Source: Candidatus Eiseniibacteriota bacterium (GTDB lineage Bacteria > Eisenbacteria > RBG-16-71-46). From it: DNA of 31,676 nt. The notes beneath the pieces are model-generated. The model was not told the DNA's origin, searched no databases, and was given only the letters and a program-made list of their open reading frames with translations. Below are positions 1 to 31,676 of this stretch, piece by piece. Each line of letters starts with the position of its first letter. Position 1 is the first letter of the stretch. Where the stretch lies: NCBI GenBank assembly GCA_031366795.1, contig JANLOX010000279.1, positions 1-31,676 on the forward strand, read 5' to 3'. A program made the position numbers and the translations under genes.

Positions 1-318
1 ACGGCGGCTGATAAGATGGCGGCGTTCGAAGCGGCGGGTATCGCGGTGGCGCGGATTCCTTCGGAAATCCCCGGGCTGATCTCGCAGGCGATGTCGCGCC
101 GGCGCAAGAGCGGCGTGAAGGCGGCACCGAAGCGCGCGGCGGCCAAGAAGACGGCGTCCAAAAGCGCGGCACCGAAGCGCATTGCCGCGAAGAAGGCAGC
201 GCCCAAGCGGGCCGCGGCCTCGAAGCGGAACGCCGCGAAACCGGCGAAGCGCGCCGCGAGCAAGGTCTCCAAGGTGAAGTCGCCCAAGCGAAAAGGCAGC
301 AAGCCCCGTTCACGCTGA
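1..318 (+). CDS. sucD: Succinyl-CoA synthetase alpha subunit, 3' part (5'-truncated by the window), with a Lys/Ala-rich histone-H1-like C-terminal tail
   Basis: Frame open from base 1: TAADKMAAFEAAGIAVARIPSEI resembles the SucD C-terminus (GTAxxKxxAxEAAGV); sucD-ndk is a common gene order; the tail has AAPKR repeats. Confidence 0.8.
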   Translation, partial: TAADKMAAFEAAGIAVARIPSEIPGLISQAMSRRRKSGVKAAPKRAAAKKTASKSAAPKRIAAKKAAPKRAAASKRNAAKPAKRAASKVSKVKSPKRKGSKPRSR

Positions 319-377
319 ACAGGGCCTGATCAAATCACAACAAATCGGGGTTTTGAACCCCGCGAAAGGAACACCAG

Positions 378-800
378 GTGGCCATCGAGCGCACGTTGTT
401 CATCGTCAAGCCGGACGCCGTCAGCCGCGCATTGACCGGCAAGATCCTCGCGCATGTCGAGGACAAGGGCTTCCGCCTCGTCGAGGCGCGGTTCGGCCAG
501 TTGCAGAGGGAAGAAGTGCAGAACTTTTACGCGGAGCACCAGGGCAAGGGCTTCTACAACGAGCTGGTCGACTTCATGACCTCGGGCCCGGTCATGCTGT
601 GCTGCCTCGAGCGCGAGAGCGCCGTGGCATTCCTGCGTGAGACGATCGGCGCGACCGACCCGGCCCAGGCGGCCGAGGGCACGATCCGCAAGATCTTCGC
701 TGAGAGCAAGGGCCGCAATTCCGTCCACGCCTCGGACAGCCTTGCGAGCGCTGACCGCGAAGTGAAGTTGTTCTTCGGCGCCGCCGCGCTGTCGCACTAA
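378..800 (+). CDS. ndk: Nucleoside diphosphate kinase
   Basis: ERTLFIVKPDAV, FYAEH, FMTSGP, GATDP, NSVHASDS (phospho-His motif); AAGGA RBS before the GTG start. Confidence 0.97.
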   Translation: MAIERTLFIVKPDAVSRALTGKILAHVEDKGFRLVEARFGQLQREEVQNFYAEHQGKGFYNELVDFMTSGPVMLCCLERESAVAFLRETIGATDPAQAAEGTIRKIFAESKGRNSVHASDSLASADREVKLFFGAAALSH

Positions 801-805
801 GTCTA

Positions 806-838
806 TTCAGGGCAACGATATAGTGTCGCTGCCCTGGG
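806..838. terminator. Hairpin after ndk (3' stabiliser or weak terminator)
   Basis: CAGGGCAACGA-tatagtg-TCGCTGCCCTG inverted repeat; no U-tract. Confidence 0.3.
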
Positions 839-871
839 GACCCCGGGAGCCCTTCATGGCTGCCACATCGC

Positions 872-900
872 TAGACGCCAGCGGTGGCGTATGCTACCGT
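872..900 (+). promoter_or_regulatory. Putative sigma-70 promoter of the yceD-rpmF-plsX-fab operon
   Basis: TAGACG (872-877), 17 nt spacer, TACCGT (895-900) with extended -10 TG. Confidence 0.45.
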
Positions 901-937
901 GCTGCCGTCTGGACTCTGCACTTGCGGGCCTAAATCA

Positions 938-1432
938 ATGTCGTCATTCGTTCTAGAACTAGCGCACCTGGCTCAAGGGTCCAGCACGGTCAGGCTCGAG
1001 GCGGACGCAACCGATATCGGGTTGGCCGCGGAGGGTTGGCCGGGGCGCGTTTATGCGGATTTGCGCTTCGAACGCAGTGGTGAACGCATCACGGTTCGCG
1101 GTGAGGTCCGCAGTGTCACGCGGCTTGAATGCTTCCGTTGTCTGCGGGACTTCGAGCTGTTGCTGGAAGTCCCGTTCGACGTGTTCGCGGAGCAGTCGGG
1201 GAAGAGCACCCGGCGCGACGAGATCGAACTCGAACGCGACGATTACATGATGTTTCACGACGGTCGTCGGCTCGATTTGCGGGAGCAGGTCCGCGAGGCC
1301 CTGCTGCTGGAGCTGCCGATCGCGCCACATTGTCGCGAGGACTGCCAAGGGCTGTGCCCGCGATGTGGCGCCAATTTGAACGATGGACTGTGTGCGTGCG
1401 GGATTCCTCCAGGGGGCCCGGAACGCAACTGA
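938..1432 (+). CDS. yceD: DUF177/YceD family 23S rRNA accumulation protein
   Basis: ECFRCL and LPIAPHCREDCQGLCPRCGANLN motifs; canonical position before rpmF; ATG 938 preferred over GTG 884, which overlaps the promoter. Confidence 0.92.
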   Translation: MSSFVLELAHLAQGSSTVRLEADATDIGLAAEGWPGRVYADLRFERSGERITVRGEVRSVTRLECFRCLRDFELLLEVPFDVFAEQSGKSTRRDEIELERDDYMMFHDGRRLDLREQVREALLLELPIAPHCREDCQGLCPRCGANLNDGLCACGIPPGGPERN

Positions 1433-1456
1433 ACAGTTCACCAGGAGGAAGTGGTC

Positions 1457-1639
1457 ATGGCAGTTCCCAAGCGCAGGCACTCGGCGACTCGCGGGCGCAA
1501 GCGACGCACGCACTGGAAGCTCAAGGGTCCGTCCCTGCACCCGTGCAGTCATTGCAGCAGCCCGAAGCAACCGCACAGGATTTGTCCGAATTGCGGATTC
1601 TACGACGGCGAAGAGATCGTCCCGCCGCGCGCCGACTAA
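1457..1639 (+). CDS. rpmF: 50S ribosomal protein L32 (zinc-ribbon form)
   Basis: MAVPKRRHS..RRTHWKL, CSHC...PHRICPNCGFY; AGGAGG RBS. Confidence 0.97.
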   Translation: MAVPKRRHSATRGRKRRTHWKLKGPSLHPCSHCSSPKQPHRICPNCGFYDGEEIVPPRAD

Positions 1640-1661
1640 CGCGATCCCCCGAGCCCACTGA

Positions 1662-2684
1662 ATGGCTCCGGTTCCCCGGATCGGGATTGATGCGATGGGT
1701 GGCGACCACGGCCCCGGTGTGGTCGCCGAGGGCTTAGCGCTCGCTTTTCGCGACATGCCCGGCCGGTTCCAGATCACGCTCGTCGGTGACGAGACGGCGA
1801 TCCGCTCGGCGCTCAAGCAGCATCATGCCGAGAACTTCGGCATCGAGATCGTCCATGCGGACGAGCAGATCGACATGGCCGAAAAGGCCGCGCAGGCCGT
1901 GCGCCGCAAGGGCTCCTCGCTCGGCGTGCTCACGCAGTTGCACAAGGACCGCAAGGTCGACGCGATGTTCAGCGCCGGCAACACCGGAGCGGTCGTGGCC
2001 AGCGCCCTGATCGTGCTCGGGCGCCTCGAGGGCGTCTCCCGCCCTGCACTTGCCGCGATCCTGCCGAACGCCTCGGGCGGCACCGTCGTGCTGGATGTCG
2101 GCGCGACATCCGACTGCAAGCCCGGCTACCTCGTGCAGTTCGCGCATATGGGCGCTGTCTATGCGCGCTACCTGCTGGGCCGCCAGAATCCGCGCGTCGG
2201 GCTGCTGTCGATTGGCGAAGAGCCGACCAAGGGCAACGCCTTCGTGCTCGAGACGCGCCCGCTCCTCGAACAGGCCGCGCACCTCAATTTCGCCGGCCAC
2301 GTCGAGGGCCGGGATATTTTCAAGGGCGGCACCGACGTCGTCGTGACGGACGGCTTCACGGGCAACGTGGTGCTCAAGACCGCCGAAGGGGTCGCGGGGT
2401 TCATGACGGATATGGTGCGCCACGAACTCCAGCACGATTGGCTGGCTCGCGCCGGCGCGGGGTTGATGTTGCCCGCGCTCAAACGGCTGCGGGCCAAGAT
2501 CGACTGGGAAGAATTTGGCGCCGCACCGCTTCTCGGCGTCGATGGTGTGTGCTTCATTGGTCACGGCAGCAGCAAGGCCAAGGCATTTCACAGCGCGATC
2601 CGCACGCTGACGCGATTCGTCGAGCACCGCGTCAACGAGCACATTCGAGAAGAAATCCAGGCCGACCATGTCACCGCGGCCTGA
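1662..2684 (+). CDS. plsX: Phosphate acyltransferase PlsX
   Basis: IGIDAMGGDHGP, SAGNTGA, RPAL, GEEPTKG, VVVTDGFTGNVVLKTAEG, GAAPLLG, GHGSS. Confidence 0.97.
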   Translation: MAPVPRIGIDAMGGDHGPGVVAEGLALAFRDMPGRFQITLVGDETAIRSALKQHHAENFGIEIVHADEQIDMAEKAAQAVRRKGSSLGVLTQLHKDRKVDAMFSAGNTGAVVASALIVLGRLEGVSRPALAAILPNASGGTVVLDVGATSDCKPGYLVQFAHMGAVYARYLLGRQNPRVGLLSIGEEPTKGNAFVLETRPLLEQAAHLNFAGHVEGRDIFKGGTDVVVTDGFTGNVVLKTAEGVAGFMTDMVRHELQHDWLARAGAGLMLPALKRLRAKIDWEEFGAAPLLGVDGVCFIGHGSSKAKAFHSAIRTLTRFVEHRVNEHIREEIQADHVTAA

Positions 2685-3738
2685 CGGGATCCGCGGCGTC
2701 ACCATCACCGGCACGGGCATGTACGTGCCCGAGCGCATCGTGACGAACCACGAGCTGGCGAAGCTCGTCGATACCTCGGACGAATGGATCGTCGAGCGCA
2801 CCGGTATCCGCGAGCGTCGCATATCGGCGCCGGGGCAGGTGTCTTCCGACCTCGCCCTGATCGCGGCGCAACGCGCGCTCGAGATGGCGAACGTGGACCC
2901 GAAGGACGTCGACCAGATCATTCTGGCCACGACGACTCCGGATCGCCTGCTGCCCTCGTGCGCCTGCACCGTGCAGGCGAAGTTGGGCGCCACGCGCGCG
3001 GCGGCGTTTGATATCTACGCGGCGTGCACGGGGTTCATCTATGGCTTGAGCGTCGCGCGGGGTGCGATTGGCACCGGCATGGCGAATATCGTGCTGGTGA
3101 TCGGCGCCGAGCAGTTGTCGCGCATCACCGATATGCGCGACCGCAACACCTGCGTGCTGTTCGGCGATGGCGCGGGCGCCGCCGTGCTGAAGGCGTGCGC
3201 GCCGGGTGAAGGCATCCTGGCGGTGTCGATTCACAGCGACGGCGTGCTCGGCGACCTGCTCGAAATGCCTGCCGGCGGCGGCGCGATTCCGGCCTCCGTC
3301 GAGAGCGTCGCGCGACGTGAGCACTACATTCGCATGCGCGGCAAGGAAGTCTTCAAGGTGGCGGTGCGCGGCATGGAAGAGAGCCTGCTCAAGTCGCTCG
3401 CCGACGCTGGGCTCACGCCGGGCGATCTCGAATGGGTGATCCCGCACCAGGCCAACCTGCGCATCATCGAGGCCATGCGCGAGCGCGTCGGGCTGCCGTC
3501 CGAGCGCGTGCTCGTCAACATCGACCGCTACGGCAATACCTCGTCCGCCTCGATCCCCATCACGCTTGATGAAGTCGTGCGCGCGGGCAAGCTCAAGCCG
3601 GGCGACAACGTCGGCTTAGTGGCGTTTGGTGGCGGCATCACCTGGGGCGCCTCAGTGGCGCGCTGGACGATGCCGGTGCCGGTCCAGGCGGCCGCGCGGA
3701 GTGCGAATTCCGTGGCGGCGGTGGGGCCACCGTCGTGA
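2668..3738 (+). CDS. fabH: Beta-ketoacyl-ACP synthase III
   Basis: DTSDEWIVERTGIRERR; triad AAC(T)GF, PHQAN, YGNTSSAS; FGGG. Confidence 0.97.
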   Translation: MSPRPDGIRGVTITGTGMYVPERIVTNHELAKLVDTSDEWIVERTGIRERRISAPGQVSSDLALIAAQRALEMANVDPKDVDQIILATTTPDRLLPSCACTVQAKLGATRAAAFDIYAACTGFIYGLSVARGAIGTGMANIVLVIGAEQLSRITDMRDRNTCVLFGDGAGAAVLKACAPGEGILAVSIHSDGVLGDLLEMPAGGGAIPASVESVARREHYIRMRGKEVFKVAVRGMEESLLKSLADAGLTPGDLEWVIPHQANLRIIEAMRERVGLPSERVLVNIDRYGNTSSASIPITLDEVVRAGKLKPGDNVGLVAFGGGITWGASVARWTMPVPVQAAARSANSVAAVGPPS

Positions 3739-4691
3739 AGCTCGCCTTCCTGTTTCCCGGCCAGGGCGCCCAGACCGTCGGCATGGGCCAAGCGCTCGCG
3801 GAGCGCTACCCCGAGGCGCGCGAGGTGTTCGAGGCGGCCGATCGAGCCTTGGGCTTCGAGTTGTCGAAGATCTGCTGGGAAGGCCCCGAAGACGTCCTGC
3901 GCGAAACGCGCCACGCCCAGCCGGCCCTGTTCACACACAGTGTCGCGGCCTTGCGCTTGCTGGAAGCGCAGGGAGTGGCGCCGTCGTGGTGCGCGGGTCA
4001 TAGCCTCGGCGAATACTCGGCGTGCGTTGCGGCGGGTGCCCTGGGCTTTGAGGACGCGGTACGCCTCGTCTTTGCGCGTGGTGAGTTAATGCACCAGGCG
4101 GGGATCGACCGTCCGGGCACGATGGCCGCGGTGCTGGGTCTCTCGCGTGACGACGTCGCGGCGGCGTGCGCCGAAGTGGCAGGGACAGGCGTCGTGGTGC
4201 CAGCGAACTTGAATGCGCCGGGCCAGGTGGTGATCTCGGGTGAGATCGCTGCGGTGGCCGCGGCGGGTGAAGCCTGCAAGGCGCGTGGAGCCAAGCGCGT
4301 GATCGCGCTGGTGGTCAGTGGTGCCTTCCATTCCCCGTTGATGGCTGCGGCTTCGAGCGGGCTCAATGCCAGGCTCGAGCAGACGCCGTTCGCCGATGCG
4401 CGCTGCCCGATCATCGCGAATATTTCCTCGCGCCCCGGCCAGACCGCCGCGGAAGTGCGCGGCGCTCTCGAGGCGCAGTTGCTGGGAGCCGTGCGCTGGG
4501 AAGACTCGATGCGCACGTTGCTCGACCAGGGCGCCGAAGGATTCGTGGAATTGGGCGCGGGCAAGGTGTTGCGCGGCCTGTTGCGCATGATCCACAAGGA
4601 CGCGGTGAGCTGGAACATCGAGGACCCCGACAGCCTGAATGCCACGTTGAGCGCATGGGGCATGGTCCCCGCGGGAGGCTCCGCAGCATGA
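3735..4691 (+). CDS. fabD: Malonyl-CoA:ACP transacylase
   Basis: FLFPGQGAQ, AQPAL, GHSLGEY, SGAFHSPLM; GTGA overlap with fabH. Confidence 0.97.
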   Translation: MKLAFLFPGQGAQTVGMGQALAERYPEAREVFEAADRALGFELSKICWEGPEDVLRETRHAQPALFTHSVAALRLLEAQGVAPSWCAGHSLGEYSACVAAGALGFEDAVRLVFARGELMHQAGIDRPGTMAAVLGLSRDDVAAACAEVAGTGVVVPANLNAPGQVVISGEIAAVAAAGEACKARGAKRVIALVVSGAFHSPLMAAASSGLNARLEQTPFADARCPIIANISSRPGQTAAEVRGALEAQLLGAVRWEDSMRTLLDQGAEGFVELGAGKVLRGLLRMIHKDAVSWNIEDPDSLNATLSAWGMVPAGGSAA

Positions 4692-5470
4692 GTGAGCAAC
4701 GCATGACCGCAACGGCAGCCGCGGCTTCGGCCGAACTCGCGACGCAGGTGGCATTCGTCACCGGTGGCGCCACGGGGATCGGACTGGCGATCGCTCAGGC
4801 GCTGGCCGCTCGCGGTGCCACGGTGGCGATCTTCAATCGCAACCAGGAGCGTGCGCAGGCGGCCGTCGCCATGATCAACGCGGCCGGTGGCCGGGCGCTG
4901 GCCTTCGAGGCCGATGTGGCCAACACCGCTTCGGTCGAAGCAGGCTTCGAGCAAGCGCTGGCGGGGCTCGGGCGTGTCGATATTCTCGTCAACAACGCCG
5001 GCGTCACGCGCGACGGGCTGATCCTCCGCATGAGCGATGCGCAATGGGACGAGGTGCTCAGCACCAATTTACAGGGCGCCTTCCGCTGCTGCCGCGCTGT
5101 GGCAAAGCCCATGATGAAGGCTCGCTATGGGCGTATCATCAACGTGTCGTCGGTGGTGGGCCTGATTGGCAACGCGGGTCAGGCCAACTACGCGGCGTCC
5201 AAGGCCGGATTGCTCGGGCTGACCCGGTCGCTGGCGCGCGAGTTGAGCAGCCGAAATGTGACGGTGAACGCGGTGTGCCCCGGCTACATTGAAACCGACA
5301 TGACCCACGAGCTGCCGGAGGCCAACAAGGCCGCGCTGCTCGCCAATATTCCGCTGGGCCGTCTGGGACGGCCGGAAGAAATCGCCGATGTCGTCGCGTT
5401 CCTCGCTTCACCTCGCGCCGGGTATGTTACCGGCCAGACGTGGGCGGTGGACGGCGGCATGGTGATGTAA
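4688..5470 (+). CDS. fabG: 3-oxoacyl-ACP reductase
   Basis: [36 protein letters not shown] overlap with the fabD stop and GGGAGG RBS. Confidence 0.96.
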
Positions 5471-5513
5471 AGATACAAATAAACCCATCTCAAGAAGGGG
5501 AGGTGACAAAGGA

Positions 5514-5759
5514 ATGACTACGTTCAGCGAGGACCGCGTCAAGGAAATCATCGCCAAGGAACTGGAAGTCGAAGCGAAGGACCTTGCGCCGGAGAAGAAG
5601 TTCATCGAGGACCTGGGAGCCGATTCGCTCGACATCGTCGAGTTGGTGATGGCGCTCGAGGAAGAGTTCGGTCTCGATATCCCGGACGAAGATGCAGACA
5701 AGCTCAAGACGGTGGGTGATGCGATGGATTACCTCAAGTCGCACGCAACCGCGTCGTAA
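5514..5759 (+). CDS. acpP: Acyl carrier protein
   Basis: [20 protein letters not shown] phosphopantetheine motif; GGAGG and AAGGA upstream. Confidence 0.98.
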
Positions 5760-5905
5760 TTCGGCTTCGGGGTCCGGTCCGCGCCATGCAGATGCGCTCG
5801 GTTCAATAGAGCGCTGAACGTCTGGCGGCGCGGCCGAGCCCGGGCTGAATAGCAAGACCCGGCATCGCGCATCCCGCAGCGGCGGGAGGCCAAGCGTGTG
5901 CGGGC
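5759..5905 (+). promoter_or_regulatory. Structured acpP-fabF intercistronic RNA: long irregular hairpin (5759-5850) plus a second hairpin (about 5857-5905)
   Basis: ATTCGGC../..GCTGAAT, CCGCGCC/GGCGCGG, CAGATG/CGTCTG and CGCTC/GAGCG pair in nested order; TCCCGC-agcg-GCGGGA follows. Confidence 0.5.
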
Positions 5906-5928
5906 CACCCATCAACAAGGAAGCAATC

Positions 5929-7176
<1,248 letters not shown>

Positions 7177-8912
7177 AGAACCGCGCGCGCCGTGGCGGCC
7201 GCGGTAGGGGAAAGCCGAGCGGCCATCATCCGCAGTCGCCGCGGCCGCAGACGCATTCATCGTTCTGGAGCTGGCTGAAGCGGCTGTTCCAGCCGCCGCC
7301 GCAGGCGAAGCGCAAGCTGCCGCCCGGGGCTACGCCATCGGAATCGGAAGCCCGCATCTTCGCGGAATTCGCCAAGCAGTACGACATCGCGTTCCAGCGT
7401 CCCGACCTGCTCAAGCTGGCGCTGACGCACCGCTCCTACCTCAGCGTCACGGGGCAGGGCGCGCGCGAATCCAACGAGCGCCTCGAGTTCCTCGGTGACT
7501 CGGTGCTCGGGCTCGTCACCAGCGAGTTCCTCTATCGCGAGCACCCCTCGGAGCATGAGGGGCAGCTCACCAAGACCAAGTCACTGCTCGTTTCCAAGGC
7601 GATCCTGTCGCGGCGCGCGTTGGCCATGGGGCTCGGCAAGTACGTGCTGATGAGCCGTTCCGAGAGTGATTCGGGCGGCCGCCAGCGGCTGTCGATCCTC
7701 GCCGATGCGTTCGAGTCGGTGATCGGCGCCATCTACCTCGACCAGGGTTTCGAAGCCTCGCGGCACTTCATCATGCGCTGGCTGTTGCGCGATTCGCGCG
7801 AGATTGCTTCGGACAAGCGCCACACCAACTACAAGAGCCACCTGCAGGAGTTCGTTCAGAGCACGTACCGCACGCATCCGGTCTACCGGATTCGCAGCGA
7901 GGCGGGCCCCGATCACTCGAAGCAGTTCAATGTCGAAGTGATCGTCGGGCGGCGCGTGCTGGGCACCGGGCGCGGGCGCAACAAGAAGGACGCCGAGCAG
8001 GCCGCGGCGCGTGATGCCCTGGCGCAGGCCGAGGGCGGAGATCAGGCGGAAGAGACCAAGCGCGTCCCGCGCGGCGGGGAGGCCGTGACCTCTGCGAGCG
8101 CTCCGATGCCGCTGCGGCGTATTGAGCCGGAACCCGACGAAGCGTTCGATGATGAGCCCGATGCCATCGGGACGCAGGGGCGGGGAGCCGTTGCCGGCGA
8201 AAGCGCCGAGGAAGGTGAGGGACTTCGTCGTGGACGCCGCGGGGGACGGGGCCGTCGCAATCGTCGGGACGAAGCACCGCCGGCGGTGGGCACCGAAGCT
8301 GTCCCGCGCGGGCAGGCAGGCGCACCGGTCGCGGCCAGGCCGGTGGGTGCGCCGGCCTACCGCACCGCGCCGCCGCCAGTCGATCCTGCGACACAGCCGC
8401 ACGGCCTGTCGCGCCCGCCGCTCGATGTGCCTGTGGATCGCTCGTCGATCGAAGAGGACGCGGACGAGATCGGACGCCCGGAGAACTTGATCGAGGACAG
8501 CAGCGCCGCGTTCCCCCCGACGGACCGCTACATCGGGGGACGCACGGTGGAACGCGTGGGACGCCCGAGTTGGGAGGACACGCCGCGCCGTCCGGCGGAG
8601 ACCGAGCGTGTGCGGCCGCCCGCCTTCGGTTCACTCAGCGAGGAGCACTATGACGACGATGACGGCTTCGGGCGCGCACGGGAACCGGTGAAGGCGCGTG
8701 AGCGCGTGAGCGAGCCGGTTCGCGAAGTCCCTGCGCAACGGCCTGTCCCTGCTCCTGAGCCACCCGTCGAATCGCGCAAGGAGTCCTGGACGGAGCCGGC
8801 GCACGGCGAGGACCACGACGACATCGAGCCGCAGCCGGAAGTGAAGCCGTCGTCGCCGGCGCGCGTGGAGCCGGTCGCGACGTTTGGCCGCAAGCGCACA
8901 CGCCGGTAGTTC

Positions 8913-8952
8913 AAAAAAAGAGAGCCGCCCGCGCGGGAAGCCGTGCGGGCGG
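8913..8952. terminator. Hairpin after rnc, probably bidirectional
   Basis: CCGCCCGCGCGG-gaag-CCGTGCGGGCGG (8925-8952), 12 bp with one G-U on the + strand; A7 at 8913-8919 gives a U-tract on the - strand. Confidence 0.6.
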
Positions 8953-8954
8953 GA

Positions 8955-8988
8955 TAACAAAATCGGGAGGCTTGCGCCTCCCGTTTAT
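8955..8988 (-). terminator. Intrinsic terminator of the candidate sRNA (may also act on the + strand)
   Basis: On the - strand CGGGAGGC-GCAA-GCCTCCCG then ATTTTGTT; the GNRA loop occurs only on the - strand; the + strand hairpin is followed by TTTAT. Confidence 0.75.
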
Positions 8989-9109
8989 AATTAGCTGTCG
9001 CCCCTTTCTAACGGGGCTGGCCCCTCGGAATTCCAGGTCCCGCCAGTGGGAACGACAGACTTTTTTGCCGCCGGCGCAATCCCTAACCGTGCGATCGCGC
9101 GGGGCTCAC
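8956..9109 (-). ncRNA. Candidate sigma-54-dependent small RNA (about 155 nt), family not recognised
   Basis: Bounded by a promoter and a terminator with no credible ORF; 5' hairpin GCGCGAUC/GAUUGCGC pairs through G-U only on the - strand; four-way junction closed by CUGUCG/CGACAG. Confidence 0.6.
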
Positions 9110-9114
9110 AGTGC

Positions 9115-9135
9115 ATTATAGCATGCAGCATGCCA
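9115..9135 (-). promoter_or_regulatory. Overlapping sigma-54 (-24/-12) and extended -10 sigma-70 promoters
   Basis: TGGCATGctgcATGCT (9135-9120; GG-N10-GC) runs into TGcTATAAT (9123-9115). Confidence 0.7.
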
Positions 9136-9160
9136 TCCATCATTTATTCGCCTCGATTCG

Positions 9161-9337
9161 CGTAAGTTCAATTCGATAAATAGTTTAATACCAGTTCACT
9201 GGGCATGCGCACCAGCCGTCCTGGGCAACGTTTGGGACACTTTGTCTTAATGAAACCGGTTTCAAGTAGGCTAATTTAATGTGCCGCATGCGATTAAGAT
9301 CTAAGTGTCAGATCTGGCCGCTGTGGGACTTTGTGTC
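9161..9337. promoter_or_regulatory. Putative enhancer region: IHF-like AT-rich site and two candidate activator-binding sites
   Basis: GATAAATAGTTTA (9175-9187) resembles WATCAANNNNTTR; TGGGAC-N4-TGTC occurs at 9233-9246 and 9324-9337. Confidence 0.4.
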
Positions 9338-10690
9338 GCTGTTGGCCTCGTCCGGCGCGGAGCGCTTGCGCGCCGCCATGCGGTGAAGCGTGCGGCGCGA
9401 AATTCCCAGAATGGTGGCCGCCTGCGTGTAGTTTCCGCCCGTGTGCTCCAGTACGCGGTCCACGTAGCGCTCGACCATCTTGTCGAGCGTCACGAGCGAT
9501 GTGGCGTCCGCCGGCTCGTCGAGCCGCAATGACTCCGCGGTGATGACGGTCGAGGTCGACAGCACCATGGCGCGCTCGATCACGTTGGCCAGCTCGCGCA
9601 CATTGCCGGGCCACTGGTGGGCCAGCAGCAATCGCATGGCTTCAGGAGCAAAGGTCTTGTTGACCTGGCCCTGCTCCGCGGCGTAGTGGTGCAGGAAGTG
9701 ATCGATCAGGAGCTCGATGTCGTCGCGCCGTTCCCGCAAGGGCGGCAGCTCGATCTTGACGACGTTCAAGCGGTAGTAGAGATCCTCACGGAAGCGCCCA
9801 GTGCGAACCAGGTTCTGCAAGTTCTGGTGTGTGGCCGCGACCAGCCTGACGTCGACTTCAATTTCGTCATCGCTGCCCACGGGCTTGATGCGATGCTCCT
9901 GCAGCACCCGCAATAGCTTGGCCTGCAGGGGAGTCGACAGATCGCCAATTTCGTCGAGGAACAGCGTGCCCTGGTCCGCTTCCTTGAACAGCCCAATGCG
10001 TGTTGACATCGCACCGGTGAAGGCGCCGCGCACGTGGCCGAACAACTCGCTCTCCAGCAGCCCCTCGGGGATAGCCGAGACGTTCACCGTCACGAATCGC
10101 TTCCCGCTGCGTGGGCTGCGATCGTGCAGTGAACGCGCGACGAGTTCCTTGCCCGTGCCGCTCTCGCCGATGATCAGCACGTTGGTGCGGGTCGCGGCCA
10201 CGCGCGCGACGGTCTTGAACACGTCGAGCATCTGCGGCGAGCGTCCGACGATGCGCTCGATCCGGGGTGACCGCTCGCCCTTGGGTGCATCGATCATCGT
10301 CTGGGTGGCCACACGCTTCTCGATGGCGCGTTCGAGCACCGCGCCCAGCGAGGCCAGCGACGGCGGCTTGGCGAGATAATCGAATGCGCCGGTCTGGATC
10401 GCTTCCATCGCCGAATCCATGCTGGCGTAGCCCGTGATCACGATCACCGGCAGATCGGGCGTGCGCGCGACCACATGGCGCAGCAGGTCCAGTCCATTGC
10501 CCCGGCCCAGGTTCAGGTCCGTGAGCACGACGTCGAAATGGGTCAGTTCGAGGCGCTCGATCGCGCTCTCGAGACTGCCCGCGGTCTCGACCTCATGGCC
10601 GAAATGGCGCGCCATCGCCTCGAGCGCCCGTGCGGTGAGCGGTTCGTCGTCGACAACCAGGATGCGCGCCGGTGCGCGTTCGGTTTCCAT
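9308..10690 (-). CDS. NtrC/AtoC-family sigma-54-dependent response regulator (REC-AAA+-Fis HTH)
   Basis: ILVVDDE, VLTD (phospho-Asp), GESGTGKE, ESELFGHVRGAFTGA, LFLDEIG, RFREDLYYRLNV, WPGNVREL, HTH AATILGISRRTL. Confidence 0.96.
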   Translation of the reverse strand: METERAPARILVVDDEPLTARALEAMARHFGHEVETAGSLESAIERLELTHFDVVLTDLNLGRGNGLDLLRHVVARTPDLPVIVITGYASMDSAMEAIQTGAFDYLAKPPSLASLGAVLERAIEKRVATQTMIDAPKGERSPRIERIVGRSPQMLDVFKTVARVAATRTNVLIIGESGTGKELVARSLHDRSPRSGKRFVTVNVSAIPEGLLESELFGHVRGAFTGAMSTRIGLFKEADQGTLFLDEIGDLSTPLQAKLLRVLQEHRIKPVGSDDEIEVDVRLVAATHQNLQNLVRTGRFREDLYYRLNVVKIELPPLRERRDDIELLIDHFLHHYAAEQGQVNKTFAPEAMRLLLAHQWPGNVRELANVIERAMVLSTSTVITAESLRLDEPADATSLVTLDKMVERYVDRVLEHTGGNYTQAATILGISRRTLHRMAARKRSAPDEANSDTKSHSGQI

Positions 10691-10803
10691 GGGGTAGGAG
10701 GGTCAGGAACAGGTTACGTTTAGCACGCGTGGCGCGGGTTGGCGAGTTCCAGGGGCGCGCGCGAGTGGCTGCCCTGTGAGCGGCATGCTACGCTTCATCA
10801 ATC

Positions 10804-12474
10804 ATGTGGGTCATTGTTGGACTCGTTCTGGGGCTGGCCACGTCGACCGCTGCCGCTCCGTCCGCGACCCCCGACTCCGCGAGCTATGCCGGCAACGAAC
10901 TGGCGCTGCGCGCTTATGCGCAGGGACGCCTGTTGGAGGCGCGCGGCAGTTATCGCGAAGCGCTCGGGGAGTACATCCGTGCCCTGTCGCTGGACCACCA
11001 CGCCGCCGCGGTGCCACGCCGCGTGGCTGAATTGGTCGGGCGAATAGGCGACGCGCCGAGTGCGATCGAGTACGCCGATAAGGCGCTGGCCATCGACTCT
11101 ACCGACGCGCGCAGTCTGTGGATCAAGGGTGCAGCCCTGATGTCCTTGGGGCGCACGCCGGAAGCACTTGCGCCGCTGGTCGCCTGCGTCAACGTGGACT
11201 CGACGCACGCCGAGTACGTGGCGGCACTCGCGCACGCCGCGGAGGCTGCCGAACGCATCGACATTGTGGCGCACGCTTATGAGTTGGCGGTCGAGCTCGA
11301 TCCCGACGACGGCGAGAGCTGGTTCCAGCTGGCGGCCGCGCAGGCGCGCCTGGGCCGGTTCGCTGAAGCCGACTCGAGCATGCGGCAGGCGGCGGACCTG
11401 TCGCCGGTGCGGCCGGGGCAATTGTTCCTGCAGGGCTGGATCGCCGAGAGCCTGGGCCGTGACGATGAGGCGATCGAACGCTACCAGAGCCATCTCGAAA
11501 CGCACCCCAACGACCAGACGACACGCCGCCGCCTCGTGAACCTGCTGGCGCGGCAGAAGCGCTGGGCGTTGGCGTTGCCCGAAGCCCAGCGCGTCACGCG
11601 CGCGGATCCCAACGACTGGGAAACGCTCGCCGTCGAGGTCGAGATCGCGATTCGCGCGGGCAAGACGGCCGAAGCGAAGTCCGCGATCGACCGTCTCGAG
11701 CGCCAGGCCGAGCACGATGTCGATCTCGCGGGAGGGGTGTGCTCCTTGCTGATTCGCTGCAAGCGCGTGCCGGATGCGATCCAGTTCGCCGATGGTTGGG
11801 CGAGCCGGCATTTGCGCGACCCGGATGGCCCGCTGTTGGCCGCGCGCGCCCGCGCGGTCGCCGGGCAGCGCGAGGCGGCGTTGCCGTTCGCGCGGGCCGC
11901 CGTGCTGGCGGCGCCGGATTCGCTGTCGCCGCGGCTGCTGCTCGCGCGACTGTGCACTGACCTGCATCGTTATCCCGAGGCCGAGTCCTCGCTCACCGTG
12001 CTGGCGGCGCGGCGTCCGGCGGAAGCGGTCGTGCTGCTGGAAGTGGCAAGCCTGCGGGAGGATCGCGGCGACACCGAGCATGCCGAGGCGGCGGCGCGTG
12101 ATGCCTTGAAGCTCGAGCCGGACAATGCGCGCCTGCTGAACTTCCTCGGCTACCTGATGGCCGATCATGATCGCGGCCTCGATGAGGCCGAGCGCATGAT
12201 CCGGCGCGCCCTGGTGGCCGAGCCCGACAACGGCGCCTACGTCGATTCGATGGGGTGGGTGCTGTACCGCAAGCACCAGTTCGAGGCCGCCCGCACCCAG
12301 CTCGAGCGGGCCGTCGAGTTGACCGCGGGGGACCCCGTGGTGCGGGAGCACCTGGGCGATGCCTATGTGGAGCTCAAGCTCAAGGACAGGGCCCGGGAGC
12401 AGTACAAGTTGTGCCTCGAGCGCGATTCCGGCAACACGCGTGTGCGGGCCAAGTTGGCCGGAATCCCCCGATGA
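10804..12474 (+). CDS. Exported tetratricopeptide-repeat protein
   Basis: Hydrophobic N-terminal signal-like segment; repeated A..Y..AL.LDP TPR units; C-terminal LNFLGY.MAD..LDEA...YVDSMGWVLY block typical of periplasmic TPR proteins. Confidence 0.85.
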   Translation: MWVIVGLVLGLATSTAAAPSATPDSASYAGNELALRAYAQGRLLEARGSYREALGEYIRALSLDHHAAAVPRRVAELVGRIGDAPSAIEYADKALAIDSTDARSLWIKGAALMSLGRTPEALAPLVACVNVDSTHAEYVAALAHAAEAAERIDIVAHAYELAVELDPDDGESWFQLAAAQARLGRFAEADSSMRQAADLSPVRPGQLFLQGWIAESLGRDDEAIERYQSHLETHPNDQTTRRRLVNLLARQKRWALALPEAQRVTRADPNDWETLAVEVEIAIRAGKTAEAKSAIDRLERQAEHDVDLAGGVCSLLIRCKRVPDAIQFADGWASRHLRDPDGPLLAARARAVAGQREAALPFARAAVLAAPDSLSPRLLLARLCTDLHRYPEAESSLTVLAARRPAEAVVLLEVASLREDRGDTEHAEAAARDALKLEPDNARLLNFLGYLMADHDRGLDEAERMIRRALVAEPDNGAYVDSMGWVLYRKHQFEAARTQLERAVELTAGDPVVREHLGDAYVELKLKDRAREQYKLCLERDSGNTRVRAKLAGIPR

Positions 12475-12506
12475 TCCCGTCAACCCGCCCCCGATTTGAA
12501 TGTCCG

Positions 12507-12531
12507 GGAACCGCAAGGCGGCTCCGGTGTA
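12507..12531 (+). promoter_or_regulatory. Putative ECF-type autoregulatory promoter
   Basis: GGAAC (12507-12511), 16 nt spacer, TGTA (12528-12531), just upstream of the ECF sigma gene. Confidence 0.45.
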
Positions 12532-12541
12532 GGAAGCAGGG

Positions 12542-13177
12542 GTGAAACCACCTTTGGGTCCGGATCGACAGCCTCAGGCTCCAGCAATTCTGAGCCTCTC
12601 CGACGAGGACCTGATGGCCCGTGTCGCCGAGGACGAGGAACGCGCGTTCTCGGAGCTGGTGCGGCGCTATCAAGCGCGGGTGATGAATCTCGTCGGGCGG
12701 GTGCTCAATGACCGGGAATGCGCGGACGATCTCGCGCAAGAAGTGTTCGTCCGGGTCTTTGTGCACCGGCGCAATTACCGGCGGGGCTCGAAGCTCTCGA
12801 CGTGGGTGTTCACTATCGCCGCGAATTTGGCGAAAAATGAAATTCGCCGCCGCGTGCGGCGACGGAACTGGTTCAGCCTCGATGCGCTCCAGGAGACCCT
12901 CCAGGACAGCGCCGCGGTGCTGGCGGATCCGACCGAGGGTCGCGACAAGACGCTCGAACGCGAACAGCTGCAACAGGAGTTGGGCCGCGCCATCGCGACC
13001 ATCCCTGAGAAGTACCGGTTGTCGCTGGTGCTGCGCGACGTCGAAGGGCTGCCCTACGAAGACATCGCGCAAATTCTGGGAATCCCCGGAGGAACGGTGC
13101 GATCGCGGATCAACCGGGCGCGATCGATGCTCAAGCGAAAATTGCAACCCATGATGAGAAAAGAGGCGAGCCAATGA
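12542..13177 (+). CDS. ECF RNA polymerase sigma factor (RpoE/SigW-like)
   Basis: SDEDLM, AFSELVRRYQ, ADDLAQEVF, STWVFTIAAN, region 4 LRDVEGLPYEDIAQILGIPGGTVRSRINRAR. Confidence 0.95.
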   Translation: MKPPLGPDRQPQAPAILSLSDEDLMARVAEDEERAFSELVRRYQARVMNLVGRVLNDRECADDLAQEVFVRVFVHRRNYRRGSKLSTWVFTIAANLAKNEIRRRVRRRNWFSLDALQETLQDSAAVLADPTEGRDKTLEREQLQQELGRAIATIPEKYRLSLVLRDVEGLPYEDIAQILGIPGGTVRSRINRARSMLKRKLQPMMRKEASQ

Positions 13178-13788
13178 AATGCCACAAGGCGCGCAGATGG
13201 TTCAGCGCGTATTGGGATGATGAAATCACGCAGGCTGAGCGCGAGTGCCTCGAGGCCCATTTCGCCGGGTGCGAGCGCTGCCGCGGCGAATACGAAGCGC
13301 TGGCGCGCACCCTCGAGATCGTCACCACGCTGCCGCGCGCCGAGGCGTCGCCTGATTTCGTTGAGCGCACGCTGGCGCGGGCGCGCCGCGCGACTCCCGT
13401 GGCCGATCGCTTCGCCGCCCCGCGTCCCTTGTGGGTGCCGGTGGCCGCGGCCGCCTCGCTGATTCTCGTCGCCATCTCGTTGTTGTCGCCATGGGCAGGC
13501 CACGAGGCGCCGATCCTCGCCAACCGCCGCGCGGTTCCTCAGGAAGCCCGCGTGGTGCCTCCATTCACTCCCGTCCAGGCTGCGCCGTCCGCGGGAACCC
13601 TCGCCTCCGGCGCCAACTCAACGCCGCGCGTGGTATCGCAAGACCAGATGGCGGCGCTCGTCGATTCCTTGATCGACCACAGCGCGGATGTCGATTTCGT
13701 GATCGACCCGGTGCGTGTGAGCCGCGAGCGTACGGCCGGCCGGCGTGTCGAGCCGGTGCAGGGCCAACAGGCCGTCATCTCGTTCTAG
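13174..13788 (+). CDS. Membrane-anchored zinc-binding anti-sigma factor (zf-HC2/ZAS)
   Basis: HFAGCERC (HxxxCxxC); one TM helix LWVPVAAAASLILVAISLL; ATGA overlap with the sigma gene. Confidence 0.9.
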   Translation: MKCHKARRWFSAYWDDEITQAERECLEAHFAGCERCRGEYEALARTLEIVTTLPRAEASPDFVERTLARARRATPVADRFAAPRPLWVPVAAAASLILVAISLLSPWAGHEAPILANRRAVPQEARVVPPFTPVQAAPSAGTLASGANSTPRVVSQDQMAALVDSLIDHSADVDFVIDPVRVSRERTAGRRVEPVQGQQAVISF

Positions 13789-13795
13789 GAGTTTC

Positions 13796-15001
13796 ATGCG
13801 GGCAGCCCAGTTGCATCGCGGAGGTCGCCTCGCAGGGGCAGTGCTGCTGTGCGCGCTGCTGCTCGGCATCCCCGTGGCTCACGGCCCGCAGGCGCAGGGC
13901 ACGTTGTCGGCTATCGAGACCGACGTCGATGTGATCCTCGCCACGACGCGGCCCTCGGTGGTCACCGTGGTGACGGTGCGCGATGCGCCCGAAGGCGTGC
14001 GCACGGAACTCCAGCCTGCCACGCGCATCGGCTCAGGCATCGCCATCGCCGAGGACGAGATCCTTACCACGGCGAGCGTCGTCGATCGCGCCTCGCACAT
14101 CTGGGTGCGTACCTCGAACCGGCTGCAATTCCAGGCGCTGGTCGTGGGCAGCGATCCCATCTCCAACGTGGCGCTGTTGCGCGTGCCGGGCGTGGTGCTG
14201 CCGCCCGCGCGTTTCGCGCTGAGCCGGCCACCGCGCATTGGCGACTGGGTGATCGCGGTCGGCACCACGCGGGACGTCCACGCCCGCTCGGCCCACTCGC
14301 TGGGTACCGTGACCTTCCGCCATCGCGACCCGCGGTTGCCGCTGTGGCAGCTGACGAACCTCGTCTATCCCGGCTTCAGCGGCGCGCCGGTTGTCAGCGC
14401 ACGCGGCGAACTCGTCGGCATGCTGCAGGGTGAACTCGATCCGGTCTCGCAGGCCGAGTTGCTCCCCGAGGAACGCGTGGCGCCGGGTGCCAGCTTCATG
14501 CTGGGCGTCGACGACCTGCGCACGATCTACCTGGCGCTGCATCGCGAACACCGGGTGCGCCATGGCTACCTGGGTGTCAGCTCGCGCGCCGTGAGCGTCG
14601 AGGCCGAATCCGAGAAGGGCGCGCGCGTGCCGCTCGGGGTCGAAGTGCTCGACGTCACCGCGGGAGGCCCGGCAGCCCGCGCGGGGATCAAGCGCGGCGA
14701 CATCATCGTGGCGTTCGAAGGGGTGCAGGTCGAGGATCCCGTACAGCTGGGCCGCTGGGTGACCGCGACGCCGCCGGGGAATGCCGTTCGCCTCGTGTGG
14801 GTGCGCGACGAATTGCGGCACGAGGGCCGTCCGGTGCTGACCGAGTCGCAGACTGCGCTGCAGGAGTGGGCAGCGCCGGGACCGCTCGCCGCCGCCACCA
14901 CCGAGGCGCAGGGAACGCGCATCGCCGATCTGGAACGCCGCATCGAGCGCATGAATCGCGAGCTCGCGCGCCTGCGCAGCTCGGGCGATCCGGCACGCTG
15001 A
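13796..15001 (+). CDS. HtrA/DegS-like S1C protease-fold plus PDZ protein, probably catalytically inactive
   Basis: Signal/TM segment, PSVVTV, GSGIAI, IGDWVIAVG, PGFSGAP, GELVG, PDZ GYLGV...GPAARAGIKRGDII; catalytic His replaced by Ser and Asp by Asn; AGGAG RBS before ATG 13796. Confidence 0.85.
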   Translation: MRAAQLHRGGRLAGAVLLCALLLGIPVAHGPQAQGTLSAIETDVDVILATTRPSVVTVVTVRDAPEGVRTELQPATRIGSGIAIAEDEILTTASVVDRASHIWVRTSNRLQFQALVVGSDPISNVALLRVPGVVLPPARFALSRPPRIGDWVIAVGTTRDVHARSAHSLGTVTFRHRDPRLPLWQLTNLVYPGFSGAPVVSARGELVGMLQGELDPVSQAELLPEERVAPGASFMLGVDDLRTIYLALHREHRVRHGYLGVSSRAVSVEAESEKGARVPLGVEVLDVTAGGPAARAGIKRGDIIVAFEGVQVEDPVQLGRWVTATPPGNAVRLVWVRDELRHEGRPVLTESQTALQEWAAPGPLAAATTEAQGTRIADLERRIERMNRELARLRSSGDPAR

Positions 15002-15011
15002 TATTCGCTCC

Positions 15012-16169
15012 GTGGCCGCGCGCACGCTGAAGATCCGCTATGAGGGCCGCGTGGCCGAGTCGCGCGTGGTGTTCGACGGGGGAGGCCTCGACCGCCTGGG
15101 CGCCCACGCGGCTGCCGGCCGCGCCGCGCGCGACGGCGCTGCCTCGTCGCGGCCCCGCGGCACCAAAGTGCCCGCGCGTCGCGCCCTGCTCATCAGCGAA
15201 CCGCGCGTCGCCCGGCTGTACGCCCGCCGCGCACTCGCCTCGCTGAAACGCCGCGGCATCGATGCGACACTCGTGCTCGTGCCCACCGGTGAGCGCGCCA
15301 AGTCGGCGCGTGAGCTCTCGCGGCTGTGGGACGCATTCGCCGCGCGCGGTCTCGGCCGGCACGACCTGGTCGTGGCACTCGGCGGCGGATCGGTCGGCGA
15401 CCTCGCGGGGTTCGCGGCCGCGTCGTGGCTGAGGGGTATTGAGTGGGTGGGTGTGCCGACCTCGTTGCTGGCGCAGGTCGACAGCAGTGTCGGCGGCAAG
15501 ACCGCGATCGACATTGCCGCGGGCAAGAACCTCGCGGGCGCCTTCCACCAGCCTTCGCGCGTCATCATCGATCCGCAGTTGTTGGCCACCTTACCTCAGC
15601 GCCAGTTGCGCGCCGGGCTCGCTGAGATCGTAAAGCTCGGCATGGCCGTCGACGCCGCGTTGTTCCGCGATGTCGAACGCCACGCGGCGGCACTCGCCGC
15701 CGCCGATCCCCAGACGCTCGCGCGCATCATCGAGCGATCGGTGCGCGCCAAGGCCCGCGTGACGCGCGCCGACGAACGCGAGCGCGAGGGGGGCTCCCGG
15801 ACCGCGCTCAACTTCGGCCACACACTGGGGCACGCGCTCGAAGCGGTGCTGGGCTACAAGGGTCTGCTGCACGGCGAGGCGGTGGCCATCGGGCTGCGCG
15901 TGGCCTCGCGGCTGTCGGTCGAAGCGGCGGGTCTGGACTTGCGCGACCGTGACCGCCTGCTGTCACTGCTCGAAGCTTTGCGTCTACCCAAGCGTATTCC
16001 AGGGCTACCGCTGCGCGCCCTGATGGCGGCGATGCGGCACGACAAGAAAGGCCGCAACGGCAACGTTCGCTGGGTGTTGACGCCCCAATTGGGTCATGCT
16101 AGCGTCCCGCGCCTGATTCCCAGCCGTCTCGTTGAGGCGGCCTTGATCGAGGCCGGAGCCCGTCGCTAG
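15012..16169 (+). CDS. aroB: 3-dehydroquinate synthase
   Basis: GGGSVGDLAGF, PTSLLAQVDSSVGGKT, GAFHQP, LNFGHTLGHALE, LHGEAVAIG, DKK. Confidence 0.96.
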   Translation: MAARTLKIRYEGRVAESRVVFDGGGLDRLGAHAAAGRAARDGAASSRPRGTKVPARRALLISEPRVARLYARRALASLKRRGIDATLVLVPTGERAKSARELSRLWDAFAARGLGRHDLVVALGGGSVGDLAGFAAASWLRGIEWVGVPTSLLAQVDSSVGGKTAIDIAAGKNLAGAFHQPSRVIIDPQLLATLPQRQLRAGLAEIVKLGMAVDAALFRDVERHAAALAAADPQTLARIIERSVRAKARVTRADEREREGGSRTALNFGHTLGHALEAVLGYKGLLHGEAVAIGLRVASRLSVEAAGLDLRDRDRLLSLLEALRLPKRIPGLPLRALMAAMRHDKKGRNGNVRWVLTPQLGHASVPRLIPSRLVEAALIEAGARR

Positions 16170-16201
16170 ACGATCTTCGCGCCGATCCAAATGCGGGCTC
16201 G

Positions 16202-16654
16202 ATGCCGAACATACTGGTCCTACACGGTCCCAACCTGGACGCACTGGGAAGCCGTGAGCCTGCCGTGTACGGGCGCGTCACCCGGGCGGAAATCGACCGC
16301 CAACTCGAACAGCTTGCCACCACATTGGGATGCGCGATCGAGTGCCGGCAGAGCAACCACGAGGGTGTGCTCATCGATGCTTTGTACGCTTCCCAGCCCA
16401 AGGTGGACGGGTTCCTTGTGAACTTAGGCGCCCTGAGCCACACCAGCGTGGCGCTGCGCGATTGCCTGGCCGCGATCGCCCGGCCGGCCGTCGAGGTGCA
16501 CATCAGCAATCCCGCGTCCCGTGATCCCTTTCGCCATCATTCGCTGATCTCCGGCGTCGCCTCGGGTGTCATCCAGGGGTTTGGCGCCGACAGCTACTTA
16601 CTGGGCCTGCGGGCCCTCGTCACCCTTTTGGGAGAATCCCCCCATCGTGGCTAA
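16202..16654 (+). CDS. aroQ: Type II 3-dehydroquinate dehydratase
   Basis: [47 protein letters not shown]. Confidence 0.96.
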
Positions 16655-17204
16655 ACGACCGCTTAAGCGCCCCGGCAAAAACATCAAGCCGAGCAAGGCC
16701 AGTGCCGATACATCGAGCGTCGCACTGCTCGGCGGGACCGGGATGGCGGATCTTCGCCAGCTCATCCAGTTGGTGCAGAAGACAGGAATTGGCGAGCTCG
16801 AAGTGAGTTCGGGTGGTCGCTCGGTGCGGATTTCCGCATCGCCCGCGACCGTCGTGATGGGAGCGGCGCCGGTTGCGGCGGACTCCCGGGCGACGGCTCC
16901 CGCGGCGAATGCTGAAGCCCCGCTCGCGGCTGATGCCGCAAAGCACGCGGCCGCGGCCTCGAACCAGCTGACGATCACCTCGCCGATGGTCGGGACGTAC
17001 TACCGCGCTCCGGCCCCGGACGCCGATGCCTATGTTGAAGTGGGTGACGTGGTGAGCGTCGGGCAGACAGTCTGCATCGTCGAAGCCATGAAGCTCATGA
17101 ACGAAATCGAATCGGAAGTCCGTGGCAAAATCGTCCAGATCCTCGTGGAGAACGCGCAACCGGTTGAGTTCGGCCAGCGGTTGTTTCTCGTCGAACCGGT
17201 GTAG
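16647..17204 (+). CDS. accB: Acetyl-CoA carboxylase biotin carboxyl carrier protein (start GTG 16647 or ATG 16743)
   Basis: LRQLIQLV...IGELEV, Ala/Pro linker, [24 protein letters not shown] (biotinyl-Lys), PVEFGQ. Confidence 0.95.
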
Positions 17205-17238
17205 AGCGTGATCCAGGGGCCACCCGTCGGGAAGGCTC

Positions 17239-18468
17239 ATGAACATCCGCTCTGTGCTGGAAAAGATGATCGGGATGCGCGCCAGTGACCTTCACCTGAA
17301 GGCCGGCACCGCGCCGATCGTACGCGTCGACGGCGTTCTCTACACGATCGAGGACAAGGCGCCCAGCGCGCAGGAGCTGCGCGAAGTCTGCGACCAGCTG
17401 CTGAGCGAAGAGCAGCGCCAGTACTTCGCCACCCACCACGAAATCGACTTCGCGTTCGGCGTCTCCGGGCTCGCCCGCTTTCGCGCCAACGTCTTCATGC
17501 AGCGAGGCACCCCGGCCGTGGCGCTGCGTCACGTGCCGGTGCAGGTGCCCAGCATCGAAGAGCTCAACCTGCCGCCCGTGGTGCGCGACCTCGCCTTCTC
17601 CTCGCGTGGCATGGTGCTCGTCACCGGCCGTACCGGCGCCGGCAAGTCCACAACGCTCGCAGCGATGATCGACACCATCAATCGCACCACGACGCGCAAC
17701 ATCATTTCCGTGGAAGACCCGATCGAGTTCCTTCACGTCGACCGCAAGTCGTTCATCCACCAGCGCGAAATTGGCCTCGACACGCGAACCTTTGCGGATG
17801 GGCTCAAGTACGTGCTGCGCCAGGATCCCGATATCATCATGGTCGGCGAAGTCCGTGACTTGGAGACCATGCGCACAGCGCTGATGGCGGCCGACACCGG
17901 CCACTTGGTGATGTCGAGCCTGCACACCACCGACGTCGTCCAGACGCTGCAGCGCATCGTGTCGTTCTACCCGCCGCACCAGCACGACGAAGTGCGCATG
18001 AGCATCGCCAGCAACCTGCAGGCGGTGATCTCACAGCGGCTGATCCCGCGCGCCGACGGCAAGGGCCGTGTGCCGGCGGTCGAGGTGATGGTGACCACGC
18101 CGACGATCCGCGAGTACATGCTCAACCCGGAAAAGATCGGCATGCTGCACAGCGTCATCGCCGAGGGCATGACGGAATACGGCATGCAGACGTTCGACCA
18201 GTCGGTGCTGTCGCTGCTGCGGGACGGCCTGATCACCGAACAGGACGCGCTCAAGAACTGCAACAAGCCGAACGAGCTGCTGCTCAAGCTCAAGGGCATC
18301 GAAGGCGCCTCCGACCGCTCCTGGCAGTCGAGCGATTCGGTCCGCGACACCACGCCCGCCGTGGGCGGGATCCCGGCGCTCAACTCCGAGCCGAATCGCC
18401 CGCCGCGCACGGCAGGGGAAATCGGCTCCACGCGCGTGGGCGCATTCAAGAACGACTGGGCGGCCTGA
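17239..18468 (+). CDS. PilT/PilU-family type IV pilus retraction ATPase
   Basis: ASDLHL, RFRANVF.QRG, Walker A TGRTGAGKSTT, EDPIEF, LRQDPDIIMVGEVRD, His box TGHLVMSSLHT, GMQTFDQ; PTIREYML replaces the PilT AIRNLIRE motif. Confidence 0.93.
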   Translation: MNIRSVLEKMIGMRASDLHLKAGTAPIVRVDGVLYTIEDKAPSAQELREVCDQLLSEEQRQYFATHHEIDFAFGVSGLARFRANVFMQRGTPAVALRHVPVQVPSIEELNLPPVVRDLAFSSRGMVLVTGRTGAGKSTTLAAMIDTINRTTTRNIISVEDPIEFLHVDRKSFIHQREIGLDTRTFADGLKYVLRQDPDIIMVGEVRDLETMRTALMAADTGHLVMSSLHTTDVVQTLQRIVSFYPPHQHDEVRMSIASNLQAVISQRLIPRADGKGRVPAVEVMVTTPTIREYMLNPEKIGMLHSVIAEGMTEYGMQTFDQSVLSLLRDGLITEQDALKNCNKPNELLLKLKGIEGASDRSWQSSDSVRDTTPAVGGIPALNSEPNRPPRTAGEIGSTRVGAFKNDWAA

Positions 18469-18486
18469 GCGGACGCTTAACGTCTC

Positions 18487-18524
18487 AGGCCGGGGCCCGA
18501 TACGGGGCCCCGGCCTTTTCATTT
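18487..18524 (+). terminator. Intrinsic terminator after the PilT/PilU gene
   Basis: AGGCCGGGGCCC-gatacg-GGGCCCCGGCCT followed by TTTCATTT. Confidence 0.85.
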
Positions 18525-18622
18525 GCGCTCAAGGATGGCTAGTATGCTCCGCGGCCCGTGCGTAGGCCTGCTCGAGTGCATACACGCCATGGTTCGCTCC
18601 CAGTTTCGATGGACGGAGGCGC

Positions 18623-20080
18623 ATGTTCCGCAAGGTACTCATCGCCAACCGGGGCGAGATCGCGCTGCGCGTGATCCGGGCCTGCCGTGAATTGAACATC
18701 GCCACCGTCGCCGTGTTCAGCCAGGCCGACCGCGATAGCCTGCATGTGCGGCTGGCCGATGAGTCGGTGTGCATCGGGCCGGCGGCGCCGCAGCAGTCCT
18801 ACCTGCATATCGCGCGCATCATCTCGGCCGCCGAAGTCACGGGTTCCGACGCCATCCATCCCGGCTACGGCTTCCTGTCCGAGAACGCGCACTTCGCCGA
18901 GGTTTGCGCCTCGAGCGGCTTCACGTTCATCGGGCCGACGCCCGACATGATCCGCAAGATGGGCGACAAGGCCGTGGCGCGTAAGACGATGATCGCCGCG
19001 GGGCTGCCGCTCGTGCCGGGCAGCCCGGGCGTGCTCGAGAATGCGGACGAAGCGGGTTCGATCGCCCGCCAGATCGGCTACCCGGTGATCATCAAGGCCG
19101 CGGCCGGCGGCGGTGGCCGCGGCATGCGCGTCGCTTGGGACGACAAGTCGGTGCGCACCAGCTTCGGCATCGCCGAGGCCGAGGCGCGCACCGCCTTCAA
19201 CAACCCGGCGCTGTACCTCGAGAAGTACATCGCCCGGCCGCGCCACATCGAGTTCCAGTTGTTCGGAGACACGCACGGCAACCTGATCCACCTGGGCGAG
19301 CGCGAGTGCTCAGTGCAGCGCAATCACCAGAAGCTGATCGAGGAATCGCCGAGCCCGTTCCTGTCGCCCGAGCAGCGCCTGAAGGTCGGCGAGCTCGCGG
19401 TGCGCGGCGCCAAGTCGATCGGTTACGTGAACGCCGGCACCATGGAGTTCCTGTTCGACCAGAGTGGCTCGTTCTACTTCATGGAGATGAACACGCGCAT
19501 CCAGGTCGAGCATCCGGTCACCGAAGAAGTGACGGGGCTGGATCTCGTGAAGGAACAGATCATGGTGGCTGCGGGTGAGCCGCTGTCGGTCAAGCAGTCC
19601 GAGGTCGAATGGCGCGGCCACTCGGTAGAGTGCCGCATCAACGCCGAGGATTACACGTTGGGGTTCCGCCCGAGCCCCGGCCAGATCACCTACTCCTACA
19701 AGCCCGGCGGCCCGGGGATTCGCGTCGACAGCCACATCTACGCCGGCTACACCGTGCCGCCGTACTACGACTCAATGATCGGCAAGCTGATCTCGCGCGG
19801 CAAGACGCGCGAGGAAGCCGTACGACGCATGGAGATGGCGCTCGACGAGATGATCATCGAAGGCATCAAGACGACGATTCCGTTCCATCGCCTGGCGTTG
19901 CAGCACCCGCGCTTCAAGGCTGGGGATATCGACACGCACTTCGTCGAGGAGCTGCTGAAGCCGGCGGCGGGCTCGGGTGCCCCCGCAACGGGGGGCCGCA
20001 TGGCCACAGCGCAGCCGGTGGTGGCCACGGAGCCAGCGGCTGTGGCGGTTGCGAGCGGGCGCAAGCGCGGCCGACGCTAG
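18623..20080 (+). CDS. accC: Acetyl-CoA carboxylase biotin carboxylase subunit
   Basis: [80 protein letters not shown]. Confidence 0.98.
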
Positions 20081-20101
20081 CCGGACGCCTGTGGCAGTGC
20101 G

Positions 20102-20818
20102 ATGCGGATAGCCGTTCGTCTCGCGGCCCCGGCCGTGGGCAGCACCGCACGGTCGGAGTTGCGTGGTGATCCGCGCGAGTGGTCCGCGGTGATCGTCGAT
20201 GTGCTGCGCGCGACCTCGACGCTGACGCTGGCGCTCGCCAATGGAGCGCGCGGCGTCGAAGCGTTTGCGGATCCCGCGCTCGCGATGGCGCGCCGCGCCG
20301 GGGACGCGAGCGTGCTGGCATGCGGTGAGCGGGACGGGCGCAAGGTCGAGGGGTTTGATCTGGGCAACTCGCCCCTCGAGTACACGCGCGACCGCGTCGA
20401 GGGGCGCACGCTGGCATTCGCCTCGACCAACGGCTCACTGGCGATGCTCGCGACCGCGGGCTGCGCGCGGCGCACGTTGGGCGCCTTCATCAACGCGACC
20501 GCGGTGCTGCAGCGCATTCGCGAGGGGCGCCCGAGCAACCTGCTGATCGCCTGCGCGGGCAAGCTCGGTGGCTTTGCGCTCGAGGACACGGCGTTCGCGG
20601 GCTGGCTGTGCGCGGCCCTGGTGCGCGAGGGCGCGACACTCGAGGGTGCCGCGGAGCGGCTGAGCTGCGCGCTAGCCCCGCGCGATGCCGCCGAGGTGCG
20701 CGCCGCGGTCGAGGGCAGCTCGCATGGCCGCACGCTGCGCCGCATGGGCGACTCGTTCGCGCGCGACGTGGAATTCTGCGCGGGTCTCGACCGCGTGGGC
20801 GAGGCGTTCGACGTTTAG
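20102..20818 (+). CDS. comB: 2-phosphosulfolactate phosphatase family protein
   Basis: VIVDVLRATST, CGERDG..VEGFDLGNSPLEY, STNGS, ACAG..G.FALED..FAG. Confidence 0.9.
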   Translation: MRIAVRLAAPAVGSTARSELRGDPREWSAVIVDVLRATSTLTLALANGARGVEAFADPALAMARRAGDASVLACGERDGRKVEGFDLGNSPLEYTRDRVEGRTLAFASTNGSLAMLATAGCARRTLGAFINATAVLQRIREGRPSNLLIACAGKLGGFALEDTAFAGWLCAALVREGATLEGAAERLSCALAPRDAAEVRAAVEGSSHGRTLRRMGDSFARDVEFCAGLDRVGEAFDV

Positions 20819-20862
20819 CCGGCCCGCGCGGCACTCGCCGGGGCGGCGCCGCTAACATGTCG

Positions 20863-21942
20863 CTACTGGCGCTGCGCCTGCGCCATCATGATCACGCCGA
20901 TCACGCCGAACACGATGTCGCCGATCCACGCGGCAAGGTAGGGCGGTAGCGTTCCGCCGTGTCCCAGCGCCTGCCCCGTGCGCATGAAGGCGTAGTAGAA
21001 AAAGGCGATCAGGATCGACAGCCCGAAGCCGAGGGCCGCTCCCTGCATGCGCAGCCGTGTGGCGAGTGCTGCGCCGATCAGCACGACGATGAAATTGACC
21101 AGCGGGAACGCCAACTTCAGGTGCAGGTCGACGAGGAAGTTCTCGACGCGCGCGCCACTGGAGCGCAGCCGGATCACGTAGGCGCGCAGCTCGCGGTAAC
21201 TCATCTCGTCCGGCTCGGGCGTCTTCTTGGAGAAGTCGTCGGGGCGCTCGGTGATCCCTTCGACGCCCATTCGCGTGAACGGTTCGGCGTGCTCGTGGCC
21301 CTCATCGAAGGTGCGCAGGAAGCCATCCTCGAACACCCAGCGTTTGCCATCCCATTGCGCGACCCTGGCGTCGAGCCGGCGCACGAGTTCGCCGCTCTCG
21401 AACTCCTGCAGCGACACGTCGTGCATGCGCTGGGTCACCGCATCGTAGAGCCGGATGTAGAAGATGCGGCCGCCCGTGCCGAGATAGGTAACGTCCGCGC
21501 GCTCAGTGGGATTGTCGCGGCGCAGGTCTTGAATTTGCACGGTGTAGATGTGGTCGCGCTCGCGATTGGCCGGCGGCACGAGGAATTCGCCGATCAACAG
21601 CGAAGCAACGGAGGCGAACAAGGCCAGGACGAAAATGGGCATCAGGATGCGCCGCAGCGACAACCCCGCCGTGCGCATCGCCGTCAATTCACCGAACTTG
21701 CCGAGCTGGCCGAGTGACAGGAACGTGGCCAGCATCAACGCCACGGGCTGCACCTGCACGATCACTTCGGGCGCGCGGAAGGCATAGAACCGCGCGATCG
21801 TCCAGAATGGCGCGTTGTGGTCGAGGAACACGTCGGCCTTCTCGATGATGTCGACGACCACGAAGATGGCGATGAAGCCCACCAGCCCGAGCGCCAGGTA
21901 GACCATGAATTCGCGCATCAAGTAGCGGTCGAGGATGCGCAT
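20863..21942 (-). CDS. lptG: LPS export ABC transporter permease (LptG-like)
   Basis: MRILDRYLMREF, GELTAMRTAGLS, PDEMSYRELR, LAFPL, LPPYLAAW; TGATG coupling to the upstream paralog fixes the start at 21942. Confidence 0.9.
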   Translation of the reverse strand: MRILDRYLMREFMVYLALGLVGFIAIFVVVDIIEKADVFLDHNAPFWTIARFYAFRAPEVIVQVQPVALMLATFLSLGQLGKFGELTAMRTAGLSLRRILMPIFVLALFASVASLLIGEFLVPPANRERDHIYTVQIQDLRRDNPTERADVTYLGTGGRIFYIRLYDAVTQRMHDVSLQEFESGELVRRLDARVAQWDGKRWVFEDGFLRTFDEGHEHAEPFTRMGVEGITERPDDFSKKTPEPDEMSYRELRAYVIRLRSSGARVENFLVDLHLKLAFPLVNFIVVLIGAALATRLRMQGAALGFGLSILIAFFYYAFMRTGQALGHGGTLPPYLAAWIGDIVFGVIGVIMMAQAQRQ

Positions 21943-23327
21943 CAGGCCACGCGCGTTCCGGGCAGGGCGCGGCGTTGGCTCTTGAGCAACTCGCACGCTT
22001 CGAGCGTCCAGCGCACCCCGAACCAGCCGATGACAATGTTCGCCAGCCACATCGCGAGCCACGGCGGTAACAGCAGGCGGTTCGCGAGTTCCTCGCCGCC
22101 GACCAGGCACAGGTAGTAGAACAGGAAGAAGGCGATCGACACGAACGCCACCGCGGGACCGGCACGGCGCACGCGCATGCCGATCGGCGCGCCGACCAGC
22201 ACGAACACCACGCAGGCGGCGGGCAACGAAAACTTCTTGTGGAACTCGACGGACAGCGTGGCGATCCGACGCATCATCGCGTCGCGCTCGATCGCCCACA
22301 TCTCGATCTCGTTGCGGATCGCGGCGGTGCGCTCACCGAGTTGCTCGACGGGATCGCGCCGGAACCCGATCAAGCGCAGCGTGCTCATCACGGCGATCAA
22401 CCACTGGGGCTGGTCGGGGGCAAAGCGGCGGAAGTCATCCTCGCTGACCCCCAGCAACTGCAGGCGTTCGACGCGCCGGGCGCGCTCGACCTGGTACTGC
22501 GCCTGGAACTTGTCGCGTTCGGCGAGCAGGTCGGCGGCGCTCATTTCGCGATCACTGCGGGCGCCGCCGATCGTGCGTTCGAGCATGCCGCCGACGCCGG
22601 GGATGTAGAGTGTGTGAGTCTTGAACACCAGCCGCCGGTACTTGCGCGCGCCCTCGTGCGCTTCCTCAGCGGGGATCTCGTGGATCTCGCCATCCTGCAG
22701 CGACAGCACCGCGGTGCCGCCATCGGGCGTGTAGCGCAGCATGCCGCGCTTGGCGAGGATGGTGGTCGGCGGGCCATTGGGGTTCGTCTGGTAGATGGTG
22801 ATGCCACGCATCTCGCTGGTGCGGCCATTGACCTGCTGGACGAGCAGGTTGTAGCCGGGGAAGTCGTTGACGAACACGCCTTCCTGTAACTTGACGGTGG
22901 GGCGCATGCGGCTGATATCCACGAGCAGGCCGGCGAAGGCGTGGTTCGTCTCGGGGAGGACATAGTTGTTGAACAGGGTTAGCCCTACGGCCACCGTCAC
23001 GGCGGCGAGCAAGGGACCGGTCAGCACCGAGGCCAGGTTGACCCCGCTCGAGCGCAGGGCGGTGATCTCGTTGTCCTGGGACAACCGGCCAAAAGTCATC
23101 AGGACGGCCACCAGGACCGCGCAGGGGACCGAAAGGGCAAGGATATAGCCCAATGAAAGCAGGAACAGTTGGGCCACGATCCCGGCGGATACCCCCCGGT
23201 TCACGATCAGGTCGAGGTAGTCGAACAACACGTCCATTTCAAGAATGAACGTTACGACCCCTAACCCGAGTAGAAATGGAACCAGATGTTGCCGAAGAAT
23301 GTAGTTACGGAGGATCCGCATGCTCAT
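21942..23327 (-). CDS. lptF: LPS export ABC transporter permease (LptF-like)
   Basis: MRILRNYIL, FGRLSQDNEITALRSSG, EGVF, EFHKKFSLPAAC, AMWLAN; start may be 23321. Confidence 0.9.
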   Translation of the reverse strand: MSMRILRNYILRQHLVPFLLGLGVVTFILEMDVLFDYLDLIVNRGVSAGIVAQLFLLSLGYILALSVPCAVLVAVLMTFGRLSQDNEITALRSSGVNLASVLTGPLLAAVTVAVGLTLFNNYVLPETNHAFAGLLVDISRMRPTVKLQEGVFVNDFPGYNLLVQQVNGRTSEMRGITIYQTNPNGPPTTILAKRGMLRYTPDGGTAVLSLQDGEIHEIPAEEAHEGARKYRRLVFKTHTLYIPGVGGMLERTIGGARSDREMSAADLLAERDKFQAQYQVERARRVERLQLLGVSEDDFRRFAPDQPQWLIAVMSTLRLIGFRRDPVEQLGERTAAIRNEIEMWAIERDAMMRRIATLSVEFHKKFSLPAACVVFVLVGAPIGMRVRRAGPAVAFVSIAFFLFYYLCLVGGEELANRLLLPPWLAMWLANIVIGWFGVRWTLEACELLKSQRRALPGTRVA

Positions 23328-23381
23328 GCAGCCTACCCCATTGGCCGGTCAGGGTGTGTTACGGAATTGCCGCTGCTGACT

Positions 23382-23410
23382 TTGACCCCTGCCGACCTCG
23401 CTGATACGGT
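23382..23410 (+). promoter_or_regulatory. Putative sigma-70 promoter of sprA
   Basis: TTGACC (23382-23387), 17 nt spacer, TACGGT (23405-23410) with extended -10 TG. Confidence 0.55.
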
Positions 23411-23452
23411 GGCTCAAGGCGCTTCCCGTCTGGGAAGGGCCATTAATTTTCA

Positions 23453-26400
23453 ATGCCCATGTGGATAAGCCTCGGCCTTTCGGTCGCCCTGCTGGTTAAC
23501 GTACCGTTCTTCGGCCGCGTCGATGTCCAGCGCATGCTGCGGTCCCGGCACACCCATCCCACAGCGGCCGACTCGCTGCCCCCACCGTGGCGCAATGCCT
23601 CCCGGCTCGCCCTCGAGAACCAGTTCGTCCAGGCGGAGCTGCCGGACCTGAGCCGCGGACCGGGGACCACGTTGCGGTTCAACGCCGACCCGCGCGACCT
23701 CCACATCCAGGTGGACCCCGACTCGGGGACCCTGCGCACGGCGCCGGAGTTCGGGGACGTCGCGGTGGGTGAAGGCGCCTCGTGGCCGCTCGGCCCCTAC
23801 GGCAGCCTCGCGATGTCGCGCGCGTTCCAGCGCAACTGGAACAAGAATTCGCTGGCGAACATCAACAGCTTAGGGATCAGCACGCCGCAGGGTCCGCGCC
23901 AGGGCGGTTACTCGATCGCGCTCCCACGGCTGCCCGGCAAACTCGGGAATTTGGCGGGCGCGGGTGGCCCTTCAATCAACGTCAGTGGTTCTGAGGCGAT
24001 TCGCATCTCGGGCACCAGCAACTGGACCAACCAGCAGGTCGGCCCGCTGGGGCAGAAGCGTTCGTTGTTCCCTTCGCTCGATATGCAGCAAGACTTAAAT
24101 ATCCAGCTCGAGGGCCAGCTGTCCGACCGCATCCGCGTCAACCTGTTGCAGAACTCCGCCAACCAGATCCCGCTGTCGAACCGCATCGCCATCAACTACC
24201 GCGGCGATGAAGACGCATTGTTCCAGCAGGTCGATCTCGGCAACACCAACCTGACCCTGCCCGGCACGCAGTACGTCTCCTACAGCGGCAAGAACGAAGG
24301 CTTGTTCGGCATGAAGGCGACCTCGCGGCTGGGGCCGCTCGACTTCACCCTGCTCGCCAGTAAACAGGAGGGACGCAGCGAGCGGGCGTCCTATGGCGGC
24401 GGGGCGTCCAAGCAGAACTCGACCATCCGCGACCTCGAGTACATCCACGGCGTGTACTTCTTCCTCAATGATCCCGCCGAGGGCCGCTACGAAATCGCCG
24501 ACGCGACGCTCAGGGTGTTCATGGACGACGGCATCTCGAGCAACGACGTGGGTGCGCTACAGCTGGGTTTGGCGATGCCCGATCCCACCGTGGCGGCAAA
24601 TGTTGCCCGGGTGACCCATGAGGCAGATAGCCTTGCGAGCTATCCCCCGGGGTCGCGCGACCCTGGACCCCTGGCGCTGCGTGGCAACTTCAACCTGCTG
24701 ACTCCGGGCGCGGACAAGGACTACGAGATCCTCGGCGACATCTACGGCACCGGCTGGAAAATCATCCGCCTGACGCAGCCGTTGATCGGCAGCCAGCGTC
24801 TGGCGGTGACCTATGAGCGTCGCAAGGTGCTCGCGGGAAATGCGCTGGGGCCCGCGGTCAATGTCGGCGCGAGCTCGCTCTTGGATCTCACCACGGACCG
24901 CAATGGAGAAAAGCGGCTGTTGATGAAGTTGATCAGGATTCCGAACGACATCATCGGGCCGCTGGCGCCCGGGGGAGTAGCTGCCCCGTTCGACACGACC
25001 AAGGCGCTGTTCCCGGTGCGCGAGCTCGAGATGCGCAACTTCTACAACCTCGGCGGCCAGCGCATCGACCCCACCACCTTCAAGCTGACGATTCGCAAGA
25101 CGCTGACCGAGCCGCCCAAGGTGAACGCCAATACCACCGTCGGCCAGGTGCCCTACATCGAAATTCTCGGGCTCGACAACCTCAACGAGTCCATCGACCC
25201 GCCGCAGAAGAAAGCGCATGACGGCAAGGTGGACGGCACCGTGTTGTCCAGTTCGCTGCGGACGTTCATCGATTACGAGAACGGCACGCTGTTCTTTCCC
25301 GAGCCGCGGCCGTTCGCGCCGCGATTGGGTCCGGGCGGCAACGCGTTCGACCAGGCGGTCAGCAATATCCTGTTCCGCCGCGACAGCCTGACGGGGCCCC
25401 AGGACTCGGATACTGAACCGAACAGCGCGCTGTACTCGCACTACAACATTCAAGGGGACATCGACGCGCGCTACTTCATGAGCGTCGAGTTCACCGCCGC
25501 GCGCGCCTCGGGTGAGGTTTCGCTCGGCCGCGGCAACCTGCTCGAGGGCTCGGAAGTCGTCACCATCAACGGGACCGCCCTGCATCGCGGCACCGACTAC
25601 GAGATCGACTACGACCTGGGCCGTATGACCTTGAAGCGGCAGTTGGGTCCCGCCGACAACCTCAACGTCGACTACTCGTACGCGCCATTGTTCCAGCAGG
25701 CCGGCCGCACACTGATCGGCAGCGCCTTCAGCCTGCAGGGCAAGGACCGCAGCTTCGGCGGCGCGTTTATGTACGAAAGCCGGGGCGCCCAGGACCTGCG
25801 CCCGCGACTCGGCGAAGAACCTGCGCGCAGCTTGATCGGCGACCTCAACACCGACTGGATGTTTAGGCCGCAGTGGATGACGCGCGCCATCGACATGCTG
25901 CCGGGCGTGCGCACCACGGCGCCCTCGGATTTTCGTTTCCAGGCCGAAGTGGGCGCATCGTTCCCGAATCCCAACACGCGCAACCAGGTCTATATCGACG
26001 ACATGGAAGGCGTGCGCGATGCCGTTTCGCTGACGATGGACCAGAGCCACTGGCGCTGGAGCAGCGTGCCGAAGCGCGCCGTGACGGTATCCGACGGCCG
26101 TGCCGGAATCATCGAATCGATGCTCGACGTCGAGGATCGGGCCGACGGTCACTTCAAGAACGCCGAGACGCACTGGTATTCGCCGTATGCCGTGGTCAAG
26201 GAAGGCGACCTCAAGCCGACGCTGACCGATGCGCAGGGCAAGCAGAACACGCGGCAGGTGCTCGCGATCTCGGTGCCGAGGCGCCCGCTGACCTCGAACT
26301 CGAACCCCGCCACGCTCGACACGTTGTGGTCGGGGCTGACGTATTCGCTCGATCCCGTGGGGCTCGACCTCACCAAGTCGCAGTTTCTCGAACTGTGGGT

Positions 26401-29400
26401 CAACGACTTCAACGACCACCACGACCCCGGCACTGCAAGCCCGCGCATCCGCGGACGCCACGTCAAAATTCACATCGATCTGGGCAAGGTCAGCGAAGAC
26501 CAGATGCGCGCGCCGAACGAGCGGCCGAACAAGCTGCCCGACTCCGAGGACAAGCAGCCGCGCGACGGCCAGCTCGATGTGACGCCCGGCCGCAATGAGG
26601 ACACGGGGTTGGATGGGTTGCTCGACGACGAGGAACTCACGGCGATCACGCCTGTCGACGGCGTCTACCGCGATCTCATGACCTCGAGCTCGAGCGATCC
26701 CGAGGGCGACGACTTCGAAACGCCGGGGAGCAACTCAACCTTCAAGGAAGAGATCGATGCGCGCCGCTACCTGCGCACGAACGGCACCGAAAAGGACAAG
26801 AACCTCAATCCCTACCCCGAGACCGAGGACTTCAACCTCAACGGCAATCTCGACACGGACGAGAACTACTTCGAGTACACGATCGACCTCGGCGATGACG
26901 CCGGCCGCTACCTGGTGACGGACCTGCAACAGCTGCGGAATTCGGCGGAGCCGGGCTATTCAGCCGTGAGCATCGACAACGGTTGGCGCCGTTATCGCAT
27001 CCCAGTCAACGATTCGTTGCGCATCCAGTTCGGCGTGCCGGACTTGAGCATCGCGCAGCATGTGCGCGTGTGGCTCGATGGGCTAACGCTGCCCGACCTG
27101 CCCGCGGATTCCACGCTGCTGGCCGGTAACAAGCACGTCGAGCGGCCGCTGCTGATGCTGGGCAGTCTCGACATCGTGGGCAGCCGCTGGCGTTCGGTCG
27201 CGCTCGATACCACGGAAGTGCGCGCCGGCTCGACGCTGACGCTCAACTCCGTGAACTCGGTCGACAACGCCGACGTCTACACCGCCCCGTTCGACCCCGG
27301 CCAGACGCGCAACGGCAACCAGGCGCTGACGCGGCGGGAGCAGTCGATCTCGCTCGAGTTCTCCCGGCTGCATGCCCAGAACGAGGTCGAGGCCTACAAG
27401 ACGTTCTCGCTGGATGAAGACTACAGCCGCTACGGCAAGCTCAACTGGTATGCGACCGGCTTCGACGTGCACGATTCGACGGGCGCGATCCGCAACCCCG
27501 GCCTCTATTACTTCGTGCGTTTCGCTTCCGATGAGCAGGGCCGCAACTACTACGAGTATCGCGCGCCGCTGCCGGTGTCGGCGGCGCCCCGCGGCACGGC
27601 GTGGCAGGAAGTTCAGCTCGAGCTCACCGAATTGTCCAACATCAAGCTCGACCGGCGATTCCCCACCGGCCGCGACACGTTGTTCGCGGTGCCGCGCACC
27701 GCAGGCTCGCTCGATACCCTGATCGTCAAGGGCAGGCCGTCGTTCACGCGGCTGCGGCGCATCTCGTTCGGTCTCGTGAACCTGCTGCCGGACGGCTACT
27801 ACCGCGATGGGCAGTTGTGGTTCAACGAACTGCGCGCAATCGATGTCGCCAAGGATCACGGCTACGCCGAACGCATCGCCGTCAACGGGCGGCTGGCCAA
27901 CCTGTTCTCATACAACCTGGCGTGGAACGGCCGGGACGAAAATTTCATCAGTGTCGGCGAGTCGCGCGGCAGCGGTACCGCGACCAGCAGCTTCGGCTTC
28001 AGCGGCAACCTCGACCTGCACCGGTTCTTCGAGGGCACCGGCATCATCCTGCCGATGACCTTCAACTACTCGCAGGGCCGCCAGAAGCCGCGCTACAGCG
28101 CCGGCGACGACATTGTTCGTGGTAATGCCGATATCGAGCGTAGCCAGACCTTCACCGACAACCGCTCGTGGGGGGTCTCCTACTCACGCACCTGGAGCTC
28201 GCGCGCTAATCCGCTGCTGCTCTACACCGTGGGTGGCCTGACCGCGAATTACAATGCCTCGAACAGCCACTCGTTGTCGCCGCTCGGGGGAGACCAGAAC
28301 AACTCCTCATCGGGAACGCTGAACTACAACATCGCGCCGCGGAACCTGCTGACCGTGCCGTTGTTGCTCACCAAATCAAAGTTCCACCCGTTGCCCGAGC
28401 GCGCCTATGCGAATTACCGCTTCGACCGCCGCGACGGCCAGACATCGGACCGCAACAACGTGACCGGTGGGCTCGATGACCGCGCACCCGTGACGGGCAA
28501 GTCCGGCACCATCAACATGGGCGCCGACACGCGGCCGCTCGACTTCTACCATCACCACATCGAAGCGGTGCGCAACACCAACCTGCGCGCCTACGACTCC
28601 AAGGGTAAGCCGATCGGCCTGGGACTGGGCCGCGTGATCACGTGGAACCAGACCAACGACGTGAGTTTTTCGCCGCACGTGCTGCAATGGCTGCGGCCGC
28701 AGTTGAGCTGGAATTCGCGGTTCGGCCAGAACAACGGTCCCGAGTTGTCTCAGGACTTGAGCATACGCTCGATCCAGAACGGCCAGCAGGGAACCGTCAG
28801 CTGGGAGTTGCCGTTCGGCAACCTGTCAAACGCGAACGCCATGACCCGCGTGCAACAGCAGGCGCCGCCGGATTCCGGGAAAGCCAGGCAGAAGCCCCAC
28901 GGTCCGGCGCTGTGGCGGCAGCTGACGGGGCGCCTCGGCACCATTCGCGGCGAGTTTGCGCTCAACCGCGGCAGCAGTTACTCGCGCGTCATCGGCATGC
29001 CGGGACCGCTCTACTTGTTTGGTTTGACCAGCGATCCGTCCATCAGCCCGGACTCCACCACGCGCGTCACCTCCGTCACCGGCAACCAGGCGACGACATC
29101 GACCGGCTGGCGGACCAGTGGCCGCACGACCGTGCAGTTGCCGTGGAGCATGTCGGCGGCCACAAGCGCGGAATTCGAGACGCGCTTCTCGACGGCCAAC
29201 GGCGCCGAGCGCGGCTCGGACCAGTTGCGCTTCCCCGACATCACGCTCGACTATGGCCAGATGGCGACCGTGTTGAAGATCAACAAGCTGATTCGCAATC
29301 CGCAGCTGCGTTCCGCGCTGAACCGGCAGGTCTCAAAGGAATACCAGGATGGCCACACCGTGAAGACCGGTGTGACGACGCTGACCCAATACCGTCCGTT

Positions 29401-29839
29401 GCTGTCGTTGTCGGGTGACCTGCCCAACGGCATGCGCCTCGAGCTTGGCAGCGAGCATCGCCATTCCGATCGCGAACTGCTCCAGCTCGGCAGCTCGCTG
29501 CAGCAGGACATCAACACCGACCTCAATATCAACCTGACCCGCAGCTATTCGCAGGGGCAGAAGGTCAACTTCTTCGGCAAGGAGAGCACGGTGCGCAGCT
29601 CGATCACGATCGGCATCAATTCGCAATACGAGCGACAGACCGGGCGCATCATCCAGAACGGCACCATCCGCAATCCCGTGCGCCGCGACCGCCTCTCGCT
29701 CAACACAACCGGCAGCTACGGCTTCAGCAGCAACGTGAGCGGCAACGCCACGCTCGGCTTCAGCCAGGATCGCGACCAGTTGCGCGACATCGTCCACCGC
29801 AGCATACGCGTCGAGCTGTCGGCGCGGTTCGGTCTGTGA
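23453..29839 (+). CDS. sprA: SprA/Sov-like giant outer-membrane beta-barrel (type IX secretion translocon homologue)
   Basis: 2128 aa with a signal-like N-terminus; SprA-type blocks Y.GDED...QQVDLGN, GLFGMK, GSEVVTING..L.RGTDYEIDY..G, YIDDMEG, WRRYRIP, LWFNELR; C-terminal amphipathic beta strands ending ..SARFGL. Confidence 0.85.
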   Translation: MPMWISLGLSVALLVNVPFFGRVDVQRMLRSRHTHPTAADSLPPPWRNASRLALENQFVQAELPDLSRGPGTTLRFNADPRDLHIQVDPDSGTLRTAPEFGDVAVGEGASWPLGPYGSLAMSRAFQRNWNKNSLANINSLGISTPQGPRQGGYSIALPRLPGKLGNLAGAGGPSINVSGSEAIRISGTSNWTNQQVGPLGQKRSLFPSLDMQQDLNIQLEGQLSDRIRVNLLQNSANQIPLSNRIAINYRGDEDALFQQVDLGNTNLTLPGTQYVSYSGKNEGLFGMKATSRLGPLDFTLLASKQEGRSERASYGGGASKQNSTIRDLEYIHGVYFFLNDPAEGRYEIADATLRVFMDDGISSNDVGALQLGLAMPDPTVAANVARVTHEADSLASYPPGSRDPGPLALRGNFNLLTPGADKDYEILGDIYGTGWKIIRLTQPLIGSQRLAVTYERRKVLAGNALGPAVNVGASSLLDLTTDRNGEKRLLMKLIRIPNDIIGPLAPGGVAAPFDTTKALFPVRELEMRNFYNLGGQRIDPTTFKLTIRKTLTEPPKVNANTTVGQVPYIEILGLDNLNESIDPPQKKAHDGKVDGTVLSSSLRTFIDYENGTLFFPEPRPFAPRLGPGGNAFDQAVSNILFRRDSLTGPQDSDTEPNSALYSHYNIQGDIDARYFMSVEFTAARASGEVSLGRGNLLEGSEVVTINGTALHRGTDYEIDYDLGRMTLKRQLGPADNLNVDYSYAPLFQQAGRTLIGSAFSLQGKDRSFGGAFMYESRGAQDLRPRLGEEPARSLIGDLNTDWMFRPQWMTRAIDMLPGVRTTAPSDFRFQAEVGASFPNPNTRNQVYIDDMEGVRDAVSLTMDQSHWRWSSVPKRAVTVSDGRAGIIESMLDVEDRADGHFKNAETHWYSPYAVVKEGDLKPTLTDAQGKQNTRQVLAISVPRRPLTSNSNPATLDTLWSGLTYSLDPVGLDLTKSQFLELWVNDFNDHHDPGTASPRIRGRHVKIHIDLGKVSEDQMRAPNERPNKLPDSEDKQPRDGQLDVTPGRNEDTGLDGLLDDEELTAITPVDGVYRDLMTSSSSDPEGDDFETPGSNSTFKEEIDARRYLRTNGTEKDKNLNPYPETEDFNLNGNLDTDENYFEYTIDLGDDAGRYLVTDLQQLRNSAEPGYSAVSIDNGWRRYRIPVNDSLRIQFGVPDLSIAQHVRVWLDGLTLPDLPADSTLLAGNKHVERPLLMLGSLDIVGSRWRSVALDTTEVRAGSTLTLNSVNSVDNADVYTAPFDPGQTRNGNQALTRREQSISLEFSRLHAQNEVEAYKTFSLDEDYSRYGKLNWYATGFDVHDSTGAIRNPGLYYFVRFASDEQGRNYYEYRAPLPVSAAPRGTAWQEVQLELTELSNIKLDRRFPTGRDTLFAVPRTAGSLDTLIVKGRPSFTRLRRISFGLVNLLPDGYYRDGQLWFNELRAIDVAKDHGYAERIAVNGRLANLFSYNLAWNGRDENFISVGESRGSGTATSSFGFSGNLDLHRFFEGTGIILPMTFNYSQGRQKPRYSAGDDIVRGNADIERSQTFTDNRSWGVSYSRTWSSRANPLLLYTVGGLTANYNASNSHSLSPLGGDQNNSSSGTLNYNIAPRNLLTVPLLLTKSKFHPLPERAYANYRFDRRDGQTSDRNNVTGGLDDRAPVTGKSGTINMGADTRPLDFYHHHIEAVRNTNLRAYDSKGKPIGLGLGRVITWNQTNDVSFSPHVLQWLRPQLSWNSRFGQNNGPELSQDLSIRSIQNGQQGTVSWELPFGNLSNANAMTRVQQQAPPDSGKARQKPHGPALWRQLTGRLGTIRGEFALNRGSSYSRVIGMPGPLYLFGLTSDPSISPDSTTRVTSVTGNQATTSTGWRTSGRTTVQLPWSMSAATSAEFETRFSTANGAERGSDQLRFPDITLDYGQMATVLKINKLIRNPQLRSALNRQVSKEYQDGHTVKTGVTTLTQYRPLLSLSGDLPNGMRLELGSEHRHSDRELLQLGSSLQQDINTDLNINLTRSYSQGQKVNFFGKESTVRSSITIGINSQYERQTGRIIQNGTIRNPVRRDRLSLNTTGSYGFSSNVSGNATLGFSQDRDQLRDIVHRSIRVELSARFGL

Positions 29840-30768
29840 TACGGCGGGACGCGCGCTTGCGCTCAGGCGCCTGCTTCATCGCGCTGGCGTTGTTGTGCGG
29901 CGCGTGCCAGCCGCGCTTCGCCGTCGACGGCGCCCGCGCCTTCAGGCGCGTCGAACGCCAGGTCGCCGCCGGCCCGCGCATCCCCGGCACTCCCGGCCAC
30001 GATTCGATTCGCGTTTGGATTGAGGATGAATTGACTGGGCTCGGCGCCAAGGTCGAGCCACAGACCTTCATGGACTCGACGCTTGGGCGCCCGATCGAAA
30101 TGACGAACATCATCGGTCACTACGGCCCCGAGGGCGGACGCCGTCTCGCCCTCGTGGCCCATTGGGACTCGCGGCCGTGGGCGGATGAGGACCCCGATTC
30201 AACGCGGCGCAACCAGCCCGTCCCCGGCGCCAACGATGGCGCGTCGGGAGTCGCGGTGTTGCTCGAAGTCGCCGAGTTGCTGAAGAACCGCGCACCGTCG
30301 GTCGGCATCGACCTCGTGTTCGTCGATGCCGAAGACCTCGGCACCCGCCAGAACCCCGACGGCTTCTGCCGCGGCGCCCGCGAGTTTGTCCAGCGCATGG
30401 TCGCCGGCACGGCGCCCCGGGTGTCGGCCGCCTTTGTGTTCGACATGATCGGCGACCGCTCGCTGGACATCCATCCCGAGGTCCGCGCCTCCCGCGAGGC
30501 CGCCAACCTTGTGCAACTCGTCCTCGACGGCGCCCACGCCACTGGCGGCAGCCACTTCGCGAGCGACCCCCGCTACAACCTGGATGACGACCACATCCCG
30601 TTCCTCGATGCCGGCATCCCGGCCGTCGATATCATCGATTTCGACTACCGCGCCTGGCACACCGTGAGTGACACCCCCGACTCCGTCTCCGCCGCGAGCT
30701 TGGCCGAGGTGGCAGCCGTCGCCGCCTGGATCGTCTACGCGAGCCCCATCGCCCACCCACAGCCATAA
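29836..30768 (+). CDS. M28-family zinc lipoprotein, Bacteroidota-type glutaminyl cyclase-like
   Basis: Lipobox-like LLCGAC; AHWDSRPWAD, PGANDGASGVAVLLE, DAEDLG, DMIG, DDHIPF, WHT..D; GTGA overlap with sprA. Confidence 0.85.
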   Translation: MIRRDARLRSGACFIALALLCGACQPRFAVDGARAFRRVERQVAAGPRIPGTPGHDSIRVWIEDELTGLGAKVEPQTFMDSTLGRPIEMTNIIGHYGPEGGRRLALVAHWDSRPWADEDPDSTRRNQPVPGANDGASGVAVLLEVAELLKNRAPSVGIDLVFVDAEDLGTRQNPDGFCRGAREFVQRMVAGTAPRVSAAFVFDMIGDRSLDIHPEVRASREAANLVQLVLDGAHATGGSHFASDPRYNLDDDHIPFLDAGIPAVDIIDFDYRAWHTVSDTPDSVSAASLAEVAAVAAWIVYASPIAHPQP

Positions 30769-30826
30769 ATGGTTGGTGCGCAGAAAATTGGGCTTTGGGC
30801 TATAGCTTGGGTTGTGCGTGGAAAAT

Positions 30827-30948
30827 TGGGTTGTGCTCGGAAGCTTGCGGGTAACCCGAATTCCGGTGATATTCGACTTCCGGCGCTCGTATTTTCAATG
30901 ACTTACGGGCTTTCGGCAGCTCATCCGCAATCTTCCGAGCACAACCCA
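30827..30948. repeat. 24-bp inverted repeat (23/24 match) enclosing an IHF-like site
   Basis: TGGGTTGTGCTCGGAAGCTTGCGG (30827-30850) versus CCGCAATCTTCCGAGCACAACCCA (30925-30948); TTTCAATGACTTA at 30893-30905. Confidence 0.8.
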
Positions 30949-30952
30949 CGGC

Positions 30953-30981
30953 TTGCAGGCGATCGGTACCCCGTGTAGATT
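30953..30981 (+). promoter_or_regulatory. Putative sigma-70 promoter of rimP-nusA
   Basis: TTGCAG (30953-30958), 17 nt spacer, TAGATT (30976-30981). Confidence 0.55.
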
Positions 30982-30989
30982 GGCAAGCA

Positions 30990-31021
30990 GGAGTGGGGCT
31001 GGTGCGACCACTCCGTTTTTT
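30990..31021 (+). terminator. rimP-leader attenuator hairpin
   Basis: GGAGTGG-ggctggtgcga-CCACTCC-G-TTTTTT directly upstream of rimP; resembles the widespread GAGUGG../..CCACUC rimP leader terminator. Confidence 0.75.
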
Positions 31022-31040
31022 GTCTTATCCGGGAGCCGAA

Positions 31041-31589
31041 GTGGAAGTCCGCAAAGAAGTTCACCAACTCGCCCGTCCGCTGTGCGAGGAGGAAGGGCTC
31101 GAGTTGGTGGATGTCGAGCTTGTCTTCCAGGGGCGGCGCATGACGATCCGTATCCTGCTCGACAAACCGGGCGGGATCACGGTGGGCGATTGCAGCCGTT
31201 TCAGCCGGCGACTTGCGGACATCATCGATATGAATCAAAGCGTTCCTGGCAGCTACATGCTGGAAGTCAGCTCGCCAGGGCTTTCGCGGCCTTTGCCGAC
31301 CCTCGAGTCGGTGGGCCGTTTTATGGGTAAGCGCGCGACCGTCACGCTGCACGATGCGCGCGACGGCCGGCGCAACTTCGAAGGCATCCTGCTCGAGCCC
31401 GTTCAGGGCAGGGTGGGGTTGCGAGAAGACGAGCAGCACGATCATTGGTTCGAGTGGACGGACGTGCGATCGGCTCGCCTGGTAGTGGACCCATGGGAAG
31501 GGATCCGCAAGCCCAGTGCGGATCAGGAGCACGGACCACACAAGAGCAAGTCACGGCGAGCCCGCGGGGAGGAAGCCCATGAGCAATGA
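31041..31589 (+). CDS. rimP: Ribosome maturation factor RimP
   Basis: GLELVDVE, IRILLDKPGGITVGDC..FSR, YMLEVSSPGLSRPL; GGGAG RBS before GTG 31041. Confidence 0.95.
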   Translation: MEVRKEVHQLARPLCEEEGLELVDVELVFQGRRMTIRILLDKPGGITVGDCSRFSRRLADIIDMNQSVPGSYMLEVSSPGLSRPLPTLESVGRFMGKRATVTLHDARDGRRNFEGILLEPVQGRVGLREDEQHDHWFEWTDVRSARLVVDPWEGIRKPSADQEHGPHKSKSRRARGEEAHEQ

Positions 31590-31676
31590 GATTCTGGACG
31601 CGCTGAGTCAGATCACGCGGGAGAAGAGCGTGGACCGGGCGCTCCTGATCGAAACGCTCGAGCAGGGGCTTGCAAG
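31579..31676 (+). CDS. nusA: Transcription factor NusA, 5' fragment (truncated by the window)
   Basis: MSNEILDALSQITREKSVDRALLIETLEQGLA matches the NusA N-terminus; GGAGG RBS; follows rimP. Confidence 0.9.
   Translation, partial: MSNEILDALSQITREKSVDRALLIETLEQGLA

Follow-up and report, generated by a model that had tools for sequence, protein, structure and literature searches.

Bacterial enhancer-binding response regulators can act through small RNAs. In the parts of the literature consulted, this is the arrangement of GlmY/GlrR, Qrr1/LuxO, CrcZ/CbrB and NrsZ/NtrC, where a sigma-54-dependent small RNA is the output of the regulator, as is proposed here. GlmY, Qrr and CrcZ depend on RapZ or Hfq. 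The pair Pxr/PxrR (Nla19) of Myxococcus xanthus, catalogued as Rfam RF01812, also consists of a small RNA and an NtrC-like regulator (PMC5684412, PMC11928866). According to the sections of these reports consulted, the NtrC-like gene lies directly upstream of the RNA, the gap contains a predicted sigma-54 promoter and enhancer, and Pxr is a stem-loop RNA with a functionally essential loop.

The window considered here, meaning the whole stretch of DNA that was analysed (31,676 nucleotides), belongs to a Candidatus Eisenbacteria genome (G000; assembly 96% complete, 474 contigs). On its minus strand, an NtrC-type activator gene is followed by a 200-nt gap with two palindromes, a sigma-54 box, a structured stretch of about 155 nt and a terminator facing the end of rnc. 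As judged from predicted features, Pxr is a closer layout than GlmY, Qrr or CrcZ, and the short RNA described here is likewise a stem-loop, with an invariant loop. It is not a member of the Pxr family by the same comparison. G000 has no match to RF01812 at E ≤ 10, and the host belongs to another phylum. The pxrK kinase gene is adjacent to the Myxococcus system, whereas no kinase gene is adjacent here, and the consulted sections describe no multi-site partner for Pxr.

Literature searches returned no description of the short RNA. They covered full text, with subscription papers mostly outside, and the supplementary motif lists of structured-RNA surveys might bear on novelty. The sole paper found to bring Eisenbacteria and small RNA together concerns CsrA variants, as far as its consulted part goes (PMC13443453).

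Organization of the locus

The activator gene (9308..10690, minus strand) encodes receiver, AAA+ and Fis HTH domains, and its GAFTGA motif is intact, as the original prediction had it. The lack of a neighbouring kinase was also borne out: none occurs among the 25 ORFs scanned in the window. The rpoN gene is present in the genome. The two enhancer-like repeats were located on the minus strand. The distal site, GCGACA-CAA-AGTCCC (9325..9339), lies within the last codons of the activator gene and has one mismatch to GACA-N3-TGTC. The proximal site is AAGACA-AAG-TGTCCC (9234..9248). An AT-rich tract fills the interval between enhancers and promoter (9140..9200, minus strand). It had been described as IHF-like; the AT-richness holds, but the IHF core CAA-N4-TTR is absent from G000. 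The core is present in 21 of 55 homologous loci, compared with 1.7 in shuffles. The -24/-12 box TGGCATGCTGCATGCT (9120..9135, minus strand) places the predicted +1 at 9109, in agreement with the earlier assignment.

The predicted transcript begins with a variable 5' segment containing a hairpin and an A6 stretch (9059..9109, minus strand). It continues into a conserved rod hairpin of about 65 nt (8995..9058), formed by the basal stem CUGUCGYY/RRCGRCAG, an irregular middle and an upper stem. The loop carries the invariant segment CCGAGGGG (9021..9028), a likely pairing seed. The intrinsic terminator with its GCAA loop was found where it had been proposed (8955..8983, hairpin at 8983-8964, minus strand) and is terminator-like on the plus strand too. 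Compared with 200 shuffles, the RNA region has the more stable predicted fold (z = -4.58), which agrees with its description as structured.

Downstream, rnc (7059..8909, plus strand) encodes an RNase III with a long C-terminal tail. Its convergent orientation had been correctly noted, and it is a constant neighbour of the activator-RNA unit. The coordinates are those of the longest ORF, the actual start being probably further in. On the other side, the gene of a tetratricopeptide (TPR) protein (10804..12474, plus strand) diverges from the activator and is the first of a TPR-ECF sigma-anti-sigma-HtrA operon.

The regulatory elements recur in homologous loci. A sigma-54 box lies upstream of 61 of the 63 RNA rows and has an A at position 5 in 57 of the 61; the search fixed TGG and TGC beforehand, and among the rows are two second copies from tandem pairs as well as a few boxes that were picked wrongly. 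The palindrome GSGACA-N3-TGTCSC is present at 124 sites in 59 of 61 rows, compared with 5.3 in shuffles. It occurs with a 3-nt spacer only, and its positions peak near -110 and -210.

The short RNA folds into a conserved rod

When loci were picked by the activator protein only, the RNA core was found downstream of it in 28 of 30. One of the two exceptions is cut by a contig end and the other by an insertion; in each genome the RNA lies on another contig. An alignment of 26 copies, from which three divergent copies were excluded, supports the rod and the terminator. Paired cells amount to 96.0%, double changes occur in 15 of 29 pairs (nine in the terminator, six in the rod), and 0 of 500 shuffles score as high. 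Covariation downstream of activator orthologues, a check of the kind that had been suggested, favours a rod. In a model-fitted alignment of 63 distinct rows, double changes extend to 21 of 29 pairs, 11 of them in the rod; this alignment is biased towards the model and takes in four opposite-strand partial matches. The interchange of G-U, A-U and G-C pairs in the stems favours the minus strand, as had been argued.

The four-way junction originally drawn for this RNA did not survive. Its 73% paired cells are reached by 129 of 500 shuffles, and the rod is better by 11.8 kcal/mol. The 5' hairpin, the A6 linker and the AU-rich CUAAUUAUAAA stretch fared no better as conserved elements, since their conservation ends at the closest relative. 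Across the family, the length of the 5' segment ranges between about 10 and about 140 nt, resulting in predicted transcripts of roughly 120-260 nt. None of 55 predicted transcripts contains an SD-led ORF of at least 10 codons, consistent with the description of the region as ORF-free. The apical loop has 12-13 nt; its segment CCGAGGGG is invariant across the 26-row alignment while the stems vary, and the CC and GG of the seed are predicted to pair mutually. On the evidence of covariation and folding, what is conserved is a rod that ends in an invariant apical loop, and the four-way junction is rejected.

The RNA has no match among catalogued families. Rfam returned nothing at gathering score for the window and chance-level matches only in the RNA region, and ten homologous loci gave no match at E ≤ 0.5. 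Two read runs (share 0.15) each contain one contig of 151-153 nt over the core. These contigs come from relatives, are unstranded and show no ends, and are not evidence of a transcript. Taken on its conservation, the locus very probably contains a real, uncatalogued sigma-54 small RNA gene.

The activator and the RNA are gained and lost together

Activator, enhancers, box, rod and terminator are shared by about 45 genomes, all from one family of Ca. Eisenbacteria, which NCBI lists as a candidate phylum. The activator is matched in 38 of 89 family genomes (E ≤ 1e-115). With a threshold of E < 1e-13, a covariance model of the RNA has hits in 31 of the 151 genomes of the phylum, every one of them in the family of the window. 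Among 91 genomes from other families of the phylum, the best match has E 1.9e-4; two such matches were opened, and both are without the seed. A loose pattern search of a genome collection gave at least 120 loci, 80 of which were scored; among the matches listed, the strong scores belong to two named Ca. Eisenbacteria records, in which the RNA adjoins the activator. A stricter RNA pattern is fitted by 27 metagenome contigs, and viral contigs gave no match to the RNA. The presence of flagellin does not track with the RNA, and among flagellin 3' regions of 30 loci no other one carries the hairpin.

Where the TPR gene is present and the activator is missing, the RNA is missing as well (0 of 28 loci), and rnc abuts the TPR-rpoE operon directly. 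Genome G058 likewise has neither activator nor RNA. One exception is G012, which carries enhancer-like sites, a box and two tandem RNA copies at a locus from which the activator is absent. A quick tree built from 61 TPR protein rows shows nine changes in the state of the module, at least six of them forced by well-supported branches. The activator and the RNA are gained and lost jointly and therefore behave as one cassette. As far as genome comparison can define it, the locus is a cassette of two genes, one for an NtrC-type activator and one for a structured RNA preceded by a sigma-54 box. This agrees with the central claim of the original prediction, that the RNA is the output of the adjacent activator: promoter, enhancers and structure are conserved, the two genes disappear together, and the genome encodes the required sigma factor.

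The cassette is always located at the rnc 3' end and its terminator reads on both strands. These features would suit an element that makes no free RNA, or one that acts in cis on convergent rnc as a terminator region, antisense transcript or RNase III substrate. We consider this highly improbable, as a terminator needs no sigma-54 box, fixed-distance enhancers, strand-specific G-U covariation or invariant loop, and rnc lacks the cassette in 29 genomes.

Helper proteins and target searches

Neither Hfq nor RapZ was found in five genomes (96-100% complete, G000 included). The csrA gene is present in all five genomes tested, with and without the RNA. Predicted transcripts contain 0-4 ANGGA motifs, with one in G000, whereas RNAs of the CsrB/RsmZ type are expected to contain many unpaired copies. 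GlmY-, Qrr-, CrcZ- and CsrB-type action is therefore disfavoured. The original analogy to GlmY, Qrr and CrcZ holds for the arrangement of regulator and promoter, but their mechanisms are unlikely here, and the RNA matches none of them in Rfam.

The presence of csrA in all five genomes, together with an ACGGA at the loop base in most homologues, could point to an RNA that sequesters CsrA. This reading is barely plausible. Beyond the low motif count, the GG is base-paired and covaries with its partner in divergent copies, GGA is absent from the invariant segment, and the protein is also encoded in genomes without the RNA.

In G000, no conserved targets were found, a duplex scan gave no enrichment near starts, and neither a pilin-like gene nor a multi-site RNA was detected. 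Several candidate targets were discarded. Sites in the rho leader are not conserved across 30 genomes, and the two-site leaders C171 and C367 are not retained in relatives. A site in the type IV pilA leader occurs in 2 of the 27 leaders from RNA-bearing genomes and in none of the 12 from module-less ones, and it forms one arm of a cis hairpin. The word CCCCUCGG is found in the leader of the activator itself in 3 of 31 loci, compared with 4 of 3019 background windows; this enrichment was spotted post hoc, and one word of the same composition is equally enriched. G000 does not have it. As the loop is invariant, no compensatory change between the RNA and a site is visible.

A candidate multi-site partner RNA

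Sequences complementary to the loop were searched for throughout the family, and inspection of 40 sites led to one locus upstream of a gene resembling an outer-membrane beta-barrel (weak Pfam match). The locus was examined in 70 genomes over 1.5 kb or 4.4 kb upstream, some stretches being shorter. Clusters of at least three CCCCUCG copies in a 700-nt stretch were seen in 14 of 34 genomes that bear the module, in none of 24 that lack it and in 1 of 12 that belong to neither class. The last one, G042, has the activator, and the RNA position falls past the contig end. The Fisher p of 1.5e-4 overstates the significance of this distribution, as kin genomes are non-independent. In G041 and G056 the element was also seen on separately fetched loci. 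The pattern searches gave many background matches in module-bearing and module-less groups, and are treated as leads only. The complementary partner sites are new here; the original prediction proposed no target.

The element corresponds to a predicted non-coding RNA of 600-800 nt, with a sigma-54 box at its start and 3-9 predicted hairpins capped by CCCCUC. Sixteen copies contain 96 CCCCUCG, versus 4.2 in dinucleotide shuffles. The copies have no common frame or shared ORF, and the distances between sites are not multiples of three. Seven partner loci gave no match in Rfam. Folding yields long hairpins with the cap C(CCCCUC)G, in which the last G of CCCCUCG takes part in the closing pair and leaves six free bases only. 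Predicted hairpin loops accommodate 43 of 57 sites, and P(unpaired) is 0.85, compared with 0.48 for other C-rich hexamers. The sites are thus what would be expected of a sponge: predicted to be accessible, complementary to the seed and co-occurring with the short RNA. Beyond the partner RNA of G003 lie a hairpin resembling a terminator and a gene in opposing orientation, and therefore this RNA need not be a leader. The enhancer motif of the short RNA is rare upstream of the partner (3 of 16), so that the partner RNA is probably under the control of a different activator.

Hexaloops of one sequence on stems that vary are a layout typical of protein-sponge RNAs. A protein might read the CCCCUC hexaloops, with the long RNA as a CsrB-like protein sponge and the pilin leader described below as a protein-binding operator; the short RNA would then mask the hexaloops or bind its own protein via the invariant loop. 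Such a loop suits protein recognition as well as pairing, and G000 has the short RNA and no partner. We nevertheless regard recognition by a protein as unlikely. It needs a second explanation for the exact complementarity to the sole invariant segment of the short RNA and for the confinement of the sites to module-bearing genomes, and the cassette holds no candidate protein. Pairing between the two RNAs is the reading followed here.

The partner RNA resembles a pilin-like operon

Of the 34 module-bearing genomes, 20 are without the multi-site RNA at this locus, and four of these (G085, G004, G102 and G012) have a two-site pilin leader instead. In other RNA-bearing genomes, the same locus contains an operon for an exported protein of 176 residues. 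The protein was modelled with a pLDDT of 89.7 (32.7 without alignment). Its closest folds are CfaB, Caf1 and the FimH pilin domain, with a probability of about 1 and a best E of 1.1e-3 (none at E ≤ 0.001). In a protein atlas it falls into unnamed clusters, with WxL as the nearest named family, and Pfam gave no convincing match for three operon proteins. The chaperone and usher labels used below are our own reading of the genes adjoining the pilin-like gene.

The pilin-like gene is present in 14 of 89 genomes, and leaders were read for 23 of 24 matches, one fragment being dropped. In five of nine RNA-bearing genomes (G085, G004, G062, G102 and G012), the gene is preceded by a pair of CCCCUC(G/A) sites, one at -41 to -51 and the other at -20 to -25. 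The other four (G061, G018, G088 and G084) have no two-site leader; two have one site ahead of a second gene. None of seven pilin-like copies in the module-less genomes G013, G008 and G017 has the sites, and the contrast of 5/9 to 0/3 genomes is too small in number for significance. G087 (one site) and G100 (none) belong to neither RNA class. Site 2 is predicted to form the loop of a hairpin whose 3' arm contains the SD. In the two-site leaders, P(unpaired) is 0.00-0.27 for the SD and 0.71-1.0 for site 2; low access to the SD is not special, as one site-less leader shows it likewise. Predicted duplexes between loop and site have energies of -14 to -20 kcal/mol, opening costs left out.

The 5' ends of the partner RNAs align with the pilin leaders as far as the former start codon. 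The partner RNA of G019 is collinear with the intact operon of its sister G102 in three pieces with 76-84% identity and frameshifts. This alignment identifies the G019 copy as a deletion remnant of the pilin operon. In the other copies, the 5' domain alone aligns with the operon. The long non-coding RNA thus appears to have arisen from pilin-like messages.

This origin also bears on the polarity of the pair. The long C-rich RNA could be the regulator, with loops acting against Shine-Dalgarno sequences, and the short G-rich RNA its decoy: CCCCUC is able to pair with G-rich ribosome-binding sites, for instance in flagellin leaders, and the consulted part of the RosA report describes G-rich regions that trap the C-rich RoxS and FsrA (PMC8216469). 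We find such a reversal quite improbable. The distribution of the short RNA is wider and includes genomes that lack the long one, the same sites lie in cis within intact mRNA leaders, and the long RNA looks derived from a pilin mRNA. In the following, the short RNA is taken as the regulator.

Proposed mechanism

From the anatomy of the locus, the conserved fold, the joint gain and loss, and the position and distribution of the complementary sites, we infer how the RNA is transcribed, how it pairs, the sign of its effect and the role of the partner. Very likely, a kinase phosphorylates the activator, which would bind both GACA-N3-TGTC sites and drive the ~155-nt RNA from 9109. The invariant GAGGGG loop probably pairs with the CCCCUC loops of other RNAs, independently of Hfq, through a kissing pair of 6 bp that could extend to 8-9. 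One ancestral target would be the leader of a chaperone-usher pilin-like operon, where pairing may tune translation. Repression is slightly favoured over activation, as the site lies inside the ribosome footprint and no strand invasion of the hairpin is evident.

In several lineages, the operon may then have decayed, with its promoter and leader being retained and accumulating further sites. The result would be a multi-site sponge that titrates the short RNA; we hold the chances of this step to be even. Where the operon is gone, a partner that buffers the short RNA implies further targets. The model as a whole, a kissing-loop regulator with a target-derived sponge, is what we somewhat favour on the present comparisons.

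Discussion

Several described RNAs share individual features with the partner. In the part of the literature consulted, SroC, a sponge of GcvB, is a fragment left by the decay of a live mRNA, itself a target of this sRNA, and it acts on an Hfq-dependent RNA (PMC4474525). The partner differs in that its parent operon is gone, and in having 3-9 repeated loop sites and its own predicted sigma-54 promoter. RosA of Bacillus subtilis resembles the present pair in joining G-rich and C-rich segments of two non-coding RNAs without a global role of Hfq. Its polarity is opposite, it has three G-rich regions rather than an array of identical hairpin loops, and the consulted part of the report describes no origin from a decayed target (PMC8216469). 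Like the partner, the cuckoo RNAs consist of neighbouring hairpins whose stems vary and whose loops all carry one C-rich motif (PMC4615179, as consulted in part). The motif is CCUCCUCCC there and CCCCUC here, 2-4 hairpins compare with up to nine sites, and the cuckoo RNAs belong to Alphaproteobacteria; as stated, the partner loci tested have no Rfam match.

It is possible, and we propose it with reservation, that a competing-RNA circuit formed here by gene decay, in which Hfq-free kissing-loop control of a pilus operon was followed by conversion of an operon remnant into a sponge of up to nine hairpins. An intact mRNA (G102), a fresh remnant (G019) and an elaborated array (G044) may, equally tentatively, all persist within one family. 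Each of the bacterial sponges compared either carries between one and three sites or is a piece of a live mRNA, according to the consulted parts of the sources (PMC4474525, PMC8216469). If the proposal is true, an array of up to nine identical seed-matching loops from a lost target operon would parallel, in bacteria, the pseudogene and multi-site microRNA sponges of eukaryotes. A chaperone-free kissing pair of six bases on modular hairpins would be easy to rebuild and to test in E. coli. Intermediate stages in the origin of a sponge would be visible in these genomes. An uncultured phylum, for which literature searches returned no such system, would gain a defined circuit of regulator, RNA and target with testable parts.

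Variant and possible copies of the short RNA

Two tandem copies of the rod, the conserved hairpin of the short RNA (window 8995-9058, minus strand), lie behind a single sigma-54 box in genomes G012 (L217:2865-3060) and G016 (L026:3115-3341). The G012 locus is without the activator, and two sites are present in this genome's leader of the chaperone-usher pilin-like operon, a candidate target of the RNA.

A hairpin with the loop AAUUACGAGGGG and a terminator is located directly after a flagellin gene and ahead of a flbT-like gene (L213:2070-2185, G007:C7). Its loop resembles that of the window's RNA at 11 of 12 positions, while the stem differs, and the hairpin matches the covariance model of the short RNA with an E-value of 3.6e-6. 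The hairpin is absent from the other flagellin loci among the 30 compared. The feature is either a relocated copy of the short RNA or a chance likeness. The 5' leaders of flagellin genes (L261-L290) have a GGCAGAAYGCC hairpin in common, and in several of these loci a flbT-like gene is next.

Surroundings of the RNA gene and other sigma-54 loci

The minus strand has, at 8913-8950, a second GC hairpin with T7 behind it. It was not called by the terminator scan, and is possibly a backup terminator shielding the convergent rnc gene against read-through. In five loci of genus g21 (L013, L019, L020, L021 and L023), an additional conserved structured stretch, which contains RYGUCCCCC, separates the RNA terminator from that of rnc. 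The RNase III itself bears a long, charged C-terminal tail (8030-8909) without Pfam domains, which is found across the family. Further along the window, a 2128-residue SprA/Sov-like translocon (23453-29839; TIGR04189, E 1e-163) constitutes a type IX secretion-type component, with lptFG and pilT nearby.

Elsewhere in the same genome, G000, two activator paralogues are followed by a sigma-54 box and a long non-coding tract (L544, C48:600-1400; L545, C203:29300-30500); these tracts are candidates for further RNAs or long leaders. At L543 (C86:1-600), a PilR-like activator is followed by the sigma-54 leader of a type IV pilin gene, which contains a cis hairpin; hairpins of this GAGGGUC/GACCC type also occur in many relatives.

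Possible ties to the activator

The basal arm of the rod (TGTCGY, 9051-9058) is similar to the enhancer half-site (TGTCSC, 9234-9248), a resemblance that is either accidental or ties the rod to the activator. In some genomes, the complement of the RNA's seed lies inside the activator's own leader (L014, L035, L009 and L024). This weak, post hoc sequence match may indicate negative feedback of the RNA on its activator.
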